The notes under the pieces are model-generated. The model was not told the DNA's origin and did no database searches. It saw only the letters and a program-made list of their open reading frames with translations. This document shows positions 1 to 64,000 of a stretch of 64,000 nt of DNA, piece after piece. The translations under genes and the position numbers were made by a program. How positions within the stretch are numbered: position 1 is the stretch's first letter; each line of letters opens with the position of its first letter. This DNA comes from Eledone cirrhosa (lineage: Eukaryota): NCBI GenBank assembly GCA_964016885.1, contig OZ024757.1, forward strand, positions 1-64,000. The letters are read 5' to 3'.

Positions 1-110
1 ATATATATATTATAGATATATATATAATATATATATATATATAATATATATATATATATAATATATATATATATATAATATATATATATATATAATATAT
101 ATATATATAT

Positions 111-177
<67 letters not shown>

Positions 178-399
178 ATATTATATATATATATATAATA
201 TATATATATATATATAATATATATATATATAATATATATATAATATATATATATTATATATATATATATTATATATATATATAATATATATATATATAAT
301 ATATATATAATATATATATATATAATATATATATATTATATATATATTATATATATATATATTATATATATATATATATTATATATATATATATAATAT

Positions 400-466
<67 letters not shown>

Positions 467-572
467 ATATATATATATATATTATATATATATATATATT
501 ATATATATATATATATTATATATATATATATATTATATATATATATATATTATATATATATCTATAATATAT

Positions 573-614
<42 letters not shown>

Positions 615-678
615 ATATATTATATATATATATATATTATATATATATATATATAATATATATATATATATAATATAT

Positions 679-726
<48 letters not shown>

Positions 727-752
727 TATATATATATATATATTATATATAT

Positions 753-828
<76 letters not shown>

Positions 829-955
829 TATATATATAATATATATATATATATATTATATATATATATATATTATATATATATATATATTATATATATA
901 TATATAATATATATATATAATATATATATATATATAATATATATATATAATATAT

Positions 956-1007
<52 letters not shown>

Positions 1008-1033
1008 TATATATATATATATATTATATATAT

Positions 1034-1128
<95 letters not shown>

Positions 1129-1148
1129 ATATATATTATATATATATA

Positions 1149-1197
<49 letters not shown>

Positions 1198-1199
1198 AT

Positions 1200-1231
<32 letters not shown>

Positions 1232-1239
1232 TATATATA

Positions 1240-1286
<47 letters not shown>

Positions 1287-1329
1287 TATATATATATATA
1301 TTATATATATATATACATATATATATATA
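1..1329. repeat. Long imperfect (TA)n microsatellite
   Basis: About 1.3 kb of almost pure TA dinucleotides with TTA/TAA interruptions. Confidence 0.98.
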
Positions 1330-1487
1330 GATTTTAATCTGCTCCTAGTTTGAGCTGCAAAGCCGCCTCATATACACGACTGTTATTTCTAGCAGTACGG
1401 TCATGAGACTAGTTAGATACTGTAAAGCCATGTGCGCCACGCAGTCTTTTAAATTATTTAGAAGTGAAGCATATCAATTTGTCCCTG

Positions 1488-1615
1488 GATGTTTACTGAG
1501 GAGGGCGGGACATGATATTCCTTCACTTATTTAACTCGAAACATATTTGGATCTTAAAGTCTAAACTTATCTACGGAACAGGTTTGATTTTGAAATTTAA
1601 ATGTGTCTAAACATC
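1488..1615 (+). ncRNA. Type I hammerhead ribozyme motif with very long helix III
   Basis: GATGTTTA(1488-95), CTGAGGA(1496-1502), GGG...CTC, GAAA(1538-41), CATATTT...AAATGTG, TC(1606-07), TAAACATC(1608-15). Helix I is a perfect 8 bp and the cleavage triplet is GUC. Confidence 0.75.
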
Positions 1616-1914
1616 ACAGCCTTTTGCCAATACACTTCGTCTCCGTTGATTTATTATTTTAAATCGATATGGACAAACTGTAGTATTATAATTAGTATAC
1701 TTCAATCTGGCTAAATTTTTCTTTCGCAATATATATACAGATGTGTTGGTATCTGTGTTTCATCACATACATATTAACTTATACACTGCTCAGGGGATAT
1801 ATTTTTCCTCATTCGAGCTGATTCCATTGTAAAAGAATTCATTACCTTATTAATTTTAAATATATATATATATTATATATAAATATATATATAATATATA
1901 TATATAATATATAA

Positions 1915-2135
1915 AATAAAGTTAAATAAAAGTCAAATGATTAAAATTTACCTTCGTTTATTACTGCTATATATATTTCAGTGACAGCCATCTTTGGCTG
2001 TGACCTCTTCAGGCAGTTTGAATTAGTATGGTATAGACAAGTACATATGTTGTTTAGGTGTATAATATTGTCAATACTCTGATATGCCCAGTTCCTTGTT
2101 GGGTTGTTAATTCACTGAGGAACTGGAGTCATATA
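1915..2135 (-). mobile_element. Solo/truncated PLE-type pseudo-LTR fragment in (TA)n, same family as 9165-9370
   Basis: Reverse complement matches 9165-9370 (CCAGTTCC..GGAACTGGGCATATCAGAGTATTGACAA..CTGCCTGAAGAGGTCACAG..GCAGTAATAAACGAAG); flanked by TA repeats. Confidence 0.7.
1963..2017 (-). ncRNA. Minimal type I hammerhead ribozyme
   Basis: Minus strand reads ACTGC, CTGAAGA, GGTcACAGCCA-aaga-TGGCTGTcACT, GAAA, TATATA, TA, GCAGT; helix III is palindromic. Confidence 0.8.
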
Positions 2136-2220
2136 ATATATAAATATATATATAATATATAAATATATATATAATATATATATATAATATATAAATATAT
2201 ATATATAATATATATATATA

Positions 2221-3363
2221 TATTGGTAAACGGAATAGAAAATGCTGACAAATTGTTCACAGTTGAAAAATGGTTTAATTAGGAATAAAAGAGTATTAGT
2301 AATTGTATGGGTTAGTATTCAGTTGTGGTTTTAAGTTTTTAAGTTTTTACCGGTTGCGCATTTCTAAATGCTTTTCAAAAATAATTTTGAGATAGAGTGT
2401 CCGTGTTGTTTGCTCTGATCTGATTAGTTTTGGGAATTCTACCTGTTTTTATGTTAAAAAAAGTGGCTCCAGCGCTACTTTGGTGTTGCCAAAATTATTG
2501 TGGTCAAAACAATTTTGATTGGTCGGTAGAGGTCATGTGAATGTAAAAAATTGATTTTGCGCCATGACTGGAATTCAACGTGCCCTAAAACTAAGTACCC
2601 AGGACCTTAGACACCCTAAAGTAAATCAACCGAAACTAAAAGCTCTTCCATACATCTCCACACACAACCCCCTCAACAATGAGGCCTTTGACACCATCCT
2701 CCAGAACATCCCTGTGTTGAAAAAGGACCATAGAATGAACCAAATCCTACGAACACACGATATCATAAAGAGCAAAAGACAATCCAAGTCAATGAAAAAC
2801 ATCCTAACACATGCCAAAGTACTGCCAACCACAACAACGAAACCCACAGTAAAAAAAATGCGATAGACCCAACTGTGGCATTTGCATCAACCTAATAGAG
2901 GGTTCGGAATTCTATTTCAAAGAATGACAACGTTTTATAGTAAAACACAATTTCACATGTGCATCGGAAAATCTAATATATGTATTAACTTGCTTAGGTT
3001 GTCGAGAACAATACATAGGCCAGACCAAAAACAGCCTCCGCCAACGCGTGACTGTCCATAGATCCCAAATTAAAATACGGGAATACAGGAAAATACCACT
3101 GAGTGAACACATTGATACCTGTGCCGCCCAAAATCATCCCAACTTCAGAATCTTTCCCCTCTACAAATTTAAAGATAATGCCACCCACACCCAGCGCATC
3201 AGCAAGGAATCTTACTTCATTAACAAATACGGACCCCGTCTAAACACTTCTCCCTAAGACGAACCCACAACATACACACGTCAACATACATACCTACATC
3301 AGCACACATCTCTACCCACATATAATCACAATGACACACATGCTCTATGGTGCAACACAAAAA

Positions 3364-3413
<50 letters not shown>

Positions 3414-3574
3414 ATATATGTATGTGTATATATATATAGTGAATATCATTTCACACCTTTTATTGTTAAGATTTTTCATGTTCTATTAAGAGAACCGATT
3501 TTACTGAAAAAATCGAATAATGTACACCATTTTACCAGGGGGGGAAAAATACTGGCCCCCCCCACACACATTCT

Positions 3575-3620
<46 letters not shown>

Positions 3621-4376
3621 TTAACATACAAAGAGACTTATACACACACACACACACACGCACTTCTCCGTATAAGACAAAAGCTGAAAAATATCTTTTG
3701 ACATGCTAAAATACCCCCCATTGCTTACAGACACATTCTTACTGACCATCCCTGCTACCACGAATTACTCTGCTATACACACACACACACACTTATCTTA
3801 ATAGCCATTTGACACACATCCCTGCTAACCATTATCACAACATCGAACACCTTACTACTACTACTACACACACACACACACATTTGTTGTGAAAGAGTCA
3901 TTTCTCAATCTTGGCGCAAAACCAATTTTTTATTCACATGACCTCTACCGACCAATCAAAATTGTTTTGACCACAAACATTTTTGCAAACACCAAGTAGC
4001 GCTGGAGCCACTTTTTTAACATAAAAACAGTCTTGGCGCAAAATCAATTTTTTATATTCACATGACCTCTACCGACCAATCAAAATTGTTTTGACCACAA
4101 TAATTTTGGCAACACCAAAGTAGCGCTGGAGCCACTTTTTTAACATAAAAACAGGTAGAATTCTCAAAACTAATCAGATCAGAGCAAACAACACGGACAC
4201 TCTATCTCAAAATTATTTTTGAAAAGCATTTAGAAATGCGCAACCGGTAAAAACTTAAAAACTTAAAACCACAACTGAATACTAACCCATACAATTACTA
4301 ATACTCTTTTATTCCTAATTAAACCATTTTTCAACTGTGAACAATTTGTCAGCATTTTCTATTCCGTTTACCAATA
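2221..4376 (+). mobile_element. 5'-truncated Penelope-like element (Neptune-like) with inverted terminal segment, inserted in (TA)n
   Basis: 2221-2562 is the reverse complement of ~4032-4376; 3910-4030 duplicates 4031-4150 in tandem; internal GIY-YIG coding remnant; TA repeats on both flanks. Confidence 0.85.
2564..3257 (+). pseudogene. PLE ORF C-terminus: RT thumb, Cys-rich linker and GIY-YIG endonuclease (frameshift and stop)
   Basis: LPYISTHNP..; frameshift at poly-A ~2850; CDRPNCGIC..FTCASENLIYVLTCLGCREQYIGQT..LRQRVTVH..EH..ESYFINKYGPRLN; in-frame TGA at ~2925. Confidence 0.85.
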
Positions 4377-4409
4377 TATAATAACTTGTGTGTTACACCT
4401 CTATTCTTT

Positions 4410-4476
<67 letters not shown>

Positions 4477-4594
4477 TAATATATATATATATATAATATA
4501 TAACGAAGGAAATGTGGTAAGGAACCAGGTGGACCATAACGCACCAAAGTACTCAATACTTGGGGTAGTAGAGTGGGTAATAGGAACCAGTAAG

Positions 4595-4688
4595 ACCCCG
4601 ACGGCTGAGCTCAAGGCGTTTCGACGGCTAATTCTGGACTAAATGAAAATTTATCCTGGTATTTAAATAGCCGATCTTCTCAAGGGGT
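4595..4688 (-). ncRNA. U3-A8 variant hammerhead ribozyme (inverted-arm copy)
   Basis: Minus strand reads ACCCC, TTGAGAA, GAtCGGCTA..TAGCCGTC, GAAA, CGCC-TTGAGCTCA-GCCG, TC, GGGGT; one helix III mismatch. Confidence 0.75.
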
Positions 4689-6034
4689 AATTCCATATAT
4701 GGTCAAAGTGATTGTCAAAAGTCAGTAGTAATTCTGTGATTGCAAATTAGTTCGGGGAGATGGTGGCTAAACCTGCCAGTAGGAGAAATAGGGGAGGGGG
4801 TGGAGTAGACCCAATCAAGCGTTGGTAGTGCCAGCTACAGCTGGGCATGAGGTCAAAGAAGATACTGGGGAGGAGAAGGGGGAGGAAGTCGGAACGGTAG
4901 GTAGAACAATGAGGGGTAAAAATATATATGAAAGAAAAAATACTGAGAGTGAAGAAAAGCGAATAAGTGTAAAGAAAAAAGTAAAGCAAGTTCTACGACC
5001 TATGTCTCTAGCTATTGTTAGGCTAGATAAATAAATAAATACATAAAGAAAGAAGTAAAGAAATAAATAAAGAAATAACGAAATAAGTAAATGAACTAGG
5101 TGGGACGGAATAGGCAAGGACCCTTTTAAGAGGTATAAGTACGTAAATCATACGGTGACGGGTCAACAAATGGGGCCAAAATACTAAAGAGACTACCACG
5201 AAATAAATAATAAAGGTTTCTATCCCGGGCACAATGCCAGCAACCACCCAGTGCAGCAAAGTAAACTAGTACGAGATAATAATTCTGAGTCCCGAAAAAA
5301 ATATATACTAATGCTAACTCTAAAAGATCTTAAACAAGCTACATGAAGGTTCGTACGAAGTAAAGGTAGAATACGGAAAAATAAATTCAGAATCCACCCC
5401 GCCCAAAAGAAAAGCGAAGAAAGAAATACTGAAACGAGAAAATAAGGCATAAGTGCCACTAAGAAATATAGAAGGCACGGAAAATAGTGGGAGCGGTCGG
5501 AAAAAGGGGGCAAGTATCCGGGGTCTAAACCCACTGCTATAAAAAGCGGAGTCCGTCAAATCTATCATAGATTAGGGGAGGGGGTGGGGGTACTAAGGCT
5601 ACAAGGGGCTAAAGGGCAGCCTCGGGTGGGCGAGAAAAGACGCCGACAAAGAAGAAGAGCTGGCGTAGAAGGACTAAAGAGGGATGGGGGTAAGGAAATA
5701 AAGGAAGCGATAAAAGAATAAAAAGAAGATCTTACGTCTCCCTTGGCAAGCAGGGGTTACCCATTGCAAAATCGGCAAGTGGGGTGTTATGGCCCTAGTC
5801 TATGGCCCCGGGTCATTATGGGGTTTGAGGGCGAGGTAAGTCCTACGCAATCTATGTTTACATGCAGTAACCAGTTCATCTTTCTTGTTTAGGAGTTGGT
5901 CCGTCGAAAACAGCATTTGTAAAGTTTCCTCCGAGCATAAATTGCACAGACGGCGTCCTCCCGTGTAAGAATTGGTAAGAGAGTTTGATGGTATTTTTGT
6001 TAATTCTGTTGTGGTAGCGGTGTTGTAGTGGGAA

Positions 6035-6896
6035 GTGTTTTTCAATGAGATATCCCGTTTGTCAGCTAATGAGCGGATATTCGATGAACATGCGCCTTAT
6101 TACAACCAGGCCCTCAAGCGGAGCGGTTTCCGGGAGGAAATATCCTACTGTCCAGCTCCCATTAGCGGAACCAGCAGGAGACACCGCCGCTCACGCAATG
6201 TAACATGGTTCAATCCTCCCCACAACGCAGAGGTGACAACTCCCATCGGGAAACTATTCTTTAGGCTCATTGAAAAACACTTCCCACTACAACACCGCTA
6301 CCACAACATAATTAACAAAAATACCATCAAACTCTCTTACAGCACTACACCAAACTTCGCACAAAACATCGTCTCCTCTAACAACAAAAAACTCAACCCC
6401 GATGGCAGAAATAACCTAAATAGCAGTGGAGAACCGACCAGGAGATGTAACTGTCCGGATAGATCCATTTGCCCACTCGACAATAGATGCAGAGACCGTA
6501 ATGTGATCTACCAGTGCAACGTGAGGACGGATACCTCCAACAAAGCCTATATAGGACTTACTGCATGTGACTTCAAGACCCGGCTATACCAACATAGACA
6601 TACCTTCGGAAACCCGCCGGCGTCACGCCACTACACTTTCGGGCCACATATGGGACCTCAAGGACAACAACATCACCTATGATCTCACTTGGAGATTACT
6701 GTCCAGAGCCAATTCTTACACGGGAGGACGCCGTCCGTGCAATTTATGCTCGGAGGAAACTTTACAAATGCTGTTTTCGACGGACCAACTCCTAAACAAG
6801 AAAGATGAACTGGTTACTGCATGTAAACATAGATTGCGTAGGACTTACCTCGCCCTCAAACCCCATAATGACCCGAGGGGTAGACTAGGGCCATAA
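6035..6896 (+). pseudogene. PLE RT-thumb and GIY-YIG endonuclease, 5'-truncated, one frameshift near 6610
   Basis: WFNPP..IKLSYS..CNCPDRSICPLDNRC..VIYQCNV..AYIGLT..FKTRLYQH; second frame TTLSGHIWDLK..CNLCSEE..LNKKDELVTACKH. Confidence 0.88.
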
Positions 6897-7983
6897 CACC
6901 TCACTTGCCGATTTTCCAATGGGTAACCCCTGCTTGCCAAGGGAGACGTAAGATCTTCTTTTTATTCTTTTATCGCTTCCTTTATTTCCTCCCCCCATCC
7001 CTCTTTAGTCCTTCTACCCCAGCTCTTCTTCTTTGTCGGCGTCTTTTCTCGCCCACCCGAGGCTGCCCTTTGGCCCCTTGTAGCCTTAGTACCCCCACCC
7101 CTCCCCTAGTCTATGATAGATTTGGCGGACTCCGCTTTTTATAGCAGTGGGTTTAGACCCCGGATACTTGCCCCCTTTTTCCGACCGCTCCCACTATTTT
7201 CCGTGCCTTCTATATTTCTTAGTGGCACTTATGCCTTATTTTCTCGTTTCAGTATTTCTTTCTTCGCTTTTCTTTTGGGCGGGGTGGATTCTGAATTTAT
7301 TTTTCCGTATTCTACCTTTACTTCGTACGAACCGTCATGTAGCTTGTTTAAGATCTTTTAGAGTTAGCATTAGTATATATATTTTTCGGGACTCAGAATT
7401 ATTATCTCGTACTAGTTTACTTTGCTGCACTGGGTGGTTGCTGGCATTGTGCCCGGGATAGAAACCTTTATTATTTATTTCGTGGTAGTCTCTTTAGTAT
7501 TTTGGCCCCATTTGTTGACCCGTCACCGTATGATTTACGTACTTATACCTCTTAAAAGGGTCCTTGCCTATTCCGTCCCACCTAGTTCATTTACTTATGT
7601 CGTTATTTCTTTCTTTACTTCTTTCTTTCTTTATTTATTTATTTATCTAGCCTAACAATAGCTAGAGACATAGGTCGAAGAACTTACTTTACTTTTTTCT
7701 TTACACTTATTCGCTTTTCTTCACTCTCAGTATTTTTTCTTTCATATATATTTTTACCCCTCATTGTTCTACCTACCGTTCCTCCTTCCTCCCCCTTCTC
7801 CTCCCCAGTATCTTCTTTGACCTCATGCCCAGCTGTAGCTGGCACTACCAACGCTTGATTGGGTCTACTCCACCCCCTCCCCTCTTTCTCCTACTGGCAG
7901 GTTTAGCCACCATCTCCCCTACTAATTTGCAATCACAGAATTACTACTGACTTTTGACAATCACTTTGACCATATATGGAATT

Positions 7984-8077
7984 ACCCCTTGAGAAGATCG
8001 GCTATTTAAATACCAAGATAAATTTTCATTTAGTCCAGAATTAGCCGTCGAAACGGCTTGAGCTCAGCCGTCGGGGT
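7984..8077 (+). ncRNA. U3-A8 variant type I hammerhead ribozyme with extended helix II
   Basis: ACCCC(7984-88), TTGAGAA(7989-95), GAtCGGCTA..TAGCCGTC, GAAA(8050-53), CGGCT-tgagctc-AGCCG, TC(8071-72), GGGGT(8073-77). Confidence 0.8.
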
Positions 8078-8089
8078 CTTACTGGTTCC

Positions 8090-8090
<1 letters not shown>

Positions 8091-8133
<43 letters not shown>

Positions 8134-8139
8134 TATAAT

Positions 8140-8183
<44 letters not shown>

Positions 8184-8224
8184 AATATATATATATATAT
8201 AATATATATATAATATATAATATA

Positions 8225-8262
<38 letters not shown>
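8091..8262. repeat. (TA)n microsatellite
   Basis: TA dinucleotide run directly after the PLE end. Confidence 0.95.
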
Positions 8263-8263
<1 letters not shown>

Positions 8264-8724
8264 ATAAATAATAACGGCTGTTACTTAAATATAAGTATGT
8301 ATATGTACATACATATATGTATACAGACGTACAGTAGTATGTGTATATATATAAATACATGCACACATATATATATGTACGTATGGATTCACCGAACATT
8401 TATTATAATGCTCGGTGTGTTTGTAAACAAACATCCCGAATTAACCCGTACAGTGTCTAGCAACCATTGTTGCTCATTTGTTCAACACTGACAAAGGAAC
8501 GCTGTACTAGTTTCAAGCTTATTAGCTATCGTCAGCAACGTATACCTTCCTGCCAGATGATTGAACGTCTGAAAGTAGATACTTTCCTTATGCATATTAA
8601 CGGCTGAGCAGCCTAATTTGCATATTGCGTGAGTTAATCGGCCGGGCGCACCGAAAATGATAAACGGAAAAAATGAAACGAAATTTCATTTCTCACTCTT
8701 AGTACGGCTGTTACTTAAATAAGG

Positions 8725-9370
8725 GTAGAGGTCAGATGTACTTAACAATAACAAACACAAACATTACAGGAAGCCTCACCCCAGAAAGAATTTCTATAGA
8801 CTTTGGACTGAGGAATGCTCTCAAAACTGACCAATGAAAAGTTTGACCTTACAAATCTTTATAACATTGATATGGGTATAACACACACACACACATTTTA
8901 TTCAATTATTTTATTTTATTTTGTTCCTTTACCATCTTATTCCTTCTACCACTTTATCACTTTTTTTTTAGCTGACTCCAGCAACAACACCACTACCAAC
9001 ATAAGAATAGAGGTCAGATGTACCTAACAATAACAAGAACAACAACTACAGATTGGCTTGCCTCAGAACGAATTTCTATAGACTTTTGACTGAGGAATGT
9101 TCTAACAACTGACCAATGAGAGGAGAAGAGGTCCTTTGACGCTGAAATTCGTTTGTTTAAATTCATATGATTCCAGTTCCCCAGTGAAATAACAACCCAA
9201 CCAGGAACTGGGCATATCAGAGTATTGACAAAGTTATACACCTCAACAACATGTGTACTCGTCTCTACCACACTAATTTGGACTGCCTGAAGAGGTCACA
9301 GTCAAAGATGGCTGTCACCGAAATATATATAGCAGTAATAAACGAAGCCAAATTTTAAACATTTGACTTA
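8725..9370 (+). mobile_element. PLE-type 3' UTR/pseudo-LTR remnant with internal duplication and hammerhead
   Basis: 8725-8850 and 9008-9140 are diverged direct repeats (AGAGGTCAGATGTAC..GAATTTCTATAGACTT..CTGACCAATGA); 9165-9370 is homologous to 1915-2135. Confidence 0.6.
9282..9336 (+). ncRNA. Minimal type I hammerhead ribozyme
   Basis: ACTGC, CTGAAGA(9287-93), GGTcACAGTCA-aaga-TGGCTGTcACC, GAAA(9320-23), TATATA, TA, GCAGT. Confidence 0.85.
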
Positions 9371-9723
9371 TTGCCCTATATTTACACCCCCCCCACACGC
9401 TTACACCTCCACTTATTCTCTCTCACACATACACACACAAAACCAGTTCTAACACCAGATAACACCTATCCCCCACATTTACGAATAGACTTATCTTCTC
9501 ACACTCACACACACACTAACATACACCTTCATGCATTCTCCCACACACTTAAACAGGCATGTATATAAAAAACCAAAAAACCCCCAAAACAAACCCCTTT
9601 TAAAGGGAGACTACTCTTTATCCACCTAATTTTAACTCTTTGACATTAGAGATAGAACAGATACTCTATACCATTTCCTGTCAGCATGACTTGGCAAGCT
9701 ATTTAGAACGCTGGTTTGAGACC

Positions 9724-9779
9724 TTTATTTCCCTCTGAAGAAGAGATATTATCTCGAAAATTAAGGACATTTAAATAAA
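9724..9779 (+). ncRNA. Minimal hammerhead ribozyme in 5' pseudo-LTR
   Basis: TTTATTTcCCT, CTGAAGA(9735-41), extra A, GAGAT-att-ATCTC, GAAA, AT, TA, AGG-acattt-AAATAAA; palindromic AATT helix III. Confidence 0.75.
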
Positions 9780-9899
9780 TCTAAGGTAAAAGACTAATTG
9801 TCAACAATATCTTTTGCATTTGCATTCTTTATTCTATGTCCATACCTGCATTGTTTTGTCTTTATTATACATATTCAAACGTTTATACCTCATTACACA

Positions 9900-12465
9900 A
9901 TGCTTCAAGTGAACTATAACCTCCTCCTTCCCTTACGCCTGAGCCAGGCCCAGTTCACAACTGTAAAGAAACTCTTCCAGCTATCTGAAAAGCGCGCCAA
10001 AGCCGGCTGCCAAATAAACTTCCTAAAACGATGCCTGAATAACAACATCATCCCCAAAACTATCAAAAATTTGCACCTACCAACATGCTTCAAATCACCA
10101 GGCCTCAAACGATCAGTTAGTTACATACAAACATTCTGCCTAAGAAAACTCATACAACACCTACACTGCACGCTACAACATCACATACGGACTATTTCCA
10201 GCCTTGTACCACAACTCGCTGAAACCCCAGAACCTCTGTCCAGAGTCATCTCCGCCACTATAGACAGGTCATACCACCATCGCCGAGACTACGAGAAAAT
10301 ACGTCTAACGCAAAAATTTCTCAAACTCAGGACGGCCAACTGTCTTAACAACATCCCAACTCTAAACACCAACAGAGGCGAACAAGACGGTACCAACACC
10401 GAACCTAGCGGCGCCCCGACCAACAACACACCTGACGCAAAACACATCGTCACAGACTTGACAGGATCCCTCTCCTGAGAGGAATTAGACCTCCTCAGCC
10501 TGGGTCCCAAGTTTATATTGAAACAGAGACTGGACGACAAATTATGGCTCGACATAGAAACGAATTTCTGTCGGGCTGCCTACCAACTAAAATGGATATC
10601 GACTCTCGGCAACAACACCACGGAATCTATCAAACCCAGATTCCTGATATACCAACTAGATCAGCCACTCTGTCCACCGCCTGCCAACCGCGAGCTTGAA
10701 GAAAAACTCTCAAGGCTAAAACATTCCGTATTTAACATCTTACGGAAACAGAAGAAGATAGACCCAAACCTCTCCAGGACACAACTCGCCCTGAAGAACC
10801 TACGGAATAGGGAACTTGTATACTTACCATCCGACAAAGGTAAAGAGTTTTGCGTCATCTCTCAAGCCACATACAATAACCTAGCCTTTGAACACCTAAG
10901 CGACAATGAATTATACACAGAGATCCCGGACATGACTGCAGCCCAGATCGAAAAACAAACCAACTCCATCTGGTTCGATATCTGTAGGAGAAGACAACTC
11001 CCAAATAAAGTTAAGCTCAACTACACCACTAGAAATAGCAGACTGCCCACTTTCTACCACCTCATCAAGACCCACAAGAATAGTACTAAGACGCAAATAA
11101 GACCCATCGTCTCTAGCATAGAAGGACCCCTATACAAAATTTCCTGGCTCCTCAAGCCTCTACTCTCCACCTTTCCCGGGCATGTCAGTAGCTCCGACGA
11201 AGTTATACGTAGACTACACCAACTCCAGCCAGAACAACTTAAACTAAATAGTTACGCCTTTAGCCTCGACGTTGTCTCCCTCTACACTACAGTCCCCGCC
11301 TATCCAGCTGTCAATTTATTGACGGACTGCGTGGTCGCAGAGGACATCCACTGCTACGGTCTCCACCCGACGGACATACACCAGCTTTTGTCCTTCACAG
11401 TAGACAACACGTACTTCACCTTCCACCACCACACATACAGACAGACAACAGGATTACCCATGGGATCCAGCCTATCGGGCCTGCTGGCCATCACCTACAT
11501 GAACCAGCTAGAATGCCGAGCCCTCAACACCTGCCATTCCCATACCTTCTTCATCCGATATGTAGATGACATACTCATCCTTACATCATCCCGTGAGGAG
11601 GCAGATAAAATATACACAACATTCTCCTGCATGGACGCCAGTATAAAGTTCAGCATGGAACACCCCGATGACCGCGGATCCCTATCCCTACTGGACTTCC
11701 AACTCAGGGTAACAGAGGAAGGCAACATCCACACCTGCTTCTATAAAAAAGCCGCCAGCAGGGACCTGTTCGTACATTTCAGATCGGCCCTCCCACTCGG
11801 TGCCAAGTTCGGATACATAAGGAACGAACTGGCACGTATCCGGAACAAATGCACCGACGCTAGAGACCGAGACACACACACCACACATTTCCTGGAAGTA
11901 CTCAAACTGAACGGATACACGACATCCACCACAAACCGTGCCAGAAAGAACAGGACACCACACCCGAGGCACTAACACTTGCTTCCTGAAGCTCCCACAC
12001 TTCAGTGAAGAAACAACAACAGCCATCCGCAGAGCCATCAGACAAGAGGGACTAGATATCCAACTGGCCCACTCAGGTCCTTCTCTATGCGGACAGCTAA
12101 CCCAAAGACACTCCACCAGACATGACAACTGCTGCAGACTAGCCAACTGCTCCATCAACGACACAGACCTATGCCACCAGGCTTACGTCGTATACAGACT
12201 AGAGTGTGACAAATGCAACAACTTCTACGTAGGTAGCACCACCAGACCACTCTACATAAGAATAAAAGAACACCTCAATACTAACGCTTCCTCATTTAAG
12301 AAACATCTAGTTAAATGCAAAAACACCGACAAAACCATAACAGTTAGGATAGAAACTAAGGAAAGAAACCTCGGCAATCTTAGAATTAAGGAAGCACTAA
12401 TTATAGACAAAACACAACCACCAATCAATAATAGACTAGAACTCAACACCCAATTTATAACCTGA
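9900..12465 (+). pseudogene. PLE reverse transcriptase and GIY-YIG endonuclease polyprotein (one stop, one frameshift)
   Basis: ATG at 9900; in-frame TGA 10476-78 in LS*EELDLLSLGPKF; PSDKG, RPIVS, FSLDVVSLYT, YRQTTGLPMGSSLS, RYVDD, LSLLD; frameshift ~11960; VVYRLECDKCNNFYVGST..RIKEH..KEALII..IN. Confidence 0.93.
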
Positions 12466-12820
12466 TAGAGTTTCTAGCCCCATATTTACACCCCCCCACA
12501 CACGCTTAATTATCCACTTATTCTCTCTCACACATACACACACAAAACCAGTTCTAACACCAGATAACACCTATCCCCCACATTTACGAATATACTTATC
12601 TTCTCACACTAACATACTTACACCTTCATGCATTCTCCCACACACTTAAACAGGCATGTATATAAAAAAAAAACACAAAACAAAAACAAACCCCTTTTAA
12701 AGGGAGACTACTCTTTATCCACCTAATTTTAACTCTTTGACATTAGAGATAGAACAGATACTCTATACCATTTCCTGTCAGCATGACTTGGCAAGCTATT
12801 TAGAACGCTGGTTTGAGACC

Positions 12821-12876
12821 TTTATTTCCCTCTGAAGAAGAGATATTATCTCGAAAATTAAGGACATTTAAATAAA
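12821..12876 (+). ncRNA. Minimal hammerhead ribozyme in 3' pseudo-LTR
   Basis: Identical to 9724-9779, 3097 bp downstream. Confidence 0.75.
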
Positions 12877-13606
12877 TCTAAGGTAAAAGACTAATTGTCA
12901 ACAATATCTTTTGCATTTGCATTCTTTATTCTATGTCCATACCTGCATTGTTTTGGCTTTATTATACATATTCAAACGTTTATACCTCATTACACAATGC
13001 TTCAAGTGAACTATAACCTCCTCCTTATTTATTTTATTTTATCTTATATATATATATATATATTATTTTGCATTTTCACAATATTATACACAGATGAATT
13101 CAATCGCCTAATTTAGGTGTTGCCTCCCTTGCTGAACCCCACGCGGGGTCAGTTACAGACACATCTATGTGGACTTTCGAACTGAATCCCGTTGACAACG
13201 CGTACTCCTAGTTCAGTCAGGATATGAGAAACTTTATGTAAGTGGACAGTAAATGACTTATGGAGCTGCAGAAACCCCAACACTGGACTTTACCATCATT
13301 CCAGGGGTCCGGGGAGTATCAAACATGTATATTTTCATATATTTTTATATCTGTATATCTGTTTGACCCAAAATAGGAGATCGAATCTTCGCTGTGTGGA
13401 TGATTAGTTTAACCACCATCTCAGTGTGTTTGGCCTTTAACGTAAGTTGTAAGCTCTAATTCATTTGAATTATTGAGCGTTTGCCTCACAATTCGAAAGT
13501 GTTTTCTCGTTATTTCATGGGCTGAAATTCGATTCTCGCTAATTTTTACTTATATATATATATATATATATATATATTGATATATATATATATATATAGC
13601 ACCGGC

Positions 13607-14150
13607 TCAGAGCAGGTGAGTTAAGGTGAAAAAGATATCAGATGCTGAATTTGCCAACGACATAGTTTTGGTGACAAATACAGTGAAGGAGGAAGAGGAT
13701 TTGATGCAGGAGGTTGAGACTGTGTCGATGAGTGTGGGGCTGAGAATGAATGAGACAAAATATCTGGTAGAGAATGTTGAGAAGCCAGAGGGGATCACTA
13801 ATGTAGGCAGGAAGCCGCTAGAATTGGTTGAGGACTTCCTGTATTTGGGAGCAAAGATTGGGAATACGGAAGATGATGTGGTTGAGAGGAAGAGCAAAGC
13901 CTGGGCGGCGTGCATCAGTTTGAGATCGGTGTGGAAGTCGGACCTGCGTAAAGACCTGAAAATCCGCCTCTTCATTGCTGTAGTGGAGTCTGTGCTGCTG
14001 TACGGGTCTAAGACTTGGACACTAAATAACTATTCTGTTCTTGGCACGGGGCAGTGATTGTCTCAGTGCATTGCTGGTGTCTTGTTCTGGGCCCAGAGCG
14101 TGGAGGGCCGTTGCTCTATGCTGTAAAGCAAACAATTATTATTATTATAT
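13607..14150 (+). mobile_element. LINE (RTE-like) RT C-terminal fragment
   Basis: EFANDIVL (degenerate YADD)..GLRMNETK..VEDFLYLG..IRLFIAVVESVLLYGSKTWTL; followed by an (ATT)n tail. Confidence 0.75.
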
Positions 14151-14429
14151 AAAAACTAAACTGTAAAAGTCAACAGTTGACATGATCTTGTATCAGTACT
14201 GATGGTAATATATGTATGTGTGTGTGTGTGAGTGGCGTGTGTGTGTTTGTATGCATGAGTGTTGGTGTGTGAATGGCATGTGTTTGTATGCTTGAGTGTT
14301 GGTGTGTGAGTGAGTGAGTGTGTGTGCCGTGAGTGTCAATAAGTGGTGGTTTTTTTTTTTTGTTATGACCATGCTGTAAAATGGAGGGGCAGATAGGGCC
14401 CATGAGTCCAGTAAGACATACTCTCTAGT

Positions 14430-17400
14430 GCTGGTGGCACTAATAAAATCACCCAGTCCATGCTGTAAAGTTGTAAAGTGGCATTGGTGTTAGGAAGGGC
14501 ATCCAACCAGTGTATCAATGCCAAAACAATTATGAGCACAACAACAAATATATAGGAACAACAAAAATATGAAGACGTCGAATCTCAGAGTTGCAACACT
14601 TAATGTTGGCACTCTCACAGGTAGATCTGGTGAAATAGTGGAGATGCTAGAGCGAAGAAATGTGGATGTGTGTTGCGCGCAAGAGGTGAGATGGAGAGGT
14701 GCCTCTGCGAGACTAGTCGCAGGCAAACATCTTAGCTATAAGCTTTTCTGGGTAGGTAAGGATGATGGGTTAGGGGTAGTAGGCATTTTCCTGGCTGAGA
14801 GATGGATCAATAAGACAATAGAGGTAGTTCGAGTTAATAATCAAATAATTAAGCTTAGATTAGTTGTAGGTAGGAGACTACTGACAATCATCTCTGCCTA
14901 TGCTCCCCAAGCAGGCCTAGGCAAAGAAGAGAAAGACTGCTTTTACGAGCAACTTTTACAAACAACCGCAATGACAGAGGACGGAGACATCATTATGCTA
15001 GCAGAGGACTTCAATGGTCATGTTGGACAGCTCTAGGATGGTTACACCGGGGTACATGGTGGGCACGGTTACGGCTCAAGAAATGAAGAAGGAGTGAGAC
15101 TTCTTGAATTTTGTGATGCAAGTACACTGACTATTTGCAACACTAACTTCCAGAAACCTGCCAACCACCTAATAGCCTACAAATCAGGTGAGCACATAAG
15201 CCAGATTGACTTCTTACTAGTTAGGCAGCGGGACAGGCAGATGGTGTCAAATACCAAGGCATACCCTGGGGAAGAATGTACCCCACAGCATAGGTTAGAC
15301 GTTAGTGATATCTCAGTAAGCAAGAGATGGAATGAGACATATAGGAAGGTGTGGCAAAGAAAGGTTTGAAAGCTAAAAGACCTTTCACTAAAATACAAAT
15401 TTAGGAAAGCCCTTCAAGATGTGTATGACGAAAAAGAAGACAATTTAGAGTCGTATGACATAGATAATAACTGGAATTTCTTACGTGACAACTTACTGCA
15501 GGCTACTGATGAAACTTGTGGCTGGAGCAGAGCTCCAGCCAGACAGAGAGTGACCTGGTGGTGGAACAGCACAGTAGATAAGGCCATTAGAGACAAAAGA
15601 CTAGCATGGAATGCTTGGGAAAAAGGTGGGAGTAGAGAAGGATATACAGCCGCTAAGAGAGAAGCTAGACGTCAGGTGTACTTAACACGCAGGGAGGCTA
15701 AGAGTAGGAGGTTTGCCAATGTTCTGCGATGGGAAGATCAGAGGTGTGTGGTGTTCCACATTGCAAGGCAGTGTGTCAATGTAAATCAGGATGTTGTTGG
15801 AGATAAATGTGTCCGGGATGATGCCGGTGTACTTAGTGTCACGAATGATCAGAAAAAGGAGGCCTGGAAATGTCATTATGAGAGACTGATGAATGTGGAG
15901 AACGAATAGGAGAGAGAGAGATATTACCCTCAGTAGATCCGACAGAGGGACCAGCTATTGAGATTGACAAATATAGGGTCCAAGAGGCGATTAAGGAAAT
16001 GAAAAATGGTAAGGCTGCTGGACCGCCTGGGATAGTTGCTAAGATGCTGAAGGTATCAGAGGACGTAGGCACTAAACTGGTTGCACGCATCATCAATCAA
16101 GCTATATATGGTGGTGTCATACCCAAAGACTGGTGCAGCAGTATTCTCATAAATTGCTACAAAGGTAAAGGGGATGCTCTGGAGAGGAGCAATTATAGGA
16201 GTATAAAATTGATGGATCAGGTTATGAAAGTAGCAGAAAGGATATTAGCACAACTAATTAGAGAAAGGGTCAAACTAGATGAGAGGCAGTTTGGTTTTGT
16301 GCCTGGGAAAAGTACAACAGATGCCCTCTTCTTGGTGAGACAATTACAAGAGAGGTTCTTAGAGAAGAATAAGCCACTATACTTAGCCTTTGTTGACCTA
16401 GAGAAGGCCTTTGATAGGGTACCCCGATCTGTCATCTGGTGGTCCCTAAAGAAACTAGGTGTTGAGGAATGGCAAGTGAGGACAGTGCAAACTTTGTACT
16501 GAGGTACTCTCAGTAAAGTCAGGGTAGGAATGGAGTTTAGTGTGGAATTCCAGATACAAGTAGGAGTACATCAAGGTTCAGTTCTGAGCCTGCTCTTGTG
16601 CATTATAGTCCTCCAAGCCATAACAGAGGAGTTTAAGACTTAGAAATAGTGGACACCTTCCGTTACTTGGGTGACAAAATCGGCAGTGGGAGGGTGCTCT
16701 GAAAGTACAGTAGTTAGAGTCAGAACTGGATGGAAAAAGTTCAGAAAGCTTATACCGCTATTAGCCGCTAAAGGGTTCTCTCTAAAAATGAAAGGCAGGC
16801 TGTATGATGCCTGCATACGATCAGCAATGTTACATGGCAGTGAGACCTGGGCATTGTGTGCAGAGGATATTCGCAGACTGGAGAGGAACGAAGCTTGCAT
16901 GCTCCGCTGGATGTGTAATAGTAATATACGTGAACGGCAAAGCATAAACGAACTAAGGGAAAAATTAGAAATAAGAGGGATCAGATGTTGTTTAATCGAG
17001 AGAAGACTACGCTGGTACGGTCATGTGATGCACATGAAAGATGACAGCTGTATAAAAAAGTGCAGGGCAATAAAAATAGACGGTAGCCACGGAGTAGGCA
17101 GACCCAGAAAAACCTTGGACGACTTGATAAATTACGACCTCACACACTTACACTTCTCCAAGACAATGTCACTGGACCGAGATCCTTGGCGCTACACAGT
17201 AATACAGAAGACCCGCCTTACCTAAGTACAAAGTGAAACCTACTACAGTCAGTAGGCACCTCTAACAAAAATACACCCCCGTCCCACTACCCCTACCCCA
17301 TCCACACCACCCCTTTCAATGTAAAGTTATGTTGGTATCACAACATCCAGTCCGAAACAAATGAGGTCGTGTAGGTGTCATGACAAAAAAACACACTATC

Positions 17401-17595
17401 CACGCTGTAATGTGGCCGTGTAGGTAACAGGGTAAAAACCTCCCAGTCCCCACTGTAAACTTGGTTGGTGTTAGGAAGGGCGTCCAGCCGTAGAAAACCC
17501 GCCAGACAGTCCTATGCGAACAAGACAACCACTCTTGCCTCAAGTGGGAAAACTCCCGTCCAAACCCATGCAAGCGTGGATGATGATGATGATGA
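14430..17595 (+). mobile_element. RTE-clade LINE, nearly full length, degenerate, with internal RT deletion
   Basis: APE endonuclease (ATLNVGTL, QEVRW, ISAYAPQ, DFNGHVG, SQIDF) at 14569-15370; RT (KAAGP, NYRSIKL, QFGF, FVDLEKAFDRV, GVHQGSVLS) at 15999-16640; jumps at ~16640 past YADD to the C-terminus (MLHGSETW, RLRWYGHV, GRPRKT); (GAT)n tail. Confidence 0.92.
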
Positions 17596-17609
17596 TATAT
17601 ATATATATC

Positions 17610-17669
<60 letters not shown>

Positions 17670-17692
17670 CATATATATATATGTGTCTGTGT

Positions 17693-18029
17693 GAAGGCGC
17701 ATGGCTTAGTGGTTAGAGCATTGGCCTTGCAATCGAAAGGTTGTGAGTTCAATTCTCTGACCGGGTGATGTGTTGTTGCTTTGAGCAAGACACTTTATTT
17801 CACATTGCTCCAGTTTACTCAGCTGTAGAAATGAGATGATAGGGACTGGGGTCCCTATCATTCCACTGTAAAGTGGACGTGTGGGTGCCAAGAAAAAAAA
17901 AACACTCAGCACTCAGTGTAAATAAGGTTGGTGTTAGGAAGGGCATCCAGCTGTAGAAATCAAGCCAGAATCAGTTTCCGTCCCACCCTTGCAAGCAGGG
18001 AAAAGCGAACGTAAAATGATGATGATGAT
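17693..18029 (+). mobile_element. tRNA-derived SINE (family A) with RTE-like 3' tail
   Basis: A box TGGCTTAGTGG, B box GAGTTCAATTC, TTGAGCAAGACACT core, TTGGTGTTAGGAAGGGCATCCAGC tail and (GAT)n. Confidence 0.88.
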
Positions 18030-18442
18030 CTATCTACATATTACTAAGTTTCTGTGATTGCTTGTTCGTCTGTAATGTGATAGAGCCAAAAGGGCTCATA
18101 AAACACTTTGAAAGGAAGTTGCACCTGAAATGGGAGTACAAATGGAATAAAACAAGTTTCGCGTAAATCGAAGCCCAGGTTCCCCAAGATATGGGGTTTT
18201 TCTGGGTACCTTCATAAACAGAGAAAGAGAGAGAGAGATAATGGTTGTGAGAGAGTAGATTGACAGAGAGAGAGAGTTGGTGGTGGAGTTGTGTATATAT
18301 AGATATATGTGAGTGTGTGTATATATATATGTGAATGTGCATCTATTACCAGACACCCACATATATATATATACACACACATATATATATATACACACAT
18401 ACACAAAGATAATATACATACATGTATATTTATATATCATAT

Positions 18443-19040
18443 ATCATCATTACCACTATTTAACATCCATTTTCCATGCTAGCATGGGTCACACTTGTTG
18501 TCCTGTTGTGAGACAAGTCAGATCAGGTGTCTATGTCTTGCTCATACAAGAACCATTTCAGGTTTGGTTTCTGTGGCTGGATACCCTTCCTAAAGCCAAC
18601 CACCTTCACAGAGTGGACTGGGCCTTTATTGTTGTGTCACATCACTAACATGACCACCCTATAGGGGTGGGGGGTGGGGGTGGGGAGGGGGGAACTGGGT
18701 AATTTTTGTCTTGTCACCATCACGACAACCACCACCACCTTAGAGGGAAGACTGGGGGCGCTTTGTCATGTGACAATCTGACCACAAAACTGGGCAGTTT
18801 GGGTGCCATCTGTTCGCCACTACATTCACTGCTGATTAGGTCACCCAGGTAACAGAATCTGTCAACTGTTCTATAGAACCCTCAAAGAATTTCATAGAGC
18901 TTGTCCCCTGAGAGTGATTGCTGCTTACTGTTCCAATACAATGACCACATATAAAACCTACGTTCTTAGTTAACTTACCTTGGATCCCAGTACATCTCTT
19001 GTGTACCAGAGTCTGCATTCAGGACAAAGGATTGAATTTC
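18443..19040 (-). mobile_element. Degenerate RTE LINE 3' fragment
   Basis: Minus strand CQ/TLVHKRCTGI..FICGHC..DSVTWVT, same Cys-rich segment as 26563-26832; RTE tail CATGCTAGCATGGAAAA. Confidence 0.7.
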
Positions 19041-19454
19041 TCTCACTCTTGCTATATACTTTATATATTTATAAGTGAAGACATATTTTGATATACATGT
19101 TATATATATATAAACACAGTTAAGTGGTCATGTGTGTGACATGACAAAAAGTGCCCAACCCAAATTGTAAAGTGGTTGTGTAGGTGTCATGACAACAATT
19201 ACCCACTACACACTCTAAATGTGGTTGGTGTTAGGAAGGACATTAGGCCATATAAACCAAGCCAGAACTAGTTCTGTAGGAGTCAAATTCCATTGATTGA
19301 GAACTCACTGCATTTTTCACAGTTATTTTTCAGAAACAACAACTAAAGACTAACAGAAATGAATATGTAAAAAAATATTACAGGTTCCACATGTGATATT
19401 TTTAGTAGTGTTTTCATAAATCAAATAAAGAACCCCAAATTTAATGTGAGGCTG

Positions 19455-19485
<31 letters not shown>

Positions 19486-19934
19486 CATGGAGCTATAGAA
19501 GAAAATGTGGCATATATACATACACAGGGAAAAGATATGAAGAAGATAGTGGTAAGAAACTCTCAGGAGAGCTGGACAGCAGAAGTTCTTCAGAGAAGAA
19601 ACACCTCTCACACAAGTGTTTCAGTCCTTAACTTCTTACACTTTATAGGGGCCAGGCCACATCCAGGTCAATTAAGTCACATGGAGTTTTGGTTGACAGG
19701 ATCTAGCTGGAACTCAGCTTTGTTGCCTCTGGTTTCGAACTTATATCTAGAAACTTTCTTGAGTTAAGAAAAAAAACATTGGTAGTCATGGTAACAGTAA
19801 GATGTCAACAGTGTCACCACCACCGCCAACTACAAACATGACTTACTTAGAGTTACCTACCTTAGAGTGTGTTAAAATACAAACACAATACCCTCAGACT
19901 GTATCGAGGTGTTTTTGTTCAAGAGCTAAATATT

Positions 19935-21840
19935 GTGCTATGAACATAGCACAAAATATAAATAGAATTAATAATAGAAACTTAAATTTAAACCCTAACC
20001 AAACAAACCAAGATAGCAATAATAATATTTCTAACAACAATATTCATAATAATAGTACCGTTCCGAATAACACCTCCAGAAAATGTAACTGTAGAATTAA
20101 ATCCAACTGCCCCTTACAAAATAATTGTTTAGACAAAAGCGTAATTTATAAATGCACAGTTAAAACTAGAGACAAAATATTTAACTATATTGGTGCCACT
20201 TTTACAAAATTCAAAAAACGCTGGTACAACCATAAACATACATTTAATAGATCTGATAAAAAATCTTCCACTTCACTTTCACATTTAATTTGGAATTTAA
20301 AGGACAACAATATAGACTATTCAATATCTTGGGTAACGATCTCTAAAGCACCTGCATACCGAAATATGGCTTTTTCAAGAATCTGTAATTTATGTATAGA
20401 GGAAATTTATTATATAATTAACTGTCAAAACTCTATTAATTTAAAAACAAAAATATTTTCTAGTTGCAGACATCGACAAAATTCCACTTTCAGAAGTATT
20501 TTTAATTTATGATATTCATTACACTTAACTATATCTTATACACCTTTAAAATGATCCGATTATTTACTGTGTATTTCTTTAAAATTAAAAAAAATTTTAA
20601 ATGATCTTTCTTCTTAAATTTATTATTTTTACCATTTGATATTATTTTCCTAATGATACTCTTATTAATTTTTTTCAGATGTTGATTGATAATCTTTAAT
20701 TGACATTCTGAAAGATATCCTCTTTACAATAATTCTTCGAAATGCATAATACTTTTTGACTCTTTTTAATCTTCAAACTTTCCACACATCTTTTGACATG
20801 AATAATATGTAATTGAAATTCTCATCCTCGAAAAAATAATCTCAAACAAAATAATATATAATTTTCTCTACATACTTTCTGAATAAATCATCAAATTTAA
20901 TGGTTAGCAAATAAGATTGGAGTTATCTTTTCCTTTACAAAAACACAATTGATAACTTCTATGATAAACTATATAACTTCGCCAAATTAACAACATTCTG
21001 AAAACATTTTCAATGTTAGAACAAAATATTTGAATCTACAAATTGTTCTCCTCTTACAACTTGAACTACGTCTTTTTCTTAAATATTTATGTAAAATGTA
21101 AAATCAAAATCCTCCATAACTCATATTAGAAATGTAAACAATTAATACGTGCCTTTTATTTTTATTTCTATAAAATCACCAATAATACTTATACTTGCAC
21201 AATTATTAATCTATTTATACACTTACAACCTGTTCTAATGTAATAAGATAAAATGTACTTACAACCATAATTCTTCATATAATCTAATTGATTATATATA
21301 CAATATTATAACTCATAATATAGCTAAATTAATTTTTTTCTAATTCTGTAATCATACTCCACCATTCCTACAAACTGTTAATCCTTTTTAAATTAACGTA
21401 AATACAAGCTCTTCTTTCTTTCTTTTTCTTTTTTTCTTTCTTCCTCCTACTCATACATACATATATCCTAATAATTATTTACCTAGCGTCTGAAAATGAC
21501 GTTTTTTTCAGCCCTATACCTCAACCTCATTTGTATACTCATCTTAATAATTTGAAACATTTGACTTTTCTTCTCTTTCCCTTTACTATCCAGGAATAAC
21601 TTGAACTGTTAAGATCCTATTCCTGGTTATATCAATATTTATAAAACAAACTTTGTATTTTATCTGAAGAGAGCAAACCAAAGTTTTGGTACCCTTGAAT
21701 TATATATAATAGAATAAATATAGTTTCCATTTATTTAATATCATTGAATATTATACTCCAGAAAAACTGCTGAGTGCTTTGAATCAGTTATAAACACTTA
21801 TATATGTTTAATTACCAACAAATTAAATATCCCTTTTGCC
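19935..21840 (+). mobile_element. 5'-truncated PLE (Hydra-like): GIY-YIG ORF end at 19940-20512 plus long AT-rich 3' UTR ending in (TA)n
   Basis: CNCRIKSNCPLQNNC..VIYKCTV..NYIGAT..FKKRWYNH..TSLSHLIWNLK..CNLCIEE..FSSCRH; homologous to 6035-6896. Confidence 0.88.
21656..21716 (+). ncRNA. Degenerate minimal hammerhead in PLE 3' end
   Basis: TATTTTAT, CTGAAGA, GAGcaaACCAAAgtTTTGGTaccCTT, GAAT (instead of GAAA), TATATA, TA, ATAGAATA. Confidence 0.6.
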
Positions 21841-21862
21841 TATATATATATATATATATATA

Positions 21863-21988
21863 TGGGAAAAGAGTCAGGAGTTCAGCTGTCGGGGTCCTGA
21901 CTCTTTTCCTATTACCCACTCTGCTACCCTAAGTATCGAGTACTCTGGTGCATTATGATCCACCTGGTTCCTTACCACACTTCCTTCG

Positions 21989-21991
<3 letters not shown>
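21863..21991 (+). mobile_element. 129-bp extreme-3' PLE fragment with 17-bp inverted 5' cap, inside (TA)n
   Basis: Matches the reverse complement of 4500-4610 and 38272-38380; TGGGAAAAGAGTCAGGA is the inverse of TCCTGACTCTTTTCCTA. Confidence 0.85.
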
Positions 21992-22021
<30 letters not shown>

Positions 22022-22022
22022 T

Positions 22023-22346
22023 GGAGGCACATGGCCTTGCAATCGAAAGGTTGTGAGTTCAATTCTCAGACCGGCTGATGTGTTGTTTCCTTGAGCAAGA
22101 CACTTTATTTCACATTGCTCCAGTTTACTCAGCTGTAGAAGTGAGATGATAGGGACTGGGGTCCCTATCATTCCACTGTAAAGTGGACGTGTAGGTGCCA
22201 CGGCAAAAAAGCACCCAGCACTCACTGTAAATGAGGTTGGTGTTAGGAAGGGCATCCAGCTGTAGAAATCAAGCCAGAATCAGTTCCCGTCCCACCCTTG
22301 CAAGCAGGGAAAAGCAGACGTAAAATGATGATGATGATGATGATGA
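22023..22346 (+). mobile_element. SINE family A copy (A-box region deleted)
   Basis: High identity to 17693-18029; (GAT)n tail. Confidence 0.88.
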
Positions 22347-22682
22347 AGATATGTTTATATATGAATATATGTATATGAAAATTTGTTTGTGTGGATCAGT
22401 GTACAAACAAAAACAAGTAACATTGCTTACCAAAGTATTTTTCTCGACATGGTCTTTGTATATTGTAAGATGCAGCGACCTCACCTCGAACTTTGAAATC
22501 TTTCTGATGAAATGCAGTATTTTATGTATTGCTCGTGACTGCGCATGATAATAATATGTAACCAGCAGTTGTAGACTGATATTATATTGAAACATGGGTT
22601 AAAGAATGGGCTTTGATTAATTTTTTCTCTTCTAGCCTATACTTCATGCCTAGTCATTTGTTTTTCTTATACATTTAAATAT

Positions 22683-22718
<36 letters not shown>

Positions 22719-22754
22719 TTGTGTGAGTGTGTAAATGGTAAACAGAAATAACAC

Positions 22755-22794
<40 letters not shown>

Positions 22795-23029
22795 TGAAGG
22801 TAGGCTGAAAAGTTTATAGGCTAACTATGAAGAAGTGATGGTGATGCTAGATTTGTGCAATCTTGCATGCTTTAATTTCTCTGTGGAAACCTATTCCTGG
22901 TATGTTATATAATTGATGTAAAATTAACATTAGTTGGATTTAAACTCAGAGTTGAGTGCTGGAACAAACACTGTAATTCTACACAGATATATACACATGA
23001 ACACATAAATATATAGTTATAATTATACC

Positions 23030-23610
23030 TACGTAGAAGTGGTTGATAGTTTCTGCAATCTAGGTGACTTAATTATCAGAGCAGGAAGTTGCCCTGAGAG
23101 AATAATAGCTAGAATAAGGATAAGATGGAAAAAGTTTAGAGAGCTACTCCCACTGTTGACCACAAAACGTTTCTCTCTCTGTACAATAATACGACTGTAT
23201 GACACCTGTGTGATGCTGCATGGTAGTGAAACATGGGCTGTGGACTGGAGAGAAATGAAGCAACCATGCTTCATTGGAAGTGAGAGAGAAAGGACATGTT
23301 GAGGGGGATGCTGGGTTTAAGAGGGATCTTAAGAGGTGTGCAGGAGAGAAAACTGCTTTAGTATGGACATGTGACGGACATGGATAATGTTTGCTGTGTG
23401 GAGAAGTGCTGGGAAATCCTAGAAGGAAGCTGCAGTAGAGGTAGACTAAGAAGGACATAGGCAACCATGCTGAGAACTGACCTCAAATCTCTGAGACTCA
23501 CAGAGGAGATGATGAAAGAAGGTGATGAGTGGAGAGAAGCCATGTTGAGAAGGACCCATCCAACTCATGCAAGCAGGAAAAACGGATGTAAAAACGATGA
23601 TGATGATGTA
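23030..23610 (+). mobile_element. Degenerate RTE LINE 3' fragment
   Basis: VVDSFCNLGD..RWKKFRELLPLL..MLHGSETWA; tail CATGCAAGCAGGAAAAACGGATGTAAAAAC(GAT)n. Confidence 0.82.
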
Positions 23611-23859
23611 CATATACACATAGAGATATGCACATACTTATATACAAACATATACATGGACACAAATTTCTACGCATATACATATGCACTTATATACATA
23701 TATATTGTTTGTAAATTCTGTACCATACAGTTTTGTTACAAAAAGTCTCAGTTACAACTGCTACAAAAAAATGAAAGGAGAATAATTTCTTAGTAAACCA
23801 GTTTTATTCAAAACATTTACAACATTGGTGACACTTTTGTGGGTAAATGTTAGTTTTTA

Positions 23860-24232
23860 TCTTGTCAGATTGAGTCTTATTAAGTAACCTTTACAACAGA
23901 ATTATTTAGCACAACACATCACAGTATATGGTCTCGCTCCTGTATATGTTAGCATCTAGTGAAGCCACAACATTCAGAGAATGATTTACTACCGACATCA
24001 CAGTGATATGGTTTCCCTCATCTATGTATATGTATATATTTAGTTAACTTGCTCCATTCAAAGAAATATTTCCAAACATATCAAAGTGATATAGCTTCCC
24101 ACTTGTATATATGTTTTAGTGTAATTAATGCAGCATTGAAAGAGAACGATTTCCCACAGATATCACACTGGTATGTATTTGTGGCTCAATAATTCACAAT
24201 TTTGAGAGAATGATTTACCACTGATATCACTG
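23860..24232 (-). pseudogene. About five decayed C2H2 finger units downstream of the ZNF stop codon
   Basis: Repeated TGTGATATC..GGTAAATCATTCTC-like units on the minus strand at ~24220, 24160, 24080, 23995 and 23915, with indels and stops. Confidence 0.75.
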
Positions 24233-25270
<1,038 letters not shown>

Positions 25271-25585
25271 TCAATAGAATATACAGATGCTTTTCTTGTA
25301 TTATTTTTTATATTATATTCCTGAAATTATTTGTCCTACTATATTTCCCTCAACTGTGATCTCAGTTAATAATGCAAACTTCTTTTTCATCCAATTTAGT
25401 AAAAATCCAAAACATATCTTATAGTGAAGAGAAGATATTTTGCAAAAAGACTCAGTTCTGGGGAGATATTTCACAGTAATTCAACCATAGATTTATATAA
25501 AGTGTTATATCATTTCAGTATAAAAAGCTCAATATAGGTGATGTATCCAAGATAAAAAATAATAATTTATCCCAATGTCATCTGG

Positions 25586-25610
25586 TATTCTGAAATAAGA
25601 AAGAAACTGT
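25586..25610 (-). promoter_or_regulatory. Candidate splice acceptor for the ZNF coding exon
   Basis: Minus strand TTTCTTTCTTATTTCAG|AATACC, ~335 nt upstream of the ATG. Confidence 0.5.
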
Positions 25611-26287
25611 ATGAGATAATAGAGAATACTTAAAGAGCAGAAATAGATTTAACAGTGGAAATTTTATATTTCTATATTGGTAAACTGTAGATATCAACTT
25701 TCCTGTCCAGAGCAATTCTCTCCAATGTGAGTTGTGGTATTCCAGCATGTTCTATAAAGTTTATCATTCTACCTCTTGGGAGGTCTCCTCTGTGGCATTT
25801 TCCCAGAAAATCCATTCTAATACAACTTTCTAACATAGCTATCATCTCCTCTCCTGATGACATGTCAACACCATTTTAACCTCCACCTTTTGATTAGCGG
25901 GAGTCAATTCTTTCTCTATATCTCTTTCTCATTTCTATATCACTCTCTCTCCTTCTCTGGGCCATACAATATCTGATTTCATTTCAAGTTTTATTCAGAT
26001 ATCAATTGTGTTCAGACCTCCTCAAGAGGAGATAGGCTCCATGAGGTTGTAACAAATACCCAAGAAACACTATGTCTCTAGAGTACCCCTTTGACTCCAC
26101 CAGGGTTACGTTTCTTGAGGACTATGCCTGGGTTTAGCCAGCCAAGAAGGGATTGAGTATCTGTATTTCAGGGAGCTTCTTTGATGGTGAAGGGACATCT
26201 GTTGGTGTCTGGTTTCATTGGTGACTACATAATAAGGTTCTATACTGTAAAGAGCTACCTGAAACACTGTCTGGTACACGTTTCAAA

Positions 26288-26935
26288 TACATGATCAAAG
26301 CCATGTATAGGGGAGAAATCAGCAAAGTTAGGATTAACATTGACTATAGTGAAGAATTTGGAGTGCAGGTTGGTGTCTACCAGGGCTCTGTTCTTAACCC
26401 TCTTTTGTTTATTATCATCCTGCATGCTATAACAGAGGAGTTTAAGACTGGCTTCCCATGGGAACTCCTGTGTGTAGATGATCTAACAATTATAGCTGAA
26501 TCTATGGCAGAATTAGAAGGAAAAACAGAGCCCTGATCCTCTCAGAGAAATGGCCTTGCTCAGTGTGCAAGAATTGTGAAGGAAGAAATTCCATCCTCTA
26601 TCCAAAATGCAAACGATGGGTATATGAGAGATGTAGTGGGATCTCCGGTAGGTTAGCTAACAATGTATGTTTTACATGTGGTCATTGCACAGGAGCAGTA
26701 GGCAACAAATGGCCACAGGAAAGAAGCTCTATCAAATTCTTGGGGGGTTCCGTAGAAGAAGTAGACAGCTTCTGCTACCTTGGTGACCAAATCAGCAGCA
26801 GAGGTAGGTGTTCTGTAAGTACAGTAGTCTGAGTTAACATGGAATAGAAAAAGTTCAGGGAGCCACTACCACTGCTATCTACTATAGGCTTTTACCTGAA
26901 AACAAGGAGCAGCTGGTATAATGCATGTATACAAA
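26288..26935 (+). mobile_element. Degenerate RTE LINE RT fragment with PHD-like Cys-rich segment
   Basis: GVYQGSVLNPLLF..WELLCVDDL; WPCSVCK..KCKRWVYERCSG..FTCGHC..EEVDSFCYLGD. Confidence 0.85.
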
Positions 26936-26960
26936 CAGTTTAACATATATACATGTATAT

Positions 26961-27330
26961 GGAGGCACATGGCTTAGTGGTTAGAGCATTGGTCTTGCAA
27001 TCGAAAGGTTGTGAGTTCAATTCTCAGACCGGGTGATGTGTTGTTTCCTTGAGCAAGACACTTTATTTCACATTGCTCCAGTTTACTCAGCTGTAGAAAT
27101 GAAATGATAGGGACTGGGGTTCCTATCATTCCACTGCAAAGTGGTTGTGGAGGTGCCACGGCAAAAAAGCACCCAGCACTCACTGTAAAGTGGATGTGTA
27201 GATGCCACGGAATAAAAGCACCCAGCACTCACTGTCAATGAGGTTGGTGTTAGGAAGGGCATCCAGCTGTAGAAATCAAGCCGGAATCAGTTCCCATCCC
27301 ACCGTAAAATGATGTTGATGATGATGATGA
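26961..27330 (+). mobile_element. SINE family A copy
   Basis: GGAGGCACATGGCTTAGTGGTTAGAGC head, B box, duplicated CACTGTAAAGTGG..AAAAGCACCCAG unit, (GAT)n tail. Confidence 0.9.
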
Positions 27331-27349
27331 TATATATATACACACATAT

Positions 27350-28090
27350 AAAGAGGTAGGAGGGCTCCCGATAAGCCTGCCAAGCAAAGTGGTAGAGTTG
27401 TGGGACCTTCTCTCTTACTGAGCTGAGGATGACATTGCAGCTGACGGAGTTGAATGTGTTCTTGTGGTCAAGTTTGGGGATGACCCTGGGGGACAAGGAA
27501 GGCAAGTTGGTAAAGGCTCTGGTATTGTGGGGAGCAACCTCACATCCCAGCTTGGTACTAACCCCTAGCGGGATGGTGGAAATTTCCTCTGACAGTGAGT
27601 CAGAGCGATAGCAAACACACCTTTGCAGTGAGACAACGAAGGGTGCACCCAGCCACAATGGGGCGCAGGTCTCTGTTGGGTTTAGTGAGAACGAATAATT
27701 TGGCATCGAAGAACAGTGGGGAGATATAGGGGAGAACGTTCACTGAAGAGAACTGATTCACAAACTGAGTCAGATTCTCCAAGAGCTCGAGTCTGGGGTC
27801 ACAGGAGGATAAGGAGATACCATCCTTGAGGTGCTGAGGTCGAAGGCCATCAATCCTGAGCCTGAACTAGTGGGGAAGGATGTAATCACCTTTCTGATGT
27901 TATCAGTGGTGTAGACCAGTCTTGAGTATTCTGGTGGTTCAGGCCAGTGTAACTGATCATATGGGGGTACCGATGGGTGCTTCTCTTTCAGTCTATCAAG
28001 AGAATCAGAGTTACACGGAGTAAGGGAGGACAGAGAAGAGAAGAGATGGACAGTCCTCAGTACAGAGCTGAGCTAGTCGTTGAAGTGTGG
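27350..28090 (-). mobile_element. CRE-clade-like non-LTR retrotransposon RT N-terminal fragment
   Basis: DGLRPQHLKD, FFDAKLFVLTKP..LRPIVAGCTLRCLTAK, KLGC..HNTRAF, KLDHKNTFNSV..YHFAWQAYREPSYLF. Confidence 0.7.
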
Positions 28091-28303
28091 GACGTCTTAT
28101 GTATAGAAAAAATATATAATGTATATATATTTTAGACATGTGCATATAATCTCATATGTAAATTTAATAATATATTTCCTGGTATGAATAAACATTTTTA
28201 GATGGTTTATAACACAAAAAATAGAAAAGTTAGTCAGAAATACTTTTAAAAAACGTAATAATGATAAAAATTGTGGAAATACCTTGAAAATATTTATGTA
28301 GTA

Positions 28304-31300
28304 CTAGCAGTGGTACCCGGCGTTGCACAGGATAAGGTATTTTGGAACGCGGGCCGCCAACAGACCTAATGCCTTCGGTCTATTGGGAAGCCAAAAATCC
28401 ACCAGAAAGCCTCATTGCTACTGATGTAACGGCTGTTGTCCTGCTGTAGACCGAACATAGCAGTGTCTGAACCCTTATTCACGTAGTTGCAGATGTACTT
28501 GATGGACTTGACGGAGCTACAGAATTCCACGTTGACATGGGCACCGAAGGTCTTCAAAAGAAGTAGGCAGTAGGGCACTATCCATCGGTTGTCGACCTCG
28601 TGCTTTCCAACTGTCGCTGTGAAACCACTGTCTCCAGGTTGACGTCGTCTGTACAATGGGTATCCATCCACGCCAGTCTGGGTTTCTTTAAGGAACTTTC
28701 GGGGAAACCTTTTGCTGCAGACATTGTTGTTCAGGCAAGGTGAGCTCAAATTGAAACTATGCCCACATAGACCATGTTTGCCTTCACTATTTCGTAGAGG
28801 TCTTTGTCCGCAGACGGATCGGGAAGCTCAGCGGAGATGACCTTGTCAATGTCGTTTGGAGATATTCTTGTGGACAGCCAGATGAGGATATGGGCATGTG
28901 GTAGGCCCCTCTTCTGCCACTTGACGGTGTACATGTCACATTTAACTGGTCTGAAGACCTGTCCTCTCTTGATGAGCTCCATCAGGTTGATAAGCTTCAG
29001 CCGAAAGACTCTGGCCAGGAGGTCATGCCTGTCTTTGGCCTGTTGCCTTTGGAACAGTTCTGCAGCAATCTCCTTCCACTTAGGATTGCAAGTGAAAGTG
29101 ATGAACAGGTCGGGCCTGCCATAATGCTAAACGCAAGTCATGGCATCTTGCGTCCTCTCGTGGTGAAAGTTGATGGAAGAATGCAGAGTTTTCCTACGCT
29201 GGCTGGCGCTGCATCATTGGTGAGTGCATCTCGGAGGTGGATGTAGCTCTCTGACCGCAATTGCCTCTGGGGTGACCGGATGAAGCACAACCTTTCCGAT
29301 TCCATTTTTGCACACATGTTGACGGTGAATTGCTGAAAGAGGTCTCTTGATTGGTGCTGGTGGTTGAAGGAGTTGCGGCGTACCATGAAGCTGTAAGAGT
29401 AGAAACTCATGCAGGAAACAGTTTTATTGGTTGAACGCCCAGGATGTTTGGGATTATGCTGAGGAATACCAAATCGGTAGCCGTCCTCTCCTTTCACAAA
29501 CAGCAGTGTATATTGAAGAGCGTCATAAGACCTTTGCGTTTCGCTTATACGTTGGAGGATGTTGTCTCGTCGCCATGGAACAATGTCTCGAGGGTTGTGC
29601 TGATAACCTGTGAAGAAGTACAGCTATTTCATTGCATGCAGGTGAATTGAAGCGGCCCGAATGTTCGCCAGGTCTTTTCGAAACATCAATTACGACATTG
29701 AAATTTGATACGTTTCCAATGCGTACTTGAAGCTGATGACATAGCTGTTGTATGTGTGCAAAATGTCTTGTAGGTTTCTGATAATGTCAAGGTTGGTACC
29801 AGGTGAAATGGAGTTCCGCATGGCAGCCTGTTCGTTGACATTCCCGATGAAGTAAATTTGGAGGAACTGAGGACCTTGGTTGGCAGTAGATTGGAGCAGT
29901 CCGATTCTATGATACACCTGCCCTTGCACTTTAAATGTGGGCATAAATCCACCCTCTCTGACAACATTTGCCCTGGAAGGCGCAATTACCCAGGAAGATG
30001 TCATCTGGAAGGCGGATATTACCCAGAAACTGCTTTGAATTGGCAATTGAGCCTGAAAGGAGGATCTTCAGCGGTTGTGATGGGTCCTCCAGTGGGTGCA
30101 GTTTGACCTTCCCGTTTGAGCAGCACATACCAGGTGGTTCCCCCGACAACTTTTTAGCATTGCAAAATGAGCACATTTTTGACATACTTTCAAGTGTCAT
30201 GTTTGGATGGCTGCCGTAATCAAAGACAGGGCTGTACTCAAAAGCTTTGAAGACCCATTGTGAGCTGCACGGCTTTGAAACACCTTGCCTAAAGGCTCTT
30301 CGTTGGACATTACTCTCTAGACGGTTATCGCGGTCTTGCGCCGTTTTGGAAAATCAGCATCCATTGCCCGACGTCTAACGCGCTGTTCTTTGTTCTCCGC
30401 AGCCTGTGAAGCAGAAGTTGACGCGGCATCAGAGGTTTGGCGACGTTTACGCTGGTCTTCAGTCCCCGCAGCTCTTGCAGCAGACGATGTGGCATCAGCG
30501 GTATGGCAGCTTCGTCTGTTTCGAGTGCTCTTCTTACAGCACCACGTTCAGCAGCTTGTGACCGTCGGATAGTAGAATCTTCTGATGATTCATTTGCCCA
30601 CCTTGCTCTTGACCTTGCAGCTTTCGCAGTGTTTCGGCTGATGGAATATCTCTTCCTTCGAGGCATGACCTAAAAGTAGGAGGAAGGGCACTGAGACTCA
30701 CTCCTAGAGCAAGGGCTAATTTGTAAGTGAATTGCATTAGGTGTCTATGGATTTGTCTACTGGTATGTGGCCTAAAGGCAAAGCAACTTGCTTAACTACC
30801 CTCAGGGTATTGGGATGACAGTAAACTTAACATTGCGACAACCAAGGCCAAAAAAGAAGTAAAGGTCAACGATACGACTGTGGGAAGCACTGTAAAAATG
30901 TGTAGGCATTAGCGCCCACGTGCATCAGGTGAAAACTGGAGAGAGAAACTGTGTGCGCTTACTAAATGTCTGTGGAATGAGTGGTAGATTTGACCTTGAG
31001 CAGGGGTTGCAGAGCAACCGGTGTCAGAGGGTTGGAAGTGGAAACCCTGCACACAAAAGGGAATAGGGAAAATGCAGGTAGTTATGGTTGAAGGAGCAGA
31101 TTAAGGATTAGCATAATACCACGCACACGGAGACCGAAGTAGAGCGAAAGCGTCAACGTGTTGCCATTGAAAATTTTAGGTGCAACAGGAGGATTAGCAC
31201 AGCACGAGTTTAGGGTGCCAATGTCGCGGCCGCACAAACATTCCCCGAATAAACGCAAACGTTTTCGGGTTGTTCACCTAATGTGGGCCTGTAGCAATGT

Positions 31301-32844
31301 ATCTGGCGTTGAACAGGATGGGGTACTTTGGTTCATGGGGGTTCACCAACAGACCCTAATAGTGGAACAACTGCATGCCTGGACAATAACAGAAGAAGGT
31401 ATACCGAGCACTCTAGGTGCAATAAGTAGTAGGTGTGCTTTTCGTTCCACATGTAGAAATGGGCTAGGTGCTTTTGGACTATTATAAACTAGCATGACTG
31501 ACAGGGATAGATGTCATCAGGGAAGTCTGCAATGCTTAAGCAAGGCACGATGTGCAGTCGGACAGCATGCAGAGCCTTCCCAAAGGAGTTCACCGCATCT
31601 CAGTAAGTAAACACAACCGGACAAAATCACCCATTAAAATTAATGTGGAGTTACAAAAATATTTTAATTTTAAGGTACAGAGGCATTTAAAGGGCGTGTG
31701 TGCTGGTCTGTAGCGTGACCTGTAAGGCCTATAATGGAATTGCTATATAGCACTGTCTGACTGCCCATAAGTGGTTGGAATAACGCGCAGCATAGGAAGG
31801 ACAGTGTATTCCAGGACCAATTTAAAAAAAAAATCAGAGCAGGCAGTTTACATTCACTAATATCCACCCATAGAGCAAGGGGTAACTTGACAGTGAACAG
31901 AAGCCCGAACTCTTGCGATTTCCGAACCGTTGACTGTGTAATGGTTAGGCTACGAGTTCCAACATAACTGGGGGGGGGGGGGGGGGTGCAGCGTTAAAGG
32001 GGGTGGGCGTAATTGGAACACCTAAGCTAAGTTTAGTATTGCCACAACCACGACTGGCAAAGAAGTAAGGGTCTGGTGGTATGTAAGTAAGCAACACTGT
32101 GAAAACTGAAGCTATTAGCAGCTAAATACATTTGCTTAAAACGTGAGGAAAAAGTTGTGTGCACTTACCAACTGTTTGGGGAATGAGTGTGAGATTTGCC
32201 TTGAGCAGGGGTGGCAGAACAACCGGAGGCAGTGGGCCGTAAGTGGTATTCTGCACGCAGAGAGAATTGTTGGAAGTCAGTCCACGAATTGCGTCACGAT
32301 TGGGCAGCAGACGTCAGTCGGAAGGTAACGACGTAGGCAATTGTGTGAAGTTCGAGCGGGGGAGAGAGAGAGAGAGAGAGGGGGGGGGGGGCATGTTAAA
32401 GTAGGGTTTTTTGGGGCGATTCCAAAAAATGATTTTTTTTATGTGCATAAGATGCCTTGAAAATATCGGGAAAATCGGCTAGACGTAACGCCTCAAAAAA
32501 GCCCTAAAAAGCTGAAAAAAAATGAAGTTTTTCACCTAATGCAGGCCCTAGGCCATAAAAAAAAGTTGGATTTTCTTTGCTCATGGTATGAAGAAGCGAC
32601 TGACTAATACATAGTTACAATTTCAAAGAAATCGATCTGATGTAACACCTAAAAAAAACCCCTTAAAAAGCTGAAAAAAAACCGCAGTTTTTCACCTAAT
32701 GCAGGCCCTAGGGTATCATAAAGTTGAATTTATGTGCATAACACTCCCTGAAAATTTTGAAAAAGTTGGGTATTTCTCGAGTTTTAGGGATTCAAACTCA
32801 CAGACACACACACAGACTGACATCTACAGTTTTATATATATAGA
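28304..32844 (-). mobile_element. Helitron with both termini, internally deleted (Rep only, no helicase)
   Basis: Minus 5' end A|TCTATATATATAAAACTGTAG at 32844; 3' hairpin CCTGTGC-AAC-GCCGGG then CTAG|T at 28304; AT target context. Confidence 0.9.
28366..30666 (-). pseudogene. Helitron RepHel N-terminal zinc finger and HUH Rep domain, multiply disrupted
   Basis: MPRRKR..; CSFCNAKK..GEPPGMCCSNGKV; FKVQGQVYHRIG; LFQQF..KMESERL; ILPSTF; PDLFITFTCNPKW; WQKRGLPHAHILIW; VDNRWIVPY..HVNVE..KYICNYVNKG. Confidence 0.92.
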
Positions 32845-32859
32845 TAATATTTGGGTAGT

Positions 32860-33350
32860 CGACCCATAGACTATCCAAATAAACACCCCAACCATAGATT
32901 ACCTGTACTAGACATAGAACTCTGGTTAGTAATAGAACACAAATCCTCCATTTGCATTATGCCAAACCCATGACCAACACCAAAGAATTAGAGAGACATA
33001 ACACTTCATGCAGTTCTCTGAGAGAGAAGATCAGGGTATATAAAGGAGCTAGAACTAAATGGGTAAAGATGGTAGAAAATGATGCAAATGGAACTTGCCC
33101 CATGTATAGGAGCACATTTTAGAACAGAATAGAAAGGACTAGGAATAAGGCAAATAAAATAAACTCATGGCAAAAAATACCAGAGTGTCACTACAACCCA
33201 TAGAGGCGAACTAGCTTATAGATTTAGAAGGGCCCTAGATAAGCTCAAACTAAATATTAAGATAGTTGAAAGACCAGGTATTCCCATAAAAACATACTCA
33301 TTTCAAAGATCCCCCTGTGCTGATAGGAAATGCATAGTCTGCAAGCTCAG
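32860..33350 (+). mobile_element. Highly degenerate PLE-like RT/thumb remnant
   Basis: HPNHRLPVLDIELW, HYAKPM, CPMYR, GELA..F..L..KIVERPG motifs in broken frames. Confidence 0.5.
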
Positions 33351-33751
33351 CCCGCAAATTAATTGTAGAAGTTAGAGGTAAGCGGAGGGAAGAATAGAAA
33401 GTGGAGATGGGGGGAGAAGAGTGCGTGGAGATAAGTGTGGTCATGTAAAAGGCAGACAAATACTGTGGAAGAGAAAGAGCAATGAACATACAAAGAGATG
33501 GAAAAAATATTAGAAGTAAAAATTCAAAGGCTGTGAGTGTAATATTCCACATGGGTGAAACCGCAGTAAATTTAAAAATTGTAAAACCATAGCAAAGATA
33601 GGGAAGTGATATTAAAATATCGGGGACAGGGAAATTGAGATTGAGAAAATAAGAAAGGAAACAAGGAGAACTAGCAAAGAGAAAGGGGATTATGAGGTGT
33701 ACCAAATACGGGGAAATGAGTGTGAGGTGTTGAGAGTGAGTAAATATTTAA

Positions 33752-33900
33752 AATAGTTGTTTCTACTTTTGGCGCAAGGCCATAAATTAACCAGTACATT
33801 ACTGGTACTTTATTTTATCGACCCCTTAAGGATGAAAGGAAAAGTTAACCTCGACGGGATTTGAACTCAGACCATAAAGGGACGTAACTGTAACTCTACT
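33752..33900 (-). mobile_element. SINE family B copy (5'-truncated)
   Basis: Reverse complement of the 35676-35872 unit (CTGAGTTCAAATCCC..CTTTCATCCTT..GGGTCGATAAAATAAAGTACCAG). Confidence 0.85.
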
Positions 33901-35528
33901 GAGTGAGATATTAAAACATTGAAGGGAAGAGATTGGAATTGAGAAAAGAAATTTGAAATTAACTGAAGATTGTGGATGAAGTTGTTTGTTTTTAAGCAAA
34001 AACGATGAGAAATCAAAAAGTGTTAATTGATTAATTGACCGTGTAGTTAAGAGGTCGTAGACAAAATATATTACGAGTGTGTATATTAGATGGGGAGGTA
34101 TAATATATTGTCTATTATGTTTAATGTATAGGAAAATATATATAATGTATATATATTTTTGACGTGTGTATATAATCTCATTTGTAAATTTAATTTATAG
34201 TAACAATTTTTAGACGGTTTATAACAAAAAATATAGAAAAGTTAGTTAGAAATATTTTAAAATTAAAACATAATAAATTAGTGAAAAAAACGTAGTCATG
34301 ATAAAAATACTTGAATTACCTTCAAAATATTTATGTCTTTAGCCAGAGATTTGATAGGAAATATGTATATATTAGGTTGATATGTGGTCTAAAATATATA
34401 TTGTCCATAAATGACTATATCAGATGTTCTGGTGAAATAGTCGTTTTTCTACTACAGATTATAATGGAACTCTTAGTAGACACAATTGTAAAGTAAGAAT
34501 AGATATGACAGTGTAAAACTGATGTCAGGGAAAGAAAATTGTGTGTGTATATATATATAATTGTTACACAAGATATAATTAGACTAAGTAAAGTTGTAAT
34601 GAAGACAGCAGATACGGGATGACTTTGACAATTTTCAACACGCTTGCCGGTGTCATACGTTATAAGTCCCTGATATAATTTAATACATTCAAACACAGTT
34701 CCAAGCGTATTTAATTGATGGTAAATCAAAAAGTATCACTCAGTAAAATATCAATTATATATCTATAAGAAAACCTCTACGTAAACTCTCTACCCGCTAG
34801 AAATAGTAGCTATATTATCTATTACAACTTTGTTTTATGTTTAAACTCTAAGTTTGGTTATACAATCAACAACAGTCAATCTTTTGTATAGACTTCGGAA
34901 TAAACTTGAAGACCGTCAAAATATAATTTTCTTTCTCGTTTTATATGCAGGGGCCTCGTTTGCCTTAAAAATGTGAGAGGGACAAACCAACATTTGTTGA
35001 TTCTTAAATGAGCATGTTCGTATTGCTTACGGTGCCTTTCCCGGACCCTATCACATGAGTAAAATGTTACACTAATTAAATTTTATATATTCAAATGTTC
35101 AGATATAAAAAAATAAGCTTTAAAATAATTTATTACATCAAATAAACAAAAATCAAAAGATGGTTTGTCTCCTGTTCCTGAACAAGTGTGTGTGTGTGTG
35201 TGGGGGGGGGGGGGGCTTGTCCCCTGAAACAAGTCCCTTGTACGTATGTGTAGTGACCTACATTCCGCGGGCTCACATACATTCTCTGTGCGTGATTTGG
35301 CTCAGCTCAGCCAATCAACGCCAGTAGAAGAGGATGTATCCCTACGCGTCCTGAGGGAGAAATTACCCGCGAAGATTTGAAGAATCTCTCTCTTGCACCA
35401 GGAACTTCGAACCAGCAACACGTACATGTGACGGTGAGATTTTGCACCTTAGCCTGCCGGCTTTCCGGCGCAATCCCTTTTGTAACCTCATTTTATGTGT
35501 AACTTCGACCATACCAAGTTAACCAATA

Positions 35529-36340
35529 CGTCCCTTTACGATCTGAGTTCAAATCCCGCCGAGGTTGACTTTGCCTTTCATCCTTACGGGGTCGATAAAA
35601 TAAAGTACCAGTAATGCACTGGATAATTGCTGGCCTTGTGCCTAAAGTAGAAACAATTATTTGTGCTACAATGAGGGGTGGATTGGCAGTATCGGTAGAG
35701 GGTCGGACGCCATGCTTTCCAGCATAGTTACGTCCCTTTACGATCTGAGTTCAAATCCCGCCGAGGTTGACTTTGCCTTTCATCCTTACGGGGTCGATAA
35801 AATAAAGTACCAGTAATGAACTGGGTATTTGCTGGCCTTGTGCCTAAAGTAGAAACAATTATTTGTGCTACAACAAAAATAAACATACATTTCATCTCTA
35901 ATTTCTACTGTTGACGTCATTATTATGTTACTCGTGTCTCAATAACATTATTATACTATGCTGTGGATTGGGAGTATCGGTAGAGGGTCGGACGCCATGC
36001 TTTCCAGCATAGTTACGTCCCTTTATGATCTGAGTTCAAATCCCGCCGAGGTTGACTTTGCCTTTCATCCTTACGGGGTCGATAAAATAAAGTACCAGTA
36101 ATGCACTGGGTAATTGCTGGCCTTGTGCCTAAAGTAGAAACAATTATTATACTATGCTGCTTGGCAGTATCGGTAGAGGGTCGGACGCCATGCTTTCCAG
36201 CAGAGTTACGTCCCTTTACGATCTGAGTTCAAATCCCGCCGAGGTTGACTTTGCCTTTCATCCTTACGGGGTCGATAAAATAAAGTACCAGTAATGCACT
36301 GGGTAATTGCTGGCCTTGTGCCTAAAGTAGAAACAATTAT
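35529..36340 (+). mobile_element. Four near-identical head-to-tail tRNA-derived SINEs (family B): ~35529-35672, 35676-35872, 35963-36148, 36161-36340
   Basis: A box TGGCAGTATCGG, B box GAGTTCAAATCC, core GCCTTTCATCCTTACGGGGTCGATAAAATAAAGTACCAG, AATTATT tail. Confidence 0.9.
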
Positions 36341-36458
36341 TATACTATGCTGCTAAATATGTATGTATATATAATAAAAATGATAATAATGAAATTATTG
36401 TGTGTAAAGTGCTCAGGTGCACTACAACTCGTCAAAGGTGTATGTATAGTACATAGAA

Positions 36459-36645
36459 TAATTGTTTCTACTTTTGGCACAAGGCCAGCAATTACCCAGT
36501 ACATTACTGGTACTTTATTTTATCGACCCCATAAGGATGAAAGGCAAAGTTAACCTCGGCGGGATTTGAACTCAGAATGGCAAGGGCCGTAACTCTATGC
36601 GTCAAAGCATGGCGTCCAACCCTCTACCGATACTGCCAATTCACC
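36459..36645 (-). mobile_element. SINE family B copy, inverted
   Basis: Reverse complement of the 36161-36340 unit. Confidence 0.9.
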
Positions 36646-36688
36646 GAGAATAATACACAAATGTCAGGGAAGTACATGTGTGTATGTG

Positions 36689-37920
36689 TTAGCTGTAGTG
36701 TTGGCGGATCTTGGGAAGCATGGAGGCCTTAACGGGTGCAGTGTCTTGACAGCTAACAACTGATGCAGGTAGTTTGTTCCATGCTTCAGCAACTCTGTGC
36801 GTGAAAAAATGTTTCCGAAAGTCATGGGAACTGTGCTGTTTTCTGACTGTGGGCATGTCCACGTGTGTTAGACACATGGAAATCAAAAAGGTATTCAGGG
36901 TTGTTGTTGGCAACATGGTTAACAATTTTGTGGGTGTTTACCAAGTCAGTTGCTAGGCGTCGGAGCTTCAATGTATCCATGCCCAGAGAAGCAAGGCGCT
37001 CAGAGTATGATAGATGCCTGATGGAGGGTATTCGCTTGGTTGCACGTCTCTGAACAGTTTCCAGGCGGTTAATCTTCTGAGCAAGATAGGGGTTCCAGAC
37101 TGGTGATGCAAATTCTAAGTGTGGCCGCACCATAGTCATGTACAGCCTTAAATAGATATCTGGAGAGCGGCTGACAAAGGTCTTGCTGAGTGATGTTAAC
37201 ACACCCTCGGCCCTCTTGACAATTTTAGAGACGTGCTTCGTCCAACGCAAATCGCTGCTGACCGTAATGCCCAGGTCACGTTCACAAGAAGACTTCTTGA
37301 TATTAGTGCTGTGGAGGGAGTATGTGGACGCTGGATTTTTACTCCCAAAATGCATGGTGGTGCACTTGTCCACAGCTAGCTTGAGTTGCCAGTCTGAGAT
37401 CCATTGTTGCATTGTGTCCAGGCCAGACTGCAAGCAAGATCTATAGTGTTCAGGATCTGTCCTTTTTATCTCAAGGTACAGCTTGATGTCATCTGCGTAC
37501 TTTAGTACCGTGGCATTCTTTAAGTTGGCATCTATGTCATTAATATATTCCACAAACAAAAAGGGGCCAAGAACAGATCCCTGTGGTACACCTGATGACA
37601 TCTCATATGATGAGGAATGCTGTCCCAGAACCGTGACTACCTCTCTTCGACTGAGAATGAAGGATTTCAACCAGATAAAAAGATCATCCTTCACACCCAT
37701 TGCAGAGAGTTTTGCCATAAGCCTTTTGTGTGGCACAGAATTGAAGGCTTTCGCAAAGTCAAGGTAAACAACATCCACCCATGAGCCGCCATCAGTGATC
37801 CAGGTGATGTCCTCAAGAAACTCTATAAGTTGGTCACAGCAGCTGGAGTTGGGGATAAATCCAAATTGCGAGGGCCGGATAAGACTGTGAGAACTCCAGA
37901 AGTTCCAAAGTGTTTCTCTG
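36689..37920 (-). mobile_element. 5'-truncated CR1/L2-group LINE with open RT domain
   Basis: SQFGF, VVYLDFAKAFNSVPH, SGVPQGSVLGP, YADD, RDLG, VRPHLEFASPVWNP, VQRRATK, TRGH; frameshifted FFTHRVAEAWNKLP. Confidence 0.92.
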
Positions 37921-37977
37921 ACACATATATGTATGTATATCGACACACACATAATAAATAAGCATGTATAGTATATA

Positions 37978-38150
37978 TCATCATTATCATCATCCTTAAA
38001 CCTCCATTTTCCATGCTAGCATGGGTCAGACGAGTTGCCCCGTTGTGTGAAAAGTTAGATCAGATGACCGTATCTTGCTTATACAAGAACGATTTTTCGC
38101 TTGGTTTCTATGGCTGTATGTCCTTCCTAACTCCAACTACATTTACAGAG
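37978..38150 (-). mobile_element. RTE/SINE-type 3' tail fragment
   Basis: Minus strand GTTGGAGTTAGGAAGGACATACAGCC..CCCATGCTAGCATGGAAAA..(GAT)n. Confidence 0.7.
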
Positions 38151-38271
38151 AGCTGGTGTTGTTGTGTATATATATATATATGTGAGTGTGTGTGTATATA
38201 TATATGTGCGTGTGTGTCTATGACCAGTGTATATAGATCACAGACACCCACATATATATATATATATATAT

Positions 38272-39478
38272 ATAACGAGGGAATTGTGGTAAGGAACCAG
38301 GTGGACCATAACACACCAGAGTACTCAATACTTAGGGTAGTAGAGTGGGTGATAGCAAAAGGTATGACCCCGACGGCAGAATGCAAGCCATTTCGACGGC
38401 TATTTCAGGACTAAATTAGAATTTTTAGCCTGGTAAATAAATAGCCGAACTTATCAAGGGGAATTTCCTTATATGAGAAGATTGTAATTGTCAAGAGGAA
38501 TGGTCAAATTTTGTTGTAAAGACAAATAGATGTCATGGCATTTGGTGGGAGGTAGGGGTGGCTGAACTTGCCGGTAGAACAAAGAGGAGTGAGTAAAGCC
38601 AGTCAGGCGTTGAAAATGAAATCTATACAATAGATTCTAAGGATAGTGTATGAAAGAAAGTTCTGGGGAAAAGGAGGAGAGGAGTATAAAGAATAGGTAA
38701 GTCGAGGACGATGAAAAAAAAGAAAAGTATATATATATAAAAAATTATATATTGTGAAATGAGTGAAAAAAAACCCCATAAAACAAATACAGTAGAATCT
38801 AGAAACAGCTGCAATAATTAGTAAGTGTTAAGTACGTCGAAGCTATAGAAAAGTTTAATAAGTAGAGAGTATAAGATACTAAATAAGAGAAAGTAAAAAT
38901 GGGTCGTGAAAAATATAATGCGAACTTTTCAAGGGGTCTAACACAGCCGCTATCAATAGTTAGTAAAGCTATCTTACAAATACAGGTGAATAATTAGAGT
39001 GGAGAAACTAATAAATGAGAAATATAGAAATAGTAGAAATGGAGTAGTAACAAAAAAAGAAATTACTGGGCCCTAACACATCTGCTATAAAAGTTGGTAA
39101 AGCGTAATCAGCCAATTCTATCTTAAAATTACAGGGGTGGGGGTACTGAGGCTACGGAGGACCAAAGGTTGCATCGGGGTAGGCGAAAGGGGAAAGACAA
39201 ACGAGGAAGAAGATCGGGGGTGGAAGGAAGTGATAGAAAGAGACGGGGGGAAGAAGGACACATAGAGGAAAAGAAAAGAGGTACTTCTACCTATGTAAGC
39301 AGGGGTTTCCCCTAACTTATTCGGCAAGTGGGGTGGGGGGTATCAGCCCTTGTCTACGCATCCGGGTCGTTATGGGGTATTAGGTAGAGGTAGGTCCTAC
39401 GCAATCTATGTCTGCATGCGGTAGAAATACCTCTTTTCTTTTCCTCTATGTGTCCTTCTTCCCCCCGTCTCTTTCTAT
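38272..39478 (-). mobile_element. Diverged relative of the 4500-8090 PLE: last codons, 3' UTR and short inverted 5' segment
   Basis: Minus strand TACRHRLRRTY at ~39420-39390; 3' end ..CCCTCGTTA|(TA)n at 38272; 39420-39478 is the reverse complement of 39232-39291. Confidence 0.88.
38367..38462 (-). ncRNA. U3-A8 variant hammerhead ribozyme (diverged copy)
   Basis: Minus strand reads CCCC, TTGATAA, GttCGGCTATTT..CAGGCTAAA-aattctaa-TTTAGtCCTG-AAATAGCCGtC, GAAA, TGGC-ttgcattct-GCCG, TC, GGGG. Confidence 0.78.
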
Positions 39479-42400
39479 TGGGGTAAAGACAGTAGGTACT
39501 AGGGTGAGATAGTGAAATTGGGGTGAAGACAGTAGCTACTAGGGTGAGATAGTGACATTGGGGTGAAGGCAGTAGCTACAAGGGTGAGATAGTGACATTG
39601 GGGTAAAGACAGTAGCTACTAGGGTGAGATAGTGAAATTAGGGTGAAGACAGTAGCTACTGGGTGAGATAGTGACATTGGGGTAAAGACAGTAGCTACTA
39701 GGGTGAGATAGTGAAATTGGGGTGAAGACAGTAGCTACTAGGGTGAGATAGTGACATTGGGGTGAAGACAGTAGCTACTACGGTGAGATATTGACATTGG
39801 GGTGAAGGCAGTAGCTACTACGGTGAGATATTGACATTAGGGTGAAGACAGTAGCTACTAGGGTGAGATAGTGACATTGGGGTAAAGACAGTAGCTACTA
39901 GGGTGAGATAGTGACATTGGGGTGAAGACAGTAGCTACTACGGTGAGATATTGAGATTGGGGTGAAGATAGTAGCTACTACGGTGAGATAGTGACATAGG
40001 GGTGAAGGCAGTAGCTACTACGGTGAGATAGAGAAATTGGGGTGAAGACAATAGCTACTAGGGTGAGATAGTGACATTGGGGTGAAGACATTAGCTACTA
40101 GGGTGAGATAGTGAAATTGGGGTGAAGACAGTAGCTACTAGGGTGAGATAGTGACATTAGGGTGAAGACAGTAGCTACTACGGTGAGATAGTGACATTGG
40201 GGTGAAGACAGTAGCTACTAGGGTGTGATAGTGACATTGGGGTGAAGGCAGTAGCTACTAGGGTGAGATAGTGACATTGGGGTGAAGACAGTAACTACTA
40301 CGGTGAGATATTGACATTGGGGTGAAGGCAGTAGCTACTACGGTGAGATAGTGACATTGGGGTGAAGGCAGTAGCTACTAGGATGAGATAGTGACATTGG
40401 GGTGAAGGCAGTAGCTACTAGGGTGAGATAGTGACATTGGGGTGAAAACAATAGCTATTAAGGTGAGATAGTGACATTGGGGTGAAGACAGTAGCTACTA
40501 GGGTGAGATAGTGACATTAGGGTGAAGACAGTAGCTACTAGGGTGAGATAGTGACATTAGGGTGAAGACAGTAGCTACTACGGTGAGATATTGACATTGG
40601 GGTGAAGACAGTAGCTACTAGGATGAGATAGTGACATTGGGGTAAAGAGAGTAACTACTAGGGTGAGATAGGGACATTGGGGTGAAGACAGTAGCTACTA
40701 GGGTGAGATAGTGACATTGGGGTGAAGACAGTAGCTACTGGGGTGAGATAGTGACATTGGGGTGAAGACAGTAGCTACTAGGGTGAGATAGTGAAATTGG
40801 GGTGAAGGCAGTAGCTACAAGGGTGAGATAGTGAAATTGGGGTGAAGACAGTAGCTACTAAGGTGAGATAGTGACATTGGGGGTGAAGACAGTAGCTACT
40901 AGATTGAGATAGTGACATTGGGGTGAAAACAGTAGCTACTAGGGGTCAATAATGACGTTGGGGTAAAGACCGTAGCTACTAGGGTGAGATAGTGACATTG
41001 GGGTGAAGACAGTAGCTACTAGGGTGAGATAGTGACATTAGGGTGAAGACAGTAGCTACTAGGGTGAGATAGTGACATTGGAGTAAAGACAGTAGATACT
41101 ACGGTGAGATAGTGACATTGGGGTGAAGACAGTACCTACTAGGGTGAGGTAGTGACATTAGGGCGAAGACAGTGGCTACTAGGGTGAGATAGTAACATTG
41201 GGGTGAAGACAGTAGCTACTAGGGTGAGATAGTGATATTGGGGTACAGACAGCAGCTACTAGGGGGAGTTAGTGACATTGGGATGAAGACAGTAGCGACT
41301 AGGGTGAGATAGTGACATTGGGGTGAAGACAGGAGCTACTAGGGTGAGATAGTGACATTAGGGTGGAGACAATAGCTACTAGGGTGAGATAGTGACATGG
41401 GGTGAAGACAGTAGCTACTAGAGTGAGATAGTGACATTGGGGTGAAGACAGTAGATACTAGGGTGAGATAGTGACATTAGGGTAAAGACAGTAGTTACAA
41501 GGGTGAGATAGTGACATTGGGGTAAACACAGTAGCTACTAGGGTGAAGGCAGTAGCTACTAGATTGAGATAGTGACATTGGGGTGAAGACAGAAGCTACT
41601 AGGGTGAAATAGTGACATTAGGGTAAAGACAGTAGCTACTAGGGTGAGATAGTGACATTGGGGTGAAGACAGTACTACTAGGGTGAGATATTGACATTAG
41701 GGTGAAGACAGCAGCTACTAGGGTGAGATAGTGACATTAGGGTGAAGTCACTAGCTACTAGGGTGAGATAGTGACATTGGGGTAAAGACAGTAGCTAATA
41801 GGGTGAGATAGTGACATTGGGGTGAAGACAGTAGATACTAGGGTGAGATAGTGACATTAGGGTGAAGACACTAGCTACTAGGGTTCAATAGTGACATTGG
41901 GGTAAAGACAGTAGCTACTAGTGTGAGATAGTGACATTGGGGTGAAGACAGTAGCTACTAGGGTGAAACAGTGACATTGGGGTGAAGACAGGAGCTACTA
42001 GGGTGAGATAGAGACATTAGAGTGGAGACAATAGTTACTAGGGTGAGATAGTGACATTGGGGTGAAGACAGAAGCTACTAAGGTGACATAGTGACATTAC
42101 GGTGAAGACAGTAGCAACTAGGGTGAGATAGTGACATTGGGGAGGCGACAGTAGCTACTAGAGTGAAATAGTGACATTAGGGTGGAGACAGTAGCTACTA
42201 GGGTGAGATAGTGACATTGGGGTACAGACAGTAGCTACTAGGGTGAAGACAGCAGCTACTAGGGTGACATAGTGACATTGGGATGGAGACAGTAGTTACT
42301 AGGGTGGGATAGTGAAATTAGAGTGAAGACAGTAGCTACTAGGGTTAAGACAGTAGCTACTAGGATGAGGTAGTGACATTGGAGTAAAGACAGTAGCTAC

Positions 42401-45400
42401 TAGGGTGAGATAGTGATATTGGGGTGAAGATAGTACCTACGAGGGTGAGGTAGTGACATTAGGGCGAAGACAGTAGCTACTAGGGTGAGATAGTGACGTT
42501 GGGGTGAAGAGAGTAGCTACTAGGGTGAGATAGTAACATTGGGGTGAAGACAGTAGCTACTAGGGTGAGATAGTGATATTGCGGTGAAGACAGTAGCAAC
42601 TAGGGTGAGATAGTGAGATTGGGGTGAAGACAGTAGCTACTAGGGTGAAATAGTGACATTGGCGTGAAGACAGGAGCTACTAGGGTGAGATAGTGACATT
42701 AGGGTGGGGACAATAGTTACTAGGGTGAGATAGGGACATTGGGGTGAAGACAAAAGCTACTAAGGTGACATAGTGACATTACGGTGAAGACAGTAGCTAC
42801 TAGGGTGAGATAGTGATATTAGGGTGGAGACAATAGCTACTAGGGTGAGATAGTGACATTGGGTTGAACACAGTAGATACTAGGGTGGGATAGTAACATT
42901 AGGGTGAAGAAAGTAGCCACTAGGGTGAGATAGTGACATTGGGGTGAAGACAGTAGCTACTAGCGTGAGATAGTGACATTGAGGTGAAGACAGTAGCTAC
43001 TAGGGTTCAATAGTGACATGGGGGTGAAGACACTAGCTACTAGGGTGAGATAGTGTCATTAGGGTGAAGACAGTAGCTACTAGGGTGGGGTAGTGACATT
43101 GGAGTAAAGACAGTAGCTACTAGGGTGAGATAGTGATATTAGGGTGAAGACAGTAGCTACTAGGGTGAGGTTGTGACATTAGGGCGAAGACAGTAGCTAC
43201 TAGGTTGAGATAGTGACATTGGGGTGAAGAGAGTAGCTACTAGGGTGAGATAGTGACATTGGGGTGAAGACAGGAGCTACTAGGGTGAGATAGTGACATT
43301 AGGGTGGAGACAATAGCTACTAGGGTGAGATAGTGACATGGAGTGAAGACAGTAGCTACTAGAGTGAGATAGTGACATTGGGGTGAAGACAGTAGATACT
43401 AGGGTGAGATAGTGACATTATGGTGAAGACACTAGCTACTAGGGTCAGATAGTGACATTGGGGTAAAGACAGTAGCTAATAGGGTGAGATAGTGACATTG
43501 GGGTAAACACAGTAGCTACTAGGGTGAGATAGTGACATTGGGGTAAACACAGTAGCTAATAGGGTGAGATAGTGACATTGGGGTGAAGACAGGAGCTACT
43601 AGGGTGAGATAGTAACATTAGGGTGGAGACAATAGCTACTAGGGTGAGATAGTGACAAGGGGTGAAGACAGTAGATACTAGAGTGAGATAGTGACGTTGG
43701 GGTGAAGACAGTAGATACTAGGGTGAGATAGTGACATTAGGGTGAATACACTAGCTACTAGGGTGAGATAGTGAAATTGGGGTGAAGACAGTAGCTACTA
43801 GGGTTCAATAGTGACATTGGGGTAAAGACAGTAGCTACTAGGGTGAGATAGTGACATTAGGGTGAAGACAGTAGCTACTAGGGTGAGACAGTGACATTGG
43901 GGTAAAGACAGTAGCTAATAGGGTGAAATAGTGGCATTAGGGTGGAGACAGTAGCTACTAGGGTGAGATAGTGATATTGGAGAGGCGACAGTAGATACTA
44001 GGGTGAGATAGTGACATTAGGGTGAAGACAGTAGCTACTAGGGTGAGATAGTGACATTAGGGTACAGACAGTAGCTACTAGGGTGAAGACAGCAGCTACT
44101 AGTGTGACATAGTGACATTGGGGTGGAGACAGTAGCTACTAGGGTGGGATAGTGAAATTAGAGTGAAGACAGTAGCTACTAGGGTTAAGACAGTAGCTAC
44201 TAGGATGAGGTAGTGACATTGGAGTAAAGACTGTAGCTACTAGGGTGAGATAGTGATATTGGGGTGAAGACAGTAGCTACTAGGGTGAAATAGTGACATT
44301 GGGGTGAAGACAGTAGCTACTAGAGTGAGATAGTGACATTGGGGTGAAGACAGGAGCTACTAGGGTGAGATAGTGACATTAGGGTGGAGACAATAGTTAC
44401 TAGGGTGAGATAGAGACATTGGGGTGAAGACAGAAGCTACTAAGGTGACATAGTGACATTACGGTGAAGACAGTAGCAACTAGGGTGAGATAGTGACATT
44501 GGGGAGGCGACAGTAGCTACTAGAGTGAAATAGTGACATTAGGGTGGAGACAGTAGCTACTAGGGTGAGATAGTGACATTGGAGAGGCGACAGTAGATAC
44601 TAGGGTGAAGGAGTGACATTGGGGTACAGACAGTAGCTACTAGGGTGAAGACAGCAACTACTAGGATGACATAGTGACATTGGGGTGGAGACAGTAGCTA
44701 CTAGGGTGAGATAGTGATATTGGGGTGAAGATAGTACCTACTAGGGTGAGGTAGTGGCATTAGGGCGAAGACAGTAGCTACTAGGGTAAGATAGTGACAT
44801 TGGGGTGAAGAGAGTAGCTACTAGGGTGAGATAGTAACATTGGGGTGAAGACAGTAGCTACTAGGGTGAGATAGTGACATTGGGGTACAGACAGTAGCTA
44901 CTAGGGTGAGATAGTGTCATTGGGGTAAAGACAGTAGCTAATAGGGTGAGATGGTGACATTGGGGGGAAGACAGTAGCTACTAGGGTGAGATAGTGATAT
45001 TGGAGTGAAGACTGTAGCTACTAGGGTGAGATAGTGACATTGGGGTGAAGACAGTAGCTACTAGGGTGAAATATTGACATTGGGGTGAAGACAGTAGCTA
45101 CTAGAGTGAGATAGTGACATTGGGGTGAAGACAGGAGCTACTAGGGTGAGATAGTGACATTAGGGTGGGGACAATAGTTACTAGGGTGAGATAGGGACAT
45201 TGGGGTGAAGACAAAAGCTACTAAGGTGACATAGTCACATTACGGTGAAGACAGTAGCTACTAGGGTGAGATAGTGATATTAGGGTGGAAACAATAGCTA
45301 CTAGGGTGAGATAGTGACATTGGGTTGAAGACAGTAGATACTAGGGTGAGATAGTAACATTAGGGTGAAGAAAGTAGCTACAAGGGTGAGATAGTGACAT

Positions 45401-48400
45401 TGGGGTGAAGACAGTAGCTACTAGAGTGAGATAGTGACATTAGGGTGAAGACAGTAGCTACTAGGGTGAGATAGTGACATTGGGGTAAAGACAGTAGCTA
45501 CTAGCGTCAGATAGTGACATTGGGGTGAAGACAGTAGCTACTAGGGTTCAATAGTGACATGGGGGTGAAGACACTAGCTACTAGGGTGAGATAGTTTCAT
45601 TAGGGTGAAGACAGTAGCTACTAGGGTGAGGTAGTGACATTGGAGTAAAGTCAGTAGCTACGAGGGTGACATAGTGATATTGGGGTGAAGACAGTACCTA
45701 CTAGGGTGAGGTAGTGACAATAGGGCGAAGACGGTAGCTACTAGGGTGAGATAGTGACATTGGGGTGAAGAGAGTAGCTACTAGGGTGAGATAGTAACAT
45801 CGGGTTAAAGACAGTAGCTACTAGCGTGAGATAGTGACATTGGGGTGAAGACAGTAGCTACTAGGGTGAGATAGTGATATTGGGGTGAAGAGTGTAGCTA
45901 CTAGGGTGAGATAGTGACATTAGGGTGGGGACAATAGTTACTAGGATGAGATAGGGACATTGGGGTGAAGAGAGTAGCTACTAGGGTGAGATAGTGACAT
46001 TGGGGTGAAGACAGGAGCTACTAGGGTGAGATAGTGACATGGGGGTGAAGACAGTAGCGACTCGGGTGAGATAGTGTCATTAGGGTGAAGACAGTAGCTA
46101 CTAGGGTGGGGTAGTGACATTGGAGTAAAGACAGTAGCTACTAGGGTGAGATAGTGATATTAGGGTGAAGACAGTAGCTACTAGGGTGAGGTTGTGACAT
46201 TAGGGCGAAGACAGTAGCTACTAGGTTGAGATAGTGACATTGGGGTGAAGAGAGTAGCTACTAGGGTGAGATAGTGACATTGGGGTGAAGACAGGAGCTA
46301 CTAGGGTGAGATAGTGACATTAGGGTGGAGACAATAGCTACTAGGGTGAGATAGTGACATGGAGTGAAGACAGTAGCTACTAGAGTGAGATAGTGACATT
46401 GGGGTGAAGACAGTAGATACTAGGGTGAGATAGTGACATTATGGTGAAGACACTAGCTACTAGGGTCAGATAGTGACATTGGGGTAAAGACAGTAGCTAA
46501 TAGGGTGAGATAGTGACATTGGGGTAAACACAGTAGCTACTAGGGTGAGATAGTGACATTGGGGTAAACACAGTAGCTAATAGGGTGAGATAGTGACATT
46601 GGGGTGAAGACAGGAGCTACTAGGGTGAGATAGTAACATTAGGGTGGAGACAATAGCTACTAGGGTGAGATAGTGACAAGGGGTGAAGACAGTAGCTACT
46701 AGAGTGAGATAGTGACGTTGGGGTGAAGACAGTAGATACTAGGGTGAGATAGTGACATTAGGGTGAATACACTAGCTACTAGGGTGAGATAGTGAAATTG
46801 GGGTGAAGACAGTAGCTACTAGGGTTCAATAGTGACATTGGGGTAAAGACAGTAGCTACTAGGGTGAGATAGTGACATTAGGGTGAAGACAGTAGCTACT
46901 AGGGTGAGACAGTGACATTGGGGTAAAGACAGTAGCTAATAGGGTGAAATAGTGGCATTAGGGTGGAGACAGTAGCTACTAGGGTGAGATAGTGATATTG
47001 GAGAGGCGACAGTAGATACTAGGGTGAGATAGTGACATTAGGGTGAAGACAGTAGCTACTAGGGTGAGATAGTGACATTAGGGTACAGACAGTAGCTTCT
47101 AGGGTGAAGACAGCAGCTACTAGTGTGACATAGTGACATTGGGGTGGAGACAGTAGCTACTAGGGTGGGATAGTGAAATTAGAGTGAAGACAGTAGCTAC
47201 TAGGGTTAAGACAGTAGCTACTAGGATGAGGTAGTGACATTGGAGTAAAGACTGTAGCTACTAGGGTGAGATAGTGATATTGGGGTGAAGACAGTAGCTA
47301 CTAGGGTGAAATAGTGACATTGGGGTGAAGACAGTAGCTACTAGAGTGAGATAGTGACATTGGGGTGAAGACAGGAGCTACTAGGGTGAGATAGTGACAT
47401 TAGGGTGGAGACAATAGTTACTAGGGTGAGATAGAGACATTGGGTGAAGACAGAAGCTACTAAGGTGACATAGTGACATTACGGTGAAGACAGTAGCAAC
47501 TAGGGTGAGATAGTGACATTGGGGAGGCGACAGTAGCTACTAGAGTGAAATAGTGCCATTAGGGTGGAGACAGTAGCTACTAGGGTGAGATAGTGACATT
47601 GGAGAGGCGACAGTAGATACTAGGGTGAAGGAGTGACATTGGGGTACAGACAGTAGCTACTAGGGTGAAGACAGCAACTACTAGGATGACATAGTGACAT
47701 TGGGGTGGAGACAGTAGCTACTAGGGTGAGATAGTGATATTGGGGTGAAGATAGTACCTACTAGGGTGAGGTAGTGACATTAGGGCGAAGACAGTAGCTA
47801 CTAGGGTAAGATAGTGACATTGGGGTGAAGAGAGTAGCTACTAGGGTGAGATAGTAACATTGGGGTGAAGACAGTAGCTACTAGGGTGAGATAGTGACAT
47901 TGGGGTACAGACAGTAGCTACTAGGGTGAGATAGTGTCATTGGGGTAAAGACAGTAGCTAATAGGGTGAGATGATGACATTGGGGGGAAGACAGTAGCTA
48001 CTAGGGTGAGATAGTGATATTGGAGTGAAGACTGTAGCAACTAGGGTGAGATAGTGACATTGGGGTGAAGACAGTAGCTACTAGGGTGAAATATTGACAT
48101 TGGGGTGAAGACAGTAGCTACTAGAGTGAGATAGTGACATTGGGGTGAAGACAGGAGCTACTAGGGTGAGATAGTGACATTAGGGTGGGGACAATAGTTA
48201 CTAGGGTGAGATAGGGACATTGGGGTGAAGACAAAAGCTACTAAGGTGACATAGTCACATTACGGTGAAGACAGTAGCTACTAGGGTGAGATAGTGATAT
48301 TAGGGTGGAAACAATAGCTACTAGGGTGAGATAGTGACATTGGGTTGAAGACAGTAGATACTAGGGTGAGATAGTAACATTAGGGTGAAGAAAGTAGCTA

Positions 48401-51400
48401 CAAGGGTGAGATAGTGACATTGGGGTGAAGACAGTAGCTACTAGAGTGAGATAGTGACATTAGGGTGAAGACAGTAGCTACTAGGGTTCAATAGTGACAT
48501 GGGGGTGAAGACACTAGCTACTAGGGTGAGATAGTTTCATTAGGGTGAAGACAGTAGCTACTAGGGTGAGGTAGTGACATTGGAGTAAAGTCAGTAGCTA
48601 CGAGGGTGACATATTGATATTGGGGTGAAGACAGTACCTACTAGGGTGAGGTAGTGACAATAGGGCGAAGACGGTAGCTACTAGGGTGAGATAGTGACAT
48701 TGGGGTGAAGAGAGTAGCTACTAGGGTGAGATAGTAACATCGGGTTAAAGACAGTAGCTACTAGCGTGAGATAGTGACATTGGGGTGAAGACAGTAGCTA
48801 CTAGGGTGAGATAGTGATATTGGGGTGAAGAGTGTAGCTACTAGGGTGAGATAGTGACATTAGGGTGGGGACAATAGTTACTAGGATGAGATAGGGACAT
48901 TGGGGTGAAGACAAAAGCTACTAAGGTGACATAGTGATATTAGGGTGGAGACAATAGCTACTAGGGTGAGATAGTGACAGTGGGGTAAAGACAGTAGGTA
49001 CTAGAGTGAGATAGTGACATTGGGTTGAAGACAGTAGCTACTAGGATGAGATAGTAACATTAGGGTGAAGAAAGTAGCTACTAGGGTGAGATAGTGACAT
49101 TGGGGTGAAGACAGTAGCTACTAGAGTGAGATAGTGACATTAGGGTGAAGACAGTAGCTACTAGGGTGAGATAGTGACATTGGTGTGAAGACAGTAGCTA
49201 CTAGGGTGAGATAGTGACATTGGGGTGAAGACAGTACCTACTAGGGTGAGGTAGTGACAATAGGGCGAAGACAGTAGCTACTAGCGTGAGATAGTGACAT
49301 TGGGGTGAAGACAGTAGCAACTAGGGTTCAATAGTGACATGGGGGTGAAGACAGTAGCTACTAGGGTGAGATAGTGTCATTAGGGTGAAGACAGTAGCTA
49401 CTAGGGTGAGGTTGTGACATTAGGGCGAAGACGGTAGCTACTAGGGTGAGATAGTGACATTGGAGTAAAGACAGTAGCTACGAGGGTGAGATAGTGATAT
49501 TGGGGTGAAGACAGTACCTACTAGGGTGAGGTAGTGACAATAGGGCGAAGACGGTAGCTACTAGGGTGAGATAGTGACATTGGTGTGAAGAGAGTAGCTA
49601 CTAGGGTGAGATAGTGACATGGGGGTGAAGACAGTAGCGACTAGGGTGAGATAGTGTCATTAGGGTGAAGACAGTAGCTACTAGGGTGAGGTTGTGACAT
49701 TAGGGCGAAGACAGTAGCTACTAGGGTGAGATAGTGACATTGGGGTGAAGAGAGTAGCTACTAGGGTGAGATAGTGACATTGGGGTGAAGACAGGAGCTA
49801 CTAGGGTGAGATAGTGTCATTAGGGTGAAGACGGTAGCTACTAGGGTGAGATAGTGACATTGGTGTGAAGAGAGTAGCTACTAGGGTGAGATAGTGACAT
49901 GGGGGTGAAGACAGTAGCGACTAGGGTGAGATAGTGTCATTAGGGTGAAGACAGTAGCTACTAGGGTGAGGTTGTGACATTAGGGCGAAGACAGTAGCTA
50001 CTAGGGTGAGATAGTGACATTGGGGTGAAGAGAGTAGCTACTAGGGTGAGATAGTGACATTGGGGTGAAGACAGGAGCTACTAGGGTGAGATAGTGACAT
50101 TAGGGTGGAGACAATAGCTACTAGGGTGAGATAGTGACATGGGGTGAAGACAGTAGCTACTAGAGTGAGATAGTGACATTGGGGTGAAGACAGTAGATAC
50201 TAGGGTGAGAGAGTGACATTAGGGTGAAGACAGTAGCTACTAGGGTGAGATAGTGACATTGGGGGGGGGGGGAGACAGTAGCTACTAAGGTGAGATAGTG
50301 ATATTGGGGTGCAGATAGTAGCTACTAGGGTCAGATAGTGACATTGGGGTAAAGACAGTAGCTAATAGGGTGAGATAGTGACATTAGGGTGAAGACAGTA
50401 GCTACTAGGGTGAGATAGTGACATTGGGGTAAAGACAGTAGCTAATAGGGTGAGATAGTGACATTGGGGGGGGGGGGGGAGACAGTAGCTACTAAGGTGA
50501 AATAGTGATATTGGGGTGAAGACAGTAGCTACAAGGGTGAGATAGTGAAATTGGGGTGAAGACAGTAGCTACTAGGGTTCAATAGTGACATTGGGGTAAA
50601 GACAGTAGCTACTAGGGTGAGATAGTGACATTGGGCTGAAGACAGTAGCTACTAGGGTGATATAGTGACATTAGGGTGAAGACAGTAGCTACTAGGGTGA
50701 GATAGTGACATTGGGGTAAATACAGTAGCTAATAGGGTGAGATAGTGACATTGGGGGGAAGACAGTAGCTACTAGGGTGAGATACTGATATTGGGGTGAA
50801 GACAGTAGCTACTAGGGTGAGATAGTGACATTGGGGTGAAGACAGTAGCTACTAGGGTGAAATAGTGAAATTGGCGTGAAGACAGTTGCTACTAGAGTGA
50901 GATAGTGACATTGGGTTGAAGACAGTAGCTACTAGGATGAGATAGTAACATTAGGGTGAAGAAAGTAGCTACTAGGGTGAGATAGTGACATTGGGGTGAA
51001 GACAGGAGCTACTAGGGTGAGATAGTGACATTAGGGTGGAGACAATAGCTACTAGGGTGAGATAGTGACATGGGGTGAAGACAGTAGCTACTAGAGTGAG
51101 ATAGTGACATTGGGGTGAAGACAGTAGATACTAGGGTGAGAGAGTGACATTAGGGTGAAGACAGTAGCTACTAGGGTGAGATAGTGACATTGGGGGGGGG
51201 GGGGGGGAGACATTAGCTACTAAGGTGAGATAGTGATATTGGGGTGCAGATAGTAGCTACTAGGGTCAGATAGTGACATTGGGGTAAAGACAGTAGCTAA
51301 TAGGGTGAGATAGTGACATTAGGGTGAAGACAGTAGCTACTAGGGTGAGATAGTGACATTGGGGTAAAGACAGTAGCTAATAGGGTGAGATAGTGACATT

Positions 51401-54400
51401 GGGGGGTGGGAGACAGTAGCTACTAAGGTGAAATAGTGATATTGGGGTGAAGACAGTAGCTACAAGGGTGAGATAGTGAAATTGGGGTGAAGACAGTAGC
51501 TACTAGGGTTCAATAGTGACATTGGGGTAAAGACAGTAGCTACTAGGGTGAGATAGTGACATTGGGCTGAAGACAGTAGCTACTAGGGTGATATAGTGAC
51601 ATTAGGGTGAAGACAGTAGCTACTAGGGTGAGATAGTGACATTGGGGTAAATACAGTAGCTAATAGGGTGAGATAGTGACATTGGGGGGAAGACAGTAGC
51701 TACTAGGGTGAGATACTGATATTGGGGTGAAGACAGTAGCTACTAGGGTGAGATAGTGACATTGGGGTGAAGACAGTAGCTACTAGGGTGAAATAGTGAA
51801 ATTGGCGTGAAGACAGTTGCTACTAGAGTGAGATAGTGACATTGGGGTGAAGACAGGAGCTACTAGGGTGAGATAGTGACATTAGGGTGGAGACAATAGT
51901 TACTAGGGTGAGATAGTGAGATTGGGGTGAAGAGAAATGCTACTAAGGTGACATAGTGACATTTCGGTGAAGACAGTAGCTACTAGGGTGAGATAGTGAT
52001 ATTAGGGTGGAGACAATAGCTACTAGGGTGAGATAGTGACAGTGGGGTAAAGACAGTAGGTACTAGAGTGAGATAGTGACATTGGGTTGAAGACAGTAGC
52101 TACTAGGATGAGATAGTAACATTAGGGTGAAGAAAGTAGCTACTAGGGTGAGATAGTGACATTGGGGTGAAGAGAGTAGCTACTAGAGTGAGATAGTGAC
52201 ATTAGGGTGAAGACAGTAGCTACTAGGGTGAGATAGTGACATTGGTGTGAAGACAGTAGCTACTAGGGTGAGATAGTGACATTGGGTTAAAGACAGTAGC
52301 TACTAGCGTGAGATAGTGACATTGGGGTGAAGACAGTAGCTACTAGGGTTCAATAGTGACATGGGGTGAAGACAGTAGCTACTAGGGTGAGATAGTGACA
52401 TTGGGCTGAAGACAGTAGCTACTAGGGTGATATAGTGACATTAGGGTGAAGACAGTAGCTACTAGGGTGAGATATTGTCATTAGGGTGAAGACAGTAGCT
52501 ACTAGGGTGGGGTAGTGACATTGGAGTAAAGACAGTAGCTACTACGGTGAGATAGTGACATTGGGGTGAAGACAGTACCTACTAGGTTGAGGTAGTGACA
52601 TTAGGGCGAAGACAGTAGCTACTAGGATGAGATAGTAACATTAGGGTGAAGACAGTAGCTACTAGGGTGAGGTAGTGACATTGGGGTACAGACAGTATCT
52701 ACTAGGGTGAGTTAGTGACATTGGGGTGAAGGCAGTAGCTACTAGGGTGAGATAGTGACATTGGGGTGAAGACAGTAGCTACTAAGGTGACATAGTGACA
52801 TTACGGTGAAGACAGTAGCTACTAGGGTGAGATAGTGATATTAGGGTGGAGACAATAGCTACTAGGGTGAGATAGTGACAGTGGGGTAAAGACAGTAGGT
52901 ACTAGAGTGAGATAGTGACATTGCGTTGAAGACAGTAGCTACTAGGATGAGATAGTAATATTAGGGTGAAGAAAGTAGCTACTAGGGTGAGATAGTAACA
53001 TTGGGGTGAAGACAGTAGCTACTAGGGTGAGATAGTGACATTGGGGTGAAGAAAGTAGCTACTAGGGTGAGATAGTGACATTGGGGTGAAGACAGTAGCT
53101 ACTAGGGTGAGTTAGTGACATTGGGGTGAAGACAGTAGCTACTAGGGTGAGATAGTGACATTAGGGCGAAGACAGTAGCTACTAGGGTGAGATAGTAACA
53201 TTGGGGTGAAGACAGTAGCTACTAGGGTGAGATAGTGACATTGGGGTACAGACAGTAGTTACTAGAGTGAGTTAGTGACATTGGGGTGAAGACAGTAGCT
53301 ACTAGGGTGAGATAGTGACTTTGGGGTGAAGACAGGACCTACTAGGGTGAGATAGTGACATTAGGGTAGAGACAATAGCTACTAGGGTGAGATAGTGACA
53401 TGGGGTGAAGACAGTAGCTACTAGGGTGAGATAGTGACATTAGGGTAAAGACAGTATTTACAAGGGTGAGATAGTGACATTGGGCTAAACACAGTTGCTA
53501 CTAGGGTGAAGACAGTAGCTACTTGGGCGAGATAGTGTCGTTGGGGTGTAGACAATAGCTATAAGAGGGAGTTAGTGACATTAGGTTGAAGACCGTATCT
53601 ACTAGTGTGAGATAGTGACATTGGGGTGAAGACAGTATTACTAGGGTGAGATAGTGACATTGGGGTGAATGCAGTAGCTACAAGGGTGAGATAGTGAAAT
53701 TGGGGTAAAGACAGTAGCTACTAGGGTGAGATAGTGACATTGGGGTGAAGGCAGTAGCTACTTGGGTGAGATAGTGACATTGGGGTGAAGACAGTAGTTA
53801 CTAGGGTGAGATAGTGACATTGGGGTGACGACACTAACTACTAGGGTGAGATAGTGACATTGGGGTGGAGACAATGGCTACTAGGGTGAAGACAGTAGCT
53901 CCTAGGGGGAGATAGTGACAATGGGGAGGCGACAGTAGCTACTAGGGTGAGATAGTGACATTGGAGTGAAGGCAGTAGCTACTAGGGTGAGATAGTAACA
54001 TTGGTCTCAAGAGAGTAGCTATTTGGGTGAGATAGTGACATTGGGGTGAAGGCAGTAGCTACTACAATGAGATAGTGACATTGGGGTAAAGACAGTAGCT
54101 ACTAGGGTGAGATAGTGACATTAGGGTGAAGACAGTAGCTACTAGGGTGAGATAGTGACATTCGGGTAAAGACAGTAGCTACTAGGGTGAGATAGTGACA
54201 TTGGAATGAAGACAGTAGCTACTAGGGGGAGATAGTGGCAATGGGGAGGCGATAGTTGCTACTAGGGTGAGATAGTGACATTGGAGTGAAGACAATAGCT
54301 ACTAGGGCAAGATAGTTTCATTAGTGTGAAGACAGTAGCTACTAGGGTGAGGTATTGTCATTGGGGTGATTGCAGTGGCTACTAGGGTGATATAGTGACG

Positions 54401-57400
54401 TTAGGGTGAAGACAGTAGCTACTAGGGTGAGGTAGTGATATTGAGTGGAGACAATAGCTTCTAAAGTGAGACAATGACATTAGAGTGAAGACAGTACCTA
54501 CTAGGGTGAGATAGTGACATTGGAGTGACGACAGTAGCTACTAAGGTGAGATAGTGACATTGGGGTACAGACAGTAGCTACTAGGGTGAGATAGTGACAT
54601 TGGGGTGACGACAGGAGCTACTAGGGTGAGATAGTGACAATCGGGTGGAGACAATAGCTACTAGGGTGTGATAGTGACATTGGGGAGGAGACAGTAGCTA
54701 CTATGGGGTGATAGTAACATTGGGGTGAAGACTGTAGCTAATAGAGTGAGATAGAGAAATTGGTGTCAAGACAGTAGCTACTAGGGTGAGATAGTGACAT
54801 TGGGATGAAGACAGTAGCTACTAGGGGGAGGTAGTGACATTGGGGAGGCGATAGTTGATAATAGGGTGAGATAGTGACATTGGAGTGAAGACAATAACTA
54901 CTAGGGCAAGATAGTGACATTGGGGTGAAGATAGTAGCTACTAGGGTGAGGTAGTGATATTGGGTGGAGAGAATAGATTCTAGGGTGAGACAGTGACATT
55001 GGAGTGACGACAGTAGCTACTAAGGCGAGATAGAGACATTGGGGTACAGACAGTAGCTACTAGGGTGAGATAGTGACATTGGGGTGAAGACAGGAGCTAC
55101 TAGGGTGAGATAGTGACAATAGGGTGGAGACAATAGCTACTAGGTTGTGATAGTGACATTGGGGTAAAGACAGTAGCTACTAGGGTGAGATAGTGACATT
55201 GGGGTGAAGACAGTAGCTACTTGGGTGAGATAGTGATATTGGGGTTAAGACAGTAGCTACTAGGGTGAGATAGTGACATTGGGGTGAAGAGAGTAGCTAC
55301 TAGGGTGAGATAGTGACATTGGGGTAAAGACACTAGCTACTAGGGTGAGATAGTGACATTGGAATGGAGACAGTAGCTACTAGTGTGCGATAGTGACATT
55401 GGGGTAGAGACTGTAGCTACTAGGGTGAGATAGTGAGATTGGGGTGAAGGCAGTAGCTACTAGGGTGAGATAGTGACATTGGGGTGAAGGCAGTAGATAC
55501 TTGGGTGAGATAGTGACATTAGAGCAAAGACAGTAGCTACTAGGGTGAGTTAGAGAAATTGGGGTCAAGACAGTAGCTACTAGGGTGAAATAGTGACATT
55601 AGGTTGAAGTCAGTAGCTACTAGGGTGAGTAGTGACATTGGGGTAAAGAGAGTAGCTACTAGGAAGATAGTGACATTGGTGTGAAGACAGTAGCTACAAG
55701 GGTGAGATAGTGACATTGGAGTGAAGACAGTAGCTACTAGGGTGAGATAATGACATTAGCGTAAAGACAGTAGCCACTAGGGTGAGATAGTGACATTGGG
55801 GTGAAGACAGTAGCTATGTGGGTGAGATAGTGACATTGGGGTGAAGACAGTAGCTACTAGAGTGAGATAGTGACATTGGGGTAAAGACAGTAGCTACTAG
55901 GGTGAGATAGTGACATTGGGGTAAAGATAGTAGCTACTAGAGTGAGATAGTGACATTGGGGTGAAGACAGTAGCTACGCGGGTGAGGTAGTGACATTGGG
56001 GTAAAGATAGTAGCTACTAGAGTGAGATAGTGACATAGGGAGGAAGACAGTAGCTACCAGGGTGAGATAGTGACATTGGGGTGCAGACAGTAGCTACTAG
56101 GGTGAGGTAGTGACATTGGGGTGATGACAGTAGCTACTAGGGTGAGATAGTGACATTAGGGTGAAGACAGTAGCTACTAGGGTGAGGTAGTGATATTGGG
56201 TGGAGACAGTAGCTACTAGGGTGAGATTGTGACTTTGGGGTGAAGACAGGTGCTACTAGGGTGAGATAGTGACAATGGGGTGGCGACAATAGCTACTAGG
56301 GTGTGATAGTGACATTGGGGTAAAGACAGTAGCTACTAGGGTGAGATAGTGACATTGGGGTGAAGGCAGTAGCTACTTGGGTGAGATAGTGATATTGGGG
56401 TGAAGACAGTAGCTACTAGGGTGAGATAGTGAAATTGGGGTGAAGGCAGTAGCTATTTGGAGAGATAGTTACATTCAGGTGAAGACAGTAGCTACTAGGG
56501 TGAGGTAGTGACATTGGGGTTGAGACACTAACTACTAGGGTGAGATAGTGACATTGGGGTGGAGACAATGGCTACTAGGGTGAAGACAGTAGCTCCTAGG
56601 GGGAGATAGTGACAATGGGGAGGCGACAGTAGCTACTAGGGTGAGATAGTGACGTTAGCGTAAAGACAGTAGCTACTAGGGTGAGATAGTAACATTGGGG
56701 TGAAGACAGCATCTACTAGGGTGACATAGTGACATTGGGGTCAAGACAGTAGCTATTTGGGTGAGATAGTGACATTGGGGTGAAGGCCGTAGCTACTAGA
56801 GTGAGATAGTGACATTCGGGTGAAGACAGTAGCTACTAGGGTGAGATAGTGACATTGGGGTAAAGACAGTAGCTACTAGGGTGAGATAATGACATTGGAA
56901 TGAAGACAGTAGCTACTAGGGGGAGATAGTGACATTGGGGAGGCGATAGTAGCTACTAGGGGGAGATAGTGACATTGGGGAGGCGATAGTAGCTACTAGG
57001 GTGAAGACAGAAGCTACTAGGGGGAGATAGTGGCAATGGGGAGGCGATAGTTGCTACTAGGGTGAGATAGTGACATTGGAGTGAAGACAGTAGCTACTAG
57101 GGTGAGGTATTGACATTGGGGTGATTACAGTAGCTACTAGGGTGATATAGTGACGTTAGGGTGAAGACAGTAGCTACTAGGGTGAGGTAGTGATATTGGG
57201 TGGAGACAATAGCTTCTAAGGTGAGACAGTGACATTAGAGTGAAGACAGTACCTACTAGGGTGAGATAGTGACATTGGGGTGGAGACAATAGCTACTAGG
57301 GTGAGACAGTGACATTGGAGTGACGACAGTAGCTACTAAGGTGAGATAGTGACATTCGGGTACAGACAGTAGCTACTAGGGTGAGATAGTGACATTGGGG

Positions 57401-60400
57401 TGAAGACAGCAGCTACTAGGGTGAGATAGTGACATTGGGATGACGATAGTAGCTACTAGGGTGAGATATTGATATTGGGGTGAAGACAGTAGCTACTAGG
57501 GTGAGATAGTGACATTGGGGTGAAGGCAGTAGCTATTTGGAGAGATAGCGAAATTAGGGTGACGACAGTAGCTCCTAGGGGGAGATAGTGACAATGGGGA
57601 GGCGACAGTAGCTACTAGGGTGAGATAGTGACATTGGAGTAAAGACAGTAGCTACTAGGGTGAGATAGTGACATTGGAGTGAAGACAGTAGCTACTAGGA
57701 AGATAGTGACATTGGGGTGAAGACAGTAGCTACTAGGAAGATAGTGACATTGGAGTGAAGACAGTAGCTACTAGGAAGATAGTGACATTGGAGTGAAGAC
57801 AGTAGCTACTAGGAAGATAGTGACATTGGGGTGAAGACAGTAGCTACTAGGAAGATAGTGACATTGGGGTGAAGACAGTAGCTACTAGGAAGATAGTGAC
57901 ATTGGAGTGAAGACAGTAGCTACTAGGAAGATAGTGACATTGGAGTGAAGACAGTAGCTACTAGGAAGATAGTGACATTGGGGTGAAGACAGTAGCTACT
58001 AGGAAGATAGTGACATTCAAGTGAAGACAGTAGCTACTAGGAAGATAGTGACATTGGAGTAAAGGCAGTAGCTACTAGGGTGAGATAGTGACGTTAGCGT
58101 AAAGACAGTAGCTACTAGGGTGAGATAGTAACATTGGGGTGAAGACAGCAGCTACTAGGGTGACATAGTGACATTGGGGTCAAGACAGTAGCTATTTGGG
58201 TGAGATAGTGACATTGGGGTGAAGGCCGTAGCTACTAGAGTGAGATAGTGACATTAGGGTGAAGACAGTAGCTACTAGGGTGAGATAGTGACATTGGGGT
58301 AAAGACAGTAGCTACTAGGGTGAGATAGTGACATTGGAAAGAAGACAGTAGCTACTAGGGGGAGATAGTGACATTGGGGAGGCGATAGTAGCTACTAGGG
58401 TGAAGACAGAAGCTACTAGGGGGAGATAGTGGCAATGGGGAGGCGATAGTTGCTACTAGGGTGAGATAGTGACATTGGAGTGAAGACAATAGCTACTAGG
58501 GCAAGATAGTGACATTAGTGTGAAGACAGTAGCTACTAGGGTGAGGTATTGACATTGGTGTGACTACAGTAGCTACTAGGGTGATATAGTGACGTTAGGG
58601 TGAAGACAGTAGCTAATAGGGTGAGGTAGTGATATTGGGTGGAGACAATAGCTTCTAAGGTGAGACACTGACATTAGAGTGAAGACAGTACCTACTAGGG
58701 TGAGATAGTGACATTGGGGTGGAGACAATAGCTACTAGGGTGAGACAGTGACATTGGAGTGACGACAGTAGCTACTAAGGTGAGATAGTGACATTCGGGT
58801 ACAGACAGTAGCTACTAGGGTGAGATAGTGACATTGGGGTGAAGACAGCAGCTACTAGGGTGAGATAGTGATACTGTGGTGGAGACAGTAGCTACGAGGG
58901 TCAGATAGTGACATTAGGGTGAAGACAGTAACTACTAGGGTGAGATAGTGACATTGGGGTGAAGACAGTAGCTACTAGGGTGAGACAGTTACATTGGAGT
59001 GACGACAGTAGCTACTAAGGTGAGATAGTGACATTGGGGTGAAGACAGGGGCTACTAGGGTGAGATAGTAACAATAGGGTGGAGACAATAGCTACTAGGG
59101 TGTGATAGTGACATTGGGGTAAAGACAGTAGCTACTAGGGTGAGATAGTGACATTGGGGTGAAGGCAGTAGCTACTTGGGTGAGATAGTGATATTGGGGT
59201 GAAGACAGTAGCTACTAGGATGAGATAGTAAAATTGGGGTGAAGACAGTAGCTATTTGGAGAGATAGTGACATTGGGGTGAAGACAGCAGCTACTAGGGT
59301 GAGATAGTGATATTGGGGTGACGATAGTAGTTACTAGGGTGAGTTAGTGACATTGGGGTGAAGACAGTAGTTACACGGGTGAGATAGTGACATTGGGGTA
59401 AAGACAATAGCTACTAGGGTGAGATATTGACATTGGGGTGAAGGCAGTATCGACTAGGGTGAGATAGTGACATTGGGGTGTAGACAGTAGCTACCAGGGT
59501 GAGATAGTGACACTGGGAAGGCGACAGTAGCTACTAGGGTGAGATAGTGACATTGGGGTGAAGACAATAGCTACTAGGGTGAGATAGTGACATTGGGGTG
59601 AAGACAGTAGCTACTATGGTGAGATAGTGAAATTGGGGTGGAGACAGTAGCTACTAGGGTGAGATAGTGACATTGGGGAGGAGACAGTAGCTACTAGTGT
59701 GCGATAGTGACATTGGGGTTGAGACAGTAGATACTAGGGGGAGATAGTGAGATTGGGGTAAAGACTGTAGCTACTAGAGTGACATAGTGACATTGGGGTC
59801 AAGGCAGTAGCTACTAGGGTGAGATAGTGACATTGGGGTGAAGGCAGTAGCTACTTGGGTGAGATAGTGCCGTTGGGGTGAAGACTGTAGCTACTAGGGT
59901 GAGATAGAGAAATTTGGGTCAAGACAGTAACTACTAGGGTGAGATAGTGACATTAGGGTGAAGTCAGTAGCTACTAGGATGAGCTAGTGACATTGGGGTA
60001 AAGAGAGTCGCTACTAGGGTGAGGTAGTGACATTGGGGTGAAGAGAGTAGCTACTAGGGTGAGATAGTGACATTGGGGTGGAGACAGTAACTACTAGGGT
60101 GAGATAGTGACATTGGGGTGAAGGCAGTAGCTACTTGGGTGAGATAGTGACATTGGGGTGAAGACAGTAACTACTAGGGTGAGATAGTTACATTGGGGTG
60201 AAGGCAGTAGCTACTAGGGTGAGATAGAGAAATTGGGGTGAAGATAGTAGCTACTAGGGTGGGATAGTGACATTGGAGTGAAGACAGTAGCTACTAGGGT
60301 GAGATAGTGACATTGGGGTAAAGACAGTAGCTACTAGGGTGAGATAGTTACATTGGGGTGAAGGCAGTAGCTACTAGGGTGAGATAGAGAAATTGGGGTC

Positions 60401-63400
60401 AAGACAGTAGCTACTAGGGTGAAATAGTGAAGTTGGGGTGAAGATAGTAGCTACTAGTGTGGGATAATGACATTGGAGTGAAGACAGTAGCTACTAGGGT
60501 GAGATAGTGACATTGGTGTAAAGACTGTAGCTACTAGGGTGAGATAGTGACATCGGGGTGAAGACAGTAACTACTAGAGGGAGTTAGTGACATTAGGGTG
60601 AAGACACTAGTTACTAGGGAGAGATAGTGACATTGGGGAGGAGACAGTAGCTACTAGGGGGTGATAGTGACATTGGGGTGAAGACTATAGCTACTAGGGT
60701 GAGATAGTGACATTGGGGTGAAGACAATAGCTACTAGAGGGAGTTAGTGACATTAGGGTGAAGACAGTAGCTACTAGGGTAATGCAGTGACATTGTGGTG
60801 GAGCCAATAGGTATTAGAGTGAGATAGTGACATTGGGGTGAACTCAGTAGCTACTATGGTGTGCTAGGGCCATTGGGGTACAGACAGTAGCTACTAGGGG
60901 GAGATAGTGACATTGCGGAGGCGACAGTAGCTACTAGGGTGAGATAGTGAGATTGGGGTGAAGACATTAGCTACTAGGGTGAGATAGTGATACTGTGGTG
61001 GAGACAGTAGCTACTAGGGTGAGATAGTGAAATTGGGGTGAAGACAGTAGCTACTAGGGTGAGATAGTGATATTGGTGTGACGATAGTAGTTACTAGGGT
61101 GAGATAGTGACATTGGGGTGAAGACAGCAGCTACTAGGGTGAGATAGTGATATTGGTGTGACGATAGTAGTTACTAGGGTGAGATAGTGACATTGGGGTG
61201 AAGACAGTAGTTACTAGGGTGAGATAGTGATATTGGTGTGACGATAGTAGTTACTAGGGTGAGATAGTGACAATGGGGTGAAGATAGTAGTTACTAGGGT
61301 GAGATAGTGACATTGGGGTGAAGACAGTAGTTACACGGGTGAGATAGTGACATTGGGGTAAAGACAGTAGCTACTAGGGTGAGCTAGTGACATTGGGGTG
61401 AAGACATTAGCTACTAGGGTGAGATAGTGACATTGGGGTGTAGACAGTAGCTACTAGGGTGAGATAGTGACATTGGGGTGAAGACAGTAGCTACTAGGGT
61501 GAGATAGTGACATTGGGGTGAAGACATTAGCTACTAGGGTGAGATAGTGAAATTGGGGTGGAGACAGTAGCTACTAGGGTGAGATAGAGACATTGGGATG
61601 GAGACAGTAGCTACTAGTGTGCGATAGTGACATTGGGGTGGTGACAGTAGCTACTAGGGGGAGATAGTGAGATTGGGGTAAAGACTGTAGCTACTAGAGT
61701 GACATAGTGACATTGGGGTGAAGGCAGTAGCTACTAGGGTGAGATAGTGATACTGTGGTGGTGACAGTAGCTACTAGGGTGAGATAGTGAAATTGGGGTG
61801 GAGACAATGGCTACTAGGGTGAAGACAGTAGCTCCTAGGGGGAGATAGTGACAATGGGGAGGCGACAGTAGCTACTAGGGTGAGATAGTGACATTAGGGT
61901 GGAGACAGTAACTACTAGGGTGAGATAGTGACATTGGGGTGAAGGCAGTAGCTACTTGGGTGAGACAGTGACATTGGGGTGAAGACAGTAGCTAATAGGG
62001 TGAGATAGAGAAATTGGGCACAAGACAGTAGCTACTAGGGTGAGATAGTGAAATTGGGGTGAAGATAGTAGCAACTAGGGTGGGACAGTGACATTGGAGT
62101 GAAGACAGTAGCTACTAGGGTGAGATAGTGATACTGTGGTGGTGACAGTAGCTACTAGGGTGAGATAGTGAAATTGGGGTGAAGACAGTAGCTATTTGGA
62201 GAGATAGTGACATTGGGGTGAAGACAGCAGCTACTAGGGTGAGATAGTGACATTGGAGTGAAGACCGTAGCTACTAGGAAGATAGTGACATTGGTGTGAA
62301 GACAGTAGCTACAAGGGTGAGATAGTGACATTGGGGTGAAGACAGTAGCTACTATGGCGAGATAGTGTCATTAGGGTGAAGACAGTAGCTACAAGGGTGA
62401 GATAGTGACATTAGGGTGGAGACAGTAACTACTAGGGTGAGATAGTGACATTGGGGTGAAGGCAGTAGCTACTTGGGTGAGATAGTGACATTGGGGTGAA
62501 GACAGTAGCTAATAGGGTGAGATAGAGACATTGGGCACAAGACAGTAGCTACTAGGGTGAGATAGTGAAATTGGGGTGAAGATAGTAGCAACTAGGGTGG
62601 GATAGTGACATTGGAGTGAAGACAGTAGCTACTAGGGTGAGATAGTGACATTGGGGTAAAGACAGTAGCTACTAGGGTGAGATAGTGACATTGGGGTGAA
62701 GGCAGTAGCCACTAGGGTGAGATAGAGAAATTGGGGTCAAGACAGTAGCTACTAGGGTGAGATAGTGAAATTGGGGTGAAGATAGTAGCTACTAGGGTGG
62801 GATAATGACATTGGAGTGAAGACAGTAGCTACTAGGGTGAGATAGTGACATTGGGGTAAAGACAGTAGCTACTAGGGTGAGATAGTGACATTGGGGTGAA
62901 GACAGTAACTACTAGGGGGAGATAGTGACATTCGGGTGAAGATAGTAGCTACTTGGGCGAGATAGTGTCCTTGGGGTGAAGACAATAGCTACTAGAGGGA
63001 GTTAGTGACATTAGGGTGAAGACAGTAGCTACTAGGGTGATGCAGTGACATTGTGGTGGAGCCAATAGTTATTAGAGTGAGATAGTGATATTGAAGTGGA
63101 AACAGTAACTACTAGAGTCAGAGAGTGACATTGGGATGAAGACATTAGCTACGAGGGGGAGATAGTGACATTGGGGAGGCGACAGTAGCTACTAGGGTGA
63201 GATAGTGACATTGGGGTGAAGACAGTAGCTACTAGGGTGAGATAGTGACATTGGAGTGAAGACATTAGCTACTAGGGTGAGATAGTGACATTGGGGTGAA
63301 GGCAGTAGCTTCCTGGGTGAGGTAGTGATATTGGGGTGGAGACAATAGCCACTAGGGGGAGACAGTGACATTGGAGTGAAGACAGTAGCTACTAGGTTGA

Positions 63401-64000
63401 GATAGTGACATTGGGGTGAAGACAGTAGCTACTAGGGTGAGATAGTGACATTAGGGTGAAAACAGTAGCTACTAGGGTGAGATCGTGACATTGGGGTAAA
63501 GACAGTAGCTACTAGGTTGAGATAGGGACATTGGGGTGAAGACCGTAGCTACTAGGGTGAGATAGTGACATTGGGGTAAAGACAGTAGCTCCTAGGGTGA
63601 GATAGTGACATTGGAGTGAAGACAGAAGCTATTAGGGTGAGATAGTGACATTGGAGTGAAGACAGTAGCTACTAGGGGGAGATAGTGAAATTGGGGTGAA
63701 GACAGTAGCTACTAGGGTGAGATAGTGACATTGGGGTGAAATCCGTAGCTACTAGGGTGAAATAGTGACATTGGGGTGACGATAGTAGCTACTAGGGTGA
63801 GATAGTGACATTGGGGTGAAGACAGTAGCTACACGGGTGAAATAGTGACATTGGGGTAAAGAGAGTAGCTACTAGGGTGCGATAGTGACATAGGGTTGAA
63901 GGCAGTAGCTACTAGGGTGAGATAGTGAAATTGGGGTGAAGACAGTAGCTACTAGGGTGAGATAGTGACATTGGGGTGAAGACAGTATCTACTAGGGTGA
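39477..64000. repeat. 40-bp tandem satellite, over 24.5 kb (~610 units), runs off the window end
   Basis: Consensus GGGTGAGATAGTGACATTGGGGTGAAGACAGTAGCTACTA; contiguous units with scattered substitutions and no unique spacers. Confidence 0.98.

What the first reader, a model, noticed from the sequence alone, without database searches (positions are those of the whole stretch)
7976..8090. PLE family carries a non-canonical U3-A8 hammerhead with a ~55-nt helix II
Seen: ACCCC, UUGAGAA, long helix II, GAAA, ACGGCU/AGCCGU helix III, GUC, GGGGU, with a possible helix I extension (GGAAUU/GGUUCC) past a bulge. The usual CUGANGA core is replaced by UUGANAA. Established: C3 and G8 form a tertiary Watson-Crick pair, U3-A8 is a rare functional compensatory variant, and PLE pseudo-LTRs carry hammerheads that are usually minimal. 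Inference: this Hydra-like family uses a full-size variant that can fold as a monomer and that CUGANGA-only searches would miss. Three copies in the window (4595-4688, 7984-8077, 38367-38462) all keep both changes.
Basis: partly seen in the sequence, partly recalled or inferred. Interest (0 to 1): 0.8.

Follow-up and report, generated by a model that had tools for sequence, protein, structure and literature searches.

The report
Promoter inside a retrotransposon's hammerhead ribozyme
A young, abundant Penelope-type jumping gene in this animal genome carries an already described variant of a self-cutting RNA, but the ends of its thousands of short copies indicate that its main RNA likely starts in the middle of that ribozyme, and a minority of copies stop exactly at the predicted cut, a likely footprint of cutting inside the cell.

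Summary
The motif is real: a type I hammerhead (7984-8077) with U3-A8 core and 54-nt helix II, in the pseudo-LTR of a young Hydra-type Penelope-like element (3,531-nt unit, 717-codon ORF). U3-A8 is published, also for PLEs, and is not strict here: of 7,096 core matches 1,715 are C3·A8, and an old lineage is U3·G8.

The new part lies in the copy ends. The ribozyme's 3' half has 54,002 matches; most copies are tiny inverted insertions that stop inside helix II. In 127 both arms end at A8032 plus one untemplated G, the mark of a capped start. A second class stops at G8073, the predicted scissile bond (38 of 62 unambiguous arm ends), almost never with the extra G (4 insertions).

Best reading: the promoter fires inside helix II, giving a capped mRNA that holds half a ribozyme and cannot cut itself in cis; only read-through RNA holds the whole ribozyme, and roughly one template in ten was cut. 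Against: C3·A8-rich lineages show the same footprint. No RNA data or assay. The scan noted U3-A8 PLE hammerheads and start-marking stubs before on other DNA.

The parts
7984..8077 (+). Type I hammerhead motif in the pseudo-LTR
7989..7995 (+). Core strand U3-U4-G5-A6-N7-A8-A9; N3, N7 and N8 vary between subfamilies
7996..8049 (+). Helix II, 54 nt (54-56 in 141 of 150 copies): G10.1-C11.1, a mismatch/bulge, six conserved pairs, variable loop region
8030..8036 (+). Initiator-like heptamer; inferred capped transcription start at A8032, 41 nt before the cut
   Evidence: initiator consensus recalled
8050..8053 (+). G12-A13-A14-A15.1
8053..8071 (+). Helix III, 5-6 bp, with palindromic loop (8059-8066)
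8072..8073 (+). Predicted scissile bond after C17; coincides with a class of uncapped insertion ends
7978..7981 (+). 5' strand of the conserved 4-bp helix I extension (pairs with 8086-8089)
8086..8092 (+). Short 3' end of the element (about +20 from the cut), joined to the (TA)n target; inferred first reverse-transcription start
6050..6881 (+). 5'-truncated, frameshifted C-terminal part of the RT-GIY-YIG ORF (97-99% identical to intact copies)
6882..7983 (+). Long 3' UTR (1,187 nt from stop to next cut in the intact unit)
4497..5975 (-). Inverted 5'-truncated arm of the same insertion, with hammerhead copy at 4688-4595 and the 80-nt tail at about 4579-4500
38269..39455 (-). Copy of an older subfamily, hammerhead at 38462-38367 with tail
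21863..21992 (.). Tiny inverted insertion of an older subfamily, truncated inside the ribozyme, in (TA)n

Best explanation
This is the hammerhead in the pseudo-LTR of a young Hydra-type Penelope-like retrotransposon, whose long helix II likely houses the element's transcription start, so that the main capped RNA would carry only the 3' half of the ribozyme and only read-through RNA would be able to fold and, in a minority of molecules, cut it. Shown: the motif, its place 190 nt before the ORF's first AUG in tandem units, two fixed element ends about 20 and 100 nt past the predicted cut, and two classes of 5' ends in genomic copies, one at A8032 with an extra G and one at G8073 without. Inferred: the element's enzyme nicks both strands of (TA)n, starts two cDNAs inside the RNA at the two fixed ends, copies to the RNA's 5' end, adds an untemplated base and the two cDNA ends are joined. 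A promoter-started RNA gives the common tiny palindromes; a ribozyme-cut RNA gives the rarer, smaller ones; uncut read-through RNA gives the long and tandem copies that carry the ORF. Because copying starts downstream of the cut, a fast ribozyme would stop the element from copying its ORF, so a slow one is expected, which fits the tolerated U·G and C·A cores. Starting inside the ribozyme would keep the mRNA's cap and let it be translated.
For: 3' half 54,002 matches against 7,096 for the core half. Of 88 arms from the first places, 61 end 35-45 nt before the cut and 12 run 95 nt or more. 12,477 inverted insertions have their junction in helix II. Depth of sequencing contigs rises about eightfold across this place (probably the same study as the assembly). 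127 insertions have both arms ending at A8032 plus one G that is not in the template; the same search with C gave 40, nearly all copies of nearby arm sequence. Untemplated 5' G is the accepted sign of cap copying in LINE-1 and SVA (PMC4859970). At the cut: in the first 60 distinct hits, 31 junctions carry an insert and so have clear ends; 38 of their 62 arm ends are at G8073, the next best position has 5. Genome-wide 163 strand matches have an arm ending there followed by A/T; the same design one base upstream gave 23, all explained by overlap with a longer arm; the capped form at G8073 occurs in 4 insertions. Element 3' ends fall at +20 (70 arms) and +100 (56 arms), as in the internal initiation shown for PAc, where ribozyme mutants did not affect insertion (PMC11167929). 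In the plant retrozyme NbRZ1 a start upstream of the ribozyme makes the RNA untranslatable (PMC12029980). Penelope has an internal promoter in its pseudo-LTR (PMC2377424).
Against: No RNA data and no cleavage assay. A tail type in which 74 of the first 100 full-core copies are C3·A8 (by eye) shows cut-site ends at a similar rate: 68 strand matches per 1,156 full-core arms against 163 per 2,284 (tail sets only roughly matched). A broken 3-8 pair abolishes cleavage in PAc (C3G or G8C), so either C·A is tolerated, cutting happens in trans, or these ends have another cause. The commonest capped junction (35 of the first 50, by eye) could partly be a templated copy of three bases of the arm. No double compensatory changes support the helices. 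In 350-450 nt of context the predicted fold prefers a rival hairpin that buries GAAA. The one-in-ten estimate assumes cut and uncut RNAs are copied equally well.
Confidence: 0.65

Rival explanations
1. The start inside helix II is right, but the ends at G8073 do not come from the ribozyme. They come from decapped RNA trimmed 5' to 3' until it meets the bound protein or a helix, or from a polymerase stop at helix III. The hammerhead is then a weak or vestigial fold kept for promoter and protein-binding roles.
For: Similar footprint in a C3·A8-rich tail type. C3·A8 lineages amplified to 1,715 matches and lie on the trunk of the tree between older and younger U3-A8 groups. The 3' half is almost invariant, including loop III, as expected of a promoter or protein site. 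PAc inserts without cleavage. Exonuclease stalling is recalled, not tested.
Against: The ends match the scissile bond to the base. A stop at helix III predicts the neighbouring position, where no clear junction was found. The core half, which is not in the promoter-started RNA, is conserved at the catalytic positions while N7 varies freely. Untemplated A/T at the junction matches the run-off pattern seen at the capped start.
Confidence: 0.2
2. The ribozyme works mainly as a two-part or dimeric enzyme. The palindromic loop III pairs two copies, or the core strand from one RNA (or from the 3' end of the same RNA) completes the half ribozyme at the 5' end of a promoter-started RNA and removes its capped 41-nt leader. 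This is compatible with the start inside helix II and would explain cutting in C3·A8 lineages by U3-A8 partners.
For: Palindromic loop in 133 of 150 copies and invariant among 11 subfamily majorities. Helix III dimer -30.7 against 2 x -7.1 kcal/mol; whole motif -61.9 against -45.4; core strand plus promoter-started strand assemble into the hammerhead at -29.9 against -18.0 apart. PLE hammerheads are reported to work as dimers with palindromic loop III (PMC4209133; review PMC6765202).
Against: Helix III is long enough for a monomer (pair probability 0.96-0.97). Long duplexes always win in two-strand folding, so the energies say little about cells. Loop III may be conserved as DNA (downstream promoter element).
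Confidence: 0.2
3. One reading: an efficient, self-sufficient monomeric U3-A8 ribozyme that cuts tandem transcripts into unit-length or circular RNAs for copying.
For: Monomer fold predicted in isolation. Near-identical tandem units of 3,531 nt exist. The youngest subfamily has U3-A8 (99 of the first 100, by eye).
Against: Both element ends lie past the cut, so long copies need an uncut or circular template. Full-core arms outnumber cut-site arms about ten to one. C3·A8 and U3·G8 lineages spread.
Confidence: 0.1

Closest known systems
Hydra clade of C-terminal EN+ Penelope-like elements (Craig et al. 2021, PMC8557442), e.g. Hydra-1_Obim
   Same: RWR (RWK in the clade), DKT, CxCX5C linker, no GxKF/Y, CxxC and CxH motifs, (TA)n target, inverted 5'-truncated arm and one-sided tail. 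N-terminus resembles Hydra-1_Obim by eye.
   Different: Unit 3,531 nt against generally under 3 kb; tail about 80 nt against 30-40. All 26 Hydra rows of their File S2 have a CUGANGA core, short helix II and a 3-4 bp helix III with a 1-3 nt loop.
U3-A8 minimal hammerheads of Schistosoma mansoni Cercyon PLEs (Cervera and De la Pena 2014, PMC4209133); natural U3-A8 variants (Perreault et al. 2011, PMC3088659)
   Same: Same core change, in a PLE pseudo-LTR; G10.1-C11.1 kept; palindromic loop III.
   Different: Those lack helix III and have 7-8 bp helix II. Here helix III has 5-6 bp, helix II spans 54-56 nt, and C3·A8 and U3·G8 lineages also spread.
PAc, Poseidon of Anolis carolinensis (Frangieh et al. 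2024, PMC11167929)
   Same: Two internal reverse-transcription starts downstream of the cut define the tail; both target strands are cut and extended; uncut RNA is the main template.
   Different: Different clade; its ORF begins at stem II; no RNA reads began or ended at its cut site, whereas here genomic copies do end there.
L1Tc Pr77 / HDV-like ribozyme of Trypanosoma cruzi (PMC3383444, abstract) and NbRZ1 retrozyme LTR (PMC12029980)
   Same: Promoter and self-cleaving ribozyme share one stretch of retroelement DNA.
   Different: L1Tc cuts at the 5' side of +1 and the whole ribozyme is in the transcript; NbRZ1 starts upstream of its hammerhead and is cut. Here the inferred start lies inside the ribozyme, 41 nt before the cut.

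Membership tests
Type I hammerhead ribozyme | Three helices around U4-G5-A6-N7, A9, G12-A13-A14, A15.1-U16.1 and H17 | tested here: met
Type I hammerhead ribozyme | Watson-Crick pair between positions 3 and 8 | tested here: inconclusive
   U-A in the window copies and at most 5,325 of 7,096 matches; C·A in 1,715; U·G lineage; no covariation
Type I hammerhead ribozyme | G10.1-C11.1 closing pair | tested here: met
   147 of 150 copies pair
Type I hammerhead ribozyme | Covariation support for the helices | tested here: inconclusive
   Helices nearly invariant; one G-C to G·U change, no double change among 11 subfamily majorities
Type I hammerhead ribozyme | Match to an Rfam hammerhead model | tested here: not met
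   No hammerhead hit up to E = 1 in the window
Type I hammerhead ribozyme | Tertiary contact between helix I and helix II loops | not tested
   A conserved internal loop in helix I exists; its partner was not sought
Type I hammerhead ribozyme | Self-cleavage after H17 | not testable with these tools
   Indirect only: uncapped insertion ends at G8073
PLE minimal (dimeric) hammerhead | Helix III absent or 1-2 bp | tested here: not met
   5-6 bp
PLE minimal (dimeric) hammerhead | Palindromic loop III | tested here: met
   133 of 150 copies
Hydra-clade PLE | Single ORF, RT followed by GIY-YIG-type nuclease; RWK-like, DKT, no GxKF/Y, CxCX5C, CxxC, CxH | tested here: met
   Pfam gives no hit for this ORF
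Hydra-clade PLE | No CCHH motif in the nuclease | tested here: met
   One cysteine only between VIY and YIG, read by eye
Hydra-clade PLE | Insertion into (TA)n | tested here: met
Hydra-clade PLE | Length generally under 3 kb and canonical hammerhead | tested here: not met
   3,531 nt; UUGANAA core. These are descriptive traits, not the clade's definition
Hydra-clade PLE | Placement in the RT phylogeny | not tested
   Published reference proteins were seen only as supplement text
Promoter-ribozyme dual system (L1Tc type) | Ribozyme cuts at the element's +1 and is whole in the transcript | tested here: not met
   Inferred start is inside the ribozyme, 41 nt before the cut

The most novel reading that the evidence does not exclude
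A retroelement splits its own hammerhead with its promoter: the capped mRNA begins inside helix II and is immune to cis cleavage, read-through RNA is cut at a low rate in the germ line, and the genome keeps a base-exact fossil record of both RNA ends. That record would be in vivo evidence that a PLE hammerhead cuts, and would show that U·G and C·A cores, or trans-completed half ribozymes, still work in cells.
Probability: 0.55. Interest if true: 0.8.

Novelty: new variant of a known kind. Interest (0 to 1): 0.62.

Why it matters
What PLE hammerheads do in cells is open. [quoted passage not shown] Here the insertions themselves appear to record RNA 5' ends, so cut and uncut templates can be counted per subfamily from a genome alone, and the method carries over to any PLE-rich assembly. 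A start inside the ribozyme also offers a plain answer to how such an element keeps a translatable mRNA. The U3-A8 core by itself is of low interest.

Tried and rejected
Rfam scan: no hammerhead hit; the miRNA hits are (TA)n artefacts. Shuffle z-scores do not single out the fold. No RNA holder listed for the region; the runs laid are contigs of unknown kind and say nothing on expression. My first guess that the 20-30-fold deeper 3' half meant other families with a different helix II was wrong: it comes from truncated copies. My first guess that all G8 copies were random mutants was half wrong: many belong to a U3·G8 lineage. A minor capped start at G8073 was tested and found rare. A stop one base upstream was tested and not found. 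Microhomology as sole cause of the peak: 11 of 60 junctions are ambiguous in this way and were left out of the 38 of 62 count; junctions further upstream are scattered over longer overlaps. Pfam does not recognise the ORF. The bacterial promoter scan is irrelevant and empty. The tree is midpoint-rooted with weak inner support and enriched for rare cores by design, so the order U-A, C·A, U-A is suggestive only. No paper on C3·A8 activity was found. Lunse et al. 2017 on PLE hammerhead variants is not held and was not seen; it and the unseen supplementary figures of PMC4209133 may already show long helix II or U3-A8 forms.

Full report
1. The observation. The motif is present at the stated place: helix I of 5 bp, core UUGAGAA, 54 nt of helix II, GAAA, helix III of 6 bp, and C17 at 8072. 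A generic descriptor scan of the window found it and the 38461-38368 copy, not the 4688-4595 copy, which has a broken helix III pair, plus two copies of an unrelated canonical motif. The 4688-4595 copy is the inverted arm of the same insertion (94% over 1,567 nt). In isolation the RNA folds as a hammerhead with core pair probabilities of 0.96-0.98, but the energy is ordinary against shuffles and Rfam does not report it.

2. The element. The window's nuclease fragment has many near-identical copies in G000 (about 3.0 Gb), many in 784-codon open frames. A fetched array holds four 3,531-nt units that differ by at most one base. The ORF from its first AUG has 717 codons with RWR, DKT, YRDD, CxCX5C, CxxC and CxH and lacks GxKF/Y, the marks given for the Hydra clade (PMC8557442, section 11). 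No tree with published proteins was built. The predicted cut lies 190 nt before the AUG. Element 3' ends fall at two places past the cut, +20 in 70 arms and +100 in 56 arms, of 146 arms with the young tail (apparent ends include overlap with the TA target). This matches the two internal reverse-transcription starts shown for PAc (PMC11167929, parts 1-2 of 4 read).

3. The 3-8 pair. The core pattern has 7,096 matches, control 0. Of these 1,715 are C3·A8 and 56 have G8: 45 U3, 10 C3, 1 A3 (counted by eye). One old lineage is U3·G8 in 20 of 23 copies. In a tree of 150 copies built without columns 3 and 8 (202 found, 52 dropped for lacking homologous upstream sequence), C3·A8 copies form a ladder between older and younger U3-A8 groups (weak inner support, sample enriched for rare cores). 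So the pair does not covary in this family. U3-A8 is already published in nature (PMC3088659, passages) and in PLEs (PMC4209133, parts 1-2 of 4). The Hydra hammerheads listed in File S2 of PMC8557442 are all CUGANGA with short helix II.

4. Conservation. Among majorities of 11 subfamilies (129 of the 150 copies), 201 of 267 UTR columns vary, 6 of 21 in the ribozyme's 5' half (p = 2e-5), 15 of 25 in the helix II loop and 2 of 36 in the 3' half. The variable core positions are 3, 7 and 8. Loci were partly chosen with core patterns, so subfamilies with other cores would be missed. There is no double compensatory change. Loop III keeps a palindrome in 133 of 150 copies, and GGAA/UUCC extends helix I in 116 of 150.

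5. Most copies stop inside helix II. The 3' half has 54,002 exact matches. Of 88 arms taken from the first 100 listed places, 61 end 35-45 nt before the cut, 9 closer, 6 at 47-79 and 12 at 95 or more. 12,477 inverted insertions have their junction in this stretch. The longer arm usually stops at A8032 or G8033, in a heptamer that fits the initiator consensus (recalled). In 127 insertions both arms end at A8032 plus a G that the template lacks. The control with C gave 40, nearly all with 3-4 further bases copied from the arm. An untemplated 5' G is taken as cap copying in LINE-1 and SVA (PMC4859970, passages). Caveat: the commonest form could in part be a templated copy of three arm bases; forms with no or other middle bases are not open to this. 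Inference: a capped transcript starts at A8032, inside helix II, and lacks the core strand.

6. A minority stop at the scissile bond. One search found 262 short inverted junctions near the cut for the youngest tail. The first 60 distinct ones were fetched and classified: 14 have both arms ending at G8073 with an untemplated insert, 11 are blunt and ambiguous, 13 have one arm there, 22 are other. In the 31 insert-bearing junctions 38 of 62 arm ends are at G8073; the next position has 5. Genome-wide, 163 strand matches have an arm ending there followed by A or T (32 distinct single-base junctions in the first 100 rows, by eye). One base upstream gave 23 matches, all explained by overlap with a longer arm. 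The capped form at G8073 occurs in 4 insertions. So these ends look uncapped and base-exact. Scaling 25 of 60 to 262 gives about 110 insertions, or 220 arms, against 2,284 arms that span the whole ribozyme: roughly one cut template per ten uncut.

7. The result against this reading. The sister tail type, 74 of 100 C3·A8 among listed full-core copies (by eye), has 230 near-cut junctions and 68 strand matches of the strict form for 1,156 full-core arms. That is 0.059 per arm against 0.071. Normalised to all tail arms (17,993, split 54:45 in the first 100) it is about half the young rate, still above the quarter expected if C·A were dead. Either C·A is tolerated, cutting is completed in trans, short and long copies come from different source lineages, or the ends are not made by the ribozyme. 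I could not separate these.

8. Mechanism. Shown: motif, position, two 3' ends, two classes of 5' ends. Inferred: two cDNAs primed from both strands of a (TA)n nick run to the RNA's 5' end and are joined. Promoter-started RNA gives the common palindromes and serves as mRNA; it cannot cut itself in cis, and its 5' end is predicted to fold a rival hairpin. Read-through RNA holds the whole ribozyme; uncut, it yields ORF-bearing and tandem copies; cut, it yields the smallest palindromes. A slow ribozyme is thus compatible with spread. Dimer or trans assembly is possible on energy grounds and untested.

9. Comparison and novelty. Internal promoters in PLE pseudo-LTRs are known (PMC2377424, passages; PMC6765202, passages), as are shared promoter-ribozyme stretches (PMC3383444, abstract; PMC12029980, abstract and section 2.1). 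I found no report of a start inside a PLE hammerhead or of genomic ends at its cut in searches, or in part 1 and passages of bioRxiv 10.64898/2026.07.22.740005. The library lacks most subscription papers, Lunse et al. 2017 among them. Earlier notes of this scan report a U3-A8, long-stem-II Hydra hammerhead in this genome and stubs that may mark an RNA start in another genome; I saw them after forming this reading and they are not independent support.

10. Verdict. A real hammerhead-type motif, a new variant of a known kind. Interest 0.62.

Noticed in passing
window 9282-9336 (+) and 2017-1963 (-); ORFs 9798-12465: A second PLE of Penelope/Poseidon type (RVT_1 and GIY-YIG hits) with a canonical CUGANGA hammerhead whose helix III is a palindromic A/U run; direct repeats at 9373-9929 and 12477-13026. 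A natural positive control for the end-mapping test.
   Followed up: partly
window 19763-21690 (+): Another Hydra-type family (nuclease 41% identical) with a long A/T-rich 3' UTR and a CUGAAGA near 21665 before (TA)n; possibly a decayed canonical hammerhead.
   Followed up: no
L176-L177 (G000:C1:437197500-437216500): Four tandem units alternate at one base (C, T, C, T), as if a two-unit template or a dimeric circle had been copied twice, or the pair had been duplicated as DNA.
   Followed up: partly
window 8043-8058: The 3' strand of helix II and the 5' strand of helix III can form a 6-bp hairpin that buries GAAA; predicted to dominate in promoter-started RNA and in long contexts. A possible off switch.
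   Followed up: partly
window 39477-64000: A 40-bp satellite of several hundred units fills the last 24.5 kb.
   Followed up: no
window 24233-25270 (-): Open frame of tandem C2H2 zinc fingers.
   Followed up: no
window 14536-17225 (+), 28366-29623 (-), 36822-38015 (-): Fragments that look like an RTE-type LINE, a Helitron and a CR1/L2-type RT, judged by eye from translations.
   Followed up: no
window 36161-36639: Imperfect inverted repeat made of a dispersed repeat; source of a spurious plant miRNA hit.
   Followed up: no
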